Of a stretch of 64,000 bases of DNA, positions 1 through 64,000 are shown in pieces. How positions within the stretch are numbered: the stretch's first letter is position 1; each line of letters opens with the position of its first letter. The notes beneath the pieces were generated by a model. It was given only the letters and a program-made list of their open reading frames with translations, was not told the origin of the DNA and did no database searches. Source of the DNA: Ostreococcus lucimarinus (taxonomy: Eukaryota); NCBI GenBank assembly GCA_000092065.1, contig CP000583.1. The stretch is one strand, 5' to 3'. A program made the position numbers and the translations under genes.

Positions 1-25
1 CACCGCGGCGCGCGGCGCGCGAACG

Positions 26-730
26 ATGCGCGCGACGACGACGACGACGACGACGCGCGGGCGAGGACGCGGACGCGTCCGACCGCGCGGGCGGCGCGAG
101 GACGCGCGGACGGCGCGAGGACGCGCGACGCGCGGCGACGGACGGGACGACGCGCGCGCGATCGATCGACGCGCGGTGACGGTCGCGAAGGCGGCGCTCG
201 CGCTGGGGGAGGCGCTCGCGTTCCCGTGGCTCACGGAGGCGGCGACGCGGCCGCGCGCGAACGGGGACGAGGACGTGCGAACGGGGACGCGGGCGTGGTT
301 CGCGTCGTTGCTGCCCGCGGAGCGCGACGCGAGGGCGATGGAGGAGGCGGTCGCGGCGCTGGCGCGCGGCGAGCGGGCGTTGGGGGAGAAAAATGCGAAA
401 GCCGCGATCGAGGCGCTGTCGAAGATCGAGACGCTGGTGCCGCGGGAGTACAAGCTGAATCAACGCGCCGGGTTGCTGCTGAGCGAGGCGTACAAGCTCG
501 CGGGCGATAACGCGAGGTATCTGGAGTATAAAAATCGCGTGTGGTGGTGGGGAAGGGGTTTGCGATGGCCGGGTTGGTACATAATCGCGTATCTGAGCGC
601 TCGAAGCGCGTATTTCGACGCTAAAGAGGACGACGAGGCGGCGTTTTCGATGTCGGAAGCCGGCGTCGTCGCGCCGCTGTGGGTCGGTTTGCTGTTCCTG
701 CTCGTGGAATACGGCTTGCCCGATTACTAG
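26..730 (+). CDS. Hypothetical organelle-targeted protein (Arg/Thr-rich N-terminus, C-terminal hydrophobic helix)
   Basis: True ATG at 26 and TAG at 728-730. High-GC3 codon usage. N-terminal RGRGR/T-rich presequence and C-terminal 'PLWVGLLFLLVEYGL' helix. No family recognised. Confidence 0.4.
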   Translation: MRATTTTTTTRGRGRGRVRPRGRREDARTARGRATRGDGRDDARAIDRRAVTVAKAALALGEALAFPWLTEAATRPRANGDEDVRTGTRAWFASLLPAERDARAMEEAVAALARGERALGEKNAKAAIEALSKIETLVPREYKLNQRAGLLLSEAYKLAGDNARYLEYKNRVWWWGRGLRWPGWYIIAYLSARSAYFDAKEDDEAAFSMSEAGVVAPLWVGLLFLLVEYGLPDY

Positions 731-765
731 CGGATAGATTGCGGATAGATAGCGGATAGATAACG
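731..765. repeat. (GCGGATAGAT)x3 short tandem repeat in the 5' flank of the BRCT gene, followed by two copies of a TCATCAT(T)TTGCGCGC motif (780-830)
   Basis: Read directly: gcggatagattgcggatagatagcggatagata. Confidence 0.6.
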
Positions 766-951
766 CGCGGTTAGTTGACGATTTGTTTGTTTCATCATTA
801 TTTGCGCGCATCATCGCGCATCATCATTTGCGCGCCGTCGTCCGCGAGCCTCGAGCGACGACTCTGCGCGAGCGCTCCGAGCGGTCGAGCATCTGGAAGA
901 CGTCACCGTCGCGCGCGCGACGTGCGTCGGCGTCCCGCGCGCGCGCGACGC

Positions 952-2625
952 ATGCCGTGGCGCGGACGCGCGCGAGAGGCACGCGTACCTCGCGCGTTCG
1001 ACGCGAACCGAAGCCTCAGACGCGGCGCGAACGGTGTCGACGACGCCGAGGACGATGCGCCTCGACAAACCAGGCACTCGCGCGCGACGACGTCGTGCGT
1101 CGTCTCTTCGCCGCCGCGCGACGACGAAAGACTGAGCGATTTGTTCGCGGGCGCGACGTTCTACTTCGACGGGTACGTCCCCGAGGGCGCGAGCGTCGTG
1201 CGGACGCTCGCGGAGCGACACGGGGGGAGGGTGGCGCTGGTGTGGAGCAAGACGGCGAAGATTACGCACTACGTCGTCGAGGATTACGGATGCATGGACG
1301 AAATGGCGCGAGATAGACATAGAAGAGGCAAGAGTAAAGAAATGCGATGCGTGCGCTCGTCCTGGATCATGCGATCGATCGATGATGGGCGACTGGTTGA
1401 GGATTACGCCGCGCACGCGCCGAGAGGGACGCCGCGCGCGTCTCCGAAGAAATCGAAGCGAGAGGCGGCGCTGACGGAGATGGATTTGGTGGACCTCATC
1501 ATCGACACCGCGTGGAACGGTACCGGTGGTGTGTCGACGCAGAAGGCGCTGCGCGAGACGTGGGTGATTCGCGTGATTTTTGACCGCGTCGTCAAGGTGA
1601 TGCAGGACGGCAGGACGAAGGACGCCGACGTTCGATTGATTTCATTCAAGGCGTATAACGCGTTGAAACAAGTCGTTCACGAAAGGTGGATCGTGCCAGT
1701 GAGTGCATCGGAGGCGTTAGTTCACATCGAAGGCACAAAAAACATAGGTAAGCGAAACAATTTCGTCACTTCGCAATCGTCGCCGACGGATGCGGCGCAG
1801 GCGCTCGAGTGGATTATGGTGGATGAAAAGGGCGTCAACGTAACCGCGACGATGCACGACGTCCGTAGTGACGGTTGGGATCCGTCGTGGTTAACCGAGC
1901 GCGCTTCAGCGGACGCTTCAGTGGGAGTCGTGACGCGGCGCGCGAGTCGAGCCGCGGCGGCGTCGCAGGATGAGCAAGATTTGCCAACTTTGTCTCAATT
2001 GTCAAACATTGATCCGGAAGATTTGGAGGCGCTCGACCCTCAGACTAGATACGAGTGGTCTAAAGCGCGCGCGGATAGAGAGAATCAGCGCTTACAACAT
2101 CGAAATGTGGCGAACTCTTCGGCGTTCCAGCTACTGAAGGCGTGCGGCTCGGGAAAAGCCGGAAAAGCCATCAAGACGAGGCGACCGGCGCCGGTCGCCG
2201 CGTCTTCGCCAGCGAAACGTCAAATCACTACGCGTAAAGGCGCGCAGCGCGCTGGCGTCAAGAAGAGTGCACAAATGCCGATCACGGCGTACGCCAGTCC
2301 TGTGAAGGAAAAAGGAGGACAAGAAGCGGCGCGACGTTCGTGCGTCGGCGAACCCGTCATGGCGAGCACATCCGTGCACACCGCAACTCTCTTGCATGCT
2401 CTAGAAAGAGTTCTCAGCGTCGACGCGCAATGTCCAGTCGACGACCGCGTTGATGTCGTCGCCGAAATCGTACGATTGCACATCGAAGAGCTCGCGCACG
2501 ACGGACGCCGACAAGAAGTCAGAGCCGTGCGCTGCGGACTCGAAAATTTGTACAGCGATCATCCGAGCTGGGTCGCGGCGCGCGCGAACATCTTGACCGC
2601 GACGGCATCATTAGCGAAACAATAG
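952..2625 (+). CDS. BRCT-domain protein (N-terminal BRCT, long C-terminal region)
   Basis: BRCT signature 'LFAGATFYFDGYV...GGRV...ITHYVVED...WIMRSIDDGRL'. First ATG in frame is at 952; the track start at 775 is non-ATG. The exact 5' end and any introns are unresolved. Confidence 0.5.
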   Translation: MPWRGRAREARVPRAFDANRSLRRGANGVDDAEDDAPRQTRHSRATTSCVVSSPPRDDERLSDLFAGATFYFDGYVPEGASVVRTLAERHGGRVALVWSKTAKITHYVVEDYGCMDEMARDRHRRGKSKEMRCVRSSWIMRSIDDGRLVEDYAAHAPRGTPRASPKKSKREAALTEMDLVDLIIDTAWNGTGGVSTQKALRETWVIRVIFDRVVKVMQDGRTKDADVRLISFKAYNALKQVVHERWIVPVSASEALVHIEGTKNIGKRNNFVTSQSSPTDAAQALEWIMVDEKGVNVTATMHDVRSDGWDPSWLTERASADASVGVVTRRASRAAAASQDEQDLPTLSQLSNIDPEDLEALDPQTRYEWSKARADRENQRLQHRNVANSSAFQLLKACGSGKAGKAIKTRRPAPVAASSPAKRQITTRKGAQRAGVKKSAQMPITAYASPVKEKGGQEAARRSCVGEPVMASTSVHTATLLHALERVLSVDAQCPVDDRVDVVAEIVRLHIEELAHDGRRQEVRAVRCGLENLYSDHPSWVAARANILTATASLAKQ

Positions 2626-2696
2626 AAGTAATCGGTGTAGAAAACAGTAGCGAGCAGTAACGAAAAACAGTAGCGAGCAGTGACGAAGAGGGTCGT

Positions 2697-3299
2697 CTAC
2701 GCCGCCGCTTGGTCGGCGCTCGGATCCCACAAAATTTCCACGAGGACCTCGTTCGTTCTCATGATGCCGGGCGTCCACGGCGGATTATATCCCGCGTACT
2801 GCACGACGGTTTTCTCTCCGTGCGCCAGCTGAACGCCCGCAGCCTTCAACGCTTTCTTTAACGCCTCCGTCTGCGCTTCGATCTCTTCCTTCCGCATCCT
2901 TCCAGAAAATCTTCGCGCCGCCATCGTCCTCGCCGGCACGTCCTTCACCGCCACCTCGGGATCGAGCGCCCTCGGCGCTTGCGCCGCGCCCTCCGGAAAC
3001 TTACTCTTCGGCAGCACGAACTGCATCACGTATCGCGTCGCCGCCGTCGCGTCCGGCGTCATGAACACCGGCGCCGTCATCGCGATCTTCTCGTCCCGCG
3101 CGTTCCTCGGCTTCGACAGCACGCCGATGTACTTTGCGAGTCGCATGAAAGATTTGCCCTGCTCGTCGCGCTCGCGCGGGTCGTACGTCGTCTCGATCAC
3201 GCAGCACGCCTCGTACGTTCGCACCTCGTACCCATCGCACGCGCGCGCGACGTCGTACCGCGGTTGCTCCTCGGAGATCCGTCCGAGCGCGCTCCCCAT
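2697..3299 (-). CDS. SOUL/HBP heme-binding protein
   Basis: 'YEVRTYEA...MTAPVFM...QYAGYNPPWTPGIMRTNEV' matches the SOUL heme-binding family. ATG at 3297-3299. Confidence 0.8.
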   Translation of the reverse strand: MGSALGRISEEQPRYDVARACDGYEVRTYEACCVIETTYDPRERDEQGKSFMRLAKYIGVLSKPRNARDEKIAMTAPVFMTPDATAATRYVMQFVLPKSKFPEGAAQAPRALDPEVAVKDVPARTMAARRFSGRMRKEEIEAQTEALKKALKAAGVQLAHGEKTVVQYAGYNPPWTPGIMRTNEVLVEILWDPSADQAAA

Positions 3300-3346
3300 G
3301 GTCGACGAGTGACGTCGCGGCGACGACGTCGCGACACGCCGCCGCG

Positions 3347-4045
3347 ATGGCGACGACGGCGCGCGCGCAACGCGCGGTCGGGAAGCGCGCGGTCGCGCGC
3401 GGTCGAGACGCGCGTCGCGCGCGCGCGACGGCGGCGCGCGCGACGACGGCGAGCGCGACGCGCACGCGACGCGCGATGCTCGCGGTGCCGCCCGCGGTGC
3501 TCGCGGCGGCGCTGGCGATCGCGCCGACGCCGCGCGCGCGCGCCGAGGGGAAGCAAGATCGAGGGTGCGAGACGTGCAGCGATTCGAACTCGGCGATGAA
3601 CGACGGCGACAAGGTGTTCGTCGTCTCGGCGAGCGGGCTGAGGTACTTGGACCTGAAGGTGGGCGACGGCGCGGAGGCGGCGCCGGGAAAACGAGCGGTG
3701 ATCGATTGGGTCGGGTACACGGCTGGATATCAGGCGAAGAAGATCGAGTCGACGAGGGAGACGGACGAACCGTTCGTGTTCACGATCGGAGGCGGTGAGG
3801 CGATTCCTGGGTTTGAAGAAGCCGTCGCGGGGATGAAAGTCGGAGGCGTTCGAAGAATTGAAATTCCGGGCGAGTTGGAGGAAAAACTCGGATATTCGCG
3901 CGATAAGGCGCTGAGATATAACGTCGGCCCGAAGCCGACGTCTTTCGGAGGTCAGCGCACGTTGGATTTTGTTTTAGACAATCAAACGTTGCGAGACTTT
4001 AACCGCACGCTGTTGTTTGATATTCGTCTCTCCGCGTTGCGGTGA
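3347..4045 (+). CDS. FKBP-type peptidyl-prolyl isomerase, probably thylakoid-lumenal (twin-Arg 'TRRAML' signal)
   Basis: FKBP domain 'GLRYLDLKVGDG...VIDWVGYT...FVFTIGGGEAIPGFEEAVAGMKVGGVRRIEIP'. ATG at 3347. Sits 47 bp from the divergent SOUL gene start. Confidence 0.8.
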   Translation: MATTARAQRAVGKRAVARGRDARRARATAARATTASATRTRRAMLAVPPAVLAAALAIAPTPRARAEGKQDRGCETCSDSNSAMNDGDKVFVVSASGLRYLDLKVGDGAEAAPGKRAVIDWVGYTAGYQAKKIESTRETDEPFVFTIGGGEAIPGFEEAVAGMKVGGVRRIEIPGELEEKLGYSRDKALRYNVGPKPTSFGGQRTLDFVLDNQTLRDFNRTLLFDIRLSALR

Positions 4046-4108
4046 AAAGTTTCTTGAATTTTTTGTGATACTATTACAACCGATTTTGACGACGCGCCCC
4101 GATAGATG

Positions 4109-5113
4109 TCAAAAGAACAGCGCGCGCGCGAGCGACACCGCGGCGTTGGCTAAGAGAACTGATATTCCCGCGACGAGCGCGAGAAACATCGCGACGTATC
4201 TGCGATGCGGCTTCGGCTTCAGCTCGTCGGAATCGGGCACAACGGCGCGCCACATTCGATCATCCAGATAGCTCGTGCCTTCGCTCACAGTTTTCTCCAA
4301 CTCCACCGTTTGCCAATGCATCCCACGCGCGGGATCCCACACGAGTTCAGTTCGCATGCCGCCCGACGGTGTCACCGATCCCGCGACGCTGAGCGTCACG
4401 TTTTCGCACTGCGATCGTCCGAGCGCCTCCACGATGACGTCGGCGACGTCATTTCTTGAAACCTTCCCCGCGTGTACGTGAGCGTCACCGCTCCCGAGCA
4501 GCACACGTCGGTTTCCAGTCTCATCTTTCGCGCACTCCTCGTCGTCGCTCAGATTCCCCGGCCTCACGATGACGTACTTCATCCCGTTCTTCGCCTCTCT
4601 GCAAATCTTACGAATCGCAATCTCCCCCGCGAGCTGCCACTGAATCGTCATGCTCAGCACGACATTCAACAAAACAGCGATCCAATCGAACGCGGGATAT
4701 CCCACCGACATCCCAGTCACCCTGACGAACCGCGCGCACCCCGCATCCGCCGCGCATCGCGCCAGCGTCTCCACCGCGCCGTAGTTGACGTTGCGCGGGT
4801 GCGCCGCCTCTCGCTCCGGCGACCCATCGACCGCGAGAACGTCGCTCAACCTCGCTATGCGCTGCGCGCCGAAGCACGCGATCACGGCGGAGGTGCCCTC
4901 GCACGCGCGCGCGCAATCCTCCGCGCGCGTCGCGTCGCCCTGGATGACTTGAACGCCCGCCATGGAAGCCAACTTCTTCGCGCCCTCAGACGACGCGTCG
5001 CGCGCCATCACGCGCACGCCGCCGCCGCCGCGCTCGATCAAGCGCTCCACCACGCGCGCGCCGACTCGACCGGTGCCGCCGACGACGAGCGTGAGCGGCG
5101 CGACCGGCGTCAT
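4109..5113 (-). CDS. NAD(P)-binding Rossmann protein (NmrA-like/atypical SDR) with C-terminal hydrophobic tail
   Basis: 'LVVGGTGRVGARVVERL' glycine-rich motif and Rossmann-fold topology. ATG at 5111-5113. Confidence 0.6.
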   Translation of the reverse strand: MTPVAPLTLVVGGTGRVGARVVERLIERGGGGVRVMARDASSEGAKKLASMAGVQVIQGDATRAEDCARACEGTSAVIACFGAQRIARLSDVLAVDGSPEREAAHPRNVNYGAVETLARCAADAGCARFVRVTGMSVGYPAFDWIAVLLNVVLSMTIQWQLAGEIAIRKICREAKNGMKYVIVRPGNLSDDEECAKDETGNRRVLLGSGDAHVHAGKVSRNDVADVIVEALGRSQCENVTLSVAGSVTPSGGMRTELVWDPARGMHWQTVELEKTVSEGTSYLDDRMWRAVVPDSDELKPKPHRRYVAMFLALVAGISVLLANAAVSLARALFF

Positions 5114-5223
5114 CGCGAGTCAAAGCGCGAGCGAGTGACGGCGCGTCAGACCGCGACGCGAGCGCGAGCGTGTCCACCGAAACGCGCCGAGGCGAGAGCA
5201 GACGAAAGATGTCGTCCGCGGGC

Positions 5224-7122
5224 ATGCCTTACGGGCTGCAGGCCATGTTAAAGGTGCGGGAGACGCGCGCGCGATCGCGTCAACGTCCGCCGCGATGGCG
5301 ATGCGATGGCGTGATGATTAAGACGCGAGCGTCGCGCGACGCGCGCGCGGGACGGGCGCGCGCGACGTCGAAACGGTCGCGATCGATGTTTTGACGACGT
5401 CGCGACGTCGCGAACGTCGTTCGCGATGCGGCGCGTTGGTGACGATCGAAGATCATCAATCGCGCGTCGCGCGCGCGAAGACCCAGAGTCAACGAGACTG
5501 ACTGACGGACGAACGCACGAACGTAGGATGGACATAAACACCTGAGTGGACTCGATGAGGCGGTGATACGAAACATTGAAGCGTGTAAACAGTTGTCGAA
5601 GATCACGCGGACGTCCCTTGGGCCGAATGGCATGAATAAGATGGTCATCAACCACTTGGAACGTTTATTCGTGACGAGCGACGCGGCGGTGATCGTGCGA
5701 GAGTTGGAGGTGGCGCACCCGGCGGCGAGGTTGATTGTGATGGCGGCGCAATCGCAAGAGAGAGAGATGGGCGACGGAACGAATTTTGTGGTGAGTTTTG
5801 GGGGTGAGCTGTTGGGATTGGCGGAGGAGCTGGTGCGCGAGGGGTTGCACCCGAGCGAAATCATCGAAGGATACGAAAAGGCGGCGGCGAAGGCGTTGGA
5901 GTGGATGCAAGAGCTCGTGATTCCGGGCAGTGAAGTTTTGGACGTGCGTGATGTGAAGGCGACGGCGGGTCGAATCAAGGGCACGCTTAGCTCAAAGCAG
6001 CACGGGTTCGAGGACAAGTTGTCCATGGTCGTGGCCGAGGCGAGCGTCGACGTGTTGCCCAAGAATCCTTTGAATTTCAACGTCGACAACGTTCGCACGA
6101 CGAAGATTCCGGGGAGTTCTTTATCCGATTGCACCGTCGTTCAAGGTATGGTCATTCGACGAGGCGTTGAAGGGACGATTCGATCGCAGAAGAACGCCAA
6201 GGTGGCGGTGTTCGGATGCGCTGTCGACACGTCGACGACGGAAACCAAGGGGACAGTTTTAATTTCATCAGCGAGCGAACTCGAGGCGTACAGCAAGGGC
6301 GAGGAGGCGAAGATGGAAGAGTACATTAAAAACATCGCCGACAGCGGTGCTAAAGTGATCGTTTCCGGTCAGTCGTTCGGGGAAATGGCCATTCACTTCA
6401 TCGAAAGATACGGTTTGATGGCAATCAAAATTCCGTCCAAGTTTGAACTTCGACGCTTTTGCCGCGCGACGAACGCGCGAGGTTTAGTCAAACTCGATCG
6501 CCCGGAGGCAGATGAGCTCGGGTTCGCGTCTAGCATCGAAGTTCGAGAAATCGGTGGCACGCAATGCATCGTGTTGTCCCAAGATGATCACACGTCTCGC
6601 GTCGCCACCGTCATTCTGCGTGGTTCAACGGAGAGCGCTCTCGACGACATGGAACGCGCCGTGGACGACGGCGTCAACGCATTCAAAGCGCTCACGAAAG
6701 ACTCGCGCACGCTTCCTGCGGGAGGTGCAACGGAAATCGAACTCGCACACAGGCTCGCCGCGTACGGCCGCAAACAAACTGGATTAGATCAGTACGCCAT
6801 TCAAAAGTTTGCGCAGGCGCTCGAAATCGTTCCCAGAACGCTCGCCGAAAACGCCGGCGCGAACGCTACGGACAGCGTCTACAACCTCTACGCCGCGCAT
6901 GCAAATGGCGAGGTAAACGCCGGGATCGATATCACTGGCGACAACTCTTACGTCGATCTCGGCGCCACGCAAGGCATTTACGACGTGTTCCTCGTCAAGT
7001 ACTGGGCGCTCAAGTACGCCGTCGACGCCGTGTGCACGGTGCTTCGCGTCGACACCATCATCATGTCCAAGTTCGCGGGCGCCGGCGGCGGCGCCGCCCC
7101 TCCAGGCGGTGAAGAAGACTAA
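5224..7122 (+). CDS. CCT8: T-complex protein 1 subunit theta (CCT8). Exon 1 at 5224..5253, 273-nt intron, exon 2 at 5527..7122
   Basis: Exon 2 matches CCT8 throughout ('TRTSLGPNGMNKMVINHLERLFVTSDAAVIVRELEVAHPAARLIVMAAQ...GDGTNFV'). Exon 1 'MPYGLQAMLK' joined to 'DGHKHLSGLDEAVIRNIEA' reproduces the CCT8 N-terminus 'AQMLKEGAKHFSGLEEAVYRNIQA'. The donor is AAG|GTGCGG at 5254 and the acceptor is TAG| at 5526, and the reading phase is consistent. Confidence 0.85.
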
Positions 7123-7258
7123 TACGCGACGTCACAAAATCACCGAATCGCCGCGTTCCGCGCGCGCGATCGACGTTCATTAGAGGATTGTTACGCAGGG
7201 CGATTTGCCGACTCACCGACTCCCAACTAACGAACTCGCGTCACTTCCCGTCGACGGC

Positions 7259-7873
7259 ATGCGCGCCGCCGTCTCCCTCGCGCGCGCCGCTCTCGCGCCA
7301 TCGACGTCCGCGCGCGCGCGCGACCGTTCGCGACGCGCCGCCGTCCCGCGCGCGGGCTCCGACGCGTCGTCGTCGTCGTCTTCGTCGTCGAACGACGTTC
7401 GCCTTCGCCTCGACCCCGAACCCGATTCCGCGCTCGGTGCGCACGGCCTCGGCACGCACAAGATCCATCGCGGACGAAGAATACTAGCGTTCGAACCCGC
7501 GCGCAAGTTCGTGTGGTTTTTAGCGCTGAGAGACGAGGAGGAATGGCGGGACTGGTGCGCGAATTCGAGACGCGGGGCGGTGTTCATTCCTCGCGACCCC
7601 GCGGCGGCGTACGCGGACGACGGATGGTGCGGTTGGGACGATTGGCTCGGGCTGACGGTGGATTTCGAAACGGCGCGAGCGTGGGCGAGAGAACAAGGGT
7701 TCGAGAGTCAACAGGATTGGTGGTCGAAGACGGCGGCGCTGCCGCACAGAATTCCCGAACGTCCCGCGCAGTTCTTTCGGAACAAGGGGTGGTCTGGATA
7801 CGGCGATTTTTTGGGGTTGGACGCCGAGGATGATGATAACGAAGGACAGAACGCGAGCGTCGACGAGCGATGA
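7259..7873 (+). CDS. Organelle-targeted protein with two tandem ~50-aa Trp/Gly-rich repeats (EW..W....IP..P...Y...GW.G.GD.LG)
   Basis: Repeat 1 'EEEWRDWCANSRRGAVFIPRDPAAAYADDGWCGWDDWLG'. Repeat 2 'QQDWWSKTAALPHRIPERPAQFFRNKGWSGYGDFLG'. First ATG at 7259 (track start 7205 is TTG). Ser/Ala/Arg-rich presequence. Confidence 0.45.
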   Translation: MRAAVSLARAALAPSTSARARDRSRRAAVPRAGSDASSSSSSSSNDVRLRLDPEPDSALGAHGLGTHKIHRGRRILAFEPARKFVWFLALRDEEEWRDWCANSRRGAVFIPRDPAAAYADDGWCGWDDWLGLTVDFETARAWAREQGFESQQDWWSKTAALPHRIPERPAQFFRNKGWSGYGDFLGLDAEDDDNEGQNASVDER

Positions 7874-7954
7874 GCGTTTCGAATCGTTGGGCGGTTTATT
7901 CTTTCGTCTGCGCTCGCGCCGCGGCCGTTTTAACTTAATTTACATTTATGGTCA

Positions 7955-8938
7955 TCAGCTGAGGTTGCTAATCAATGTGAGCGAAAACGCACGCCATAAA
8001 TATGCCATAAAGGTGACATCCCCGTTGTACTCCTCCGACGTGGCGCCGAACGCGCGAGTGAGCCTCGCGCGTGACTCCACGAGCGCCGCTCGACAAGAAT
8101 CGAGCTCTGGTCTCGCGACATCGAACGAGAGCAACACCACTCCAGCGTCCCTAGACACGTTCCAAAACGCGCTCGGGTGATAATCGTTCACGACGTGCAC
8201 AGAACCCACCTCGAGCGCGCGCGTTTCGTCCCCCGAACGCAACCCAGCGGCTTTGCCGTGCAATCCCGCGTCTCGGGCCAACACCACGTGCGCGCGCCAG
8301 TACCCGTCCGAGAGCCCCGTCGTCACGCGTCCCGTCGCGCTCGACGCCCCGCCCGCCCCAGGACTCAGCACCCAAATCTTTCCATTGAATCCACCCACCG
8401 ACGCCACGACCGCGGACGTGCTCGGAAAGCACCTCGCCGCCAAGCGACTCGGCGCGTCGAGCGTCGCGTCGTGTAACGGAATCGTCCCCCATCCCGCGTC
8501 CCGCATCTTCTCGCTCGGCTGCCGCGCGTCCGCGACGTCTCCACCGACCCCACTCAACTCACCCTTCCCCTCGCACGCTCCTCGCACGAACGACGCTAAC
8601 TCTCTCGCGAACGCCGGCGCGTTGTCCCGAACCGCCTCCGCGAACGTCGCCGTCGTCTCCCTCTCGAACGCCCCATCGCCTCGTTTCCGTCGGTACCGTC
8701 CCAGCGCGAGTCCATAAAACGCAAACACCGGCCGTCCGCACCACGCGCGCCAGTACGGGAGCACCAGCGCGCTGACGCACAGCGCGCACGCCGTCCCGAT
8801 GTGTCCCTTTCGTTCGTATCCTCGCGCCGACAGCGTCAGGACGAGCGCACCGTACGGCGCCGCGAACGCCATCCATCGCGCGTGGTCTCCGAGCGCTCGA
8901 GTCCTCGGTCGTCGTCGCGCCGCGCGCTCGCGCGCCAT
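7955..8938 (-). CDS. Aspartyl/asparaginyl beta-hydroxylase-like (AspH-family cupin/2OG oxygenase) membrane protein
   Basis: C-terminal 'ALEVGSVHVVNDYHPSAFWNVSRDAGVVLLSFDVARPEL' fits the AspH-family 'W.EG...FDD.F.HE.WN.S...RVVL..D.WHPEL' block. Two N-terminal hydrophobic helices. ATG at 8936-8938. Family assignment is from memory. Confidence 0.45.
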   Translation of the reverse strand: MARERAARRRPRTRALGDHARWMAFAAPYGALVLTLSARGYERKGHIGTACALCVSALVLPYWRAWCGRPVFAFYGLALGRYRRKRGDGAFERETTATFAEAVRDNAPAFARELASFVRGACEGKGELSGVGGDVADARQPSEKMRDAGWGTIPLHDATLDAPSRLAARCFPSTSAVVASVGGFNGKIWVLSPGAGGASSATGRVTTGLSDGYWRAHVVLARDAGLHGKAAGLRSGDETRALEVGSVHVVNDYHPSAFWNVSRDAGVVLLSFDVARPELDSCRAALVESRARLTRAFGATSEEYNGDVTFMAYLWRAFSLTLISNLS

Positions 8939-8952
8939 CGCGTCGTCCCGAA

Positions 8953-11121
8953 ATGCGGAAAATTACATTCATTAATCTTCGCGCGCGCGCGCGTCACTCG
9001 GCGACGCGCGGACGCGCGGACGCGACGATGGCGCGGCGCGCGGACGTCGACGCCCTCATCGTCGGCTTCGAGCGGTGCGCGAGCACCGCGCCGCTGTTCG
9101 CCGAGGACTCGAGCAGCGACGAGCGCGCGAGCGCGCGACGGCTCGAGGACGCGCGCGACGACGCGCGCGACCGGAGCGCGTCCGACAGCGATTGGTCCGA
9201 CGCGGAGCTGCGCGAGAGCGATGGGGCGGCGTTCGATGAAAAACCGCCGAGCGCGGCGCAGGGGGGCGGACGGCCGTGGGCGCACGCGGCGAGGGCGCGA
9301 AGACGCGCGCGAAGGGCGGCGAGGGCGGAGGCGAAGGCGAACGACGCGAGCGCGGAGGAAGGAGACGAAATGATGGTTGGATCGGGAGTGTTCATCGGTG
9401 ATTTGCACGCGGACGCGACGCTGGAGATATTGAGACATCTGACGCCTCGAGACGTGGCGAGGGTGGCGGCGACGAGGAAGAAGGAACGAAATATGTTGGT
9501 GGGGAAGACGAGCGAAATCGCGGAGGCGGCGTGGGGACGGGTGAAGCTGCGTAAGGGTGAGAGCGCGAGTAAGGCGCTGGCGACGCTTCGGTGCGTGGCC
9601 AAGGATACTTTAAAGGAGCTGGATGTGAGTTCGGTGCGTGGTATGCGTAAGGCGGAATTGTTGGCGACGATGGAGGCGTGCGAGGCGTTGCGAGAGTTTC
9701 GCGCCGTGGATATGGGTGAGATGGGTAAACTCACGACAAAGGACGTCCGCGCGTACGCGAGAGCCATCGGGACGCGATTGCGAAAGATAACGTGCGATTT
9801 GGGACATAAAATTTTGTATGACCCGATAAGGCGCGATCCCACGGCCAAGTACGTCGACGTTTATGACGATAACGTGCAGGATTTGGTGGAAACGTTGGCC
9901 ATCCCGCAACTTCACGTTCGGCGTCTGAAATTGCATAGCTCGGATCCAGGGAGCGTTCGAGCGGCGGCGGTGGCGGCAGCATCCAATGGACCGAATAAAG
10001 TGGAGTCGTTCGATGCGAGCTGGAGCTTGAGAATTTCAAACGAAGGCGCTCGCGCGGTTGCAGAGGTGCTTGCTCAAGGTTGGGATTTGAAGCGTCTCGC
10101 GTTACGCAAAGTGAACATCTCCGATGACGGCGCGGTGAGCTTGGCTGAGGCCATCAAGGCATCGGCGGAAAGTGGCACAAGTAAACTTCGATGGCTCGAT
10201 CTCGGATCAAACGACGTACGAAGCCGAGGTGCGGTGGCAATTGGCGAGGCGCTCGAGCATCCGGGCGTGAATATTACTCGCTTGACGCTTCGGGGCAACG
10301 GCATATGCTCTGAGGGTATGGATGCACTCGGCAAAGGTATCTCGATGTCGAGCACGCTTCGTCGCATTGATCTTGCACACAACGGTTTCGGAGATCGAGG
10401 TGCGATCGCGTTCGCAGACGCGCTCTCGCGTGGCACGGCGCCGAATCTCCGAGTCCTTCTTCTCGGCTTTAATTCAATCGGCCCGGATGGTATGCGTGCT
10501 TTGATGCAAGCGTTGATGCATACGGACGTGGAGCACTTGGACGTGGGATGTAACGTTATTGGAGCGTCGGGTGCGAAAGCTATCGCCGAAATGATCAACT
10601 CGACGCGTCTTAAAAGTCTCAATCTTGCGTGCAACAACATTGGCTTGCGAGGCGAGCGTTCGGGCCTCACTGCTTTGGCGAAGGCTTTGGAGAAGAACAA
10701 AACGCTCGAGATTTTGAATTTACGCGGAAATGCGCTGCACACAAATTGCGCTCAAGATATTGCGGACGTCTTGTTAGAAGAGACGGCGCTAATTCAGCTC
10801 AACGTCGGATACAACGAGCTGTACGACAATGGCGCATGGGAAATCGCAGAGGCGCTCGAGGAAAACACCACGCTTCTTGGCTTGGATTTTCAGCGCAACG
10901 AAGTCACTGACGCTGGCGCGAGTAACATTGCCAAGACATTGGCAGTAAATTCTATCATTCAGGAAATCGATTTGCGAAGTAACATGATCAGCTCCGAGGG
11001 CGTCGCGAAACTTCAGCCGTACGGGTTGAAGACGAATACTCGCTGGCAACTCGAGCCTCCGAAGTACAAGGAGAAGCCGAAACCGCGTTTTTCCGCTCGG
11101 AAGCCAAAGGCAAATAAGTAG
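8953..11121 (+). CDS. F-box-like / RNI-type leucine-rich-repeat protein
   Basis: About 12 ribonuclease-inhibitor-type LRRs ('L..L.L..N.IG..G...LA.AL..N..L..L.L..N.I'). N-terminal F-box-like 'VFIGDLHADATLEILRHLTPRDVARVAA'. Start is 8953 or 9027. Confidence 0.65.
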   Translation: MRKITFINLRARARHSATRGRADATMARRADVDALIVGFERCASTAPLFAEDSSSDERASARRLEDARDDARDRSASDSDWSDAELRESDGAAFDEKPPSAAQGGGRPWAHAARARRRARRAARAEAKANDASAEEGDEMMVGSGVFIGDLHADATLEILRHLTPRDVARVAATRKKERNMLVGKTSEIAEAAWGRVKLRKGESASKALATLRCVAKDTLKELDVSSVRGMRKAELLATMEACEALREFRAVDMGEMGKLTTKDVRAYARAIGTRLRKITCDLGHKILYDPIRRDPTAKYVDVYDDNVQDLVETLAIPQLHVRRLKLHSSDPGSVRAAAVAAASNGPNKVESFDASWSLRISNEGARAVAEVLAQGWDLKRLALRKVNISDDGAVSLAEAIKASAESGTSKLRWLDLGSNDVRSRGAVAIGEALEHPGVNITRLTLRGNGICSEGMDALGKGISMSSTLRRIDLAHNGFGDRGAIAFADALSRGTAPNLRVLLLGFNSIGPDGMRALMQALMHTDVEHLDVGCNVIGASGAKAIAEMINSTRLKSLNLACNNIGLRGERSGLTALAKALEKNKTLEILNLRGNALHTNCAQDIADVLLEETALIQLNVGYNELYDNGAWEIAEALEENTTLLGLDFQRNEVTDAGASNIAKTLAVNSIIQEIDLRSNMISSEGVAKLQPYGLKTNTRWQLEPPKYKEKPKPRFSARKPKANK

Positions 11122-11185
11122 AGACTCGAAAGAGTTTGCATCACAATAGTACAGTATTAAGCGTGTTGTTTTACATTTTCGTTTG

Positions 11186-14100
11186 CTAATCTTTCTTTGA
11201 GTGCCGTTCGTTGAACGAGACGTCGCGGTGAACTTCTTCCTTGCGCGACGAGTTATCTCTAAGCCATTCACGGAGATTATCGAATTCACCTCGGAACGAA
11301 ATCTGTGGATGCTTGGCTAATATATCCAACATAAGGTATGGCATCGCAAGATCGGATATGGCCTTTTGAGATGGGACCGAATTGAGCGCCAACGCCAGTG
11401 TGCACCCGATGACGGCGCGCGTGATGCCCTCAGATTCGGCGCCGAAATCTTTCAAGGCGTTCTTCAAGACTCTTAGCGAAGATTCGCCTTGGTTGGTCTT
11501 AACTAACATGAATGCCACCTTAGCGCGATGATTCTCCTTGACGAGCGCCCAAATAGCTGTGGCGCCCCACTGTTGCAACTCAATGTTGCTGGAAGACTTC
11601 GACATGGCGTCTAAGATGGCCTTGAACATGTCGCCACTGATAACAGATGCGTCCGACTGGCAGCGTTTGAGCGTCAAGTTACTCGACGTAAGCATGTGAA
11701 TTAGCGCGCAGGCACCAGTACAGAAAGTCGCATCACCAATAGTGATAGCGTGCGCCAAAGCAGCAAGGCCTCCATTCAGCACGATTGCGATGCCAACGGT
11801 TGGTTCCTCGTAGAACATGTTTGCGAGAGCTTCAGAGGCTTCAACGTGCATTCTGCTGTCACGTGCTTTCAAAACCGAAATAGCTTCGTTTATGGTCCAC
11901 TCATGTTTACTGCGTTCCTTCACTTCTCCAAAACTGGGTTGCTTACTACGAAGATGCGAAGACTTTCCTTCCCCACTTTGATGCAGGTTCTCTCCAGAGA
12001 AGTTACGCTGCAGCGCGCTCATTTGCTTCCCATCATCAACCTCATCTTGCTTAGCCGACTTTGACTCCGCACCTCGGGTGTCAAAAGCATCCAAACCAGA
12101 CTGAGAATGAATAGCTTGAAGCGATGAATTTGCGTCATTGAGGCTAGAGCGTTGACGCTCGTCTTGCCCTTGATTTTGCGCACTCGTCCTCGCTTTTGGC
12201 GCCGTCTCGGCGCGATCTGGTCTAGAGCGTTGACGTTCGTCTTGCCCTTGATTTTGCGCACTCGTCCTCACTTTTGGCGCCGTCTCAGCGCGATCTGGTC
12301 TAGATCGTTGACGTTCGTCTTCCTCTTGATTTTGCGCACTCGTCCTCACTTTTGGCGCCGTCTCAGCGCGATCTGGTCTAGATCGTTGACGTTCGTCTTC
12401 CTCTTGATTTTGCGCACTCGTCCTCACTTTTGGCGCCGTCTCAGCGCGATCTGGTCTAGATCGTTGACGTTCGTCTTCCTCTTGATTTTGCGCACTCGTC
12501 CTCACTTTTGGCGCCGTCTCAGCGCGATCTGGTCTAGATCGTTGACGTTCGTCTTCCTCTTGATTTTGCGCACTCGTCCTCACTTTTGGCGCCGTCTCAG
12601 CGCGATCTGGTCTGGATCGTTGACGTTCGTCTTCCTCTTGATTTTGCGCACTCGTCCTCACTTTTGGCGCCGGCGTCAACGCGCTTTCGTCCTCTGAGGC
12701 TTGTGCAAATAACTTTTGCGCCTTAATATGATCGTTTGAAAGTTGAGAATCCTCTTGCGTCCCGGATTCGAGCGCACTTTCCGCGGCGTTTCGCTCCGTC
12801 CGGGATACGGGGTTACTTCGAGAGGTAGATTTCGCACCGCCTCTATCGCCTCTGATCCAATCACGCAACGAACCAAACTCACCGTGAAAGGAAATGCCTT
12901 GATTTTCGCTGAGTGCTTTTCGCACATCGCTGCGCAACCCACGTTCAACCAGTTGGTCTTGAATCTCTTTGTTGTCTTTTGCAAGGGAAAGAATGCATCC
13001 GAGAAACTTGCGAATGGTCGACACATACTGGTTAGATCCAACGTCAGCGCGCGCCTGGCTCAACCCTTCTTTGAGGAAATCCATGACTTGCGGGCCGCAA
13101 TCCATGACATTCTGTTGCGCAAATTTACCACCAACACCGGTGTACGCCCAGAGAGCGTGCGCTGCTTCAGCTTTCATCTCCAGATCATCTGAGTGACGCA
13201 CCACTGCGTCCATGATTGCAGACGGCAAGATCTTGAAACGCACTTGTTTCATCAGTCGCATCATCGTGCTTGGATCCGTAAGCAAGGCGCGCAAGACACG
13301 CATACACGCATACATCATGTCGGGATTGTACAAATAGTAACGCAAGCACTCCACCGCCGTGCGAGGACCACCGCACGTGAGAACAAGGTATGCACATCCC
13401 TTCTCCGTGATCCGCGCCAATGCGAGCAGGGAGCGGTAAGCGATTTCTTCGCTTTCCGCCTTCGACACGCCAGCAACCGAGCCTGGAGGATTAAGAGCAA
13501 TCTTGCATAGCATCATAATCACTCTTTTCTTCGCGAAATAAATGCCTTCCTTCGTGATTCCACGCGCCGTCATGTGTGAGCGCAGAGCTGACGCTCTCTG
13601 CTGCTGTTCAATAACTTTCTTCTCGCGATCATCCTTCGGTTTCTTCGACTGTTTATCGTTCGACTCATTAGCATCACGTCCTCCTGGAGTTCGTGCTTTC
13701 GGTGTTTCATCGTCGGGAGCGAAAGATGGCGACTCGTATTCTTCTTTGATCCAATCTTTGAGGGACGAAAACTCGCCGGCAAACGAAAGTGAAGGATTTT
13801 CGGTAAGTGTCTTGCGAATCATCGCGCGATAACCCTCATTTACCAAGAAGTTTTGCATGGTCTTGTTGCCGTTCGCAAGTGATAAGAGCATACCCACAAT
13901 TTTGTGACGGTACTTGGCGTTCGGATCCTTTTCTTTGATCTTCAGATCGTTGAGTGATGTCTTAACGTAACGCAAAAATCCGGAGCTCTTGCAACGTTCT
14001 TGAGCAAGCTTTCCTCCCAACGTATTCGATGCCCACAAGGCATGAGCCCCTTCGCCAACGATGTCAATTTCGCCGGCATGAAGACCAGTCGCGTGCGAAA

Positions 14101-15274
14101 TGGCGTTGGGAAGCAATCTGAAGCGCTGTTGCTTTTTGATGTGCATCATCGTGGACATATTGCTCTCCAGTGCTCGCATCAACTTGAAAGCCGCGACGAC
14201 GACGTCGGGATTCGTTTCGTAGAGCTTCAAGCAGTCGAAAGCGCATCGATTGCCTCCAAGAGTGAGAATCATAAAAGCACTGCTCTTGTGCGCGAGACGC
14301 GCTAGTCCCTCGATGCAACGTTGGGCGATCGCTTCCGAGTCCTCCTTTGTCATTCCTTGGGCGACACCAGGAGGCTTGATCGCCATACAAATCATCGACG
14401 ACACCGCGCGCTTTCGAGCGTCGTATGTGCTCATCATTGACCGCTGACGCATCACCGTAGCTTTAGTTCCGCTGCGGGCGACGACACGTACCTCCTCGAC
14501 TCTATCTGGCCCCTGAGTCGGCGGTGCGCGCAAAGCCCGCGCAGGCGCCGCCGGTCGAGGCTTGTGGCTCCGCGTACGATCTTGCGTCGCCTCTTCTGTC
14601 GTGTTTGTGATGCGACGCGCTTTTGTTTCGTCATCCAACTCCGCCGCGCGTCGCTGGTTGATTGAAAATTGCGACTTCGTCGCGTGTCTTCCCTCAAGCC
14701 ACTCGAGCGCCAAGTGCAAGTCATTCACCCTGATCGCGTCCAAAGCCATCTCCCCATCCTCATACGAGTACCCCAGCATCACCAGCTGCGCGATCACCGT
14801 CACTCGACTCGCCAATTCCGGTGCAATCTTCACCGGCAACGACATCGCCACCGGCATGTCGAAGCCCTCCTGCTCGTATCGCACGCGCGCCACCTCGCCC
14901 TGCAACTGCCGAAACGCCGACGACAAATCAGCCACGCGCTGTTGCGCCTGTCTCAGCTCCTCTCGCTCGCGTTCGATGATTTCATTCGTCCCTTCCGCCG
15001 GTCGCTCTTGCAGCTCCTTCACCGTCGCCTTCAAGTTGGCCACCTCTTGTTCGCTCAGCGACAGCGCCGTGAGCGCGTTGCGCATGGCGCTCGACGCCTG
15101 CGCCAGCATCTGCTGACTCGACGCCGTCTTCGCTCGCAGCGCCTGCTGCGCCGCTTCGATCGCTCGATCAAACTCGTGCTTCGGCACCATTCCATCCACG
15201 ACCTCGACGTCCATGGACAGCGTGTTACTCCCTCCCACCGTCGGCGACCGATCGTCTCGCGCGACCTCCGCCAT
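11186..15274 (-). CDS. Large ARM/HEAT-like protein: N-terminal coiled coil, UBA-like motif, three paralogous ~250-aa modules, and an internal 29-aa x ~7 tandem repeat
   Basis: ATG at 15272-15274. UBA-like 'IAQLVMLGYSYEDGEMALDAIRVNDLHLALEWL'. Each of three modules ends in 'ISF.GEF..L(K/R)DW(I/L)'. Repeat unit is 'ETAPKVRTSAQNQEEDERQRSRPDRA'. Moderate GC3. Confidence 0.7.
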   Translation of the reverse strand: MAEVARDDRSPTVGGSNTLSMDVEVVDGMVPKHEFDRAIEAAQQALRAKTASSQQMLAQASSAMRNALTALSLSEQEVANLKATVKELQERPAEGTNEIIEREREELRQAQQRVADLSSAFRQLQGEVARVRYEQEGFDMPVAMSLPVKIAPELASRVTVIAQLVMLGYSYEDGEMALDAIRVNDLHLALEWLEGRHATKSQFSINQRRAAELDDETKARRITNTTEEATQDRTRSHKPRPAAPARALRAPPTQGPDRVEEVRVVARSGTKATVMRQRSMMSTYDARKRAVSSMICMAIKPPGVAQGMTKEDSEAIAQRCIEGLARLAHKSSAFMILTLGGNRCAFDCLKLYETNPDVVVAAFKLMRALESNMSTMMHIKKQQRFRLLPNAISHATGLHAGEIDIVGEGAHALWASNTLGGKLAQERCKSSGFLRYVKTSLNDLKIKEKDPNAKYRHKIVGMLLSLANGNKTMQNFLVNEGYRAMIRKTLTENPSLSFAGEFSSLKDWIKEEYESPSFAPDDETPKARTPGGRDANESNDKQSKKPKDDREKKVIEQQQRASALRSHMTARGITKEGIYFAKKRVIMMLCKIALNPPGSVAGVSKAESEEIAYRSLLALARITEKGCAYLVLTCGGPRTAVECLRYYLYNPDMMYACMRVLRALLTDPSTMMRLMKQVRFKILPSAIMDAVVRHSDDLEMKAEAAHALWAYTGVGGKFAQQNVMDCGPQVMDFLKEGLSQARADVGSNQYVSTIRKFLGCILSLAKDNKEIQDQLVERGLRSDVRKALSENQGISFHGEFGSLRDWIRGDRGGAKSTSRSNPVSRTERNAAESALESGTQEDSQLSNDHIKAQKLFAQASEDESALTPAPKVRTSAQNQEEDERQRSRPDRAETAPKVRTSAQNQEEDERQRSRPDRAETAPKVRTSAQNQEEDERQRSRPDRAETAPKVRTSAQNQEEDERQRSRPDRAETAPKVRTSAQNQEEDERQRSRPDRAETAPKVRTSAQNQGQDERQRSRPDRAETAPKARTSAQNQGQDERQRSSLNDANSSLQAIHSQSGLDAFDTRGAESKSAKQDEVDDGKQMSALQRNFSGENLHQSGEGKSSHLRSKQPSFGEVKERSKHEWTINEAISVLKARDSRMHVEASEALANMFYEEPTVGIAIVLNGGLAALAHAITIGDATFCTGACALIHMLTSSNLTLKRCQSDASVISGDMFKAILDAMSKSSSNIELQQWGATAIWALVKENHRAKVAFMLVKTNQGESSLRVLKNALKDFGAESEGITRAVIGCTLALALNSVPSQKAISDLAMPYLMLDILAKHPQISFRGEFDNLREWLRDNSSRKEEVHRDVSFNERHSKKD
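12150..12700. repeat. 87-bp tandem repeat (~6.5 copies, >95% identical) in-frame inside the ARM-like gene
   Basis: Read directly. It encodes the 29-aa protein repeat. The + strand ORF 12152..12697 is its other-strand translation. Confidence 0.85.
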
Positions 15275-15525
15275 GATCGCCGCAATTCGTTTTCACGCGT
15301 CGCGTTTCTCCGCCGTCGTCGCGTTCGATCGCGCGCGCGCCGCTTTTCTTCGCGTCGATCGCGCGTCGCGGACGTCCGTCGCCGTCGTCGCGCGCCGTGC
15401 GTCGTCGAATGCGGCACAATTCAATTCGACGAGGTGTTGTCCCGGTGGCTCGAACAATCATCGCGGCCGCACACGCGCGCGCGCGACGTGCGCGAGCGCG
15501 AGCGAGGGGAAAACGCGCGGAAAAG

Positions 15526-17112
15526 ATGAACGCCGAGGCGCGACAGACGCTGCACGCGCTCATGAGCGCGGCTGAAAACCGCACGTGTGCGGATTGCGCG
15601 ACGCACAACCCAGACTGGGCGAGCGTGAACCACGGGATATTCCTCTGCCTGAACTGCAGCGGCGTCCATCGATCGCTGGGCGTGCACGTGAGCTTCGTGC
15701 GGTCGGCGACGATGGACTCTTGGAGCGCGGAACAGTTGGCGTCGATGCGGTGCTCGAGTAACGAGAAGATGAATGCGTTTTTGGAAAAGTATGGGACGGC
15801 GCGCGGGACGAGCGCGCGGGTGAAATACGAGAGCGCGGCGGCGCAGGCGTGGCGGGAAAAGGTGCGATGTGCGGTGCAGGGGAAGGAGTGGAAAAAGCCA
15901 AAGGGGCTGAAGAGCGGTGGAGGCTCGGGGGAGGGGAGAGAGGGGGGTAGAAAGCCGAGCGGGAGCGGGTCGTCGGAGTTGTTTCAATTTGAGGATACAA
16001 ACGAGAGGAAGAAGAGCTCGGGGAAGACGAACGCGAAGGGTGGGTACGACTTATCCACCGGACAAGGGTCATTGGTGAGCAAGCGGTACGTGCATCACGA
16101 CGACGGGTGGGTGCCGCCACCGCCGCCGTTACCGAAAGGCGCGAAGGCAGGGGAGTTTTTACACGGATTGACGCCGCACGAGTGGGTGGCGTTTCTGAAA
16201 AAGTGTGCGAGTCAAGACGATCGAACGTATCACTTGAAGAACATGACGGAAGAAGAGCGCGCACAAGTCGTTGCGGCGATGTCTGGTCAACCCATTCCGC
16301 CGCGCTCTGGGAAGAAGCACGTGCCAAAAATGACGAGCGACGCGGCGACAAATTCTTCCGCGAGTGATTTGAAGACGTTGAATCCATTCGATGGTTTCGG
16401 TAGTAGTAGTGGTGGGGATGATTTTTTCGACGATAGCGGAGCGGCGAGAAAGGAAAAGAAGTCGAAGAAGGAGAAGAAGGAAAAAAAGGAGAAGAAGGAA
16501 AAGTCATCGGCGAACGACAATGAGACGGAGCTTGAGCGACGCATGCGAGAAGCGGGCGAGGCGGCGAAAGCTTTAGCGCGCGAACGCATGCTTGTGAACC
16601 CGAACCGCGCGCAAGAAGATGCTTCTTCGTCTGTGTACGCCGTGCCACAGAAGAAGAAACCATCTTATTCACCAAAGCAATCGTATTTTCACGGAAGCTC
16701 AAATCTCGGCTCTGGTGCGTCTTCGCGGTACGCCGGCTTCGGGAACACGTCTTCGAATCCGAAGGCTCAGGATTGGCAAGACAAGGTAAAGGTTGGGATG
16801 GAGTCTGCTAAAGGCTGGTTGTCTGGGACACTAAAGGGTATCGCGGCCAAGCTTGACAATACTGCCAGCGCGCAGCGTACAGCGCCGCCACCGTCTTACA
16901 ATCAGACGCCCGGCCACTATCAACCGGCAGGACGCCCACCAGAAGTGGCGTCGTACGAGCCACCGCAGGTGCAATCGTACACTCGTCCGCCGAGACCGTC
17001 CCCGAAAGCAAAAGCCGAAAAGTTCTACAGTTCGTCGGATTCTGACAGTAGTGAAGATGAAGACACCCCAGAGAAGCTCGCGTCCGACTTTTCAAATTTG
17101 ATGGATAAGTGA
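15526..17112 (+). CDS. ADP-ribosylation factor GTPase-activating protein (ArfGAP1-type) with Lys/Glu-rich and Ser-rich tail
   Basis: '[46 protein letters not shown]' C4 ArfGAP zinc finger. First ATG at 15526 (MNAEARQTL). Confidence 0.8.
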
Positions 17113-17138
17113 ATGTTTGTATTGCTATCAACTATTGT

Positions 17139-18352
17139 CTATCGTCTAGGTCTCGTTAAAACCCCGCCCTGAACGATCGCTCGCAACAACGCACGAGATG
17201 GTACATCGGACATGTGATAGTGGGGGAAACCGCCGCTTGTCGAGACTCTAAAATGCTCTGAGACGAGCGCTTCGGGAATTTTCACTTTCGGCCACCATGC
17301 GGAGGTATCGAATTCTCCGTAATGCGCTGGGAACTGGTCAAGTAGGAACTCGTCAGGAATGTTCGACAACAACAGCATATCTTCGAGGAAGTAGATGAGG
17401 ATTTCGCCAGCCAAGTTGAGCGCGATCCAAACGCTCAAGCCTATGGCGATGCGCTTTACCCATTTCATACGCCAACCGGTGCCTTGCATCAAGTAAGCCT
17501 CGACTTTATTCATCACTCGAAAATAAATGATCATATCCCCTCGCTCGTTTGTCCCTGGTTTGTGGAAACCTTCGCCTTTTATGACTTTCTCCTCTCCTTT
17601 GCGAATCGTGTGCGAATTCGGTTTGACTGCGAGCTTAATTTCCCTGCCGCTGATGCTGCGGGTAGTGATGACGCATCCGTTCACCGCTTGCCGTGGCTCG
17701 AGCGCGACCCACGTGGCGATGTCAGAGCCATCGTTAACGCGATCAAACCTCGCGTGCGGTCGTTCGCGAATGACAAACATCACGGACTGCAAATCGTTCC
17801 CGCTCGGCGTGAACTTCAACTCAAACCCCTCTCGCCAACCCCTGTGCACTCGCACGGTGAAAACGTGACTCTTCTGCACCACCTTACGCGTTCGTTCATC
17901 TACCCCAAGCACCATAACCCCCTCTCGTCGCACACATCCACTGTACAACTCTTCTAAATCGCACCACAATTCCCGCACCACGCACTCTCGAATCCCGAGC
18001 GCCTCGCAATACATCATCCTCGCTTGCTCCGCCTCAAAGTGATCATACACCCCCGGCTCCTCAAACATCTTCATCCCGATGTCATCGTACTCTTTCCTTT
18101 GTTCAGGATCAGAAAGCACGCTATACGCGTGTCCAATCTCTTGGAATCGCATCTTCGCCGCCTCCTTCGCCGCGTCGTCGCCCGACACCTTGTCCGGGTG
18201 GTTCAATTTCGCCAACTTGTGATACGCCTTGCGCACGTCCGCGCCCGTGATTTTCGGCGACTTCTCCAGCCCGAGCACTTCGTAAAGCTCTCGTTTCGGC
18301 GCAGACGTCGTCGCGGACGCATCCGCGCCATCCTCGCGTCGTCCGCGCGCCA
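17139..18352 (-). CDS. DnaJ (J-domain) protein with C-terminal membrane-associated region
   Basis: J domain 'YEVLGLEKSPKITGADVRKAYHKLAKLNHPDK...EIGHAYSVLSDPEQRKEYD'. True ATG at 18350-18352 (track start is GTG). Its stop lies 26 bp from the ArfGAP stop. Confidence 0.8.
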
Positions 18353-18634
18353 TTTCGTTTGCCAGTTTCACCGAGTGCGCGGTCGAGGGCGTCGGTCCCG
18401 AGGCGGTTTCGCCGCGCCGCGCGCCTCGCGCGCGGCGCCGAGCGACGCGCGCGCGCGTGCGACCGCGCGCGTCGCTCGCGGCGAGATCAACGTCGACGCG
18501 TCGCGCTGTGCGTCCTCAAAGGCTCTCCGACGCGACGCGAGAGACATCGTCTTCGTCTTCATCATCGTTCATCGTTCATCGTCATCGTGCGACGCGCGCG
18601 TCGATCGCGGCTCGACCCAGCGACGCGACGCGCG

Positions 18635-21600
18635 ATGTCGCGCGCAAAGTTCGCGTTTCGCCGGCGACACAGCCGCTTCGTCCTCGATGAGCTGTACTCG
18701 GACGACGACGGTAGCGATGACGAGTTTTCGCAATTCCCAGACGGATTGCCACCGCCGCAGGCGCACGCGGCGGCGCACGCGGGCGTGGATCACGTGCGGA
18801 TATCGTTTTTGGAAGCGCGGGCGTTCGGCGATCGCGCCAAGGGAGCGATGGCGGAGGGAGCGTATCTAGGGATGAGGAACGCGATATTGGAGCGATGGGC
18901 GATCGACGGCGCGTGCGGGACGGCGCTCGAGGAAAAAGACGTCGCGCGGGCGCTCGGGGCGCGCGAGGCGGACGACGTGGCGTATGCGGTGGATTTGTTT
19001 CGGTGGTTGGAGGAGAACGGGGGGATAAACTATGGGATCTTCAAGGAGGCGGCGAAACGCGAGAGCGACGCCGAGACGAAGGCGGACGCGGACGCGAAGG
19101 ATGGGGACGCGCCGACAGAGGCGCGGGTGACGAAAGCGTTGATTGCGGTGCTTAGATCGGCGGATTTAACGGTGGATACCGAGAAGGCGATTCGTCACAA
19201 GCTCGAGGCGCGCATGGGTGTTGGATTGAAGGAGTTTAAACCAGTCATTCGCGAGACGATTGAAAAGTTTTTGGCCAATCCGAGCGAGTTCGCGGACGTC
19301 GAGGACGACGCCGATGACGCCGGAGAGACGATTACGATGGCTGAGATTCCATCGCGACCGGCCCTTGTGGATGCGCGACCGACGATCGTGATCGGGGCCG
19401 GACCCGCCGGTCTCGCAGCGGCGACGATGCTTCGGCGACAAGGTTGCGAAGTCGTCGTTCTTGAAGCGCGTGATCGCGTCGGAGGGCGTGTGTACACGGA
19501 TTCAGAAACCTTCAGCGCTCCCGTAGATCTGGGTGCGTCAATCGTCACTGGCGTGAGTGAAGATCCTAAGCAACGCACTGGGATGCCATGGCTCGGCGTT
19601 CGCGCTGATCCCAGCGGCGTCGTCGCCAAACAGCTGGGCTTGAATCTCGTCGAACTTCGTGAAGGCTGTCCGCTGTACGACACCAAGACTGGTGAACAAG
19701 TTTCAAAGGAAATGGACGAGAAAGTAGAGCGCATCCGTGACTTGGTCATGGATGAAGCTCGCGCCAAGGTGGATGCGGGCGGGGAAAGCCAAATGATAGG
19801 CGCTTCGCTTGGCGAGGCTTTGAAGGAGGCGACGGAGAATTACTTTTTGAAGCTCGTACAAGACGACGGCAACGACAGTGATGATAGTGAGACACACGCC
19901 GCTGTACGGACCGAGCAGGCGGCTCGAATGGGTCAGACCGAACGCCGCCTGCTCGATTGGCACTGGGCTAATCTTGAGTACGGTTGCAGCGCATCGTTGA
20001 ATGATATTTCGTTACCACACTGGAACCAAGACGAGACGTTCGGGGGGTTCGGCGGTGCACACTGCATGGTTAGTGGTGGCTATGGAACGATCATGTCTCG
20101 ACTGGCGGAGGGTCTTGATGTTCGTCTCGGTATGCCTGTTGCCGAAGTGCGTCACGATGCAAACGGCGTTGTCGTTGAAACGAAAGATGGGCAGCAGATT
20201 GAAGGTGCTTCCGTCGTCGTCACCGTCCCGCTTGGTTGTCTCAAGGCTGGTGACGTGAAGTTCAGCCCACCGCTCGGAGATATGAAGTCGAGCGCGGTTG
20301 AGCGTCTCGGCTACGGAAACTTGAACAAAGTTATCCTTGAATTTGACGAGGCGTTTTGGGATCAATCGGTTGATTATTTTGGCTCCGCCATCGATAGTGC
20401 AGAGAATCGCGGGCGAAGTTTTATGTTTTGGAACTTAGTGCCAGTAAGTGGCAAGCCCATGCTGATCTCTCTCATCGCCGGCGACGCCGCGAAATCGGCT
20501 GAAACCGAAGGTTCGGAGTCCATAGTGAAATCTGTTCTTGCGACGCTGGCGAGAATCTGTTTCCCGGAAGATCCGTCGAAGATGCCTCCTTTGAAGCAAT
20601 CTCTCGTTACTCGATGGCAGTCCGATCCCTATGCGCGAGGATCGTACTCCTACGTTGCCACTGGCTCGAAGGGAGCTTCTGATTACGACGATTTGGGTAA
20701 GCCCGAAGGACGCGTGCTCTTCGCGGGTGAACACACCTGTAAGGAACATCCAGACACTGTTGGCGGTGCGATGCTCACCGGTTGGCGTGCGGCGCGTCAA
20801 GCGCTGGCGATCGCTCGCGGAAAAGAGGTGCACGATGAAGTGTTCAATTTGGATGAAATGCGCGCGGCGATCGCGAAGCGTAACGTCGATGTGGAGTACG
20901 CATTGGATGAAGAGGAGAACGCGCTCGACCACGTCATCGATCCGAGCGAGTTGTATCGTCGACGTGCGCAAGAAGATTACCTCGCCGATGCGGGTAAAGA
21001 GGAGGCAAAAATCATTTACCGCATTATGTCTGCGGTAGAAACTGGCGAAAAAGTTGACGTTCCAATCGAATTCGCCACTGTCATGTTGAAATTGAGAACC
21101 GTTCCGGGCCGAAGAGCGATGATCAACGCTTTGGTTGATGACGTAAGCGCAAGCGATCGCCGAGACTGGGCGCTGAAGCACGAGGGTTTGGCCCTTCTCA
21201 ACGAATGGATGCTTGATTCGAAGAATCATGCGAAGACATCGGAGACTTTAGTGCTGATGAGGCGCATGTTGGAGCTGTTGTTGGTGATTCCGTCAGATCT
21301 CGCCGCGCTTCGTGCGAGCGGCATCCCGAGGACGCTCAAGAATCGCTTCCAAACGCACCAAGACGGACGCGTCCGTCAACTCGCACGTCAATGCGGCCAC
21401 AAGTGGATGCAGGCACTTAGCCGTAAATCTGCTGGTTTGCCGCCGATTGATGACGTGGAGGAGGAGACGAAGAAGAAGGTAGTGCCGGTGCGAAAGAAGC
21501 CATCGCACCTCGGCGCAGCAGTGTTACTTGGGAACGCCACTGTCGAGCAAATGGACGTCGCCAACGACGATGCAGAAGAGACCATCGAAGTCAAACACGT

Positions 21601-22234
21601 CATCGATCCGGTGAAAACCGCTGAGGAAATTCAAGCGAAACGTGATGCCATGATAAGCGCTGCGCACGATTTACCGGAGGGCCAAGCCGCGCTCGCGGCG
21701 CGACAAGCGGCTGAACGCGCGGCGGAACAAGTCAAGGAAGCCATGCGTTTAGCCGAAGAAGCTCAGCGCGCCGCTCGCGAAGCTGAAATCGCGGCGACGG
21801 CTGGTGTCCGCATGTCTAAGAAGAATGTCATCGCATCGTTTGACTCATTCAACGACGCAGCGAGCGCAAAGCGTGAACGCGCCAAGAACAAGAAGCGCAA
21901 GGCTGCGGATGGCGACGATGACGACGATGACGACGATGACGATGAGACACCAGAAATTTCACTTGACGACTATCTCGCTAGAATCAGAAAGCAAGTGCGT
22001 CATTACGTGCACGAGCAGCTTCAAGACAAGCGCGAACGAGGAATCGTCACCAAAGCCGAGTGCAAAAAACTCGAAGAAAAAGTCGTAGAGAAAATTTTGG
22101 ACAATTCCGGTGGCGTCAACGACACCTCCAAGGCGTTCATGACGAGCAAGCGCAAGGAAAAAATCAAAAATCTCATCGGAGCGTACTGCCAATCCACCGT
22201 GAACGCCCGAAAGAAGAGTAAACATTCGCAATAA
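18635..22234 (+). CDS. LSD1/KDM1-like lysine-specific histone demethylase: SWIRM, then DEK_C-like, then FAD amine oxidase, then a TFIIS-N-like domain, then acidic/coiled-coil tail
   Basis: SWIRM 'RISFLEARAFGDRAKGAMAEGAYLGMRNAILERW'. DEK_C-like 'VTKALIAVLRSADLTVDTEKAIRHKLEARMGVGLKEFKPVIRETIEKFL'. FAD motif 'IVIGAGPAGLAAATMLRRQGCEVVVLEARDRVGGRV'. TFIIS-N-like 'LLNEWMLDS...SGIPRTLKNRFQTHQDGRVRQLARQCGHKWMQ'. ATG at 18635. Confidence 0.85.
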   Translation: MSRAKFAFRRRHSRFVLDELYSDDDGSDDEFSQFPDGLPPPQAHAAAHAGVDHVRISFLEARAFGDRAKGAMAEGAYLGMRNAILERWAIDGACGTALEEKDVARALGAREADDVAYAVDLFRWLEENGGINYGIFKEAAKRESDAETKADADAKDGDAPTEARVTKALIAVLRSADLTVDTEKAIRHKLEARMGVGLKEFKPVIRETIEKFLANPSEFADVEDDADDAGETITMAEIPSRPALVDARPTIVIGAGPAGLAAATMLRRQGCEVVVLEARDRVGGRVYTDSETFSAPVDLGASIVTGVSEDPKQRTGMPWLGVRADPSGVVAKQLGLNLVELREGCPLYDTKTGEQVSKEMDEKVERIRDLVMDEARAKVDAGGESQMIGASLGEALKEATENYFLKLVQDDGNDSDDSETHAAVRTEQAARMGQTERRLLDWHWANLEYGCSASLNDISLPHWNQDETFGGFGGAHCMVSGGYGTIMSRLAEGLDVRLGMPVAEVRHDANGVVVETKDGQQIEGASVVVTVPLGCLKAGDVKFSPPLGDMKSSAVERLGYGNLNKVILEFDEAFWDQSVDYFGSAIDSAENRGRSFMFWNLVPVSGKPMLISLIAGDAAKSAETEGSESIVKSVLATLARICFPEDPSKMPPLKQSLVTRWQSDPYARGSYSYVATGSKGASDYDDLGKPEGRVLFAGEHTCKEHPDTVGGAMLTGWRAARQALAIARGKEVHDEVFNLDEMRAAIAKRNVDVEYALDEEENALDHVIDPSELYRRRAQEDYLADAGKEEAKIIYRIMSAVETGEKVDVPIEFATVMLKLRTVPGRRAMINALVDDVSASDRRDWALKHEGLALLNEWMLDSKNHAKTSETLVLMRRMLELLLVIPSDLAALRASGIPRTLKNRFQTHQDGRVRQLARQCGHKWMQALSRKSAGLPPIDDVEEETKKKVVPVRKKPSHLGAAVLLGNATVEQMDVANDDAEETIEVKHVIDPVKTAEEIQAKRDAMISAAHDLPEGQAALAARQAAERAAEQVKEAMRLAEEAQRAAREAEIAATAGVRMSKKNVIASFDSFNDAASAKRERAKNKKRKAADGDDDDDDDDDDETPEISLDDYLARIRKQVRHYVHEQLQDKRERGIVTKAECKKLEEKVVEKILDNSGGVNDTSKAFMTSKRKEKIKNLIGAYCQSTVNARKKSKHSQ

Positions 22235-22310
22235 CACTCACTCACGTTTTAGTACTGCCGAGCACCCACCCATCCTTCGTTGGCCGCGCCACACGACACC
22301 TCGCGGCGTC

Positions 22311-23801
22311 ATGTTCTCGGGCGCGGTGAAGATCGCGCCCGACGCTCTGAACGACTTCATCGCCCCCTCGCAGGACTGCGTCGTCGCTCTCGACGGTGGT
22401 AAGCTCAAACTCGACGACGATGGTGCCGTCGGCGCGTCTTCCGAAGACGCCTTCTCCACCGGCGAAGTCGCCCTGCGTCGACGTAAACCGCGCGAAGACG
22501 ACGCCATGGCCGTGGATGCCGAGCCAACGTCGACTTTCACACCGACGATGACGCAGGGCGACGCGCTGAAGGTGTCGCTGAGCGATTGCTTGGCGTGCAG
22601 CGGTTGCGTGACGAGCGCGGAGAGCGTGCTGCTGGAACAACAATCCGTGGATGAGTTCGCACAGGCGTGCGCGCGCGCGCGGAGCGACGGAACGAGCGTC
22701 GTCGTCGCGAGCGTCAGCCCGCAGTCGTTGATGAGCCTGAGCGAGGCGTATGGATTGGGAGTGGAGGAGACGCGCGCGCGGCTTGGCGGGCTGTTGAAGG
22801 CGGGATTCGGCGCGGCGAGGGCGTTTGATACGTCATTTAGTCGGGATATAGCGCTCGTGGAGACGTTTGCAGAGTTTACGGAGTGGATGCGAGACGGCGC
22901 GAGGACGCCGATGTTGGCGAGTGCGTGTCCGGGGTGGGTGTGTTACGCGGAGAAGACGCACGGCGAACTCGCGGTGCCGCACATGGCAACGACGAAGAGT
23001 CCGCAGCAAATCATGGGAAGGTTTGTGAAGAGCGCGGTCGCGCGCGAACTTGGCGTACCAGCACATAACGTGTACCACGTGAGCGTGATGCCGTGCTACG
23101 ACAAAAAGCTCGAGGCGACTCGCGATGATTTCGAGAGCGACGGTGTCAAGGATGTCGACGTCGTGCTCACGACGGGCGAGGTGGCTTTGTTATTAGAAAA
23201 GGCTGGTTTGTGCCATTTGAGAGACGCGCCGGCAAATGATTTTGACGCATTCGTGAGCACAAACGAACAAGCACCAGAAAGTGTGTGCGCAGCGCCGGCG
23301 GTATCGGGATCTGGGGGATACGCCGAGTACGTTTTCCGGCGCGCGGCGGCGGAGTTGTTCAATGCTCCGATAACTGGAGAGATTGACTGGGTCAAGATGC
23401 GCAACGCGGACATGCGTGAGGCCACACTAACGATCAATGGTGAAGCTGTTCTACGCGTGGCTGTCGCGTATGGTTTCAGAAACATTCAAAATCTTGTTCG
23501 AAGCATCAAATTAAAAAAGAGCAAGCACCATTTCGTCGAGATAATGGCGTGTCCTTCGGGATGCTTGAATGGCGGCGGTCAAATCCCAGCGCGCGAGGGA
23601 ACTGCGAACAAAGAATTGATCGACAGACTGGATGATACGTATAGGGAAAACGCACGCGCACGACCGATGGCGGATGTGTCGACGCTCTATCGCGAATGGA
23701 TCGGCGGAAATCCAGGATCGTCAAACGCTCGCGAAGCGCTTCGAACGCAATATCACATTCGCGCAAAATCCGTCGGAGTCGTCCAACTGAACAGTTGGTA
23801 G
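22311..23801 (+). CDS. NARFL: Cytosolic Fe-S cluster assembly factor Nar1/NARFL ([FeFe]-hydrogenase-like)
   Basis: 'SLSDCLACSGCVTSAESVLL', 'VMPCYDKKLEA' and 'IMACPSGCLNGGGQI' are hydrogenase-like cysteine motifs. ATG at 22311, 76 bp after the LSD1-like stop. Confidence 0.85.
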   Translation: MFSGAVKIAPDALNDFIAPSQDCVVALDGGKLKLDDDGAVGASSEDAFSTGEVALRRRKPREDDAMAVDAEPTSTFTPTMTQGDALKVSLSDCLACSGCVTSAESVLLEQQSVDEFAQACARARSDGTSVVVASVSPQSLMSLSEAYGLGVEETRARLGGLLKAGFGAARAFDTSFSRDIALVETFAEFTEWMRDGARTPMLASACPGWVCYAEKTHGELAVPHMATTKSPQQIMGRFVKSAVARELGVPAHNVYHVSVMPCYDKKLEATRDDFESDGVKDVDVVLTTGEVALLLEKAGLCHLRDAPANDFDAFVSTNEQAPESVCAAPAVSGSGGYAEYVFRRAAAELFNAPITGEIDWVKMRNADMREATLTINGEAVLRVAVAYGFRNIQNLVRSIKLKKSKHHFVEIMACPSGCLNGGGQIPAREGTANKELIDRLDDTYRENARARPMADVSTLYREWIGGNPGSSNAREALRTQYHIRAKSVGVVQLNSW

Positions 23802-23856
23802 CTGCTAGCTAGATCTAGGTATAGAGTTACAAACAGCGTTGTAATTGAGTAATAGG

Positions 23857-25497
23857 TTAAAAGACGCTTCTTGGCCGCGGTCCGACGTCAAGCTTGATTT
23901 CATCCGGGCGCAGGGTAATCAAAGCTTTTGGCTTTGGCGCGCTCGATCCCGGGGGAAGACGTAGTTCGCACGCGTTGCAAATAAGTGCGAGTAAAAGAAC
24001 ACTCTCCATCATAGCGAACCCAGTGCCGATGCACACGCGAGGGCCGCCTCCAAACGGGAAGTATGCGTCATTTGGTCCGAGATTTTTCAACGCATCGCGC
24101 GCCAACGTTCCTTCCGAATACGGACTTTTCACCAACCATCGTTCGGGTTTGAACGCTTTGGGGTCGTTCCAATACTGCGAATCTCTTTGAATCAGATACG
24201 GAGCGATCAGAACAGTGGTTCCTTTCGTAATGAACACATCAGATCGAAGCTCCACATCTCTCGCGGCGCATCGACCCACCATGTAAGCTGGCGGGCGAAT
24301 GCGAAGCGTCTCAAGGATACACGCTTCGGTGTACGGAAGTTTCGAGAAATCACTCGCATCGAGCGACGAGCCAGCATTTTCCTTGGTTTTCAAGTGTTGT
24401 CGGACCTCGGTGGCTATCTTATCGCCCACATATGGCCTTTCAGCGATGAGCGCGCACGCCCATGACAACAAAATTGCGCTTGTCTCTTGTCCCGCAACCA
24501 TGAGTGTCATGAGCTCATCGCGAAGGGCTTTGTCCGACATCCCCGTTGCGTCGTTGCCGTCACCCTCGTTCTCATCCTTTTCAAGCAACAAACGATCGAG
24601 CAAGTCCAATTCATTATTTTGTTCTCCACTCGCCATGGCTCGACGACGTTTGGCAATGATACTGTACACCTCCTCATCGAGTCTTTTGACCGCATCGTTG
24701 TACCGCACGTTATCAAAAGTCGGCGCCCACTCGGGAATAATCATTCCCGTCGCCGCTCGCCGACCAAAAAATTCAAAGCTATCCTTAATCGCACCATTAA
24801 TCTTACTCGCTCTCGCACCGACGACGTCTGCCCCGAACAACGCACTCGCCACAATTTCCAACGTTGCATCGTTAAAATCCGCGTACACGTCCCGCCTTCC
24901 CCGCCTCGACCACGTCTTATTCACTAACCTCTCACCTACCTCAATCATGCACCGCGCGTACGTCTCGACCGCCGCCTTGCGAAACGCCGGATTACTCAAC
25001 CGTCGCTGTCGAGCCCACGTCTCGCCGTCGCTCACCAATAACCCATTCCCCGCCAACGACGATCCAGGAAAGAACGCCGTGCCATCTTTTTGAAAACATT
25101 CGCTCTGATCCACCAAAACCGCTCTCGCCAGCGCCGGCGAGCTGACGAGGACGACGTTTTCTCCCGCGAGCGTCAGCCCGACTGCGTCGCCGTGCGCCTC
25201 TCTCGCGCGTTCCAAAAACTTTAACGGATCGTACACCAACTCCAGCGCCACGTCCTCGCGCGGTCCTCGCGGAAATCGCGCTGGCTTTACGTTCGCGTTT
25301 CCCGCGACGTCGCGCGCGACGCCACCGAGCGCGCGAAGCGTCGCGACGGCGACCGCGTCCAGCGTCCCTCGAAGCGCATCGTCTTCCCCAGCCTTCGTCG
25401 CCCCCGACCGTCGCGCGCGCCCGGACGCGCGCGCGCGACGCCCCGAGCATCGCCCCGCGCGCGCCACGCGCGCGCCGCCGCGCGTCGCCGTCGACAT
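23857..25497 (-). CDS. Cytochrome P450 with N-terminal targeting sequence
   Basis: Heme loop 'FPFGGGPRVCIGTGFAMME', ExxR 'ETLRIRPP' and 'PERW'. ATG at 25495-25497. Family (for example CYP97-like) not resolvable by eye. Confidence 0.8.
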   Translation of the reverse strand: MSTATRGGARVARAGRCSGRRARASGRARRSGATKAGEDDALRGTLDAVAVATLRALGGVARDVAGNANVKPARFPRGPREDVALELVYDPLKFLERAREAHGDAVGLTLAGENVVLVSSPALARAVLVDQSECFQKDGTAFFPGSSLAGNGLLVSDGETWARQRRLSNPAFRKAAVETYARCMIEVGERLVNKTWSRRGRRDVYADFNDATLEIVASALFGADVVGARASKINGAIKDSFEFFGRRAATGMIIPEWAPTFDNVRYNDAVKRLDEEVYSIIAKRRRAMASGEQNNELDLLDRLLLEKDENEGDGNDATGMSDKALRDELMTLMVAGQETSAILLSWACALIAERPYVGDKIATEVRQHLKTKENAGSSLDASDFSKLPYTEACILETLRIRPPAYMVGRCAARDVELRSDVFITKGTTVLIAPYLIQRDSQYWNDPKAFKPERWLVKSPYSEGTLARDALKNLGPNDAYFPFGGGPRVCIGTGFAMMESVLLLALICNACELRLPPGSSAPKPKALITLRPDEIKLDVGPRPRSVF

Positions 25498-25512
25498 CGC
25501 GCGCGCCGTCGC

Positions 25513-25566
25513 GCAGTGTCGAGCGCCACTCGTCGACGTGCAGTGTCGAGCGCCACTCGTCGACGA
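25513..25566. repeat. 27-bp perfect-but-one tandem duplication (gcagtgtcgagcgccactcgtcgacgt x2) in the P450 / MT-like divergent promoter
   Basis: Read directly. Confidence 0.6.
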
Positions 25567-25636
25567 TCGCCGCGCGCGCTTCGATCGACCTCCGCGTCGC
25601 CGGCGACCGGGCGACGAACGGCGCGCGCGTCACCAC

Positions 25637-25852
25637 ATGGGCGTCCTCGCGAACCTGTTCGGCGGCTCGAAGTCGTCGAAAACGACGCCCAAGGCGCCGC
25701 AAACGCCGCACGCGAGTTGCGCGCAATCGAGCGGTGGCGGCGCGCGCGGCGCGTGCGGAAGCGCGGGGAGCGCGTGCCCGTGGAGGGATTGCCGGTGCGG
25801 AGCGAATTGTAAGTGCGGAGCGAATTGTAAGTGCGGGAGCGTGCGACGGTAG
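25637..25852 (+). CDS. Candidate 71-aa Cys-rich metallothionein-like protein
   Basis: ATG at 25637 and TAG at 25850-25852. C-terminus 'CPWRDCRCGANCKCGANCKCGS' has CxC/CKC motifs. High GC3 like neighbouring genes. The last two 'CGANCK' units come from an 18-bp tandem DNA repeat. Could alternatively be a uORF or 5' exon of the DHHC gene. Confidence 0.3.
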   Translation: MGVLANLFGGSKSSKTTPKAPQTPHASCAQSSGGGARGACGSAGSACPWRDCRCGANCKCGANCKCGSVRR

Positions 25853-25944
25853 ACGGGCGAGCGCGCGATCGGGATCGCGGGTGGATAACGCGGCGCGAAC
25901 GGGACGGGCGAGAGGGGACGCGCGGCGAGGATTGGACGAACGTG

Positions 25945-26865
25945 ATGGCGGAAAACGTCGGAATGAACCGAAGAGTACGCGCGCGGACGTGCGCGCGACG
26001 GTGCGTGGGGAAACTGAACCTGCCGGTGGTGCTGGTGCTCGGGATGTACTCTTACGTGTACGAGACGACGAAGACGTACGCGTTTCACGAAGGACGCGCG
26101 GGAGGGCTGGCGGAGCTCGTCTTCGCGCTCACCGCGGGGCTGGGGATGGTTATGTATGCGTGCACGGTGTTGAGAGATCCGGGGAGGGTTCCGGGGGATT
26201 ACGTGCCCAAGGTTGAGGAGGGAGACGCGCTTGTGGAGGCGAAACGGAAAGGCGGGGGATTTCGATTTTGTCAAAAGTGCGAACGGCACAAACCGCCGCG
26301 GACGCATCACTGTCGCGTGTGTAAGCGGTGCGTGTTGCGCATGGATCATCACTGTGTTTGGGTGAATAACTGCGTGGGGCACTATAATTACAAGAGTTTC
26401 TTCTTGTTTTTGTTTTACGCCACGATTTCGCTGTGCCAAGCGGCGTACCATCTCGGAAATTTTGCGGCGAGTGAAATCTTCAACCCGCGCGGGTCCAAGT
26501 TTGACGACTACAAAGCTTCCTCGCTCGTCATCGGATGTTTGGTGGTAACGTGCACGCTCACGATCGCCCTCGCCGCACTCTTCGTGTGGCACGTGCGACT
26601 CGTGGTGAACAACAAGACGACCATCGAGCACTACGAAGGCGTGCGTTCGAGATACAACAACATCCCCACCGTCGTCGAGCATCCATACTCGCTCGGTTTG
26701 CTCGCCAACTTGCGAGAGATACTAGGTAGAAATGTTTTGTTCTGGTTCACCCCGGGTTGCAAAATTAGCGGCGACGGCACGCGGTATCCGAATGTTTTGG
26801 AAATGTCGCGAGAGCGATGGGACCGAACCGTTCGCACCAAGGAGCGCGAGCTCACGGTGCTCTAA
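25945..26865 (+). CDS. DHHC-type protein S-acyltransferase (palmitoyltransferase)
   Basis: 'CQKCERHKPPRTHHCRVCKRCVLRMDHHCVWVNNCVGHYNYKSF' DHHC-CRD flanked by 4 TM helices. First ATG at 25945. Confidence 0.8.
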   Translation: MAENVGMNRRVRARTCARRCVGKLNLPVVLVLGMYSYVYETTKTYAFHEGRAGGLAELVFALTAGLGMVMYACTVLRDPGRVPGDYVPKVEEGDALVEAKRKGGGFRFCQKCERHKPPRTHHCRVCKRCVLRMDHHCVWVNNCVGHYNYKSFFLFLFYATISLCQAAYHLGNFAASEIFNPRGSKFDDYKASSLVIGCLVVTCTLTIALAALFVWHVRLVVNNKTTIEHYEGVRSRYNNIPTVVEHPYSLGLLANLREILGRNVLFWFTPGCKISGDGTRYPNVLEMSRERWDRTVRTKERELTVL

Positions 26866-27002
26866 TCTTTTCGCCCCGCCGCGGCGTTGAATTAATAATG
26901 ACACACACAAGCTATATTCATCACGCTTCATCGCGACGATGACACGCGTCGGAGTCTCGCGTCGAACGTTCCGTCGTCCGCGGCGTCACTTCGCGCCTCG
27001 CC

Positions 27003-28001
27003 ATGGTGATTGCCCAGCGCAGCCTCCGCGTCGTCCTCGCGTGCGCGCTCGCGCTTCTCGCGCTCGCCTGCACCGCGCGCGCGCACGCACCGGTGCTGCC
27101 GAACCTCCCGAACCTCCCTCCGAACCTGCACGCCGCGCTGTCGACCGTGGACGTGTCGAAATGTCCCGAGCACAAGAGCGGACATCGTCGCGCCAACACC
27201 GCCGGGAACGCGCACCTGAAGCGCGGCGCGCACGACACCGCGCTCGCGTGCTACGTCGCCGCGCTGTCGTCCAAGATGAATTTCCCGCCCGCGCTGTACG
27301 GAGTGGGAGAGACGTTCGCGAGGCGCGCGCCGGGCGGATTTGAGCTCGCGCGAGAGAGTTTCGAGCTCGCGCTTCGACACTGGCCAGAATACGCGGACGC
27401 GGCGATCGCGCTTGGTGATCTGTGGAGCGCGGTTCGGGGAGATCGAGCGCGAGCGGAGACGTATTACGCGCGCGCGACAAAGGCGAAACCGGGAGATGCG
27501 CTGTCGTGGGAAGCGTTGGCGTCGAATCAATACGAGGATGGACGATTGGACGACGCGTTGGCGTCGTACAACGAGGCGTTGAATGCGGTTCGACAAGCGC
27601 CTGGATTGTATTTTAGTCGAGGAAAGGTGCATCGCGCGAAGAAGGATTACGGCGCGTGCGTCGAGGACGCGCAACAGGCGCTGAAGCTAGCGGAGAACTT
27701 TGGACAGGCGTATCATTTATTGGCAACGTGCGAGGAAAAGTTGCTCGGCGCCGCGGCACTTGAAGTGGATGCGCACTACCGCGCGGCGATCGAACACGAA
27801 CCCGAATTCGCGGACCACTTTTTGGACTTTGTGCATTTCATTTATCGCAACGACGAATCGCGCCTGAAGGAGGCGCGAGAAATCTTGAGCAAAGCGCACG
27901 CGTCGATGGAGGACAACGGCGAACGCGCCAAGCTCGAGCGAGGCACGCGAGAGTTTGAAGAATTTGCGTCGCGCAGGGCGCACGATAACAGCGAGCTTTA
28001 A
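27003..28001 (+). CDS. Secreted or organelle-lumen TPR-repeat protein (signal peptide 'MVIAQRSLRVVLACALALLALACTARA')
   Basis: ATG at 27003, cleavable signal-like N-terminus, then tetratricopeptide-like helices (AHLKRGAHDTALACYVAAL; ALASYNEALNAV...). Confidence 0.6.
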   Translation: MVIAQRSLRVVLACALALLALACTARAHAPVLPNLPNLPPNLHAALSTVDVSKCPEHKSGHRRANTAGNAHLKRGAHDTALACYVAALSSKMNFPPALYGVGETFARRAPGGFELARESFELALRHWPEYADAAIALGDLWSAVRGDRARAETYYARATKAKPGDALSWEALASNQYEDGRLDDALASYNEALNAVRQAPGLYFSRGKVHRAKKDYGACVEDAQQALKLAENFGQAYHLLATCEEKLLGAAALEVDAHYRAAIEHEPEFADHFLDFVHFIYRNDESRLKEAREILSKAHASMEDNGERAKLERGTREFEEFASRRAHDNSEL

Positions 28002-28035
28002 TTCACAATTACATGCACAGCGTAATAATACGTTT

Positions 28036-28707
28036 TCATCCTAATCTGTCCGCCATCGCTCCCCAGGTATCGTTGAGGCGACTGTACGGTTTTCTGTCGT
28101 CGCGGCGCGGACCTCCTCCACGACTCGGTCCTCCTCGCCCTCTATCGCCTCCTCGCCCTCTATCGCCTCCTCGCGATGGACCCGGCGGGCCGGGTGGAAC
28201 GATGTGCGCCCACTTGCAGCTATTACCGCGTCGGCATCGACCGACGCTAAAGTCGTAGCACCGTTGCTGGCCGCCGTTCCCGCCGTTCGCCGATACTCGA
28301 TGGCCGTTCAAGACGTCGCGCATGGCGTCTCTAGCCCGCCCACGCGCGCCCTTATCGTGACTGAAAATGAGCACTAGTTCTTTCTCTGGCTCATCATCCG
28401 GATCGGGTATGTTGAAGCAAAACGTTCCAGTGTTTTGTTCGATGAGCCGGAGCGTGGCGCCGCCTGTGCCGTAGATACGGCTGATGCCGCCGAAGCCAGA
28501 TTTACACGGGAAAACGGTGACATCGTTGCGATCTTTAAACGAAATATCCGTTCCTAACGTCCCTTTCTGTTGCTTCAACAACCATCGAATGTAGTCCCAA
28601 CATCTCGCGCGTTCGTCGCGATCGCCAGTCATGATGCCGAGCATGCCGACGTACTCAAACGAGCACCCGGACGCCTTCGCGATTTTCCTTCGCGTCGATC
28701 CCTGCAT
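28036..28707 (-). CDS. RNA-binding protein with KH-like segment(s), CCCH zinc finger and RGG box
   Basis: 'CYDFSVGRCRRGNSCKWAH' CCCH zinc finger and 'GGDRGRGGDRGRGGPSRGG' RGG box. ATG at 28705-28707, but an upstream exon cannot be excluded. Stop is 34 bp from the TPR-gene stop. Confidence 0.5.
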   Translation of the reverse strand: MQGSTRRKIAKASGCSFEYVGMLGIMTGDRDERARCWDYIRWLLKQQKGTLGTDISFKDRNDVTVFPCKSGFGGISRIYGTGGATLRLIEQNTGTFCFNIPDPDDEPEKELVLIFSHDKGARGRARDAMRDVLNGHRVSANGGNGGQQRCYDFSVGRCRRGNSCKWAHIVPPGPPGPSRGGDRGRGGDRGRGGPSRGGGPRRDDRKPYSRLNDTWGAMADRLG

Positions 28708-28942
28708 CGAAAAATATACACTCAGTCAGTTTCCGTTCATAGCGCAGTTTGATGAGAAGATAAAACGAAAAAGAGTGGTTGATGAATGTACGGGTAGACA
28801 TGAAAGCGTTCACTCGCTGGACGGCATACTGGCCCACAGCGGCGAGACAGAAAACACCCGCATATTTCAGACAGAATTTATTCTTCGCACGAAAGAGAGC
28901 TCGAGTGATCTAACGTCCGACATGGTTTTGCCCCGGACGGAT

Positions 28943-29773
28943 CTACTCGTCGTGCGTAAAATCAACAAAGAAGTACGAGAAAACGAATCGCGCGCGCGCG
29001 CGATCGAGACGACCTACCTCACGCCCCACCGCGAAACTCAACTCTTCCTCGTTCGCGAACGGCCACACGTCGAAACCCCAGCCGTCTCCCAAACCGTCTC
29101 CCGGCTGCTCAAACCTAATCTTCAGCTTCTTCTCCTCGTCCACGAACGTCCCAGGAATCTTACGCTCGATAGAACTCATCACTTGAAGTTCGCTTCCTCG
29201 CCTGCCTTTCCTATCCCCGCATATAATCAACTTCTCCGGCGCGTCCTCGGGATCCGTCGTCGGCTTGCCAAAGAACAGCAGCGTCCCGTTGTCGGCTTCA
29301 ATCCTTCGCAAACCTTGACCCGCCTTCCCCGTGACGTACGCCGTGCAATCCCCGGGCACTTCCATCACGCTCACATCCTCCATCACCGTCGACGTATCGA
29401 CGATTATCTTCCCCACTCGCTGTCGCAGCACCCACTCCACGTATCGCTTCGCCTTCGCGCGCGCCTCGGCGCTCCCCGAAATGTCCAGTCTCTGCCCCTC
29501 CGCGGCGTCGCCCTCGATCGCGGTGATCTCCAGCCGCGCGCCGGAGACGCGCATGAGCTTACGCTTCGTCGCGCCCTTGGCGCCGATCAAGAAACGGGCG
29601 TCATCGGTGGTTATCGTCGTCGAATCGACCTCGTCGGCGGGTCGCGGCGGCGCCGTCGACGACGGGTCGCGCGGCGCGTTCGCGTCGACGGGGGCGTCCC
29701 GGACGTCGACGTCGGGTTCGGGGGAGCGCTGGCGACCACCCTCATCGTCGTACGTCGGGACGTCCGCGTCCAT
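28943..29773 (-). CDS. KH-domain RNA-binding protein
   Basis: 'FLIGAKGATKRKLMRVSGARLEI' and 'VTGKAGQGLRRIEADNGTLLFFG' KH cores. First ATG at 29771-29773 (MDADVPTYDD); the track ORF extends further 5' with a non-ATG start. Confidence 0.5.
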   Translation of the reverse strand: MDADVPTYDDEGGRQRSPEPDVDVRDAPVDANAPRDPSSTAPPRPADEVDSTTITTDDARFLIGAKGATKRKLMRVSGARLEITAIEGDAAEGQRLDISGSAEARAKAKRYVEWVLRQRVGKIIVDTSTVMEDVSVMEVPGDCTAYVTGKAGQGLRRIEADNGTLLFFGKPTTDPEDAPEKLIICGDRKGRRGSELQVMSSIERKIPGTFVDEEKKLKIRFEQPGDGLGDGWGFDVWPFANEEELSFAVGREVGRLDRARARFVFSYFFVDFTHDE

Positions 29774-29954
29774 GACCGCGACGAGGCGCGGAGAGCGCGA
29801 CAATGGCGATCGATCGAGATCCACGGGGACGCCGCGAAGGCGGTCGCGGCGCGGCGCGGCGCGATTCGTGGGAATCGTGGTAATGTACAGCGCGCTCGCG
29901 AAGCTATGGGCTAATGAACTAGAAAAAAAAGAAAACGAAACGGCGACGCGGCGC

Positions 29955-30929
29955 TCAGCCGGTGAAGTAAAAGTCCATCTCCTCGGTGGTCTTGTTGAGC
30001 TCGTGAACGTTGACCTCGTCCCAGGGGACGAAGACGAGCGTGGAGAGACCTCGGTTGGCGACGCGAACCTCCGCGGTGCCGTCGAACTTTTGGGCGCAGA
30101 TGCCGAGACCTCGACGGTAGAGCGCCTCTTCGTCGTCGACGGCGCGCCATTCTTCGTCTGTGGGCGTGGGGGGGTCGTTATCGCCGTCAACCATGGCTAT
30201 CTTGACGACGTCCAGTCGGTTCGACGCGCCGGGCTTGTTCTGCCGAAGGCGAACCCAAAAATAAGTCGCGCTCCACTCGCCGTTCGATTTCGGTCGAATC
30301 GCCTCGCAGCGCACTCGATCTTCACCGTCGATCGTGTATCCTCCGTGGCAGACCTCGTTCGAGCGCGCGCACGCCGCTCGATCCTTGAGAAGCTTGGCTT
30401 CATCGCGCAGCCGCCGCGGCGACGTCTTGCACACGAACTCGCCCGTGCGGTAGAATCTAAAGTACCTATAATACGCCACCAAGTGGCAGCACTTCGCGTT
30501 CTCCATAGTCTTCGCCCCGGGCTTGATGTAGGTGTTCCTGCTGACGTACAGCCCGTCCGTGCGCAAGCGCAAGCGTTGCTGGAACATGGCGCGATAGCTC
30601 CCGTGTCTGCTTTTGCGCGCCGCCGTCTCCGCGGCGCTCTCTCGGTGCGCGAACGCGTCCACGCAGAAACCGCGCCAGACATCGATGTCGTGCGCGTACA
30701 CAAAGTCTCGAAACGCCGCGCACGTCGTGGCGAGTCGAGCGAACGCGCGCGGGCCGAGGCGCGAGGCGATTTCACAGAGCGAGTTTTCATCCAGCGCGCG
30801 CAGGATGGCGGGGACGTCCGCAGCGCACGGCGGTGGTCTCGCGCGACGGTCGTAGAAGGCGAGCCATGGACGGTTGAACATACTTCCGTCGTCGGCGGCG
30901 CGTGAGCGCGCCATGACGTCGGACGCCAT
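29955..30929 (-). CDS. F-box protein of the FBXO9/Hrt3 family
   Basis: F-box 'VPAILRALDENSLCEIASRL'. C-terminal 'LRTDGLYVSRNTYIKPGAKTMENAKCCHLVAYYRYFRFYRTGEF' is the Hrt3/FBXO9 domain. ATG at 30927-30929. Confidence 0.65.
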   Translation of the reverse strand: MASDVMARSRAADDGSMFNRPWLAFYDRRARPPPCAADVPAILRALDENSLCEIASRLGPRAFARLATTCAAFRDFVYAHDIDVWRGFCVDAFAHRESAAETAARKSRHGSYRAMFQQRLRLRTDGLYVSRNTYIKPGAKTMENAKCCHLVAYYRYFRFYRTGEFVCKTSPRRLRDEAKLLKDRAACARSNEVCHGGYTIDGEDRVRCEAIRPKSNGEWSATYFWVRLRQNKPGASNRLDVVKIAMVDGDNDPPTPTDEEWRAVDDEEALYRRGLGICAQKFDGTAEVRVANRGLSTLVFVPWDEVNVHELNKTTEEMDFYFTG

Positions 30930-31064
30930 GGACGCGGGCGCGCGAGGGCGCTCGAAGGGCACTTCGAGATGTGCGGACGACGTCGCCGGCGCGGTCGGGA
31001 ATCGGACGCGCGCTCTGCGTGACTAACTAACTGTTCCACTACAAATCAAAAACACTCCTCCTAG

Positions 31065-33059
31065 TTATCCCTGCTTCATCGGGTCGAACGAATCGAACGC
31101 TTCGACGAAGGCGGTCGTGCGCTCGGTTTCCTTCGCTTCGTCCTCCATGCAACTTTGCCAGTTCGCGCGCTCGGGAGCCTTGATGAGGTGAGAGATGACT
31201 TCGCGACCGAGCTGCATCCAGTGTTTCTCACCTCTCTCGATGGAGCGGATCAGGATGCAACCGTCTGGAAGATGCACGGCGTAGTATTCGCCGTCGCCAG
31301 CGACGGATTTGATGGCGGCTTGCGCGTCGGCGGCGTTCGCCGGAGGTTCGAGCTTCGTCCACGAAAAGTCTAAACGTTTCGCCGCTTGCTTGAATATCTT
31401 CTCCGAGAGCACAGCGCGATCGGCTTCGACGGGCACACAGTTCATGTGGCAGTGATTTCCACCTTTGCTTAGCAACTCGAGATAACGCTCGAAAATCACG
31501 AGCTTGTGACTCTTTGACTCGGCGTAACGACGCAACGCGCCAATGTAATTCCACATTTCAGTCGCCGTGCTCTCGGGTACGTTTGCAAAACACGGCAAGT
31601 GCTCGACGGGAACTATTTGACAGTGCTCATGCGTGAGACCACCCTTGTCCATGCTCACGAAACACTCGGAGCCTATGCTCGCTACCAAGTGCAAATCCTT
31701 CTCGTTTGACAAGCAGAACCAGCATCCGCCCGGGGCGACGCCCGGGGTCGGCCGACGCGGCTGTCGTTCCGATGGTGCATTTGCCATCTCCACCGTGATA
31801 TCTCTGCCGAAGAATGACGCTTGATTGCGCTCGAGTGCGGCTTGCGCTCCCTCCACAGTGGTGAATGAAATCCAACCGTAACCGCGACTTCGGTTGTTGT
31901 CTCGGTTGCGCGCCAATCTGAGGTCCACCAATTCGCCGCACTCACCAAAATACTCCGCGATGGCGCCTTCTTCGGCGTCCCACGACAAGTTTCGGACGTA
32001 GATAGTCTTGTCTAAATCGCCCTTGATGTCTCGTGCGTCGCGGTTTCCGCCGCGAGCATCCGTTTTCGGTTTCTTTGCTCCGTCGCGCCAGTCCGGCTGT
32101 AAATCCGCCGCTCGACGCTTCTGTCCTGGAGCGCCTAAATACGGGTTCGGGCCAGTATCTGGTGGAATCTTGCACAACAGCGCGCGATCCATCGCTGACC
32201 CGGGTTCAATCTTCAACGCATGCATCCATTTCTCGCCGTCGGCGTTGCTGCAGTACGCAATGTTAATGAATCGCGTCACCCACGACTGAGCCGATGCTGG
32301 ATCACTCGAGCCCGTTTTTACGTTAATGTATGGCTCACGCTCGAAGAAGAACGGATGCGAGCCCGCGAAGTGATACCTCGGCGCGAGCGTCAGCGCCAAC
32401 GCCCGAGACACTGGACTGCCAGTCGAACTCGCGCTCTTTGCCTCGCTCCCAACCTCGCGTCCGTGCACGTCAAGCGTACCCGCGGGCCAATCGCGCGTGA
32501 GCAACACATCCACGACATCATTCTTTGGCAATTCATCAAAACTCGCCTTCATGGACGTCACGTCATCCTCCGTCGTCTCGCCGTTTCGCTTCGCCGTCGA
32601 TTTCCCAATAGCGCTCGCGTCCTCGTACGAAAGCACATCGAACCTTCCCGGCACCGACGCCACTTTCAACCCACGACAAAGTTCGTACACTCGCGATTCG
32701 CTCATAAAATACACATTCGGCGCGATCTCGAGCAATCCTTTCTCCTTCGATCCATCCTTTGTCTCGCTCGCGCGTTTCGCCGCCGCCGAGCGCGCGAATT
32801 CCAAACCCTTCTCTCCATCGGGATCGACAAAGTACACCGGCACCTCGCACGACTTCGTGCCGTCCTGGTACCCTCGCATCGTCTCCTCCGCTGCGTCGCC
32901 GTCGTAGATCCTTCCCGCGACGAGGACGGCGTCGAAAGGTCCGGCTTTGGGATTGGCGTGCACGGTGTGCACGCGCGCGACGAGGTCGTCGAACGTCGCG
33001 CGCGCGTCCCCGGCGACGATGACGCGTTTGGCGGCATCGGCAGACGCCGCGGCGGACAT
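31065..33059 (-). CDS. CWF19-like cell-cycle control/splicing-associated protein with an embedded RRM (metallophosphatase-like N-terminus, RRM, CwfJ_C1/C2 C-terminus)
   Basis: RRM 'KTIYVRNLSWDAEEGAIAEYFGECGELVDLRLARNRDNNRSRGYGWISF'. CwfJ C-terminal 'GGCWFCLSNEKDLHLVASIGSECFV...HCQIVPVEH...HCHMNCVPV'. ATG at 33057-33059. Confidence 0.7.
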   Translation of the reverse strand: MSAAASADAAKRVIVAGDARATFDDLVARVHTVHANPKAGPFDAVLVAGRIYDGDAAEETMRGYQDGTKSCEVPVYFVDPDGEKGLEFARSAAAKRASETKDGSKEKGLLEIAPNVYFMSESRVYELCRGLKVASVPGRFDVLSYEDASAIGKSTAKRNGETTEDDVTSMKASFDELPKNDVVDVLLTRDWPAGTLDVHGREVGSEAKSASSTGSPVSRALALTLAPRYHFAGSHPFFFEREPYINVKTGSSDPASAQSWVTRFINIAYCSNADGEKWMHALKIEPGSAMDRALLCKIPPDTGPNPYLGAPGQKRRAADLQPDWRDGAKKPKTDARGGNRDARDIKGDLDKTIYVRNLSWDAEEGAIAEYFGECGELVDLRLARNRDNNRSRGYGWISFTTVEGAQAALERNQASFFGRDITVEMANAPSERQPRRPTPGVAPGGCWFCLSNEKDLHLVASIGSECFVSMDKGGLTHEHCQIVPVEHLPCFANVPESTATEMWNYIGALRRYAESKSHKLVIFERYLELLSKGGNHCHMNCVPVEADRAVLSEKIFKQAAKRLDFSWTKLEPPANAADAQAAIKSVAGDGEYYAVHLPDGCILIRSIERGEKHWMQLGREVISHLIKAPERANWQSCMEDEAKETERTTAFVEAFDSFDPMKQG

Positions 33060-33223
33060 GGAGGCGCGGTCGATCGCGCGCGATCGCAGAGGTGCGGTCG
33101 CGCGCGGGATTCTGGCGAATGGTTCGTCCCTGGCGGCGCTTTTTGGCTGTTTTTGGCAGGAGGAGACGCCGCGGAGATTGGAGGGAGAAGATATGTTACA
33201 CGCCCGAGTGGAGCTGGGAAATA

Positions 33224-34024
33224 TTACGCGAGTCTCGGCGCGAGCCATCCGAGGGCGGCATCGATCCACTCGCCCTCGTGATGAATGTCGACGCTCTCGA
33301 AACCTTCGATGACGTCGTGCGCGACGCCGGCGGCTTCGAGTTGGCGAGCAAAGTCGCCGAGCTCGTTCGCAGTTTTGCTCCCGGGGATGAGAGCGATTCT
33401 AGACAATTCAGTGGCGTTGAGATGGTCGCGAACCCACGCGTCGCGTGCGATGGTGGTGACGTCGTACGGGGTCCAGTCGTCGTCTTGCGGGAACGCCTCG
33501 TTCCACGACCCCCAGTTCGCCTCGCGCTCGAGATCTTCGCGTCCCCACGCTCGCTCTATCATCTTAAACCCACCTAAGATCGGTACATCAGCGGCGATAA
33601 CGGCGTGAAATGCCGTTGGACGTCGCATGAGCAAACTCAGCGCCCCGTACGCGCCTGAACCAAAGCCAAGAAGCGACATCTTGCCCACGTTGTGCGCCGC
33701 CAAGAAGTGCGGCAACACCACCTTGAGCAAATAGCTCTCGTGGTTCATCGACGCCGAATCGTTCAGCCACGTCGGCGTGTTAAACGCCAACTCAACCAAA
33801 ATTACATCCTTCGCGTCGTTCCACTTCTTCTTTGCCACGCTCGACGTCAAAGATACCTTCCCCTCCCTCGGCCCGAATCCCGCCTCTCCCGGCACGCAAA
33901 TCAACGCGTCGTACGGCTCTTTCCTGTTCCCATCGTACCCTTTCGGCAACTTCACTCGATACCGCGTGGGTGTCGCCACCTTTGTCTTGACGTCGTAATC
34001 GTAATTCGCGTTCGGAAAGTGCAC
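33224..34024 (-). CDS. Esterase of the esterase-D / 'putative esterase' (alpha/beta hydrolase) family
   Basis: 'MSLLGFGSGAYGALSLLMRRP' nucleophile-elbow region and overall esterase-D-like order. Track start is GTG; the real ATG exon may be the Ser/Ala-rich ORF at 34163..34357 (minus). Confidence 0.6.
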   Translation of the reverse strand: MHFPNANYDYDVKTKVATPTRYRVKLPKGYDGNRKEPYDALICVPGEAGFGPREGKVSLTSSVAKKKWNDAKDVILVELAFNTPTWLNDSASMNHESYLLKVVLPHFLAAHNVGKMSLLGFGSGAYGALSLLMRRPTAFHAVIAADVPILGGFKMIERAWGREDLEREANWGSWNEAFPQDDDWTPYDVTTIARDAWVRDHLNATELSRIALIPGSKTANELGDFARQLEAAGVAHDVIEGFESVDIHHEGEWIDAALGWLAPRLA

Positions 34025-34468
34025 CCTGTGCGGTTGTAACGCATCAAAACTGCGCGCCGGCGCCGCGTCGGCGTCCCGGTCAGTCTCGCATTCAGCCGCT
34101 CATCCCCTCTCGCGTCGTTTCCGCGTCGTTTCCGCGTCGTCGTGGTTCCGCGCGCGGTCGACTCACCTCGAGTATTCGTGTTCAGCGCCGTACTCGTGCG
34201 CTTCGCGCAGCGTCGCGTTCCCCGGGACGTACGTCGTCGTCGCGTCCGCCGCGCCGTCCGCCGCCGCCGCGCGTGACGACGACGACGCGCGTCGTTTCGT
34301 CGCGCGGGCGTCGACGATGAGGCGCGAAAGAGCGCACTGCGGTCGTACGCTCGTCATCGCGCGCGCGGTCGACGCTCGGTCGCGCGCGGGCGAATGACGG
34401 TGGCGAATTCGGCGAAAAGAGGTTTTCGCACTCCAAAGGCTACGGCTGCGCGGGCTCGCGTCGGCTAG

Positions 34469-35755
34469 TTACTTTGACGAGGAGAATAGGCGTCGGCGCT
34501 TCTTAGCGCCGGTGTACGCACCGTGCTTGGCGATGGCGGTGTCGTCTTTGCTAGCGATGACGATCGTGGCGTTGGCGCCATCGTCGGTGGCGTTGACGGC
34601 GGCGACGACGAAGACGCCGTCGGGCGACGCGACGACGCGGTCGACGCCGGCGAGGGCGGAGGATCGAGCCTTTTCCAACACGACTGGTACGTTCGGGTCG
34701 GTGATGTCGACGACGACGATGGCACCGATACTTTTGGCGGCGACGTACGCGGTGGTGCCGTGGACGCTAACGTCGCGCGCGCCCGATAAATCTCGGTTCG
34801 CCGCCGGCGCTAACTCAAAGCCATCCGACGGTTCGTTCGGCGCGAGTCGCCCCGCGTGCACCCCGTTCAAATACTCGGGCGCGCCGTACGTCGAGCTGTT
34901 AAATATCGAAAACGTCCCCCCATTCAACGTCGGCGTCACCACGTACGTGTACGCGCGTTCGCCGCCCCCCACCCCCACGCACGCGCCGCTCGCGCTCTCC
35001 AACCGACTATCCTTGACGCTCCCGACGAGTTGCATCGTCCCCGCCGAGGTGTACTTTAACGTCGTCACTCTCCGCGTCATCCCGCTCATCGTCCGCAGCG
35101 TTTGCCTATCATACGGTCCTAACTGTATTTTATCGATTCCCGAGAGCTGATACGTCGATCCCGTGATCGTCGGCGCGTCGTTTTCGTTCGGATCCAACTT
35201 CACGAAGACCACCCGCGCGTGCGCTCGGCTCGCCACGAACGCCAGCGTCCCGTTCACCACCACCACATCCGTCGGCTCCGCGATTCTCGTCGCGTTCTTC
35301 ACCGCGTGTATCTGTCTCGCTTTCGTCGCTCGCGTTCCATCGCCATCGACGCCGTATATCAACAACGAATTCGTTCCCGCGCACGTCACCGCCAGGCGCG
35401 CTCGATTTCCCGCCGCGACGCCGTCCCGCGCGCTCTCGTACGCGAACAGCCCTTCGCACGGCGTCGCGTCCTCGTCGAGCGTCGCGATCGTCGTCAGCGT
35501 CACCGGCGACGTCGTGAGCGTCAGCGCGCTGATCGTTCGCGCGCCGAGGACGTACGCGATCGTCGACAGCGCCGACGGCGCGGACGACGCGTGCGCCGCG
35601 GGGGTGATGAATTCGACGGTTCGCGCGTCGACGTCGGCGAACGGAGACGCGATCTGCGTCAAATTCGCCGCGCGCGCGACGGCGCAGAGCGATGCGATGA
35701 CGACGCCGCGCGCGACGCGGGCGAGGCGCGGACGCGCCGACGCGCGAGGCGCCAT
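34469..35755 (-). CDS. Secreted beta-propeller protein with LVIVD-type repeats
   Basis: Signal peptide 'MAPRASARPRLARVARGVVIASLCAVARAANLT'. Repeated blades containing 'GAIVVVDITDPNVPVVL', 'VFVKLDPNENDAPT' and 'DVVVVNGTLAFVAS' (LVIVD-like). ATG at 35753-35755. Confidence 0.5.
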   Translation of the reverse strand: MAPRASARPRLARVARGVVIASLCAVARAANLTQIASPFADVDARTVEFITPAAHASSAPSALSTIAYVLGARTISALTLTTSPVTLTTIATLDEDATPCEGLFAYESARDGVAAGNRARLAVTCAGTNSLLIYGVDGDGTRATKARQIHAVKNATRIAEPTDVVVVNGTLAFVASRAHARVVFVKLDPNENDAPTITGSTYQLSGIDKIQLGPYDRQTLRTMSGMTRRVTTLKYTSAGTMQLVGSVKDSRLESASGACVGVGGGERAYTYVVTPTLNGGTFSIFNSSTYGAPEYLNGVHAGRLAPNEPSDGFELAPAANRDLSGARDVSVHGTTAYVAAKSIGAIVVVDITDPNVPVVLEKARSSALAGVDRVVASPDGVFVVAAVNATDDGANATIVIASKDDTAIAKHGAYTGAKKRRRLFSSSK

Positions 35756-35904
35756 GTGACGCGCGACGACGACGGCGAGGCGAGACGCGACGCGCGAATC
35801 AAACGAAACGCGACGCGACGAACGATCGTCGCGCGAACGTCTCCGACGCGATCGAAAAGATGGGATGAAATAAGATGGGATGAATGAATGACGGGGGTCG
35901 AAGG

Positions 35905-37052
35905 TCACGGTCGACGCATCTTGCGAACGAGGTCGGGCTCGAGGTAGTCGACGCGCGGAATCGAACGCGCGACGCGCCGGCGAATCGGCGAAGACGGCGG
36001 TTCGATTCTGGGGACGTCGGCGATGACGTCGAGCGGAGATCTCGCGGGTGGACTGGCGTGCGTTTTGATGGTGGACGCTGGCGCCGGTGATGCGTCGCGA
36101 GGCGGTGGGGGAGAATTTTCCGGCGACGGCGGCGGCGCGAGCGGGCGCGGCGGCGAAAGCGCGAGCGGGCCGACGACTTTGCGTTCTTCGATCTCGTCGA
36201 ACCCGCTCGGACGTCGAAGCTTCGTCTTCAAGCTCGGCTCGGCGTAATTCAATACTTTCATGGCGTGTCTCGCGCGCAGGGCGCGTCGAGCCGTCTCTCC
36301 CACGGGTGTCGTCTGCTTGGGCTCTTTCGTTTTCGCCGTGGACTTGCCGATCGGTTTCTTCGCCTTGGCGCGCTTCTTCGGCGTCTGCTTCTTTATGACT
36401 CTACGCTCGATCGCCGCATCGCAGAGCGCGAGAGACAACTCACGCAACGTTTCCGCCGCTTCCGTCAACGACAAGCTTTCACTCTCACCACGCGCGTCGG
36501 AATCGGACGACGATGCGTCTTCGTCGCTCTCTTCGTCCGCGTAAACGTCGATCGATTTAGAAGCCTCGCGCCTCCCTCCACTCATTTTCGCCTTCTCCTT
36601 CGCGTGCGCGAGCTCGATTCTCAACCGACACACATCATCCCGCGCCGCGCGAAGCTCTTCGATCCACCGTCGCTTCTCCTCTTCCACAGTCGTTCGGACC
36701 ATTCGCAACGCAGTCGTCAACGTACGCTGGCTCGCCTCGGACGCTTCGGCGCGTTCCCGCGCCTCCGTCGTCTGCGCTCTCAGCTGCGCGAAACCGACCC
36801 GAACGCTTCCCGTCAATCACGAGCACGCACGTCTATCCCTGCATTCCGTTTTCTTCCCCCCTTTCGCCGTCTCGAGCGCGAGAGCCCTCTCGCGTCGCGC
36901 GCGCCGATTCCAAAAATGATTCCAAAAATCCAGGCACTCTCGGGCTGTCTCGGACGCACCTTGGCGTTCGCGCGCGCGAGCTCGCCGTTCGCGCGCGCGA
37001 ACTTGGCGCACAGCGACGACGCGCTGCGAGGATTTCCCGCGTCCCGTCCCAT
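35905..37052 (-). CDS. SGO: Shugoshin (SGO). Exon 1 at 36960..37052, 176-nt intron, exon 2 at 35905..36783
   Basis: C-terminal SGO basic motif 'RRALRARHAMKVLNYAEPSLKTKLRRP'. Exon 1 'MGRDAGNPRSASSLCAKFARANGELARANAK' plus exon 2 'LRAQTTEARERAEA...' form the N-terminal coiled coil. Donor is AAG|GTGCGT and acceptor is CAG|, both phase 0. Confidence 0.6.
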
Positions 37053-37284
37053 CGTTTCGGCGTTCGATCGAGGCGCGCGGCGCGATCAACGCGAATCATT
37101 CATCGTCGTTCGCGCGCGCGCGAGTGACGAACGCGACGCCCGCATTCGCGATCTCGCGATCGATCGCGACACACCGCGGCGTCGGTGACGCGAGCGACGC
37201 GCGCGAACGCGAACGAATCGCGCGCGATCGATTCGGCTCGCGCGCGACGCGCGCGGCGGTCGACGACGGCGAGGCCGCGACGCG

Positions 37285-37847
37285 ATGGCGATGACGACGA
37301 TGGCGTCGACGACGACGATGCCGACCGTCGCGCGACGCGGTCGCGGACGGGACGCGCGCGCGAGAGGCGCCGCGATGGGATGCGCGCACCGTCGACGCGT
37401 CGTGACGCTCGCGGGAGGGAAACGCGGCGACGACGGGGAGGAGAAGGCGCAAGATGTGGACGAGCGGAGAGGGATGGATTGGGACGGGGCGTGGCGCGCG
37501 TTCAAGCGCGATTTCGTCGGCGACGACGCGAAGATGCCCGGAGATTTGGTGGAGAAGAAGTATCAAAATAATAGGTGCGCGCGCGCTCGCGAGGGAGGAC
37601 TCGGAAGGATCGAACGCGCGACGCGGGCGACTGACGAAGGACGCGTTTCGCCCGACGCAGACGCGCCCCGGACGCCGAGGCTAAACAGCAAATCTACGAC
37701 GACGAGGATCGCGTGTTAAACTTCGCGACGTCGCAAAAGGTGACGTTGGTGAGTTTAATCGCCGTCGCCGCGCTTTTATTCGTATTCATCGTCGTCATCG
37801 GACCGCCGCCGTCGGACGGGCGCTGCACGCTGCCGTGGTGCGGCTAG
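37285..37847 (+). CDS. Speculative small organelle-targeted protein with C-terminal TM helix. Exon 1 at 37285..37574, 86-nt intron, exon 2 at 37661..37847
   Basis: Sits in the only >1 kb unassigned gap (shugoshin-AP2 divergent region). Exon 2 encodes '...IYDDEDRVLNFATSQKVTLVSLIAVAALLFVFIVVIGPPPSDGRCTLPWCG*'. A GT(GCGCG)...CAG intron restores the frame. Low confidence: the GC-rich background produces ORFs in all frames here. Confidence 0.2.
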
Positions 37848-38403
37848 CGCGTCGCGTCTGCCGTCCTGGACGCGCGTCGACGCCGCGTCCCGCGCTCGCG
37901 CGCGTAGACGTTGTCATCGCAGCGCGCCCATCGCTCGCCGCGTCCTCGTCCGCGCCCTCGCGCCGTCGTCGCGTCTCGCGCGCGCGCCTCGCGCGCGCGT
38001 GAGATTTTTCTTCGCATACTTAACTTCAAAAACGCCCATCAATGGTGATCACCACCGGACCCATCGCGCCGTCCGCGTCAGCATCTTCGCGCGCGCGCGT
38101 CGGTTGCTCCGTCCCCCGCCGCAATCTTCCCCGCACACGCCGACGTCCGCGACGCGCGCGCGCCGATCGCGCGACGAACCGCTCGCGCTCGCGTTCGTTC
38201 ACGCGCCCGAATCTCGCGCGCGCGCAAAACCGCGCGCGCGCGGACGCGAGACGCGGAAATCTCGACGATTGCGCGCGCCGACCCTCGCGCGCTTTTGAGT
38301 GTTCGCGCGACGTCGACGGGACGCCGCGACGCGCGCGCGCGATCGATCGCGAAGGAAACGCGAGGGAAGAAGAACGCGAGCGCGTGAACGCGCGGTGCGC
38401 GGC

Positions 38404-39441
38404 ATGGGGGCGTACACGTACGATAGCGCCACGCACGGGCCGCCGATCGGGGTCCCGAGGACGATTGGCAAGGCGCGGACGACGGCGCGCGGGGACGACG
38501 CGGAGGGCGATTCCGGTTCCGGACGCTCGAGCGATGCCCCGCTGTCGGTGAATGTTTTTGGAGGTGGGACACAGTTCGCGAGGTCGAGTCCGAGCGAGTC
38601 CGAGGTCGGCACGCCGGGTCGAGGGATGGAAGCTCCTCGAAACGGGACGGCGACGGCGAGGCCGCGCGGGCGCGCGTCGTCGGGTTCAAAGTCGCCGACG
38701 GATCTCAGCGAGACTGATTCAGAGCAAAGTAACACGGGGAAGGGTGATGGTGCGAACAAATTGGTGCATAAAGATTTGGTGACAAACTTGAAGGCGCAAG
38801 CGCGCAGACACGATTCGAGAACGTCGCTCTACAGAGGGGTTTCTCTGTTGCGGCAAACCGGCAAGTACCACGCGCAAATCAACGTGCAGCGGAAACAGTT
38901 GCATCTTGGTTTCTTTTTCAGCGAAGAAGAGGCCGCGCGGGCGTACGATCGGGCGGCAATATTCAAGGCTTCGGTAGAAGGCGGCACCATCTGTACAAAT
39001 ATGGACATCAACGATTACAAGGATGAAATTCCCACCTTGCAGGCGATGACGCAGCCCGAACTGTTACAAATGTTGCACGAGATGAAGCTGAAGAGTAACG
39101 AGAGTTCGGCGCCAAATTCGCCGCGAAAAGGAATTAAACCGCGCACAAGCACCAATTCCAAGCAAATGGCTCGCGAAAATCGATTGGATCGTAGTAACAG
39201 CGGCAGCATTGAGCACGTGATCATCAAGGCGAACTCGCAAGAGCCGCCGACGAGTCCGCGTTTTGACGCGTTAAACAGCGCCGTAGGTGTCGTCGAACGG
39301 GAACAGCAAGGCACTTTGAGTGTTGTCAATGTGGCTGCTTCAGTCACCGTGCAGCACACGTGTCCGGGTGTGATTGATTTACACATCAGCAAGCGTCGAA
39401 GGACGCGAATACAACCCAGACAAGCGCCCGCGGCAGCGTAA
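38404..39441 (+). CDS. AP2/ERF-domain transcription factor
   Basis: 'YRGVSLLRQTGKYHAQINVQRKQLHLGFFFSEEEAARAYDRAAIFKASVEGGTICTNMDINDY' AP2 domain. ATG at 38404 (track start 38299 is non-ATG). Confidence 0.75.
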   Translation: MGAYTYDSATHGPPIGVPRTIGKARTTARGDDAEGDSGSGRSSDAPLSVNVFGGGTQFARSSPSESEVGTPGRGMEAPRNGTATARPRGRASSGSKSPTDLSETDSEQSNTGKGDGANKLVHKDLVTNLKAQARRHDSRTSLYRGVSLLRQTGKYHAQINVQRKQLHLGFFFSEEEAARAYDRAAIFKASVEGGTICTNMDINDYKDEIPTLQAMTQPELLQMLHEMKLKSNESSAPNSPRKGIKPRTSTNSKQMARENRLDRSNSGSIEHVIIKANSQEPPTSPRFDALNSAVGVVEREQQGTLSVVNVAASVTVQHTCPGVIDLHISKRRRTRIQPRQAPAAA

Positions 39442-39612
39442 ACTGGCGCCTCGACGTTGTCTCGAGGACGGTGACGCCGTGTGTAACGTTGAACGATTTT
39501 TGCTTTGAAGGTTCCTTCGTCTAATCGAATGGGCTGTTTTTTGTTTATTAAAAGGTCGCAAGGCCATATAGGATAGTTTTTGACCGAACCGCAGCTGCGC
39601 ACTTTTTGGCTC

Positions 39613-39633
39613 GCCGAGACCGACAGTCTCGGC
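39613..39633. terminator. Perfect 8-bp-stem hairpin (gccgagac-cgaca-gtctcggc) in the shared convergent 3' region of the AP2 and C1D-like genes
   Basis: Read directly. TGTAA motifs lie on both strands nearby (39484 on the plus strand; 'gttacaac' ~39733 on the minus strand). Confidence 0.3.
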
Positions 39634-39757
39634 TAGGCAAACAAGTGGCATCCTTCTCCCATGAAAGGAGTCGTGTGTAAATGTACGAAAAAGACAAAAT
39701 TTAAATAACTGGTGTTACTAGTGTTACAACCGCTCCGCGCGAACCTAGTTCTTCGAC

Positions 39758-40465
39758 CTACTTCTTCTTCGCTTTCTTTGAACCCTTGCCTTTGTTTGCC
39801 GACGCCGCGCGCTTTTTACCTCCGTCCTCCTTACCGTCTTCGCCGCCGTCCCCCTTATCACCCCCTGCCGCCGCCAAACTCGCCTTCAACAGATCTCCCG
39901 GCGAACCAACACCATCTTTAATCGCCTTCGCCGCCGTTTCCACGTCCACGCTCGCCTTTCGCCCGCCGGCGCTCGCCCCCCGCGCGCCGTCCCCGAGCCT
40001 CGCTCGCGTCTCCTCGATCTTCTTCCTGTACGCCTCCACCCGTTTCATCTCCTTCGCCGTCGCGTGCTTCTCCGGATCGACGCCTAGCGTCTTCAGGTAC
40101 ATCCCAAACAGCGCGACGATCGCGCGCGCGGCCTCGCAGTGCACCTCCGCGCGTTCCAACGGCCGCAGTTCCTTCGTCAGCGCCTTGCGGTCGGCGTCGA
40201 GAAACGGCTCGAGCGCGCGTTCGATCGCCTCCGTCGCCGCCTCAAACTCATCGAGCGCCTCGCGAGCGTCTTCAGGGAGCGCGTCATCGGCGACGGCGGG
40301 CATGGCGTCGCGCGCGCGCGTCGCAGCGTCGCGCAATGCCGTGGCGGCGGTGCCGCTGCCACCAGCGCGCGGCGCCACGTCACCACACAAAACGACGCGA
40401 CGACGCGCGCGCGCGACGAGACGCTCGAAAGCGCGCGCGAACGCGTCGAAATATATCGCCGCCAT
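39758..40465 (-). CDS. Sas10/C1D-family nuclear exosome cofactor (Rrp47/Lrp1/C1D-like) with Lys-rich tail
   Basis: 'ELRPLERAEVHCEAARAIVALFGMYLKTLGVDP' matches the Sas10/C1D core. C-terminal KKRAASANKGKGSKKAKKK. ATG at 40463-40465, 65 bp from the divergent HPPD start. Confidence 0.6.
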   Translation of the reverse strand: MAAIYFDAFARAFERLVARARRRVVLCGDVAPRAGGSGTAATALRDAATRARDAMPAVADDALPEDAREALDEFEAATEAIERALEPFLDADRKALTKELRPLERAEVHCEAARAIVALFGMYLKTLGVDPEKHATAKEMKRVEAYRKKIEETRARLGDGARGASAGGRKASVDVETAAKAIKDGVGSPGDLLKASLAAAGGDKGDGGEDGKEDGGKKRAASANKGKGSKKAKKK

Positions 40466-40530
40466 TCGCTCGACGCCACCGAATCGCGCGCGAGAGACGG
40501 CGACGACGGCGATAAGATAAAGCGTCAACG

Positions 40531-41814
40531 ATGGCGACCGTCCCGAGTAAACGAAAGTTGGTCGGGTGCGCGAACTTCGTGCGATCGAACCCGCTGAGCG
40601 ACGCGTTCGAGTGTGAAAAGTTTGACCACATCGAGTTTTGGTGCGGGGATGCGACGAACGCGGCGGCGAGGTTCGGGGTTGGCTTAGGCATGGGGCTGCG
40701 ATGCAAGAGCGACGCGACCACGGGGAACGGGACGTACGCGTCGTACGCGATGAAGTCGAACGATCTGACGTTCGTGTTCACCGCACCGTACGGAGTCGAG
40801 AGCGGAGGTAGTCGAGGGGAAGCGCCGCATCCGGGACACGAGGGACGGGCGATGATGCGATTTTTTGAGAAGCACGGGCTGGCGGCGCGCGCGGTGGGCG
40901 TGCGAGTCAAAGACGCGCGCGCGGCGTATGAGGAGGCAGTGAAACGTGGTGCGCGTGGCGTGCTGGCGCCGACGGTTTTGACACACACAGTAGACGACGG
41001 ATGTGCGAAGGGTGGACAAGTCATCGCGGAGATTGAGCTATATGGCGATGTCGTCTTGCGCTTCGTCAACGCGACGGATGGATTTGACGGAGACTTTCTG
41101 TGCAATTATTCGGCGACGCGCGATGCGCCAGATGTGTCGTATGGGTTGCAGCGCCTCGATCACGCCGTCGGTAACGTGCACGATTTGATCGAAACCGTGG
41201 ATTATATCACCAAAGTCACGGGCTTTCACGAGTTTGCTGAGTTCACGGCGGAGGACATCGGAACGATCGATAGCGGGTTGAATAGCATGGTGTTGGCAAA
41301 CAATAACGAGTACGTGTTATTGCCTGTGAACGAGCCGACGTTCGGGACGAAGCGGAAGAGTCAAATCCAAACATATCTTGAGCAAAACAATGGCCCTGGG
41401 TTGCAGCACTTGGCGTTGAAAACGGATGACATCTTTGCGACGGTGCGAGAAATGCGCAAGTACTCGCACTTGCGAGGCGGATTCGACTTTCAAGCGCCGG
41501 CAAGCGATGACTATTACAAGCAACTCAAGGCGAAAATCGGCGATGCTTTGAACGATGAGCAGTACGCGCTTGTCGAAGAGTTGGGTTTGCTCGTCGATAA
41601 GGACGACCAGGGCGTATTGATTCAGGTCTTCACGAAGCCCGTGGGCGACCGGCCGACGTTATTTTTAGAAATCATCCAGCGCATAGGCTGCATGCGTAGA
41701 AAAGCGGACTCGGAATCATTTGAGCAAGCAGCCGGATGCGGTGGGTTCGGCAAGGGTAATTTCTCCGAACTGTTCAAATCTATTGAAGCGTACGAAGCGA
41801 CGCTTCAAATTTAG
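40531..41814 (+). CDS. HPPD: 4-hydroxyphenylpyruvate dioxygenase
   Basis: Full-length match to HPPD ('FDHIEFWCGDATNAAARF...', 'GLNSMVLANNNEYVLLPVNEP', 'GCGGFGKGNFSELFKSIE'). ATG at 40531. Confidence 0.9.
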   Translation: MATVPSKRKLVGCANFVRSNPLSDAFECEKFDHIEFWCGDATNAAARFGVGLGMGLRCKSDATTGNGTYASYAMKSNDLTFVFTAPYGVESGGSRGEAPHPGHEGRAMMRFFEKHGLAARAVGVRVKDARAAYEEAVKRGARGVLAPTVLTHTVDDGCAKGGQVIAEIELYGDVVLRFVNATDGFDGDFLCNYSATRDAPDVSYGLQRLDHAVGNVHDLIETVDYITKVTGFHEFAEFTAEDIGTIDSGLNSMVLANNNEYVLLPVNEPTFGTKRKSQIQTYLEQNNGPGLQHLALKTDDIFATVREMRKYSHLRGGFDFQAPASDDYYKQLKAKIGDALNDEQYALVEELGLLVDKDDQGVLIQVFTKPVGDRPTLFLEIIQRIGCMRRKADSESFEQAAGCGGFGKGNFSELFKSIEAYEATLQI

Positions 41815-41909
41815 CCAGGCATTGTTATCAAACCATTTCTTATTCCTTACATTCTCGATTCTTTCTGGTTCGGCTAGGGCGCGCTACAATTCGCTAACTA
41901 TCAAAATGC

Positions 41910-43845
41910 TTAGATGAAAGCGAAAGGGTTATCGGTGCTATATTGCGCCGCCGTAGCCGTAGGCTGCGCCGTGCCTGGCGCGGCTACAGGCGCGTGTTGT
42001 ATGGGCGCAGGCTTCGAGATACTTGGTTGCGGCGAGTCCACGGGCGCAAACGAGAAGGAATCTCCTGCCGAATGAGCTTTGATGTCTTCAAACATCATCG
42101 CTTGATGCGTATCTGTGGCCGGCGCTGGCGGCTGCGAAACTGGCATCGGGAATCCCATGGGACCCAGATTCACCGGCTTCGCCGGCACTGGTGGCGGCGC
42201 CGCGGTGGCAACCGGCGCCACCGGAGTTACTGTTGGTGGCGCAGCCGGCGGCGGCTGAGATTCTTGGCTAGGCAAAGATCCAAAAACATCTGCTTCTGGG
42301 GCTTGCGATGGGACTGGCACCGCTTGTGCTGGAGGTGGCCCTGTCTTCGACTTTATTCCCGTCAATTCACCGAACGATGCGAATGGATCTGGCTGTTCCG
42401 GCTCCACCGGCGGTGCTTCCTGTTGCACTGGCGGTTGCTGCGACTGCTGCGGCATCGTTTGCGCGTTGACTGGAGCCATCACTTGCGGCGGCATCATTCC
42501 CGGCATTTGCATTTGCATTTGCGGCGGCATCATTCCCGGCATTTGTTGCATCTGCGGCGGCATCATTCCCGGCATTTGTTGCATCTGCGGCGGCATCATC
42601 CCCGGCATTTGTTGCATCTGCGGTGGCATCATTCCCGGCATTTGTTGCATCTGCGGCGGCATCATCCCCGGCATTTGTTGCATCTGGGGCGGCATCATTC
42701 CTGGCATTTGCATCTGGGGCGGCATTTGCGCTGGGTACTGCTGGATCCCTGGTGCGTTCACCCGCGGATGGACGTGCGGTTGCGGCGGAACCTGCGGCGA
42801 TAGGGTCCAAAAGTCTTCCTCTAAAGCAGGCCGAGATGCAGGCGCTGCAGGAGTCTCGACAGGCGCTGCGGGTGTCTCGATGGTCAAACCTCCGAACAAA
42901 TCAGATTGCTGCGTAGGTGCCGCCGGAGCTTGCGATACGGGCGCGACGCTCGCCGATTCTGGCACCGACGCGGCATACGATTGTTGGGCGACGGCTGGCG
43001 GTGGCTCAAACCCGAAGCTAGGTGCTTCTGCAGCTTGCGGTCGAGAGTCAAACGCGGCTGTCGCAAACGAAGTCCAATCCGCCCCGCTCGCCGGAGCCGG
43101 CGCGGCGGTTTGTTGCGGCGGCTGTGTGGTAGGCGCAACTTGAGCCGGCACCGGCGAATCAAATAAGCCGCCAAACAAATCTGGCGCTTTCGTCGCCGCC
43201 GGTTGTGCCGCCGGCGTCGCCGGAGCCACCTGACCCCCCACCGCGCTCCCCGCCCCGGCGTCGTCGTAGTACAACTTATCCACGAAAACAGCCTTGATCC
43301 ACACCTTTCCTCTCACTGTATTACCACTCTGCGGCAACGGTTCTGCCGGATTCCAGCGCGCTAAAAACGTCCGCCGCGCCGCCTCGTTGCCTTTCCTTCG
43401 CAACATCTCGACCTCATCTCCCGAGAACGTCGACGCACTGATGCTCTTAATCCTAAAATTGAAATCTCTGAATATCCCCGAGCATCTCGTGCACACGAAT
43501 ATTCCGAACGGCACGCACACCGAGCGAGGCGCCTGCGTCGCGGAGTCGTCGCGGTCAGTCATCCGCTGAACTCATCTCAACGTTCACGAGCATCCACGCG
43601 CGTTCCTTCGGTTTCGCGCCCGCGCGCGCGGTATACCGCGCGCAAAAGTAGCGCCGTCGCCGGCGCGCGCGCGCGGGGCGCCGCGCGCCGTTCGAGGGCG
43701 CGAAAGATGCGAAAGTCTCGTCGATAATCTCGTCGAAACACGACGAAGGACGCACCAAAGACCCCGGTCCGACGCACGAGAAGCACGTCTTATTCCCGGG
43801 CTCACGCGCGAGCGCGGTGAGCGCTTGCTCGTTCTTATCGTTCAT
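41910..43845 (-). CDS. AGFG/Hrb-type ArfGAP-domain protein with Pro/Gln/Met-rich repetitive tail. Exon 1 at ~43756..43845, ~220-nt intron, exon 2 at 41910..43532
   Basis: Exon 1 'MNDKNEQALTALAREPGNKTCFSC...' supplies the first CxxC. Exon 2 '...SVCVPFGIFVCTRCSGIFRDF' supplies the rest of the ArfGAP finger. Candidate donor is TTG|GTGCGT and acceptor is CAG|, phase 0. The exact donor is uncertain (finger spacing is 17-19 versus the canonical 16). C-terminal 'PGMMPPQMQQM' x7. Confidence 0.6.
42486..42725. repeat. 33-bp tandem repeat (~7 copies) in-frame within the ArfGAP gene, encoding PGMMPPQMQQM
   Basis: Read directly (gcggcggcatcattcccggcatttgttgcatct repeated). Confidence 0.85.
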
Positions 43846-43995
43846 CGTCTCGCGCGGGTGTCCCGTGCGGTGATGTGCGGCCCTCGAGCGCGCGCGCGCG
43901 GATTCTGTGACGAACGCGCGACGAGAGTCTCGTCACGAGACGACGACGCGCGTTCGACGCTACGTTTGGCTATGACAATTGTGCTAATTTTCGCG

Positions 43996-44721
43996 CTAAT
44001 CTTCGTCAAAGTATTTGTCCTCGGCGTCCTGGTCGATCTCGCGTCGCCAGTGAGCGTCGAGCGCGGCGTCGGCGTCGACGGAGAGGTAATCGAAACCGTC
44101 GTCGCCGCCGGCGAGAAAGCGCTCTCGCATGACGCGTTCAAAATCCGCCGCGCGCGACACGTACTCGGCCTGGGAGATGTACGTCCTCGACCGCCCGCGA
44201 GACGCTCTGTACTCATCGACGTCGACGATGAACGTCGCTTCTTCCGTCGCTTCCTCCGCCGTCGTCGCCGCTCGCCGCTCGCCGCGCGCGTCGCCGTCGC
44301 CGTCGCCGTCGCCGTCCACCGTCGCCCCATCCCATCCCTCGAACATCGCCCTGCGCCACGCCGCATCGCTCACCTTACCGTCCGTCTTCGCCGCCCCGCG
44401 TCCGACCGCGCGTCCGCTCGAGCTCGCGAACGCGTCTCCGAATCGCGCGTCGCTCGCGCTCGCGTCTCCAAACTCTTCCTCCCATCGCGCCTCCGCCGCC
44501 GCTCGAACCTCCCGCGCGCGCTCGCGCGCCAGTATCCGCTCTCCCGCGCCGTCCTCCGCCGCCGTCTCCGGCTCGGCGTCGCCCTTCCGCACGTCCACGC
44601 CGACGATTTCATCGAACGCGCGCGGGTCGCGCGCGCGCATCGAATCCACGCTAAAGTACCCGCTCGCGTCGAGCGCGACGCGCATGTGCGCGTATCGTCG
44701 ATTGCGACGGACGGAGGACAT
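43996..44721 (-). CDS. CCDC97-like protein (DUF2052)
   Basis: 'VRRNRRYAHMRVALDASGYFSVDSMRARDPRAFDEIVG' and C-terminal 'FERVMRERFLAGGDDGFDYLSVDADA...DAEDKYFDED' parallel the CCDC97 conserved blocks. ATG at 44719-44721. The overlapping + ORF 43825..45174 is antisense. Confidence 0.7.
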   Translation of the reverse strand: MSSVRRNRRYAHMRVALDASGYFSVDSMRARDPRAFDEIVGVDVRKGDAEPETAAEDGAGERILARERAREVRAAAEARWEEEFGDASASDARFGDAFASSSGRAVGRGAAKTDGKVSDAAWRRAMFEGWDGATVDGDGDGDGDARGERRAATTAEEATEEATFIVDVDEYRASRGRSRTYISQAEYVSRAADFERVMRERFLAGGDDGFDYLSVDADAALDAHWRREIDQDAEDKYFDED

Positions 44722-45079
44722 TTTCGTCGTCGCCCTCGACGCGCCGCGCGGCGCGTCGCGCTCCGCGGGCGCCGCGGCCGGCGCGCGCCGGCGCCGTCGC
44801 CGCTTTTTGTAATGCAAGACCTGTTTCAAATACCGGACCACGCGCGACCGACAGCTCGACGCCGACGCGCGACGACGCGCGCACACGCCGACGCGCGCGC
44901 GCGACGGACGCCGACGCGCGAGGACTCGCGCGCGATACTCGGGCGCGCATCGCGCGGCGACGACGCGCGCGCGGTGGACGACGACGACGACGACGCGACT
45001 CGACGGTGGATTTTGATTTTTGAAATTTCAAACCGACGCGCGCGAAGATTCGGGAAACGCGCGGACGCGAGCGACGAGG

Positions 45080-48000
45080 ATGGATCGCGCGATGGCGACG
45101 GTGGGCGACGCGGCGATGAAACGCCCGACGGCGGCGCGCGGACGGATCGATCGGATCGAGGTGGAGAATTTTAAGTCGTACAAGGGAAAGCATCAGATCG
45201 GACCTTTTAAATCCTTTACGAGCGTCGTGGGGCCGAACGGGAGCGGGAAGTCGAATCTTATGGATGCGATATCGTTCGTGCTCGGGGTGCGAAGCGCACA
45301 GTTGAGAGGGACGACGTTTAAGGATTTGATCTACACGGTGGACTTGGCGGATGCGAGTGAGAATAGACGAAGCGCTCGGGTGACGTTGGCGTACGAACCG
45401 GAGAATGAGCGAGAGATTTTGTTCTCGAGAGTCATCGAGGCGAGCGGGACGACGCATTACGAGATCGATAACCAACGATTGACGTCGGAGGAGTACAACG
45501 AACGATTGAAGTCGTACGGGATTCTGGTCAAGGCGCGAAACTTTTTGGTGTATCAGGGCGACATCGAGGCGGTGGCGCAGAAAACGCCGAAGGAGTTGAC
45601 GACGCTGATTGAACAAATTTCTGGTTCGGATGAGTACGCGGAGACGTATACGACGAACGAGCGGGCGAAGCAACGTGCCGAGGACGAAGCACACACGAGC
45701 TTTACTAAAAAGAAGTCTTTGATGACGCAGAAGAAGCAGATGCGCGAGCAAAAGGAAGAGGCGGAGAAGCACATGGCGCTTCAAGAACGCGTGAATCAGA
45801 TGAAGGTTGAAAGCACCCTGTTCAAGCTCTATCACATCGATGCCGACATAGACCGCGTTCGTGATGAGATGAGAAACGTGCGTGAAGTTCGCGACGAGCA
45901 CGTGGCTGCGAATGAGGAATCGCTCAAGGAATACGAGGACAAGCGCAAGGAGAAAATGACCAAGGATAAGACGCACTTGGCGCTCAACCGTAAGATTGAA
46001 GCGCTCAAGGGTACGATTTCCAGCCATGCGCCGCGCGTGAATCAGATCAAAGAAGAGACGACTCGAGTTCAGAAGAAATTGGAACTTGGACAGGCGCAAC
46101 TCACCAAGTCCAAGCGAGACGCGGAGAACCAAGCCAAGGAAATCGCAAACATGGAGCAACATTTGGCCAACATCGACAACGCCGAGGCGCTATTCGATCA
46201 AGACCAAAAGCGTCGAATGGAGCAAGATTCGAAGTTTGAATTGACGCCCGAACAACGAGCCGAGTACAACGCGAAGAAAATCGAATCAGGCGCGGCTACG
46301 TTCAAGTTGAAAACCGAACGCGATCAACTGATGTCTCAGCTCAACACAGATGAGGAGGCGGCGTCTCGTTTGTCGAGCAAGACCTCGGAGCTTCAATCTC
46401 GTCTTTCTTTCTTGGAAGAACAAGAAGAGCGCGAAGTTGATCGATCAAAGACGTTGCAACAGACTGAGACGGTCAACAAGGGAGAGCTGAAGAAACTTGA
46501 AAAGAAACTTAAGGAACTTGCCGATGAGAAGCGCACGGTGCGCAGCCGACAAGACCTCTTCAAGGAAAAGATTGACGCCCTCAACGCCAAGCTCCGAGAA
46601 GCCAAGGCCGACCGTAAGCAAAATGAACGCGAAACCAAGGCGCTCGAAGCTATTGCGACGATGAAGCGAATGTTCCCAGGTGTGCATGGTAGACTCACTG
46701 AGCTCATCAAGGTGACGCAAAAGAAGTATGAGCTCGCCGTCATCACTGTGCTCGGTCGTGAAGCCGATGCTGTCGTCGTTGAAGATGCTAAGACGGCGAA
46801 GGAGTGCATTCAGTATTTGAAAGAACAACGCATTCAATCGATGCAGTTCATTCCATTGAAGGAGATCAAAGTTCAAGCCATCAATGAACGCTTGCGTCAC
46901 CTCGGAGGCAGCTCTCGTTTGATTGTCGATGTTCTTCAGTTTGATAAGTCGCGCGAACGTGCCATTCTCTTCGCGTGTGGTGACACTGTGGTGTGTGATA
47001 CGCACGCTGAAGCGAAGAAGTTGGCCTTTAGCGGCGCGCAACGAATCAAGTCAGTGTCGCTGGATGGTACACTCGTCGACAAGAGTGGGCGTCTCACCGG
47101 TGGTTCTTCCTCAGGTTTAGCCGAGAAAGCGAACCGATTCAGTCGAATGGACGTCGAAAACACGCGCCAAGAGAAGATGAAACTCGAAGATGAGCTCGCC
47201 GCTATGAAGAGTCTGACTACGTTGATGCTCGAGGAGCAACAAGTGATCACGGAAAAGACGACGATTGAAAAGGACACGCAATTCTTGCAAGCCGATATGA
47301 AGGCGTTGAAGGATAAACTCGCCAAGTTAGCGCGCGACAAGGCTGTCATCGTCTCATCTCTCGAAGAATCCAAACCAGAACTTGTGGCGGCGCAGAAAGC
47401 GAGCAAAGAAGGCGCGGCCAAGGTTGCGGCGCTTGACAAACAAATTCACGCCATCATCGACGGAATTTACGCCTCGTTTGTCAAGACTCTCAATATTGCG
47501 AATATTCGCGTGTATGAGAACGAACACTTGATGCGCAAGCAGAAAGAAGCCGAAGAGAAGAGTAGATTTGCGTCACAACGCTCGAAGTGGAAGGAACAGC
47601 TCAATTATGAGAAGAGCCGCGACACCGAGGGCCCAGTCAAATCCGCCGAAGGCATGATCGCGAGATACAAAGCTGAACTCGCTGAGCTCGAAGCTTCGGC
47701 GGTGAATGCGATGAAAGAACTCGATGAATCGAAGAATAAGCTTGTGAAGATGGAAACTGAGCATCAACAAGCCAAGGCGCAAGCCAAGGCGCTCGAAAGT
47801 GACATTGTGGTGCTCAAGGAGAAGACTACGATGGCGGTGCAAGAAACAGCTCGACTCGACAAGAAGCTCTCTTCCAGCCAAAACGAAATCGATGCGCAGC
47901 GCGAGATTCGCAATGGTATCATCTCAAACGCGACGATGGAACAAATGGAACTTCCGCGCGTGCTCGCGCTCGGCGCTGGTGAAAACGACGGCGACGCCAT

Positions 48001-48793
48001 GGAAGTTGACGGCGAAACGTCCACCGCTGGGAACGTCGTCCTCGACTACTCCAACTTGAGGAGCGATTTGAAGCAAGTAAGCAAGTTTGAGCGCGAAGGC
48101 AAGGAGAATGAACTTAGAATCAAGATTGATGAGACTTCGATCGAGCTTGCTCGATTGGAGCCGAATATGAAGGCTCTCGAGCAGTACGAGACGATCAAGG
48201 AGAAGGAACGATTGCAGACGTTAGAATTAGAAGCGGCGAAAGAGCGAGTGAAAGAAGCGACCGACGCCTTCGAGGATGTGCGAAGTCGACGACGCTCCAT
48301 CTTCCTCGATGCTTTCCAGCATATCGCCGACTCTATCGACGTTCTGTACAAGGAGTTGACGCAAAGTGCGAGCCACCCGCTCGGCGGTCAGGCATACTTG
48401 AGCCTCGAAAGCAACGAAGATCCTTTCTTGCACGGTGTCAACTTCACCGCCATGCCGCCCACGAAGCGTTTCCGTGAAATGGAACAGCTTTCTGGCGGTG
48501 AGAAGACGATCGCTGCTGTTGCGCTCTTGTTCTCGATTCACTCTTACCGAAGCTCGCCGTTCTTTGTCCTCGACGAAGTCGACGCGGCGCTCGATAAGGT
48601 GAACGTCGAAAAGCTCGCCAAGTTCATGGCTGCGCGCTCGCATGGCAAGGATGGTAAGGATGGCACTCAGTCCATCGTAATTTCTTTGAAGGATTACTTT
48701 TACGACAAGGCGGATGCTCTCGTCGGCGTCACGCGAGACGTCTCGCAGGCGTGCTCCAAGGTGCTGACGTTTGATTTGACGCAATACGACTAA
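45080..48793 (+). CDS. SMC1: Structural maintenance of chromosomes protein 1 (cohesin SMC1)
   Basis: 'GRIDRIEVENFKSYKGKHQIGPFKSFTSVVGPNGSGKSNLMDAISFVLG' Walker A head, long coiled coils, hinge, C-terminal 'LSGGEKTIAAVALLFSIHSYRSSPFFVLDEVDAALD'. Start at 45080 (alternatives 45092 or 45116). Intron-less. Confidence 0.9.
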   Translation: MDRAMATVGDAAMKRPTAARGRIDRIEVENFKSYKGKHQIGPFKSFTSVVGPNGSGKSNLMDAISFVLGVRSAQLRGTTFKDLIYTVDLADASENRRSARVTLAYEPENEREILFSRVIEASGTTHYEIDNQRLTSEEYNERLKSYGILVKARNFLVYQGDIEAVAQKTPKELTTLIEQISGSDEYAETYTTNERAKQRAEDEAHTSFTKKKSLMTQKKQMREQKEEAEKHMALQERVNQMKVESTLFKLYHIDADIDRVRDEMRNVREVRDEHVAANEESLKEYEDKRKEKMTKDKTHLALNRKIEALKGTISSHAPRVNQIKEETTRVQKKLELGQAQLTKSKRDAENQAKEIANMEQHLANIDNAEALFDQDQKRRMEQDSKFELTPEQRAEYNAKKIESGAATFKLKTERDQLMSQLNTDEEAASRLSSKTSELQSRLSFLEEQEEREVDRSKTLQQTETVNKGELKKLEKKLKELADEKRTVRSRQDLFKEKIDALNAKLREAKADRKQNERETKALEAIATMKRMFPGVHGRLTELIKVTQKKYELAVITVLGREADAVVVEDAKTAKECIQYLKEQRIQSMQFIPLKEIKVQAINERLRHLGGSSRLIVDVLQFDKSRERAILFACGDTVVCDTHAEAKKLAFSGAQRIKSVSLDGTLVDKSGRLTGGSSSGLAEKANRFSRMDVENTRQEKMKLEDELAAMKSLTTLMLEEQQVITEKTTIEKDTQFLQADMKALKDKLAKLARDKAVIVSSLEESKPELVAAQKASKEGAAKVAALDKQIHAIIDGIYASFVKTLNIANIRVYENEHLMRKQKEAEEKSRFASQRSKWKEQLNYEKSRDTEGPVKSAEGMIARYKAELAELEASAVNAMKELDESKNKLVKMETEHQQAKAQAKALESDIVVLKEKTTMAVQETARLDKKLSSSQNEIDAQREIRNGIISNATMEQMELPRVLALGAGENDGDAMEVDGETSTAGNVVLDYSNLRSDLKQVSKFEREGKENELRIKIDETSIELARLEPNMKALEQYETIKEKERLQTLELEAAKERVKEATDAFEDVRSRRRSIFLDAFQHIADSIDVLYKELTQSASHPLGGQAYLSLESNEDPFLHGVNFTAMPPTKRFREMEQLSGGEKTIAAVALLFSIHSYRSSPFFVLDEVDAALDKVNVEKLAKFMAARSHGKDGKDGTQSIVISLKDYFYDKADALVGVTRDVSQACSKVLTFDLTQYD

Positions 48794-48896
48794 CCACGAC
48801 GACGACGACGACGACGACGTTACGAAACGGCATTATAGAACTTTTTCACTTGTATTACAAATATATAGGATACGCTCACCACCCAACGCGCACCGC

Positions 48897-49013
48897 TCAC
48901 GGGAAATCTTCCGTCGCGCGAATGACTCTAATTCCGTCGTCGTCATCCACCGTCAACCTATACATCAAGTACGCGATCCCGAGCCCGAACGCCATGACTA
49001 CCGCGCCCTGCAT
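48897..49013 (-). CDS. Candidate 38-aa single-TM micro-protein (MQGAVVMAFGLGIAYLMYRLTVDDDDGIRVIRATEDFP)
   Basis: Sits in an atypically long (584 bp) convergent gap. ATG at 49011-49013 and TGA at 48897-48899. A minus-strand TGTAA lies ~35 nt downstream (plus 'gtattacaa' ~48866). OST4-like size and topology, but no confident homology. Confidence 0.2.
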   Translation of the reverse strand: MQGAVVMAFGLGIAYLMYRLTVDDDDGIRVIRATEDFP

Positions 49014-49377
49014 CGCGAGCGGGATGCTTCGGCGGCGTCGTTCGGGATTCAATAATCCTGCGCGCGCTCCGCGTCAGTCATCGATCGAGCGTCGTGTTCG
49101 GGCGCGAAAACGTGTTGCGTCGAGGATGACGACGCCGCGAGCGGGCGCGCACATCGCGCGCGCGGCGTCGATGCCGACTTACCTGAGTCTTCGCTCGGAC
49201 TGGCGCCGTACATGGAGGACATGGTGCGCGCGACGACCGCCGCTGCGAGATGTGTCGCGCGAGCTTTAGTGTTCGGCGACGACGCTCGTCTTGATACGGG
49301 TGACTTTCGGCGCGCGCGCGGCGGTAGAGACGACGATCACTACGGAGTTGGCGATGTGATATTACTTATATTATTAC

Positions 49378-50325
49378 TCACTTGTCCTTGTTCATGAGCC
49401 CGCGGAAGAAACCGCTGGCTTTGCCCACGGCTTCGTTCACGGGCGACTTGGCTGCGATGGAGTTGTACAACGCCGCCTCTAAATCCGTTTGCTGAGGTCG
49501 CCGCTGCATCGCCCCGACCTGCGCGAACGCGCCCTTCTCTTTCACTAAGATTCGCCACGGCGTTCCCGCGGGCGCGCCTCCTCGCACGCACTTAAACACC
49601 GCGCCCTCGAGCGAAGACGCGAACATTGACGCTTGGATATTCAGCGGCAGGAACGAGTACACCACGACGAACGAATTCGCAAACGCCTCCACATCGCTCG
49701 GCGCCGCGTCGTCCACCCCAGCCTGTTGTCGCGACATCGACCACGCCAACCCCCCGTCGCCGTCGTGCTCCCACTCCACGTTCACGCACACCGTCGGCCT
49801 TCCCTCTCCCGCTCGACACTTGCGCATCGCCGCCTCCACCCGATCGCTCGGCACTCCGACCAACGCGATGATCCCATCCCTCGCCGCCGCGTCCGCCGCC
49901 GTCCACGCGTCATCCACGCTCACGCACTCCATCGCGCTTCCCATCTCTCGCGCCAGTTTCGCCGCGCTCGCCCTTCCGAACACCGCCGTCGCGTCTCTCG
50001 CGCCGTCGCCCAGCGTCCCCGTCGCCATCTCGATCAGCGCCGCGTCCGAGTCATCGTTCACCGGCAGCTCCACCGCCAACCGCGCCGGTTTCCCGACCGC
50101 TCGCCCGCTCGACCGTCGGCGCTTCGTCGCGCGCTTCGTCGACTTTTCGAGCGCGCGCTCGACGGCGACGCGCGCCTGGTCGTACGCCTCGGATTTCCCG
50201 CGCGGCGGCGCCGCGGCCTCGTCCGCGCCCGCGGCGCGCGCGACGACGCGACGCGCGACGCCGCGTCGTCGTCCGTCGCGCGCGGGCGCGACGCCGGGCG
50301 CGACGCGCGGCGTCGTCGCGCGCAT
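49378..50325 (-). CDS. Chloroplast-targeted protein of unknown function (possibly DUF1995-like)
   Basis: ATG at 50323-50325 followed by Arg/Ala-rich presequence. Conserved-looking 'RLAVELPV...' core. The long + ORF 49633..50685 is its antisense. Confidence 0.4.
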   Translation of the reverse strand: MRATTPRVAPGVAPARDGRRRGVARRVVARAAGADEAAAPPRGKSEAYDQARVAVERALEKSTKRATKRRRSSGRAVGKPARLAVELPVNDDSDAALIEMATGTLGDGARDATAVFGRASAAKLAREMGSAMECVSVDDAWTAADAAARDGIIALVGVPSDRVEAAMRKCRAGEGRPTVCVNVEWEHDGDGGLAWSMSRQQAGVDDAAPSDVEAFANSFVVVYSFLPLNIQASMFASSLEGAVFKCVRGGAPAGTPWRILVKEKGAFAQVGAMQRRPQQTDLEAALYNSIAAKSPVNEAVGKASGFFRGLMNKDK

Positions 50326-50853
50326 GCCTCTGACGCGCGATGCCGACGACCGCAGTCGGCGACGCGACGCGGCATGCTCACGCGCGGCGCGACCGCGGCG
50401 CGCGCGACGACGCGAGGGCCCGCGGCGCGATCGCGCGCGGCGACGGCGGCGCGACGGCCGAGGACGGCGCGCGCGAGGGCGTCCACGGATGATGATTCGA
50501 CGCGATCGTCGATGGACGACGGACGCGTGAATCGATTCGTCGAGCGCGAGAGCGGCGCGAAGAGGAGCGAGCGCGCGGTGGTTGGATTTTGGCAGACGTT
50601 CGCCGCGCGCGCGAGCGAGGCGAGACGGAAACACTTCGATGGACGCAAGACGGTGAGCTCGAAGGATGGGACAAAGGCGAAGTGAGCTTTTTTCGGCGTT
50701 CGAGCGAACGTTCGAGTGTGTATTAATTTCATGGACGCGTCATTATTGATTAGAGGACGACGCGGGATGGATGAGGTTTGAGGGCGCGACGCGCTTCGAC
50801 GGATGTTTTAATGATATTCATATTCAAATCCGGACTCGCCCGCGCTAATTCGT

Positions 50854-50931
50854 CTTGATTTTTGGGATTCCGCGGCGAACGCGCGCGCCCGGAGCGTGCT
50901 CGTTGAGTCGGTGCGTTATTCGACCGCGCTA
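50854..50931. repeat. Degenerate ~78-bp tandem copy of the 3' coding end of the CCDC124 gene, placed immediately downstream of its stop codon
   Basis: 50854-50880 'cttgatttttgggattccgcggcgaac' versus 50932-50960 'cttttgattttgaggattctgcggcgagc' (which encodes ...RSPQNPQNQK*). Similarity continues for ~50 bp. Confidence 0.5.
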
Positions 50932-51694
50932 CTTTTGATTTTGAGGATTCTGCGGCGAGCGGGCCCAGAGTTTACTCATCAAGTCGGCGTATTGCTGCTT
51001 ACGCAGGCCCGGCTTTTCAGCCTTGAGTTCGGGGAGTTTTTCCGCCTCAAACGCAGCGTACGCAGCTTTACCGCTCAACGGCGCGGGCGACGCCGATCGC
51101 TCTTCGACCGTCAGCGCATCCAGCGCGGCGTCGACGCCGCTCGCCGAGACCACGTCGATACTTCTATTTTCGTTAGCTCGCAAAACCGCGTCGTCGTATT
51201 CGTCAGACTCTTGTATTTTTTGTTCAGCCTTTTTCGCCGCAAACTTCGCCTTGAGCCTCGCCTTGGCGTCCATCTCTTTCCCTTGCGCCAAATCATACGC
51301 CGTCACCTTCTTCGCCGGCGCCTTCTTCGCCCCCGAGAACGCCGCCTCTTCCTCCGCCGCCTGCCGTCTCGCCTCGGCGCGCGCCGCCGCCTTCGCGTCC
51401 GCCGCCGCCGCGTCCATCTCGGCGCGTTGCGCCGCCTTGCTCTTCTTTCCGTCCCCGTGCGCCGCCCAGTGCGCGTCTTCTTCCGCTTTTTTCGCCGCCG
51501 CGGACCGCTCGATCGCTTTCGTCGTCTCGCGTTCGTTTTTTTGCGCGCGGCGCACGCTCGCCTGCGAGGTTGCGCGTCAGTCGAGTTTTCTTTCGGGTCG
51601 TGCGGATTCGCCTCGCCTCGTTCGCGCGCGAGGTCGGGCGAGCGAGCGAGCGAGCGAGCGATTCGCGCGAGCGCGCGCGCACCGTGGACGGCAT
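50929..51694 (-). CDS. CCDC124: CCDC124/Lso2-family ribosome-associated coiled-coil protein. Main exon at 50929..51561; possible 4-codon first exon at 51683..51694
   Basis: C-terminus 'KAAYAAFEAEKLPELKAEKPGLRKQQYADLMSKLWARSPQNPQNQK' matches the CCDC124 C-terminus. N-terminus is Lys/Ala/Glu-rich with 'EEDAHW'. The track start is GTG. A micro-exon 'MPST' with donor ACG|GTGCGC and acceptor CAG| would supply the ATG (phase 0); this is speculative. Confidence 0.65.
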
Positions 51695-51841
51695 GTCGAG
51701 TCGGCGCCGCGAGCGGCGGCGTGTGCGGCGACGGCGGGGACGCGCGCGAGCGTCGGCGACGGCGGTTCAAACGAGGGCTGAATACGTACGTTGTTTACAA
51801 ACGACGGCTAACGTCGAACAATGCGTATAAAAAGTCGCGCG

Positions 51842-52558
51842 CTACGCGGGAAGCGTTTCTAGGACGACGACGCCCGCGTCCGCGAGCTCCTTCTCGGCCG
51901 CCTCCATCGTTCCCGGCAACGCCACGCCCGCGCAACAATCCCGCACGACGTACGCGTCGTATCCCAATCGTTTCGCGTCTAACGCGGTGTACTTGACGCA
52001 AAAGTCGTACGCTAATCCGACGACGTACACGCGTTTGACGCCTTCCTTCTTGAGGTACTCATCCAGACCCGTATCGCTCCGTCGGTCGTTTTCAAAAAAC
52101 GCGCTGTACGAATCGACGTCCCGGTTGTGTCCTTTTCTCACCACCATCGCCCTCGCCGGCACCACTAAATCGTCGTGAAACGCGCATCCCCACGTCCCCT
52201 GCACGCAGTGATCGGGCCAGAGCGTCTGCGTCCCGTGCGCGAGCTCCACCTCGTCGTACGGCGCCTTCCCCGCGTGCGCGCTCGCGAAGCTCTCGTGTCC
52301 CGCCGGGTGATAATCCTGCGCGAACACCACCCTGTCGAACGCCTCGACGCACCTCGAGCACGCGCGCGCGACGCCGTCCCCCCCCCGCACCGTCAGCGCC
52401 CCGCTCGGCGCCGCGAAATCGTTCTGCACGTCGATCACGAGCAGCGCGCGGTCGCCCTGCGCGCCGAGCGCGCCCGTCGACGCGCCCGCGTCGCCGCGTC
52501 GTTCGTCCGCCGCCGTCGTCGCCAGCGCGAGCTCGCGCGCGGCGCGCACCCCGCGCAT
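51842..52558 (-). CDS. Nicotinamidase / isochorismatase-family hydrolase (PNC1-like)
   Basis: 'ALLVIDVQNDF', 'VFAQDYHPAGHESF', 'LWPDHCVQGTWG' and 'VYVVGLAYDFCV' fit nicotinamidase. First ATG at 52556-52558; the 594-aa track ORF is a 5' artefact. Confidence 0.75.
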   Translation of the reverse strand: MRGVRAARELALATTAADERRGDAGASTGALGAQGDRALLVIDVQNDFAAPSGALTVRGGDGVARACSRCVEAFDRVVFAQDYHPAGHESFASAHAGKAPYDEVELAHGTQTLWPDHCVQGTWGCAFHDDLVVPARAMVVRKGHNRDVDSYSAFFENDRRSDTGLDEYLKKEGVKRVYVVGLAYDFCVKYTALDAKRLGYDAYVVRDCCAGVALPGTMEAAEKELADAGVVVLETLPA

Positions 52559-52741
52559 CGCCGCGCGCGCCGGCGGTCGCGCGCGCCGCGGTGCGCCGCC
52601 GCGCGCGCGCTCGACGGTCGACTCGACGCGAATCGAATCGAATCGAATCGATCGCGCGACCGACGCGACGGCGATCGAGACGCGGCGATGCGACGCACAC
52701 CGCGACGCGGTGACGCGCGGCGACGCGACGCGAGCGCGACG

Positions 52742-53839
52742 ATGGCGAGCGACGCGAAGGGCTTGACGCAGCTGTCGCTGATGGGCGGGAAGATCGCGAA
52801 GGGCGACACCGCGCGGGCGACGAAGGCGTACGAGGATTACTTTAAACACGAAGACGATTCGACGCGCACGGGGAACTACGCGGACGTGGTGAACAAGTAC
52901 TACGATCTCGCGACGTCGTTTTACGAGTACGGATGGGGGGAGTCGTTTCACTTCGCGCATCGGTACCGATGGGAGACGCTGCGGGAGTCGATCGCGAGGC
53001 ACGAGCATTACTTGGCGAGCAAGCTCGGCGTGCGAGGAGGGGATAAAGTGCTGGACGTCGGGTGCGGCGTCGGTGGACCGCTGCGAGAGATCGCGGCGTT
53101 CACGGGAGCGTCGGTGACGGGGTTGAATAATAATGCGTTTCAAATCTCGCGCGGGGAGACGATGAATCGAAGAACCGGACGACACGACGACTGCGACTTC
53201 GTCAAGGCGGATTTCATGAACATTCCCAAGCCGGATAACACCTACGACGGGGTGTATCAGATCGAGGCCACGTGCCACGCGCCCGATGCGGTGGGTTGTT
53301 ACTCTGAAATATTTCGCGTGTTGAAACCGGGGGGGATTTTCGCGTCGTACGAATGGTGCCTTACGGATGAATACGACGAAAAGAACCCCGAACACCGGGC
53401 GATTCGTCAAGATATCTTGCTCGGGAACGGTTTGCCGACGGCTAGAACGACGCACGAAGTCTTGGATGCGTTGAAAAAGGCTGGGTTTGAAATCCTCGAA
53501 GAAGAAGATTTGGTGAAAACCGCGGATATTCCGTGGTACGAACCGATCGACCCGTACCGCCGTTGGTCGCCGTTTCGCGACTTTTGGTCGTTCAAGACGA
53601 CGTCGTGGGGTCGTAACATCACGCATTACTTCGTTCTCGCTCTCGAGAAGGTGGGCATCGCGCCCAAGGGTAGCGTGAACGTGAGTACGTTCTTGAAGAA
53701 GGGTGCAGACGCGCTCGTTGCTGGGGGTAAGACGGGAACCTACACGGTGATGTACCTCACCGTCGCGCGCAAGCCGGAAGTTTCAAAGAAACTCAAGAAG
53801 TCCTTTTCCCGCAAGGCGTCGAGCGCGGCGGCTCAGTAG
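52742..53839 (+). CDS. SMT1: Sterol 24-C-methyltransferase (SMT1/ERG6 family)
   Basis: 'YYDLATSFYEYGWGESFHFA', SAM-binding motif 'VLDVGCGVGGP' and 'YEWCLTDEYD'. ATG at 52742. Divergent from the nicotinamidase gene, 183 bp apart, with (CGAAT)4 in between. Confidence 0.85.
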   Translation: MASDAKGLTQLSLMGGKIAKGDTARATKAYEDYFKHEDDSTRTGNYADVVNKYYDLATSFYEYGWGESFHFAHRYRWETLRESIARHEHYLASKLGVRGGDKVLDVGCGVGGPLREIAAFTGASVTGLNNNAFQISRGETMNRRTGRHDDCDFVKADFMNIPKPDNTYDGVYQIEATCHAPDAVGCYSEIFRVLKPGGIFASYEWCLTDEYDEKNPEHRAIRQDILLGNGLPTARTTHEVLDALKKAGFEILEEEDLVKTADIPWYEPIDPYRRWSPFRDFWSFKTTSWGRNITHYFVLALEKVGIAPKGSVNVSTFLKKGADALVAGGKTGTYTVMYLTVARKPEVSKKLKKSFSRKASSAAAQ

Positions 53840-53966
53840 GCGACATGTAGATGTTATTTACAATGTTTCGTCTGTTTCATACCGCATACGGGGTACCAGT
53901 AGCCCGTTCATTATAATTATGCGTGCGTTTGTGATGTGCTTTTGCTCTTTTTTGGCGGGGCGATCC

Positions 53967-56030
53967 TTAAAGCTCGGTGCCGATGGACGCTTCAGCGTTC
54001 GCAATCGACACCTCCTTAACACTCGAAGCCCTTGCTAAAGTTTCCTTAATGGTTGCATCGCGCACCGCGTCGACTGCATCTTGCTGAGAAGCCGCGTTCG
54101 AGGCTTCTTTTTCAGCCTTCTTCTCGGCAATGGAGACTTGTTGCTCGAGCGCCTTTGCCGCCTTCGCGACTTCTTTCTCTGCCTTGGCTTCCTTTTCGGC
54201 TTGAATCTTCGCGGCTTCCTCGGCCTTGGCTTCAGCTTCTTGCTTCGCCTTGGCTTCTTCGGCAGCTTTTTTGGCTTCTTCGGCAGCCTTGCGAAGTAGT
54301 ACCTCTTGTTTTGCTTCATTTTCCTCTCGAATCGCGACTTGTCGAGCCTTCTCCGCCGCCTCGGCGGCTTCCTTTGCCTTGACTTCGGCTTCTTCCGCTT
54401 CCTTCATTTTCGCTTCAGCTTCAGCCTTGGAGACTTCGGCTTCTTTCTGGCTCGCATCTGCTTGGGAGAAATCGACCTCAGGAACCTCGATCACCTCTTC
54501 TGCTTCGGGCTCTTCAGCTGCGTCGCGGATTTGACGCGCCTTCACCGCTTTGATTGTCTTGTGCGCTTCGGTGACGATCGCACAGGCATTTTCAATCGCC
54601 ACAATGATAAATGAGTGGAAAGTGGAATCTTTCTTGATAAACAAATTATCAAAGCTCTCCTTGTGCGCGTTCAAATCTGCCACTGAGCGTTCTTTAGCGA
54701 TCGTGACGGCGTCTTGTGCGTCCTTGAGCGCGCCATTCCACGCCGCCTTATCATCGTTAAACTTGGCAAGTTTGTCGCCGATGGGCGGCATGACGAAGTT
54801 TGGCGCTTTACTTTTGTAAACGTTTTCTGCTCTTTCAAGAGCTCGTTCAGCTTTGACGATGTCAGACAACGACTTGACGTATGCAGTGGAATGAGAGGAG
54901 ACCGTGTTGCACTCCGTGTGAACGACTTGCTCGAACTCTTCGACCATGCGCTTGAATTCCTCGACGTCGATCTCACTCGTCAGAGCTTGAATCTTATCGT
55001 GAATCTCGGCCGCCGCTTTTTTCAGAGACTTGAAACCGTCGATCTTTTTGCATAATTCATCAGCGAAAATATTCATGCGATCCGGCCCGAAGATGAGTTT
55101 AATATACGGCACAAAATCTTGGAAGATGAGCGCCAAAGCCATGCCGTGACGCTTCATTTCGTCCAGTTTTGCGTTAATTTCGTTCAACTGCTCCGGAAGA
55201 CCGTTATCAACGATGGCATTTTTGGCGGCAGTGATGGCATCTGCAGCCGTGTAAGTGCGCTTCTTCAGCTTGGCATACGCAACAGAGTTGGCGCGCTCGA
55301 ACTTGGCCGCGGTGGCGATGGCCTCCTCACCCGTTCGCTCCCGCTTTTGCATGCACTTTTTCGCGAAATTTTCGAGCTCGGTAATCGTGCGCTTGAACAA
55401 CGGAACGAGAATCGATTCAACCTTGCCAGCGCACTCATTGATAGCCTTCTTCGCTTCTTGTAGCTTGATTTCCATCTCACCCTTCTTGATAGCGTTCTTT
55501 TCCTCATCCTTCGATGTCTTCAAAGCAAACCTGTAATCGTATTCGGACTTTTCGTACAGCTCGTACACGTTCCAAGCTTCTTCGATGACATCGATCGTCT
55601 CATCAATGCCTTCGATGAACGTCTCAGTCATGAAATTGACGTATTCGGCGTGCGCGGCGGAGGCGTTTTGCACTTGAAGCGCCACGTTTCGCAGTCGCTT
55701 CGAGCATTCCTCATTCGCATGGCAGTATTTACTCCAATGCATGAGCACGCTGTAATCCAACGGCAACGTCCCCGCCGACCACGCTTTCCAAAGCGCGATC
55801 TGTTCAAAAAGCATCTCTCGAATCACGCTCAGCCGCTTCGCCTTCGCCGCCGTCTCGGCGTCGAATTCGCACTTCACCAGCGCGTACTTGGTCAACTTCG
55901 CCTTCCGAGCCGCTTTCGCCGCCGCCGCGGACGACGCGCCGAGTCCATTCGACCATTGCGTTCCCGCGGCCGTCGCCAGCGTCCGCGCCTTATCCGCCGC
56001 CGCGTCCGGCAGCGAGTAACAGATTCCCAT
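53967..56030 (-). CDS. N-terminally acylatable (MGICYS) coiled-coil protein with Ala/Glu/Lys-rich C-terminal repeats. Function unknown
   Basis: True ATG at 56028-56030 encoding MG-x-C (myristoylation/palmitoylation consensus). Mostly alpha-helical. C-terminal 'EAKxKEAEE' repeats. Markedly lower GC3 than neighbours. Confidence 0.55.
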   Translation of the reverse strand: MGICYSLPDAAADKARTLATAAGTQWSNGLGASSAAAAKAARKAKLTKYALVKCEFDAETAAKAKRLSVIREMLFEQIALWKAWSAGTLPLDYSVLMHWSKYCHANEECSKRLRNVALQVQNASAAHAEYVNFMTETFIEGIDETIDVIEEAWNVYELYEKSEYDYRFALKTSKDEEKNAIKKGEMEIKLQEAKKAINECAGKVESILVPLFKRTITELENFAKKCMQKRERTGEEAIATAAKFERANSVAYAKLKKRTYTAADAITAAKNAIVDNGLPEQLNEINAKLDEMKRHGMALALIFQDFVPYIKLIFGPDRMNIFADELCKKIDGFKSLKKAAAEIHDKIQALTSEIDVEEFKRMVEEFEQVVHTECNTVSSHSTAYVKSLSDIVKAERALERAENVYKSKAPNFVMPPIGDKLAKFNDDKAAWNGALKDAQDAVTIAKERSVADLNAHKESFDNLFIKKDSTFHSFIIVAIENACAIVTEAHKTIKAVKARQIRDAAEEPEAEEVIEVPEVDFSQADASQKEAEVSKAEAEAKMKEAEEAEVKAKEAAEAAEKARQVAIREENEAKQEVLLRKAAEEAKKAAEEAKAKQEAEAKAEEAAKIQAEKEAKAEKEVAKAAKALEQQVSIAEKKAEKEASNAASQQDAVDAVRDATIKETLARASSVKEVSIANAEASIGTEL

Positions 56031-56282
56031 CCTCGCGCGCGATCGAGATCCCGATCGCGATTTCGATCCGATTCAACGCCGACCTCGATCGACGCGTTCG
56101 ACGCGTTCGCGCGCGCGTCGCGGCGAAGTTCGGTGCGTTCGGCGCGAGCTCTCTCGGCGTCGAGCGCGCGCGGGCGTCGGCGTCGGCGCGCGTCGCGATT
56201 TGACGCGCTCGCCCCGCGGGCGTCGCGTCGTGCCGCGCATCGCGGCGCGCCGCGCGCGCGCCGACGCCCGCGGCGACGCGAC

Positions 56283-57323
56283 ATGCCGGCGCGAACGTCG
56301 CTGGACGCGCGCGCGCCGCGCGGGATCCCGGCGAAGGCGCCGCGGGACGCGGACGCGGCGTTGCCGACGCGAAGATGCGTCGTGGCGACGGGAATTCCCG
56401 CGCGCGCGACGTCGGCGGTGCTCGCGAGCGCGCGGGCGGCGGCGCCGCTTCCGGCGTCGTTGGCGCACGTGAAGCGCGCGCGGGCGAGCGCGCGGACGAA
56501 GGGGACGACGGAGGTGGTGGTGAAGTTGGCGAGCGAGGGCGCGAGCGCGAGCGCGCGGGGAGACGCGGAAAGCGACGCCGCGGTGCGCGCGGACGTGCTG
56601 GAACGTCACGCGGATGTGATCGCGAGCGTCGTGTACGCAGACGTGCCCGCGGAAGGGCCGGAGGATAGGGAGACGTGGGAGAAGGCGTGCGCGATTTGGC
56701 CGGTGAGTTTGACGGCGCCGGCGGAACGCGAGACGGAGACGCCGAGCGACGAGGAGGCGGCGTATTTTAGAAAGTGGACGAAGCAGGCGTGCGAGGGGGC
56801 GAAAATGAGTGGAAATTGTGCGATTATAGTTGATCCAGCGCGTGATGTTGAGATCGCCCGGGGCGTGGATGAGTCGGCGACGCATCCGTTGCGACACGCC
56901 GTCATCGCCGCGGTCGATCTCGCGGCGAAGCGGGACGTCGCGATGTATCCGGAAAAGGAGCACGTAGAGGCTTTGATCGAGGCGAGACGGATGGAAAAGC
57001 TCGAACGCGACGCGCTCGAGATCGCGGGGGTTGGAGACGACGCAAAAAAACGGAAGCGCGAAGTACAAACGAAGGGCTCGGCGATGACAGAAATCATGGG
57101 TCGCCCGTACCTGTGCACGGGATACGACGTGTTTTTAGCGCGAGAGCCGTGCATCATGTGCGCGATGGGGCTCGTGCATTCGAGACTGAAACGCGTGGTA
57201 TTTGCCGTGTGCGATAATATCAATGGCGCGCTCAGCGGACCGAGTGGCATTCGCCGTCTACACGGCGTACGGAGCTTGAATCATCATTATAGCGTGTTTT
57301 CGTTCGATGCGGAAGAGATTTAG
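56283..57323 (+). CDS. tRNA-specific adenosine deaminase subunit TAD3/ADAT3-like (CDA fold, catalytic Glu replaced)
   Basis: 'HPLRHAVIAAVDLAA' (HAV instead of HAE) and 'PYLCTGYDVFLAREPCIMCAMGLVHSRLKRVVF'. First ATG at 56283; upstream track ORF residues are artefactual. Confidence 0.7.
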   Translation: MPARTSLDARAPRGIPAKAPRDADAALPTRRCVVATGIPARATSAVLASARAAAPLPASLAHVKRARASARTKGTTEVVVKLASEGASASARGDAESDAAVRADVLERHADVIASVVYADVPAEGPEDRETWEKACAIWPVSLTAPAERETETPSDEEAAYFRKWTKQACEGAKMSGNCAIIVDPARDVEIARGVDESATHPLRHAVIAAVDLAAKRDVAMYPEKEHVEALIEARRMEKLERDALEIAGVGDDAKKRKREVQTKGSAMTEIMGRPYLCTGYDVFLAREPCIMCAMGLVHSRLKRVVFAVCDNINGALSGPSGIRRLHGVRSLNHHYSVFSFDAEEI

Positions 57324-57381
57324 AAACCGTCGAAAAATATTAGTGTTATAGCAGTTGTATTCTAGATATAGGTCAAAACGG

Positions 57382-59345
57382 TCACAAGTCCGTGATGCAG
57401 CCTTCCGAAGCGCTGGCGACGAGCTTGCAGTACTTGTAGAGCGTACCCGACGTCGCTTCCAAAGGCGGCGCCTTCCACGCCGCTCGACGCTTTTCCCACT
57501 CGGCGTCGGTGACATCCGGCGCGTTGATGGTGCGAACTTCGGCATCAATTTCGATGATATCACCGTCCTTGATCAAACCGATGTTACCACCAACTTGCGC
57601 TTCCGGCGTAACGTGACCGATGACGAAACCGTGCGAGCCACCGGAGAATCGACCATCCGTGATGAGCGCGCAGTCGTTCCCGAGACCGGCACCCATGATG
57701 GCCGACGTCGGCGTGAGCATCTCCGGCATGCCCGGACCACCCTTCGGACCTTCGTAGCGAATGACGATGACGCTACCCTTGAAAGACTCGGAGTCTGCCG
57801 CCAAGGCCTCGAGCATTTCCTCTTCGCTATCGTAGCACTTCGCGAAGCCTTTAAAGTACAAGCCTTCCTTACCGGTGATCTTCGCCACGGAGCCTCCCTG
57901 GGCGATGTTGCCGTACAAGCATTGCAAGTGACCAGTCTTCTTGATGGGCGTGCTCACCGGGAGAATAACATCTTGCCCCGGCGTCAAATCCGGGCAGATG
58001 GCGAGGTTCTCGGCGAGGGTCTTACCGGTGACAGTCATGCAAGAACCGTCAATCATGCCTTCAGACATCAAATACTTCAACACCGCCGGAGTGCCGCCAA
58101 CCTTGTGGACGTCCTCCATGACGTACTTACCGGACGGCTTTAAGTCAGCGATGAACGGCGTCTTGTTGGAGACGGCTTGGAAGTCGTCCAGAGTCAATTT
58201 GATGCCGACAGAGTGCGCCATCGCGATCAAGTGAAGAACCGCGTTGGTGGAACCGCCGAGAGCGATGACGGTGACCATGGCGTTTTCGAACGCCGCGCGA
58301 GTCATGATGTCACGCGGCTTCAGGTCGATTTCGAGCAAATGCTTCATCGCAGCGCCAGCCATGAAACATTCATCCATCTTGAGAGGATCTTCCGCGGGAA
58401 TGGAGGAAGAATACGGAAGAGTCATGCCGAGAGCCTCGATGCAGCTGGCCATGGTGTTGGCGGTGTACATGCCGCCGCACGCGCCAGAGCCCGGGCAAGA
58501 GTTACGCACGATGTCTTTGCGCTGTTCCTCCGTGATAGCGCCGGTAACGAACTGTCCGTACGATTGGAACGCGGATACGATATCGAGTGTGCCACCATCC
58601 ACGGCGGAGTGGCCAGGGCGAATGGTACCGCCGTAAATCATCAGCGACGGGCGGTTCAATCGACCCATGGCCATGATCGTACCCGGCATGTTCTTATCGC
58701 ACCCCGGGAGAGAAATATTTCCGTCGTACCACTGTCCACCCATCACGGTCTCGATGCTATCCGCGATCAAATCCCGCGATTGCAACGAGAAGGACATGCC
58801 CGGCGTACCCATGGAAATCCCGTCCGACACCCCCACGGTGTTAAACTGAAAGCTCACCATATCCGCCGCCTTGACGCCTTCCGCCACTTTACCCGCCAGG
58901 TCCAGCAAGTGTTTGTTACAAGGGTTTCCCTGCCACCACACCGAGGACACGCCGATCTAGCGCCAACGACACGCGATTCCTTTCGTCAGTCGAGCCGTCG
59001 CCGCGCGTCTTCGCGCATTCCCTTCGCTTCGCTCGCGCGCACCTGCGGTTTGTTCATATCGGCCTCCGTCAGGCCCGTGGCGTACAGCATCGCCTGCGAC
59101 GCTCCTTGGCTCTTCGGTTGCGTGATCTTTCTCGACCACTTGTTCAAATCGCTCGCGTCGCCGTCGGGCATGATGACACCCGGTTGGTGCGCCGACGCGC
59201 GAACGGCGCGGCTTTTACGCGTCGCGGCGCGCGCGCGGGCGGGCGCGCACGCGGGAGCGATGCATTGCGCGGCGAACGGCATGTTACTGGCGAGTGAGCG
59301 CGAGTCGGCGCGAAACGCGGCGCGGAGTGGCGCCGATGGCGACAT
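57382..59345 (-). CDS. ILVD: Dihydroxy-acid dehydratase (ilvD/DHAD), organelle-targeted. Exon 1 at 59043..59345, 86-nt intron, exon 2 at 57382..58956
   Basis: Exon 1 ends '...[29 protein letters not shown]' and exon 2 begins '[20 protein letters not shown]', reproducing the plant DHAD block 'KPQIGISSVWYEGNTCN'. Donor is CAG|GTGCGC and acceptor is CTAG|, phase 0. The rest is full-length DHAD ('CDKNMPG', '[12 protein letters not shown]', '[12 protein letters not shown]'). Start at 59345 (alternative 59282). Confidence 0.85.
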
Positions 59346-59449
59346 ACAGTTTACTTTTAGTGAGGGTTTCTCGCGCGAGGGCGAGACGGAGCTGTCGGCG
59401 AAGACGCCGAGAATCAAAGAAACAAAGAATCAAAGAATCAAGAGTCAAA

Positions 59450-61042
59450 TCACAAGGACGCGGCGGCCAAGCGACCGGTCAATAAATCAACGTCGACGTC
59501 GTCTTCGCCGATGAAAGGAAAGACGGCGGGGGAAGAGGGAAGACGAGCGGTGAGGACTTCGACGCCGTCGTCGGTGCACACCATGGTGTGCTCGTACTGC
59601 GCGCTTCGAGAACCGTCGCGGGTGACGGCGGTCCAGCCGTCGGGCCAGGTGATATCGCGCCAGTCGCCGAGGTTGATCATGGGCTCGATCGTGAAAGAGT
59701 GACCTTTTTTCATCGCGCCCACGGCTTTGTTGTTGGCGTAATGCGGAACGTTCGGGGCGCAGTGGAAGAGAGTGTTGATGCCGTGGCCGCAGTACGTCTT
59801 CACGACGGAACAGTTGTTTCGAGTGGCGTGTCCGGTGACGACGTCACCGATATCTCGATAGCGCGCGCCGGGTTTGACGGTGTCGATCCCTCGCCACAGG
59901 CACTCCAAAGCGACTTTGAGCAAGTGCTTTGATTTTTCATCTACGTCCTCGGGCTTGCCCACGAGGACGGTTTCGTTCAAGTCGCCGTGGTAGCCGTAAA
60001 TGTACGCCGTGACATCAATGTTCACGATATCCCCTTTTTCGAGCGGACGCGCGTCAGGAATACCGTGACAAATCACCTCGTTCACGGAGATGCAACAAGA
60101 CTTCGGAAAGCCGTAATAGTTGAGCGGCGACGGATACCCGCCGTGCGCGGTGATGTAGTTGTGGCAGATGCGATCGAGTTCGTCGGGAACGACGCCCGGG
60201 CGAATCGCGCGAACGACCGCGTCCAGCGCGCCTCGCGACACAATGCAACACTTGTGCAACAATTCCTTCTCGCTCGCGCTCAACTCGTGCATGACTTGTT
60301 GTAAACGAGACTCGGCTTCAGATTTCGGATACGACGTCTCGGCGTAATCCGTCTTCTCCACGTCCGCCGGCACGGGAAGCAACCCTCGAAAGTACCGCTC
60401 GTCGTGAGAAATCTTCGCCGGTCGCAAATCCCCGGTCCACTTAAAGTTTGGCAGCGTTTCGCTCCGCCCCGAACCTTTATCCGCGCAATACAACCACTGC
60501 GTCTCCTTCGTCGGCGCCTCCGGCGTACTCTTCGGCTTCATCGCCCATATCGACGGCGCCGCCGGATCGCACACGCGCGCGTCCATCTCCAACTTACCCT
60601 TCCTAACTACTCCAAACCGCACGACGTTCGTCGAGCACGCCAACCCAACGCTCACGATCACCCCGAACGCGTCTTCGCCGTCGTCGCCCGCCGCGCACGC
60701 CCTCGCGTACGCCCTCGCGTCCTCCCTCTCCAGCCCGCACCCGATCGCGTCCTCCGCGTCGCTCGCGCCGACCATCCGCGCCTTTCGCGCGATCCCTCGC
60801 GCGCGCATCTCCGCGCTCTGCGTCGTCGACATCTCCAGCGCGCGCGTCAGCGCCTCCATCGCCGCGCGCGGGGCTTCGAAGAAGACGGCGCGCGCGCGCG
60901 CGCCATCGTCGTCCCCGCGCGCGCGCCTCGCGGCGTCCACGAGCGCGCGCGCGACGTCCGGATCCGAGAAGAGCGTCTCGCAGAACTTTTCCGCGGTTCG
61001 CGCGGCGTCGCGCGCGGCGTCGCGCATCGCCGGCGTCGCCAT
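59450..61042 (-). CDS. MAP1: Methionine aminopeptidase type 1 (organellar MAP1-like) with ~190-aa N-terminal extension
   Basis: 'YPSPLNYYGFPKSCCISVNEVICHGIPD...GDIVNIDVTAYIYGYHGDLNETV...CGHGINTLFHCAPNVPHYANNKAVG...TIEPMIN' is a MAP1 pita-bread fold. First ATG compatible with the divergent neighbour is at 61040-61042. The track ORF end at 61600 is artefactual. Confidence 0.8.
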   Translation of the reverse strand: MATPAMRDAARDAARTAEKFCETLFSDPDVARALVDAARRARGDDDGARARAVFFEAPRAAMEALTRALEMSTTQSAEMRARGIARKARMVGASDAEDAIGCGLEREDARAYARACAAGDDGEDAFGVIVSVGLACSTNVVRFGVVRKGKLEMDARVCDPAAPSIWAMKPKSTPEAPTKETQWLYCADKGSGRSETLPNFKWTGDLRPAKISHDERYFRGLLPVPADVEKTDYAETSYPKSEAESRLQQVMHELSASEKELLHKCCIVSRGALDAVVRAIRPGVVPDELDRICHNYITAHGGYPSPLNYYGFPKSCCISVNEVICHGIPDARPLEKGDIVNIDVTAYIYGYHGDLNETVLVGKPEDVDEKSKHLLKVALECLWRGIDTVKPGARYRDIGDVVTGHATRNNCSVVKTYCGHGINTLFHCAPNVPHYANNKAVGAMKKGHSFTIEPMINLGDWRDITWPDGWTAVTRDGSRSAQYEHTMVCTDDGVEVLTARLPSSPAVFPFIGEDDVDVDLLTGRLAAASL

Positions 61043-61100
61043 CGCGTCGAAAAGTGGCGCGCGTGTCCCGACGGCGCGGCACACCGCGACGGCGCGCGCG

Positions 61101-61934
61101 ATGGCGACGATCGCGCGCGACGGCGCGCGCGCGACGCGGGCGAACGTCGTCGGACGATCGGGCGTCGCGCGAGGCGCGCGAGGCGCGCGCGCGCGGACGC
61201 GAAGACGGACGGGCGCGCGCGCGAACGGACGGACGAACGGGACGGACCGCGCGCGCGACGCGGCGTCGACGAGCGAGGCGAGCGAGGCGGCGGCGGACGT
61301 GTTCATCGCGTGCGTGCCGCTGGAGGGGATGGAGCGGATCGACGGCGCGATGTTCGGCGAACGAGGAGGGCCGGCGGGGACGTCGCACTGGATGGTGCTC
61401 GTGAGACACGCGGGCGACGAACACGCGGCGGTGTATGATTTTTTGCCGAAGACGCCGAAATCACCGTTCACGGCGGCGAAATTGCTGAGTGGGAACAGCG
61501 TGGAGGGCGTGGTGCGGTCGAGACGCTTGGCGGGGGTGCCGGGACGGCGGTGCTGTCGCGTGGGAGGGACGCGCGCGGGACTGGGCGGACGCATCGCCAT
61601 CGAAGCCGCGATCGCGGCGTTTCACGAGCGATGGGACGCGGACGCGCTGCGCTTGGGGACGAATGATTGTCGGAATCATTCGGTGGAGTTGGCGCGGTGG
61701 TTGACGTGCGATTACGGGTACGGAATAGAGGTTTCGAGCGACGCGAAGGGGACGCTGACGTGTCGGCGAACGGCGACGCCGGCGACGGAGGAGGAGGACG
61801 AAGACGAGGGCAGCGTGGAAATCGTTCCCGTCGACGTCGAACGCGTCTCGCGCGACGTCGCGACGAACGCGTCTTCCAAGGATCGAAAGAACAAGAAGCA
61901 GAAGAAGAAGAAATCGAGCGGCGGTCCGCGTTGA
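61101..61934 (+). CDS. Candidate PPPDE/DeSI-like (permuted papain fold, His...Cys) protein with Arg-rich presequence and Lys-rich tail
   Basis: ATG at 61101. 'VFIACVPLEG...SHWMVLV' then 'LGTNDCRNHSVELARWLT' resembles the PPPDE H / 'NCNHF' C arrangement. Weak; from memory. Confidence 0.35.
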   Translation: MATIARDGARATRANVVGRSGVARGARGARARTRRRTGARANGRTNGTDRARDAASTSEASEAAADVFIACVPLEGMERIDGAMFGERGGPAGTSHWMVLVRHAGDEHAAVYDFLPKTPKSPFTAAKLLSGNSVEGVVRSRRLAGVPGRRCCRVGGTRAGLGGRIAIEAAIAAFHERWDADALRLGTNDCRNHSVELARWLTCDYGYGIEVSSDAKGTLTCRRTATPATEEEDEDEGSVEIVPVDVERVSRDVATNASSKDRKNKKQKKKKSSGGPR

Positions 61935-61999
61935 ATTGAAAGTTGAAAAAGTGTAGTAACCACCGAGTTGTTCGTCGACATTCCACGCCGCGCCGCGCC

Positions 62000-63424
62000 A
62001 TGGGCGTGCACCCCGCGGGGGTGCTGCCGAACGGAAACGCTTTGCTCCTTCCAAGCGCCGACGCCCGCGCGCTTCACGCGCGCAAAACCGCAGGTTTAGG
62101 CGCGCTCGCCGCGCTGGACGACGCGCTTTTACTCTCCGTCTTCGACCGCTTCACGCACGACGACGACGGCGCGAAGACGCTCGCGGCGCTTGCGTCGACG
62201 AGCAAAGCGTGTCGCGCGTTCGCGACGCACGAGGATCTTTGGAAGAGTTTGACGCTGAACGCGTACGGGGGCAAGTTTACGTTTCGAGGGCAGAGTTGGT
62301 TGGCGACGTTTCGAGCGGCGCGAGAGGCGCGAACGAGAAAGCGACCGCGCGAGGACGAAAAGGAAGAGAAAGATCGACGCACGATACAGTGCGAAATATT
62401 CAGCGATGTGCTGCATCAGCGGTACATGTGCGCGGCCATGGATGTGGAGTCGGAATGGGTCGCCGAGGCGTCGACCGTGCCGGAAGCGACGTCGACGATG
62501 AGCGTGGACGAATTCAGGGAAAAGTATGAGAGTTTGAATATCCCGGTCGTGATTCGGGGTGCCGCCAAAAATTGGCCTGCGATGAAGAAGTGGACGCGAC
62601 AAGCGCTGGTGCGGAAGTTCGGTGCGATCGATTTTACGGTGGGCGGGTATGAGATGGCGCTGAAGGATTTCTTTGCCTGCTCGGATGGATGCTCGGACGA
62701 CACTCCGCTTTACTTGTTCGACCCTTTGTTTGGAGAAAAGGCTCCCGAGCTCGCGAACGACTACACCGTGCCAGAGTATTTCGCTCGAGACGATTTATTC
62801 AAGCTCTTGAGCGACGACCGGCCGCATTATCGTTGGCTCATCGTCGGACCGTCCAAGAGCGGCTCCATCTTTCACAAGGATCCCAACGCGACTTCGGCGT
62901 GGAACGCTTGCATCACCGGTCGCAAGCGTTGGATAATGTTTAAGCCCAATCAAAATCCACCAGGCGTGTACCCTTCCGCGGACGGCGCCGAAGTCGCTCA
63001 GCCACACAGCCTCGTCGAATGGTTCACGTCGTTTTACGAGTTCGCGAACAAGGAGGGCGCGCTCGAGTGCGTGTGCGAACCCGGCGACGTGTTGTTCGTC
63101 CCGAGCGGATGGTGGCACATGGCGCTCAATCTCACCGAGTGCATCGCCATCACTCAAAACTACGTCAGCGTCGCAAATCTCCCCAAAGTTTTGGATTTTC
63201 TCGACACAAAGTGCGAAAACTTAGTCTCCGGCTTGGACAAAAATCGCCGCGGCGGCTTATCCGACCGCTTCGTCGCCGCCCTTCGCGCGTCCGGCGACGA
63301 CGCTTTGCTCGCCATCGTCGACGCGCACGCGCGCAAGAAGACAAGCGCGACGCAGAAGGCCAAATCCATCATCGGCGACGCCTTCGCCACCGCGTCTGCG
63401 AGCTCGTTCAGCTTCTCCTTTTAG
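62000..63424 (+). CDS. JmjC-domain (cupin) 2OG-oxygenase with N-terminal F-box-like motif (JMJD6/FIH-like family)
   Basis: 'WLIVGPSKSGSIFHKDPNATSAWNACITGRKRWIMF' and 'GDVLFVPSGWWHMALNLTECIAITQN' are JmjC HxD...H iron-site blocks. ATG at 62000. Confidence 0.75.
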   Translation: MGVHPAGVLPNGNALLLPSADARALHARKTAGLGALAALDDALLLSVFDRFTHDDDGAKTLAALASTSKACRAFATHEDLWKSLTLNAYGGKFTFRGQSWLATFRAAREARTRKRPREDEKEEKDRRTIQCEIFSDVLHQRYMCAAMDVESEWVAEASTVPEATSTMSVDEFREKYESLNIPVVIRGAAKNWPAMKKWTRQALVRKFGAIDFTVGGYEMALKDFFACSDGCSDDTPLYLFDPLFGEKAPELANDYTVPEYFARDDLFKLLSDDRPHYRWLIVGPSKSGSIFHKDPNATSAWNACITGRKRWIMFKPNQNPPGVYPSADGAEVAQPHSLVEWFTSFYEFANKEGALECVCEPGDVLFVPSGWWHMALNLTECIAITQNYVSVANLPKVLDFLDTKCENLVSGLDKNRRGGLSDRFVAALRASGDDALLAIVDAHARKKTSATQKAKSIIGDAFATASASSFSFSF

Positions 63425-63728
63425 CCCGATGTCAGTCACATTCAGCCCAGCCCGGTCGCGACGAATGCTGGCGCGGTCGACGTCACGCCCGCGATGCGGT
63501 CGCGCGCGCGCGTCACAACTCGCCTCTCGGACGCGCGCGTCGACGACGACGCGGACGATGACGACGGCGACGATGATCTCGACCGCGCGCGCGCCCGCGT
63601 CGGCGACGCGACGACGCGCGCGCGGCGTCGCGACGACGACGGCGACGCGACGCGCGGTGGCGACCGCGGCGGCGAACGAAAAGGCGAGCGTGAACGCGGC
63701 GACGGCTGAGCGCGACGCGACGACGACG

Positions 63729-64000
63729 ATGGAAGCGAAGAACTGGGATCTTCCGCGCGCGCCGTACGAGGCCGGGAACGCACCGGCGAATGGGACGTGG
63801 GCGCCGACGAATCAAACGATTAAAGATTGGCGCTCGGTGTATCGCAACACGACGCTGAGCGTCACGGGCGAGGGCGAACCGAAGGCGACGATCGTCGGGG
63901 AGATCCCGAAAGAGTTGAAAGGGACGCTGTTTCGCAATGGACCGGGGTTGTTGGAGATTTACGGGAAGAAGCTGAATCAATTCTTCGATGGCGATGGGTT
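63729..64000 (+). CDS. Carotenoid cleavage oxygenase (CCD/NCED/RPE65 family), 5' part; continues beyond the window
   Basis: 'LKGTLFRNGPGLLEIYGKKLNQFFDGDG' matches the hallmark 'G.L.RNGPG....HWFDGDGM' block. Frame opens after TGA at 63690; ATG at 63729. Confidence 0.7.
   Translation, partial: MEAKNWDLPRAPYEAGNAPANGTWAPTNQTIKDWRSVYRNTTLSVTGEGEPKATIVGEIPKELKGTLFRNGPGLLEIYGKKLNQFFDGDG

Follow-up and report, generated by a model that had tools for sequence, protein, structure and literature searches.

The 64,000-nt stretch of Ostreococcus lucimarinus CCE9901 contig CP000583.1 that was analysed here (the window) contains, between a cytochrome P450 gene and a gene encoding a DHHC S-acyltransferase, a short open reading frame, ORF1, with the 71-aa Cys-rich product MGVLANLFGGSKSSKTTPKAPQTPHASCAQSSGGGARGACGSAGSACPWRDCRCGANCKCGANCKCGSVRR (216 nt). 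An original prediction, made from the DNA letters, had described a 71-aa ATG-initiated ORF with this product, placed it between P450 and DHHC genes, and pointed to a high GC3, an 18-bp tandem repeat and a 27-bp tandem duplication. The ORF, both flanking genes and both repeats (the latter recovered by TRF) are present where they had been placed, and the GC contents at the three codon positions of ORF1 (0.53, 0.74 and 0.81) are in agreement with the high GC3. The features of the locus are:

23857-25497, minus strand: cytochrome P450 gene (XP_001416993.1), divergently transcribed, a conserved syntenic neighbour
25498..25636, between P450 (minus strand) and ORF1 (plus strand): shared divergent promoter/5' leader, 139 bp, no plus-strand ATG
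25513-25566, plus strand: 27-bp tandem duplication, 2.0 copies, 100% matches (TRF, 25513-25565), inside the 139-bp divergent region between the P450 and ORF1 ATGs
25637..25852, plus strand: ORF1 CDS (ATG at 25637, TAG at 25850-25852), defined by syntenic orthologs, conserved stop and dN/dS
25637..25666, plus strand: N-terminal hydrophobic/Gly motif MGVLANLFGG (family pattern in the alignment, M(G)[FLV][FL]G.[LF][FW]GG)
25775..25849, plus strand: seven-Cys C-terminal domain CPWRDCRCGANCKCGANCKCGSVRR, C-x4-C-x-C-x3-C-x-C-x3-C-x-C plus basic tail, defined by invariant columns
25795-25841, plus strand: 18-bp tandem repeat GTGCGGAGCGAATTGTAA, 2.6 copies, 96% matches (TRF)
25809-25814 and 25827-25832, plus strand: GTAAGT splice-donor look-alikes formed by TGT-AAG-TGC codons; not splice sites
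25853..25944, plus strand: inter-ORF spacer, 92 nt, no ATG; the DHHC start is the next ATG
25945-26865, plus strand: DHHC S-acyltransferase CDS, 306 aa (PF01529, 134 bits), putative downstream cistron; Kozak context G at -3 and G at +4

The product combines a short hydrophobic/Gly N-terminal motif, a low-complexity Ser/Thr/Ala/Lys linker and, at the C-terminus, a domain of 25 residues that includes seven invariant Cys; in Ostreococcus, the linker carries two additional isolated Cys and a conserved His. APQTPHASCAQSSGGGAR is a tryptic peptide of this product. The exact 71-aa sequence matched no recorded gene, searching 5.8 billion proteins with it as a single query yielded no match, and a PDB sequence search returned just a spurious match to photosystem I PsaL (E = 1.4). 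An Rfam scan of positions 25000-26400 gave no match, and a scan of viral contigs revealed nothing beyond an unrelated protein of 321 aa that has a patch of CxC repeats.

Conservation and coding status of ORF1

The original prediction had proposed a search for similar proteins in related algae, and this search was productive. The gene order P450-ORF1-DHHC was identified in >30 Mamiellophyceae lineages (Ostreococcus-, Bathycoccus- and Micromonas-like), including O. tauri-type and at least six other Ostreococcus lineages, two Bathycoccus-like clades, and Micromonas-like lineages. The family comprises 49-82-aa proteins encoded at the Mamiellophyceae-type loci examined and in some other green picoalgae, and its module also occurs in tandem in cryptophyte proteins. 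Linkage to DHHC is not universal, as chlorophyte-like (non-Mamiellophyceae) picoalgae carry a different neighbour gene.

Across lineages, the position of the ORF1 stop codon is unchanged, and the core CPWxDCxCGxxCxCGAxCxCG is invariant in all nine aligned sequences, which share 15 invariant columns. The spacing C-x4-C-x-C-x3-C-x-C-x3-C-x-C is kept in 37 distinct C-termini, except for small changes in the first interval, and the protein ends after the seven-Cys domain in all Mamiellophyceae-type orthologs recovered. Variants of the N-terminal motif among homologs include MGFFGFG, MFGNLFGG, MWGRLFG and MSFLGNLWGG. In the Cys domain, nearly every codon shows synonymous variation, with the amino acids unchanged; between Ostreococcus clades, synonymous differences amount to 11.5/16.5, versus 1.5-2.5/58 for non-synonymous differences, and dN/dS lies at about 0.01-0.3, synonymous sites being close to saturated. 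A phase-1 GT..AG intron of 157-185 nt interrupts ORF1 at Micromonas-like loci, and its removal yields the frame MFGNLFGGSG...GKCPWSDCSCG.GCKCGAACKCG.KRR*.

Neither tandem repeat recurs elsewhere in the window, and for each of them none of 100 shuffles reached two matches. The 18-bp repeat consists of two perfect copies (25795-25830) and a partial third, is in frame, and has a unit that encodes C-G-A-N-C-K; since orthologs have an equal count of 18-bp-type units with differing sequences (PG/AN, K/R), the repeat reflects lineage-specific homogenisation rather than expansion. The 27-bp duplication has no further copy in the window, is found in CCE9901-type metagenome contigs, is degenerate in the sister lineage L026 and is absent from the other Ostreococcus clades compared; judged from these comparisons, it is young and specific to CCE9901-type populations. 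It was thus rejected as a conserved regulatory element, not being kept beyond these populations.

These data bear on two readings in which ORF1 would not be a gene of its own. The window holds 155 ATG-initiated ORFs of at least 71 aa, so the length of ORF1 is by itself no evidence, and its product has no protein database entry. It could be an ORF that arose by chance in GC-rich DNA and owes a fortuitous Cys pattern to the 18-bp repeat. We give this reading virtually no weight and regard it as ruled out by cross-lineage conservation: frame, stop and Cys pattern are kept in >30 lineages at saturated synonymous sites, the intron-split Micromonas-like version preserves the frame, and the motif CxC-x(2-4)-CxC-x(2-4)-CxC occurs once in the six-frame translation of the window and in 0 of 100 dinucleotide shuffles. 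The original prediction had also raised the alternative that two 'tgtaag|gtgcgg' sites are splice donors, which would make ORF1 a coding exon at the 5' end of the DHHC gene. GTAAGT is indeed present at 25809 and 25827, and splicing from either site to an AG at 25851-52, 25860-61 or 25911-12 would restore the DHHC frame; the implied introns, however, would be 26-104 nt long. Moreover, the hexamer fails as a donor, being absent wherever the Cys codon is not TGT and missing in many orthologs (e.g., L007, L008, L011, L013 and L014 read TGC-AAG-TGC at the upstream site and either TGC-CGx or TGC-AAG at the downstream one, with no GT). The stop codon is conserved in all lineages, as are the residues CGSVRR that follow the supposed donors, and DHHC ORFs in MMETSP transcriptomes are 'complete', with their own ATG, starting with MAENVG (306 aa) or an equivalent Met elsewhere. 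As GTAAGT is an accident of the TGT-AAG-TGC codons, the 5'-exon idea was rejected; the comparative data rule it out and leave it a negligible probability. By the same comparative evidence, ORF1 is a real, single-exon, unannotated, conserved protein-coding gene under purifying selection.

Comparison with metallothioneins

A search with the family profile identified unnamed homologs and then grass type-1 metallothioneins (MTs) carrying PF01439 as the first named match (E = 0.013). In hhalign comparisons, the ORF1 family aligned with the N-domain of a grass MT1 (P0251) at 94.5% over 19 columns with 58% identity and an identical Cys register, and with protein P0259 at 95.7%; a full HMMER scan showed that P0259 consists of an HMA domain (PF00403, 34 bits, cut-off 24.8) followed by two copies of the module. 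Since Cys/Gly-rich repeats inflate profile scores, both alignments could represent convergence. The register CxCGxxCxCGxxCxCG is the same as in the N-domain of plant type-1 MTs (MT family 15, PF01439 Metallothio_2), with which the ORF1 family also has the CKCG signature in common. By contrast with the plant proteins, which have two Cys domains separated by a linker of ~40 aa, the ORF1 product has a single, C-terminal Cys domain, and it adds an upstream Cys in CPWxD, the N-terminal hydrophobic motif and a basic tail.

With regard to formal assignment, a Pfam scan recovered no MT model at gathering score and yielded sub-threshold matches to MT families alone. The single Pfam match of the ORF1 product was to PF02067 (7.9 bits, sub-threshold); for PF01439 (cut-off 23 bits), the ORF1 product gave no match, exon 2 of the Micromonas-type genes scored 8.8-11 bits and P0259 scored 19.7 bits. 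MTs have been operationally defined as proteins of at most 300 aa with <10% aromatic residues, 15-35% cysteine and metal-thiolate clusters (PMC7216689), and they are often induced by metals. The ORF1 product falls within the limits for size (71 aa) and aromatic content (F8 and W49, 2.8%), and the family has clustered, conserved CxC motifs; cysteine content is 12.7% (9/71) in the whole protein, 28% (7/25) in the C-terminal domain and 14.3% (7/49) in the Micromonas-type protein. The original description of a metallothionein-like micro-gene is partly supported, by a conserved coding gene, the MT1 Cys register and the HMA fusion, with the reservations that no MT Pfam model reaches cut-off and that the Cys content of the whole protein lies below 15%.

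Two further MTs offer points of comparison. The MT of Fucus vesiculosus, reportedly described in 1999 by Morris et al., is said to have the seven-Cys N-terminal domain CKIWEDCKCGAACSCGDSCTCGTVKK; this reported sequence, which contains seven Cys and a W-x-D motif and ends in GTVKK, aligns with CPWRDCSCGSACACGAGCRCGTVKK of L010. An hhalign comparison of the ORF1 family profile with the reported Fucus domain gave 96.7% over 27 columns. Differences from the ORF1 family would be a second, nine-Cys domain in the Fucus MT, a first spacing of C-x5-C (C-x4-C in the ORF1 family) and the absence of the N-terminal FGG-type motif. The fungal family-8 Cu-MT of Neurospora crassa (25 aa, 7 Cys) is likewise a single small domain whose seven Cys, arranged mostly in CxC pairs, suffice for one Cu(I)-thiolate cluster; it has no detectable sequence relationship to the ORF1 family, a different order of Cys spacings and no flanking regions, and it may serve as a working analogy for how a seven-Cys domain can function. 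For the whole Fucus protein, a length of 67 aa with 16 Cys, CxC motifs and a linker of 14 aa has been described (PMC6981760). Cryptophyte database proteins contain CxxWxDC and CPWxDC modules together in one chain.

The MT1 Cys register and the HMA fusion make metal-thiolate binding the best reading of the family. The ORF1 product thus probably binds metal, and a metallothionein-like activity is the most likely one suggested by its sequence. Apo-metallothioneins are disordered without metal. In the ORF1 product, seven thiolates (nine in Ostreococcus, perhaps together with the His) would enclose a small thiolate cluster of either Cu(I) or Zn(II)/Cd(II), and the protein could thereby buffer, store or hand over metal; any metal specificity is putative.

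Linkage of ORF1 to the DHHC gene

Downstream of the ORF1 stop, the next ATG is the DHHC start codon in every one of the 26 complete DHHC-linked variants, across spacers of 10-141 nt. Among the 35 distinct single-exon variants, 24 have no ATG between the two start codons, and 20 of these belong to the 26 complete DHHC-linked ones; 1.5-4.9 ATGs would be expected in each. In O. lucimarinus, 0 are observed versus 2.8 expected, and three predicted spliced Micromonas-like mRNAs also have no ATG between the ORF1 and DHHC starts. Under a codon-resampling null that keeps the protein, the probability of 0 ATGs is 0.004-0.055 per lineage; ATG-free stretches of 305 nt, however, make up 7.5-10.6% of windows in this genome and so are not rare. 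At position -3, ORF1 has C or T and DHHC has G in all 14 Ostreococcus variants, versus a purine share of about 69% in the window background. The asymmetry of a weak ORF1 Kozak context does not extend to Micromonas-like loci, where the ORF1 start is flanked by a purine at -3 and T at +4. One clade (L072/L080/L084-86) has 3-7 out-of-frame ATGs in ORF1, including GGA-TGC and AAA-TGC in the Cys domain, and keeps a spacing of 71-103 nt; the ORF1 protein therefore tolerates such ATGs, and separate or overlapping transcripts are clearly possible in compact genomes.

Green-algal bicistronic loci have been recognized by colinear ORFs, short inter-ORF and ORF1 lengths, AUG depletion, a weaker ORF1 Kozak context and one mature mRNA that covers both ORFs in Iso-Seq or EST data (PMC11892635), and cases in Mamiellophyceae have been inferred just by orthology to Chlamydomonas loci (PMC7896298, PMC11892635). 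The ORF1-DHHC locus is listed in neither of the two published sets (Gallaher et al. 2021, PMC7896298; PNAS 2025, PMC11892635). With leaky-scanning bicistrons it has in common a short ORF1 (216 nt), a 92-nt inter-ORF distance, absence of AUG, a weaker ORF1 Kozak context and conserved colinearity; it differs in being known here from genomic sequence alone and in that one related clade has lost the AUG depletion. We consider it an even chance that ORF1 and DHHC are on a shared mRNA with leaky scanning, such that ribosomes that skip the weak ORF1 AUG would scan 305 AUG-free nt to the strong DHHC AUG. A stronger version, one bicistronic mRNA conserved across Mamiellophyceae with a functional pairing of the products in a ratio set by leaky scanning at the weak ORF1 AUG, appears improbable; in such a pairing, the MT-like peptide might serve the DHHC zinc-finger domain as a source or buffer of Zn, or might be the S-acylated partner of the enzyme.

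Other arrangements have to be weighed against a shared mRNA. The MT-like protein could be made from its own short monocistronic mRNA, and DHHC could be transcribed separately from a start site inside or just upstream of ORF1; the AUG desert would then arise because ORF1 doubles as the DHHC 5' UTR. This possibility, which we rate as rather unlikely, draws on the very compact genomes of Mamiellophyceae, on the frequency of ATG-free 305-nt windows and on the clade with ATGs in ORF1, where ribosomes must arrive at DHHC by a route other than scanning from the ORF1 AUG. It does not readily accommodate the spacer of just 10 nt in L010 or an AUG desert that always starts exactly at the ORF1 AUG, never part-way, and it provides no rationale for the pyrimidine at -3 of ORF1 in Ostreococcus, as the mRNA would be independently translated. 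The original prediction had also mentioned a uORF of the DHHC gene. This comes nearer to the evidence than the original prediction had allowed, as ORF1 resembles the upstream cistron of a bicistronic unit, with an AUG-free path to the DHHC start and a weak Kozak context; a cis-acting uORF without a free protein is disfavoured, because the module is a protein domain elsewhere. In such an arrangement, the nascent Cys-rich peptide would set DHHC translation in cis (e.g., by metal- or thiol-dependent stalling at termination) and would have no role as a free protein. The position 5' of DHHC with an AUG-free spacer, conservation that is strongest in the last 25 codons to the stop, as is typical of stalling uORF peptides, and the homolog in other green picoalgae, which is likewise located 19-140 nt upstream of another ORF, would fit such a peptide. 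The module, however, is present 2-4 times in free-standing 115-194-aa proteins (those of 115-118 aa from cryptophyte transcriptomes) and in the HMA fusion, and hence functions as a protein domain; in addition, the N-terminal motif, which a tunnel-stalling peptide would not need, is also conserved, and the downstream gene differs in non-Mamiellophyceae lineages. Translational control in cis is thus quite improbable.

Slightly less probable still, and very doubtful overall, is a lipid-anchored peptide with Cys that are S-acylated rather than metal-bound, acting as a substrate or partner of the DHHC enzyme and, in Ostreococcus, myristoylated at Gly. ORF1 remains linked to DHHC throughout the Ostreococcus-, Bathycoccus- and Micromonas-like loci examined, Ostreococcus and Bathycoccus-like proteins start with MG (GVLANL of O. 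lucimarinus fits the PROSITE myristoylation pattern), and the basic C-terminal tail adjoins the Cys cluster. Against this, MGF variants break the same pattern, and Micromonas-like and other homologs begin with MF, MW or MS, so Gly2 is no family feature and N-myristoylation was rejected as one. The non-DHHC neighbour outside Mamiellophyceae also argues against a lipid anchor, and both the HMA fusion and the strictness of the CxCGxxCxCG register speak for metal chemistry instead. Overall, we consider the best explanation as a whole, namely a coding gene for an MT-like protein that is probably an upstream cistron with DHHC, to be somewhat favoured.

Implications for picophytoplankton

Ostreococcus, Micromonas and Bathycoccus are model organisms as well as globally abundant picophytoplankton, with an ecology shaped by trace-metal supply (Cu, Zn, Cd, Fe). 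The literature searched describes no MT for these genera beyond one unspecified GenBank entry (PMC7216689). ORF1 is missing from reference annotations and from a database of 5.8 billion proteins, probably for two reasons: it is too short for the length limits commonly set for ORFs, and gene callers used on metagenomes let the DHHC ORF run over the 3' end of ORF1. ORF1 thus represents a concrete candidate for metal buffering in picoalgae, and the family signature CPWxDCxCGxxCxCGxxCxCG can be tracked in ocean meta-omics. If the bicistron is real, it would, within the literature searched, be the first candidate from Mamiellophyceae sequence itself rather than from orthology to Chlamydomonas, and it would bring together a metal-binding peptide and a zinc-finger acyltransferase, an unusual combination; the L072/L080/L084-86 clade provides a natural loss-of-constraint comparison for such a bicistron. 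Should a functional pairing of ORF1 and DHHC exist, protein palmitoylation in these algae would be tied to cellular metal or thiol status.

The Cys-rich frame and its orthologs

An ATG-initiated, high-GC3 ORF of 71 codons had been predicted between the divergent cytochrome P450 gene and the DHHC S-acyltransferase gene, and in the window, which is from O. lucimarinus CCE9901, the coordinates, translation and GC3 (0.81) of this frame, here ORF1, were confirmed.

Features at and around ORF1
23857-25497, minus strand: P450, identical to XP_001416993.1
25513-25565: perfect 27-bp duplication (TRF)
25637-25852, plus strand: ORF1, ATG to TAG, 71 residues
25637-25666: N-terminal hydrophobic/Gly motif of ORF1
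25709-25720 and 25754-25759: His25, Cys28 and Cys40, upstream of the 7-Cys core
25784: polymorphism in codon 50
25795-25841: 18-bp repeat, 2.6 copies (TRF)
25945-26865, plus strand: DHHC ORF, equal to the 306-aa MMETSP ORF; contains XP_001416708.1
25630-26682, minus strand: Arg-rich (13%) antisense ATG-ORF of 350 aa overlapping DHHC and ORF1, almost certainly a GC-content artefact rather than a gene

ORF length is no argument for a gene, since this GC-rich 64-kb window holds 155 ATG-ORFs that reach 71 aa or more; the triple-CxC motif occurred once in the six-frame translation of the window and in 0 of 100 dinucleotide shuffles. Orthologous loci were collected via DHHC homologs, and every locus so fetched keeps the P450(-)/DHHC(+) pair with a homologous Cys-rich frame between them. 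A pattern scan of metagenome contigs yielded 77 further loci (37 distinct C-termini), covering Ostreococcus clades, two Bathycoccus-like clades (GC 0.47-0.52), Micromonas-like lineages (GC 0.54-0.72) and one lineage with a GC of 0.43. The position of the ORF1 stop codon is constant across all loci, and the nine-sequence alignment has 15 invariant columns, namely G10 of the N-terminal motif and C-P-W-x-D-C-x-C-G-x-x-C-x-C-G-A-x-C-x-C-G. Almost every position in the codon alignments varies synonymously (e.g., TGC/TGT, GGA/GGG/GGT/GGC, AGC/TCG), and dN/dS was 0.01-0.3 (Nei-Gojobori), with dS close to or past saturation between Ostreococcus clades. The Cys domain of Micromonas-like loci lacks an in-frame ATG and forms exon 2; a phase-1 GT..AG intron of 157-185 nt separates it from exon 1, which encodes MFGNLFGGSG(N/S)KSG.... 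Splicing yields a product of 49 aa. Maintenance of the frame across this intron, together with purifying selection, thus establishes, on comparative sequence evidence, ORF1 as a protein-coding gene. The alternative that ORF1 is a 5' exon of DHHC, spliced from two GTAAGT donors, did not survive this comparison; both strings derive from the codons TGT-AAG-TGC, lineages with TGC at these codons have no GT at the supposed donors, and conservation extends over the residues 3' of the donors and the ORF1 stop. DHHC ORFs derived from transcriptomes are also complete, starting from their own Met.

The synteny block (18635-28707; compared with L001-L006 and L011-L014) comprises genes for an amine-oxidase/DEK_C protein, a Nar1-like Fe-hydrogenase-domain protein, P450, ORF1, DHHC, a TPR protein, a CCCH zinc-finger protein and a KH protein; its P450/ORF1/DHHC core is common to Ostreococcus through Micromonas-like genomes and its outer genes vary. 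SWIRM was detected in the amine-oxidase/DEK_C protein only in the L004/L005 orthologs.

Exact database look-up of the 71-aa product returned no record, and a sequence search of 5.8 billion proteins returned no match. This absence is explained by gene calling. Prokaryote-style callers on O. lucimarinus metagenome contigs start DHHC at an upstream GTG (25831-26865, plus strand, 344 aa; 4633-5667 in L001-L003), so that ORF1, whose 3' end is overlapped, is never called, and in the orthologous contig L006 a wrong-frame 95-aa gene is called across the locus. DHHC starts at the second Met in the NCBI model (300 aa) and at MAENVG in MMETSP (306 aa).

Both predicted tandem repeats, the 18-bp repeat at the end of ORF1 and the 27-bp duplication upstream, are present, and neither recurs elsewhere in the window or in shuffles. 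As orthologs carry the same three GxxCxC units with other sequences (CGPGCKCGANCRCG), the perfect 18-bp repeat arose when two ancient units were homogenised specifically in this lineage (PG to AN, R to K); expansion is ruled out by the equal unit number. The 27-bp duplication is found, with a few SNPs, in CCE9901-type population contigs, occurs in degenerate form in the sister lineage L026 and is missing elsewhere; it is young, lies in the 139-bp divergent promoter/leader region, and nothing points to a function. Codon 50 is AGG (Arg, CPWRDC) in CCE9901 and AAG (Lys, CPWKDC) in all same-species ocean metagenome contigs, Lys being the state in most other Ostreococcus clades.

Relationship to metallothioneins

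For the ORF1 family every Pfam match was sub-threshold, and the relevant ones were all to metallothionein families (PF02067, PF05522, PF01439). A profile built from nine orthologs matched small unnamed proteins of picoalgal metagenomes and three-module proteins of cryptophyte transcriptomes (Hemiselmis), followed by grass type-1 metallothioneins (MT1) with PF01439. The CxCGxxCxCGxxCxCG stretch aligned with the MT1 N-domain with Cys in register (hhalign, 94.5%). An HMMER scan of 1.84 billion representatives, run without a word index, returned six proteins. In one of them, P0259 (318 aa, metagenome), an N-terminal heavy-metal-associated (HMA) domain (MCTKSC...) scores above the Pfam cut-off, and two CP[HF][SN]DCPC...CxCGxxCxCG modules lie C-terminal to it; among the tool-based results, this fusion, a putative Rosetta-stone-type link to metal handling, is the best evidence for a metal-handling module. 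P0244, P0249, P0255 and P0256 (115-194 aa) alternate CxKWADCxC and CPWSDCxC modules with linkers of ~25 aa; two are from cryptophyte transcriptomes, one of these being Hemiselmis tepida, and all four are unnamed multi-domain relatives that may form an undescribed algal metallothionein family.

We further take the 7-Cys N-terminal domain of Fucus vesiculosus metallothionein to be very similar to the ORF1 Cys domain (CKIWEDCKCGAACSCGDSCTCGTVKK); the family profile aligned at 96.7% with a provisional version of the Fucus sequence (hhalign), and this likeness is a lead, not a test. The length, Cys count and linker length of the Fucus protein are described in PMC6981760. By formal membership, the ORF1 protein falls outside the plant PF01439 family, and the Cys content of the whole protein (12.7%) is below the customary metallothionein range (PMC7216689). 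The proposed metallothionein-like micro-gene is thus supported in substance, as a candidate metallothionein, by coding status, MT1 Cys register and HMA fusion, and fails at formal family thresholds; the product is best described as a putative metallothionein-like protein with a single domain and 7 Cys, or 9 in Ostreococcus.

ORF1 proteins share an additional conserved N-terminal motif (MGVLANLFGG, MGFFGFG, MFGNLFGG, MWGRLFG, MSFLGNLWGG), followed by a low-complexity linker; the motif is reminiscent of the amphipathic helix at the N-terminus of ARF-type GTPases. Two of three Micromonas-like loci (L011, L014) even share the DNA sequence of AACCTGTTCGGCGG with O. lucimarinus. Ostreococcus proteins carry two additional Cys along with a conserved H-x-S-C motif N-terminal to the 7-Cys core, absent from Micromonas- and Bathycoccus-like proteins, and several Ostreococcus clades have a second xHAC motif there; His25, Cys28 and Cys40 are possible additional ligands. 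A 321-aa protein with a CHCGPNCKCGANCKCPPGCKCG patch on a 300-kb IMG/VR viral contig (L097, 2356-3321) lacks a CPWxDC motif; its Cys-repeat is probably unrelated.

ORF1 as a candidate upstream cistron

The DHHC start is the first ATG after the ORF1 stop in all 26 complete DHHC-linked variants, at a distance of 10-141 nt (92 nt in the window). Between the ORF1 and DHHC starts, 24 of 35 distinct single-exon variants, 20 of them among these 26, have no ATG in any frame, and three reconstructed spliced Micromonas-like mRNAs are likewise ATG-free; 1.5-4.9 ATGs are expected in each. In a null model that held every protein fixed, drew synonymous codons according to local usage and shuffled the spacer, the probability of finding no ATG is 0.004-0.055 per lineage; the signal is comparative rather than single-genome, since 7.5-10.6% of 305-nt windows of this genome are ATG-free. 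A Bathycoccus-like clade (L072, L080, L084-86; MGFFGF[TA]KKK...CGKTLK) keeps the ORF1-DHHC spacing and has 3-7 out-of-frame ATGs in ORF1, as chance predicts. Because its Cys domain contains GGA-TGC and AAA-TGC, pairs unused by other single-exon lineages, the protein tolerates ATGs, and their absence outside this clade reflects selection. The clade serves as a natural control in which the constraint behind the AUG desert has been lost, and it also shows that DHHC expression is possible with no scanning from ORF1.

The base at -3 is a pyrimidine for the ORF1 AUG and G for the DHHC AUG in 14/14 Ostreococcus variants; across the window's long ORFs, ~69% carry a purine at this position, as do the ORF1 starts of Micromonas-like loci. 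Leaky scanning is the mode of translation reported for green-algal bicistronic mRNAs, which have a short ORF1, a short inter-ORF distance, AUG depletion 5' of ORF2 and an ORF1 AUG in the weaker Kozak context (PMC11892635, PMC7896298). These are exactly the features of the ORF1-DHHC locus, which is absent from both papers. We rate the chance that ORF1 and DHHC share one mRNA as even.

The partner is not always DHHC. In three chlorophyte-like picoalgal lineages with GC-rich loci (L016/17, 6001-7386 in L016; L018/19, 209-1746 in L018; L041, from 183), the homolog is followed after 19-140 nt by a different conserved ORF of ~400 aa (M..RRLLRAAAAHD.TP.LK.LLPLTA.GVE...) with no Pfam match and no intervening ATG, a second candidate bicistron. 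The family thus tends to the upstream-cistron position, and the varying partner argues against an obligatory biochemical partnership with DHHC. This positional preference would also suit a role of ORF1 as a cis-regulatory element for the downstream gene, to which we give low probability, as free-standing multi-module proteins and HMA-fused ones contain the module too.

The suggested uORF of DHHC thereby becomes, given AUG depletion and the weak ORF1 Kozak context in Ostreococcus, the hypothesis of a conserved bicistronic unit, which is more interesting than a plain uORF and is testable. ORF1 would represent an algal/plant-type metallothionein domain in a single-domain architecture, unannotated in major model picoalgae and likely set as an upstream cistron.

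Follow-up and report, generated by a model that had tools for sequence, protein, structure and literature searches.

A two-exon model for a very probable shugoshin gene of Ostreococcus lucimarinus, with the N-terminal motif missing from the reference protein

The analyzed window, i.e., the whole stretch of DNA of 64,000 nucleotides, was derived from Ostreococcus lucimarinus CCE9901, and several of its encoded proteins were identical to RefSeq proteins of this strain, namely XP_001416993.1 and XP_001417005.1. On the minus strand, a gene of two exons was recognized (37052..36960 and 36783..35905, with an intron between them), and its spliced product is a protein of 323 amino acids. The locus is very probably a shugoshin gene of the Sgo/MEI-S332 family. 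In the current annotation, the locus holds a 265-aa 'predicted protein' (XP_001416998.1 / ABO95291.1 / UniRef A4RUQ0), which starts from Met59 and is identical to aa 59-323 of the spliced product. The automatic UniRef name of A4RUQ0 is 'PH domain-containing protein'. In the available excerpt of Sgo.fa from Dataset EV1 of van Hooff et al. 2017 (PMC5579357), the entry Ostreococcus_lucimarinus_OLUC005582_Sgo corresponds exactly to aa 59-323. Because this identical entry is held in the published Sgo set, the shugoshin identity of the gene was already in the literature. The first-pass annotation had described shugoshin as often missed in algal annotations. This does not apply to the gene, which is annotated as XP_001416998.1 and was listed as Sgo in 2017, but it does apply to the first exon, which was missed.

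The orthologue in O. tauri, named "Shugoshin, C-terminal", was found in a syntenic position. This protein (P0018, 252 aa, chromosome 3, CAID01000003.2) is 42% identical to the window protein, carries two SGO motifs, and is flanked as in the window by LVIVD-like, CwfJ, and Sas10/Utp3 genes. The gene order common to the window, O. tauri chromosome 3, and metagenomic relatives was CwfJ-type, esterase-like, LVIVD-like, shugoshin gene, small divergent gene, AP2-domain gene, and Sas10/Utp3. No tRNA was found in the window, and around the shugoshin gene there were no notable tandem repeats. An antisense ORF of 307 codons (36265..37188) was considered as coding and rejected, because no homologues were found and its GC by codon position mirrors that of the sense frame.

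All features of the shugoshin gene are on the minus strand. The coding part of exon 1 (36960..37052, MGRDAGNPRSASSLCAKFARANGELARANAK) has 31 codons, i.e., 93 nt, and was assigned by sequence, by three spliced transcript contigs, and by conservation. Its start ATG is at 37052..37050, its GC3 is 0.87, and it closes with GCC AAG at 36960, directly before GTGCGT. The intron (36784..36959) is 176 nt long with GT..AG borders (GTGCGT...CGCGCAG), and a branch-like TTGAC was found 33 nt from its 3' end. Exon 2 (35905..36783) encodes aa 32-323 and a TGA stop (35907..35905) in one in-frame ORF. Its first codon is CTG at 36783, which shares the frame of the ORF beginning at 36816. If the transcript is read unspliced, exon 1 meets a stop at 36813, inside the intron. 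In the frame of exon 2, the first ATG is Met59 (36702), which is the start of the reference model XP_001416998.1.

The proposed splicing was found in transcript data. Three contigs, i.e., L008 (SRR28369057), L009 (DRR699221), and L010 (DRR066263), which are independent assemblies of public sequencing runs, aligned to the window in two blocks with 97.6-99.9% identity, and positions 36959..36784 were missing from all of them. The junction was GCCAAG|CTGAGAG in each of the three, and all of them encode the 323-aa product without a difference. The first-pass annotation had proposed a 31-codon first exon that supplies the ATG, with donor AAG|GTGCGT at the end of 36960..37052 and acceptor CAG| at 36783. 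All of its coordinates were exact, and the three contigs have precisely this exon and intron layout.

A 5' leader (37053..37167, minus strand) was covered by the same contigs, which reach upstream to 37108 (L010), 37125 (L008), and 37167 (L009); the assemblies are unstranded, and the leader extension could stem from the divergent neighbouring gene. Upstream ATGs occur in this leader: one at 37103 opens a short ORF that reads MNDSR before its stop, and one at 37099 opens an ORF of 47 codons that is out of frame and runs over the main ATG. These ATGs bear on the alternative that the reference single-exon model is real. In that case, translation would start at Met59 (36702) and give the 265-aa XP_001416998.1, and the upstream 'exon' would be leader or a separate small ORF. 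The 265-aa model is that of NCBI, UniProt, and EukProt, and van Hooff et al. 2017 relied on it. The upstream ATGs could lower the use of the 37052 ATG, and a shorter isoform from an internal start may exist. Against this alternative, exon 1 is joined in frame to exon 2 in all three spliced contigs, and the comparison with relatives argues in the same direction.

Exon 1 and its phase-0 GT donor were kept in six further lineages, i.e., L001 (O. tauri), L002/L003, L004, L005, L006, and L007. The consensus of the upstream exon in six lineages was L-[CT]-A-[KR]-F-A-x-x-N-x-E-L-A-[RK]-A-N-x-[KRQ], resuming with L-[RK] after the intron. The introns of relatives at the same position are 84-199 nt long with GT..AG borders, and their length differences are not multiples of 3. 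Exon 1 is conserved as protein among lineages with an overall identity of only 30-50%, but this does not hold for the intron. Between the window and its closest relative, L004, exon 1 was identical at 90 of 93 nt, and the intron, at 176 vs 172 nt, contained indels and was identical at 149 of 178 aligned columns. One relative's protein, P0010 (UniParc UPI0003232B99), is already spliced in the database, with the N-terminus MVNDKNLCARFAQVNAELARANTK|LRS. In O. tauri, exon 1 was located at 2625..2741 of L001, followed by a 196-nt intron, upstream of the annotated start, and the corrected protein has 312 aa. The reference models of O. lucimarinus (265 aa) and O. tauri (252 aa) both start at an internal Met and are without the N-terminal motif.

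This N-terminal shugoshin motif, L-C-A-K-F-A-x-x-N-x-E-L-A-R-A-N-x-K, occupies aa 14-31 (36960..37013, minus strand) and was recognized by invariant residues, HMM, and hhalign. It extends into exon 2 as L32 and R33 (36783..36778). Ten residues are invariant in the seven Ostreococcus-type sequences, i.e., A16, F18, A19, N22, E24, L25, A26, A28, N29, and L32. AlphaFold2 predicted a continuous helix at aa 8-100 (36577..37031, minus strand, spanning the intron), which is a candidate coiled coil. Its pLDDT was 86-98 per 10-residue block, and the helix crosses the exon junction. The heptad register is unbroken across the junction of aa 31/32, and in the best register N22 and N29 are placed at 'a', and F18, L25, and L32 at 'd'. 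Exon 1 supplies the first heptads of this predicted helix, as had been suggested from the DNA sequence. The family N-terminal motif sits in exon 1, and the 265-aa model is without it. The Sgo of Micromonas, moreover, opens with the same motif as exon 1. Taken with the transcripts and the conservation, these points make it very improbable that the single-exon model is the real one, and the two-exon gene is used in the following.

The profile check that had been suggested for the gene gave a divided answer, i.e., Shugoshin_C was matched above its cut-off, as described below, but Shugoshin_N was not matched. Neither the full protein nor aa 1-101 had a match to Pfam PF07558 Shugoshin_N at E<=10, and besides Shugoshin_C only generic coiled-coil families were hit, below their cut-offs. 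Fungal and animal shugoshins differ in this point from the window protein, as the N-domains of human, yeast, and fly match Shugoshin_N at 40-60 bits. The N-terminal region of Arabidopsis SGO1, whose sequence was checked against the published set, is also missed by this profile. Since this sole plant sequence tried was missed as well, the lack of a Shugoshin_N match is not disqualifying.

A custom HMM was built from 14 published Sgo N-motifs outside Ostreococcus (plants, Physcomitrella, Chlorella, Micromonas, and early-diverging fungi) taken from the excerpt of the van Hooff set. It matched the 323-aa protein at aa 17-43 with 19.2 bits, while the best of 3000 N-terminal shuffles reached 9.3 bits. 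With this HMM from the excerpted set, six of the six other Ostreococcus-type proteins were matched at the same place, and the 265-aa reference model was absent among the matches. In a hhalign comparison of the Ostreococcus N-terminal alignment with four Shugoshin_N domains, the score was 18.0 (P 0.005) in the same register, and F18/N22/N29 were put on the fungal F/N/N of F.KQN.E..K.N. This score was reached by none of 300 column shuffles (maximum 11.6) and none of 300 shuffles that preserve the heptad register (maximum 17.6). The four reference domains were validated only by their own Pfam scores (40-60 bits), and the human one also matched the published set. When the N-terminus profile was searched against PDB sequences, no Sgo1 coiled-coil structure was found, and only chance matches to ribosomal protein L28 appeared.

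In BLASTP against the Sgo of Micromonas RCC299, the best alignment (E 9e-6) starts in exon 1, ANGELARANAKLRA vs ANQELARHNGKLRA. The N-terminus of this Micromonas protein (MICPUN_57584) starts with the same motif as the window protein, IVANQELARHNGKLRAD vs ARANGELARANAKLRAQ, and its SGO motif is NVSYAEPSLKAKVRRP. It differs in its much greater length (~550 aa) and in having just one SGO motif, behind which comes a long C-terminal tail that is unrelated. Plant SGO1/SGO2 of Arabidopsis, rice, Aquilegia, and Physcomitrella share the N-x6-N coiled-coil motif (e.g., EQNLLLAQANTRIL) and the C-terminal SGO motif. However, in these proteins the N-x6-N motif comes behind a GDITN-type box and ~100 aa into the protein, there is one SGO motif, and the length is ~2x.

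SGO motif 1 was located at aa 193-223 (GETARRALRARHAMKVLNYAEPSLKTKLRRP; 36208..36300, minus strand) by Pfam PF07557 Shugoshin_C. The motif quoted in the first-pass annotation, RRALRARHAMKVLNYAEPSLKTKLRRP, is aa 197-223 (36288..36208), and it had been taken there as the mark of a shugoshin. This identification held, as the whole protein matched Shugoshin_C at aa 202-222 with 27.7 bits (gathering cut-off 23.3, E 2.3e-6), and the segment of motif 1 alone scored 31.9 bits. Among relatives, motif 1 is nearly invariant and forms the best-conserved block of the Ostreococcus-type proteins.

Between the coiled coil and motif 1, the protein is divergent and largely disordered, and relatives align poorly there. 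An acidic Ser-rich disordered stretch with low pLDDT was found at aa 113-134 (ADEESDEDASSSDSDARGESES; 36475..36540, minus strand), of which the composition is kept among relatives and the sequence is not. The pLDDT was below 50 at aa 102-127 and 168-190. Between these segments, a second helix was predicted by AlphaFold2 at aa 130-164 (36385..36489, minus strand; pLDDT 73-91) with the core AAExLRxL, and its invariant residues are A140, A141, E142, L144, and L147. The model overall is one long helix and disorder, with pTM 0.26, and along it the helix 8-100 is followed by disorder, then by the helix 130-164, and finally by an SGO motif in a short helix.

The protein could also be no shugoshin, i.e., an unrelated coiled-coil protein with a short basic motif by chance. 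In favor of this, the Shugoshin_C profile is only 24 positions long, Shugoshin_N gives no match, A4RUQ0 carries the PH-domain name in UniRef, and large-scale HMMER searching stopped short of canonical shugoshins. A word-indexed search with the full-length profile of seven sequences returned Ostreococcus-type relatives alone. The exhaustive HMMER search of 1.84 billion protein representatives gave 19 matches, none of them a canonical shugoshin; they belonged to the same Ostreococcus-type clade, or were intron read-through ORFs, or the eukaryotic fragment P0126. A large search seeded with P0126 had P0126 itself as the sole match. Because HMMER reached only the Ostreococcus-type relatives and P0126, the sequence link to canonical shugoshins is carried by two short motifs. 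However, the score of the SGO motif exceeds the curated cut-off of Pfam, and no other block of the family is as well conserved; in addition, published Sgo orthologues are matched by an independent motif at the N-terminus, at the expected position and in the correct register. The AlphaFold architecture agrees with that of shugoshins, and a Pfam scan of the window protein found no PH-type family even at E<=10. A chance resemblance is therefore hardly credible, and the locus is considered to encode a shugoshin.

Shugoshins are built from an N-terminal coiled coil, a divergent disordered middle, and a basic C-terminal SGO motif (Marston 2015, PMC4301718). S. pombe Sgo1, S. cerevisiae Sgo1, human SGO1, and Drosophila MEI-S332 have the same architecture as the window protein (PMC4301718). 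The coiled coil serves for dimerisation and for the binding of PP2A and/or the CPC, and the SGO motif is necessary for interacting with phosphorylated H2A (Marston 2015, PMC4301718). The function of the O. lucimarinus protein is proposed from homology only. As the coiled coil and the SGO motif are both present in the expected order, the protein would most likely act as an adaptor at the pericentromere, protecting cohesin and promoting biorientation. By analogy, the N-terminal helix would dimerise as a parallel coiled coil and provide a docking site for PP2A-B56 and/or the chromosomal passenger complex, and the motif in exon 1 is the part expected to bind PP2A. The basic SGO motif would bind pericentromeric nucleosomes with a Bub1-phosphorylated H2A tail. 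The protein would then bring phosphatase to pericentromeric cohesin, which may be protected until the right division, and would help biorientation. In the excerpt of the van Hooff dataset, the only O. lucimarinus MadBub entry shown appears short, at ~220 aa, and a kinase domain is not visible in that part. Literature searches on shugoshin with Ostreococcus or green algae returned nothing specific, and the literature searched held no functional data for any Mamiellales shugoshin.

A second SGO-like motif was found at the extreme C-terminus (aa 299-323, RRRVARSIPRVDYLEPDLVRKMRRP; 35908..35982, minus strand) by conservation and by an HMM of motif 1. In seven lineages, eight core positions are invariant, i.e., Y311, E313, P314, L316, K319, M320, R321, and R322, and all seven Ostreococcus-type proteins end with the consensus R-x-x-x-[VI]-x-Y-x-E-P-[DN]-L-[VI]-x-K-M-R-R. 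Motif 2 is always at the very C-terminus, 54-119 aa past motif 1 in the seven proteins. Between the two, a short conserved motif, SPxDVIADVP, was found at aa 280-289 (36010..36039, minus strand). Its residues S280, P281, and P289 are invariant, and SP.[DE]I[IVF]..[VLI]P is present in all seven sequences within unalignable surroundings.

The motif-1 HMM found motif 2 in seven of seven tails, above 2000 shuffles. Pfam also counts a second Shugoshin_C stretch in the relatives P0010, P0016, and P0021, and motif 2 of the window protein alone had no Pfam Shugoshin_C match. The window copy is the weakest and most diverged of the seven (10.4 bits vs 8.9 for the best shuffle). Two SGO motifs were also seen on an intron-rich eukaryotic contig (P0126/L011) and, in the excerpt of the van Hooff set, in the Sgo of the oomycetes Hyaloperonospora and Albugo. 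The oomycete motifs are ~35-55 aa apart, but the proteins are unrelated outside the motifs, and the N-terminal N-x6-N motif is not evident in those excerpted models. From these sequences, two SGO motifs appear to recur independently in the oomycetes and in the eukaryote of P0126. By contrast, Micromonas, Bathycoccus, Chlorella, plant, and vertebrate Sgo in the same excerpt have a single SGO motif. A literature search for two or multiple SGO motifs found no paper with such phrases.

It is conceivable, though we consider it rather unlikely, that Ostreococcus shugoshins are bivalent, i.e., that the second SGO motif, which is kept in every Ostreococcus-type lineage examined and follows a conserved SPxEIIAxVP box, may be a functional site. 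In such a case, a single protein, or a dimer joined by its coiled coil and carrying four motifs, could engage both H2A tails of a nucleosome or bridge neighbouring nucleosomes, and bivalency might reflect adaptation to chromosomes that are very small and have tiny centromeres. That motif 2 may add a second nucleosome contact is speculation. A related alternative is that motif 2, not motif 1, would be the working H2A-binding motif, or that both would be required in a bivalent binder unlike the single-motif shugoshins. The invariant core, the fixed C-terminal place, and the paired motifs of Hyaloperonospora, Albugo, and P0126/L011 speak for it. The divergence of the window copy and the single motif of the other listed Sgo proteins speak against it, and this alternative is doubtful.

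Since the shugoshin identity was already published and the prior models start at an internal Met without the N-terminal motif, the new content is the correction of the gene model. The published O. lucimarinus Sgo (OLUC005582 = XP_001416998.1 / A4RUQ0) is the same gene, but exon 1 is missing from it together with the opening 27 codons of exon 2, and it consequently has neither the N-x6-N motif nor the first half of the N-terminal helix. The correction applies to O. tauri too. The practical gain is the corrected model, because the reference proteins of O. lucimarinus and O. tauri omit the predicted PP2A-binding motif. Construct design, studies of motif evolution, and presence or absence calls of PP2A binding that use the reference models would miss this motif. 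Pfam Shugoshin_N is blind to the N-x6-N motif in the window protein and in Arabidopsis SGO1. Knowledge of the shugoshin family is unchanged by these results, and the duplicated SGO motif is a small, modest lead on how shugoshin may read centromeric chromatin. With its corrected N-terminus, the O. lucimarinus protein has the N-x6-N coiled-coil motif that is common to picoalgae through land plants.

The UniRef entry of the truncated shugoshin model, UniRef100_A4RUQ0 (window 35905..36702), carries the name 'PH domain-containing protein'. No PH-type family was found in the Pfam scan, even with E<=10, and the label is probably an automatic misnaming. The N-terminus is also truncated in the O. tauri protein annotated as 'Shugoshin, C-terminal' (252 aa, CAID01000003.2). 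In the O. tauri locus (L001), a conserved first exon of 39 codons was located upstream of the annotated model, at 2625..2741. Together with a 196-nt intron, this upstream exon gives a shugoshin of 312 aa.

Within the intron of the O. lucimarinus gene, the 12-mer ATTTTTGGAATC was duplicated in perfect tandem (window 36906..36929). The tandem duplication was absent from the closest relative (contig L004), which has a single diverged copy instead.

A frameshift was found in the proline-rich stretch past SGO motif 1 in several metagenomic contigs of close relatives (L004; proteins P0006, P0009, P0019, and P0020), among them one of 380 kb and one of 248 kb. By this frameshift the C-terminal part, including the SGO-like motif 2, is replaced with an out-of-frame tail. 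The frameshift may reflect misassembly of a C-rich run, or the variant may be genuine. Two SGO motifs were also found at the end of an intron-rich gene on a eukaryotic contig (L011 1764..4420, Logan SRR23617307), where they are placed approximately 95 aa apart. An upstream exon of this gene (…MSNVTNF…KKLLREKERML…) was similar to the beginning of plant shugoshins.

Downstream, the assembled O. lucimarinus transcript contig L008 extends 511 nt beyond the shugoshin stop (window 35394..35904, minus strand) and enters the next gene, i.e., the gene starting with the ATG at 35755. Because L008 crosses the stop into a neighbour separated by a gap of only about 150 nt, there is either overlap or read-through between transcripts of the adjacent same-strand genes, or the two were joined during assembly. 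The reference model of this neighbour, XP_001416997.1/ABO95290.1 (694 aa; window 33300..35755, minus strand), comprises an LVIVD-like gene (34469..35755, minus strand, 428 aa) and the adjoining esterase-like gene. In O. tauri and the metagenomic relatives, the two were called as separate genes, whereas in O. lucimarinus they form one model. Either two gene models were fused in the annotation, or the fusion is genuine. On the other side, two genes upstream of shugoshin, a plus-strand ORF (38299..39441) showed a weak AP2-domain match of 21.2 bits, under the cut-off of 33.3. The AP2-like ORF keeps the same position in O. tauri.

The sole O. lucimarinus MadBub shown in the excerpt of Dataset EV1 of van Hooff 2017 is OLUC003316, a short entry of approximately 220 aa there, and no kinase domain is visible in that excerpt. 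Because of this short entry and the kinase domain not visible in it, the question is raised whether Bub1-kinase-dependent H2A phosphorylation exists in O. lucimarinus, or whether the OLUC003316 model is likewise truncated.

Upstream ATGs were present in the shugoshin leader of the assembled transcripts (window 37053..37167, minus strand). One starts a uORF of five codons, MNDSR*, from 37103 on the minus strand. The second, from 37099 on the same strand, starts an out-of-frame uORF of 47 codons, which extends across the main ATG at 37052. Because the transcript assemblies are unstranded, the leader extension may be derived from the divergent neighbouring gene. If the true transcription start lies upstream of both uORFs, shugoshin translation would require leaky scanning or reinitiation.
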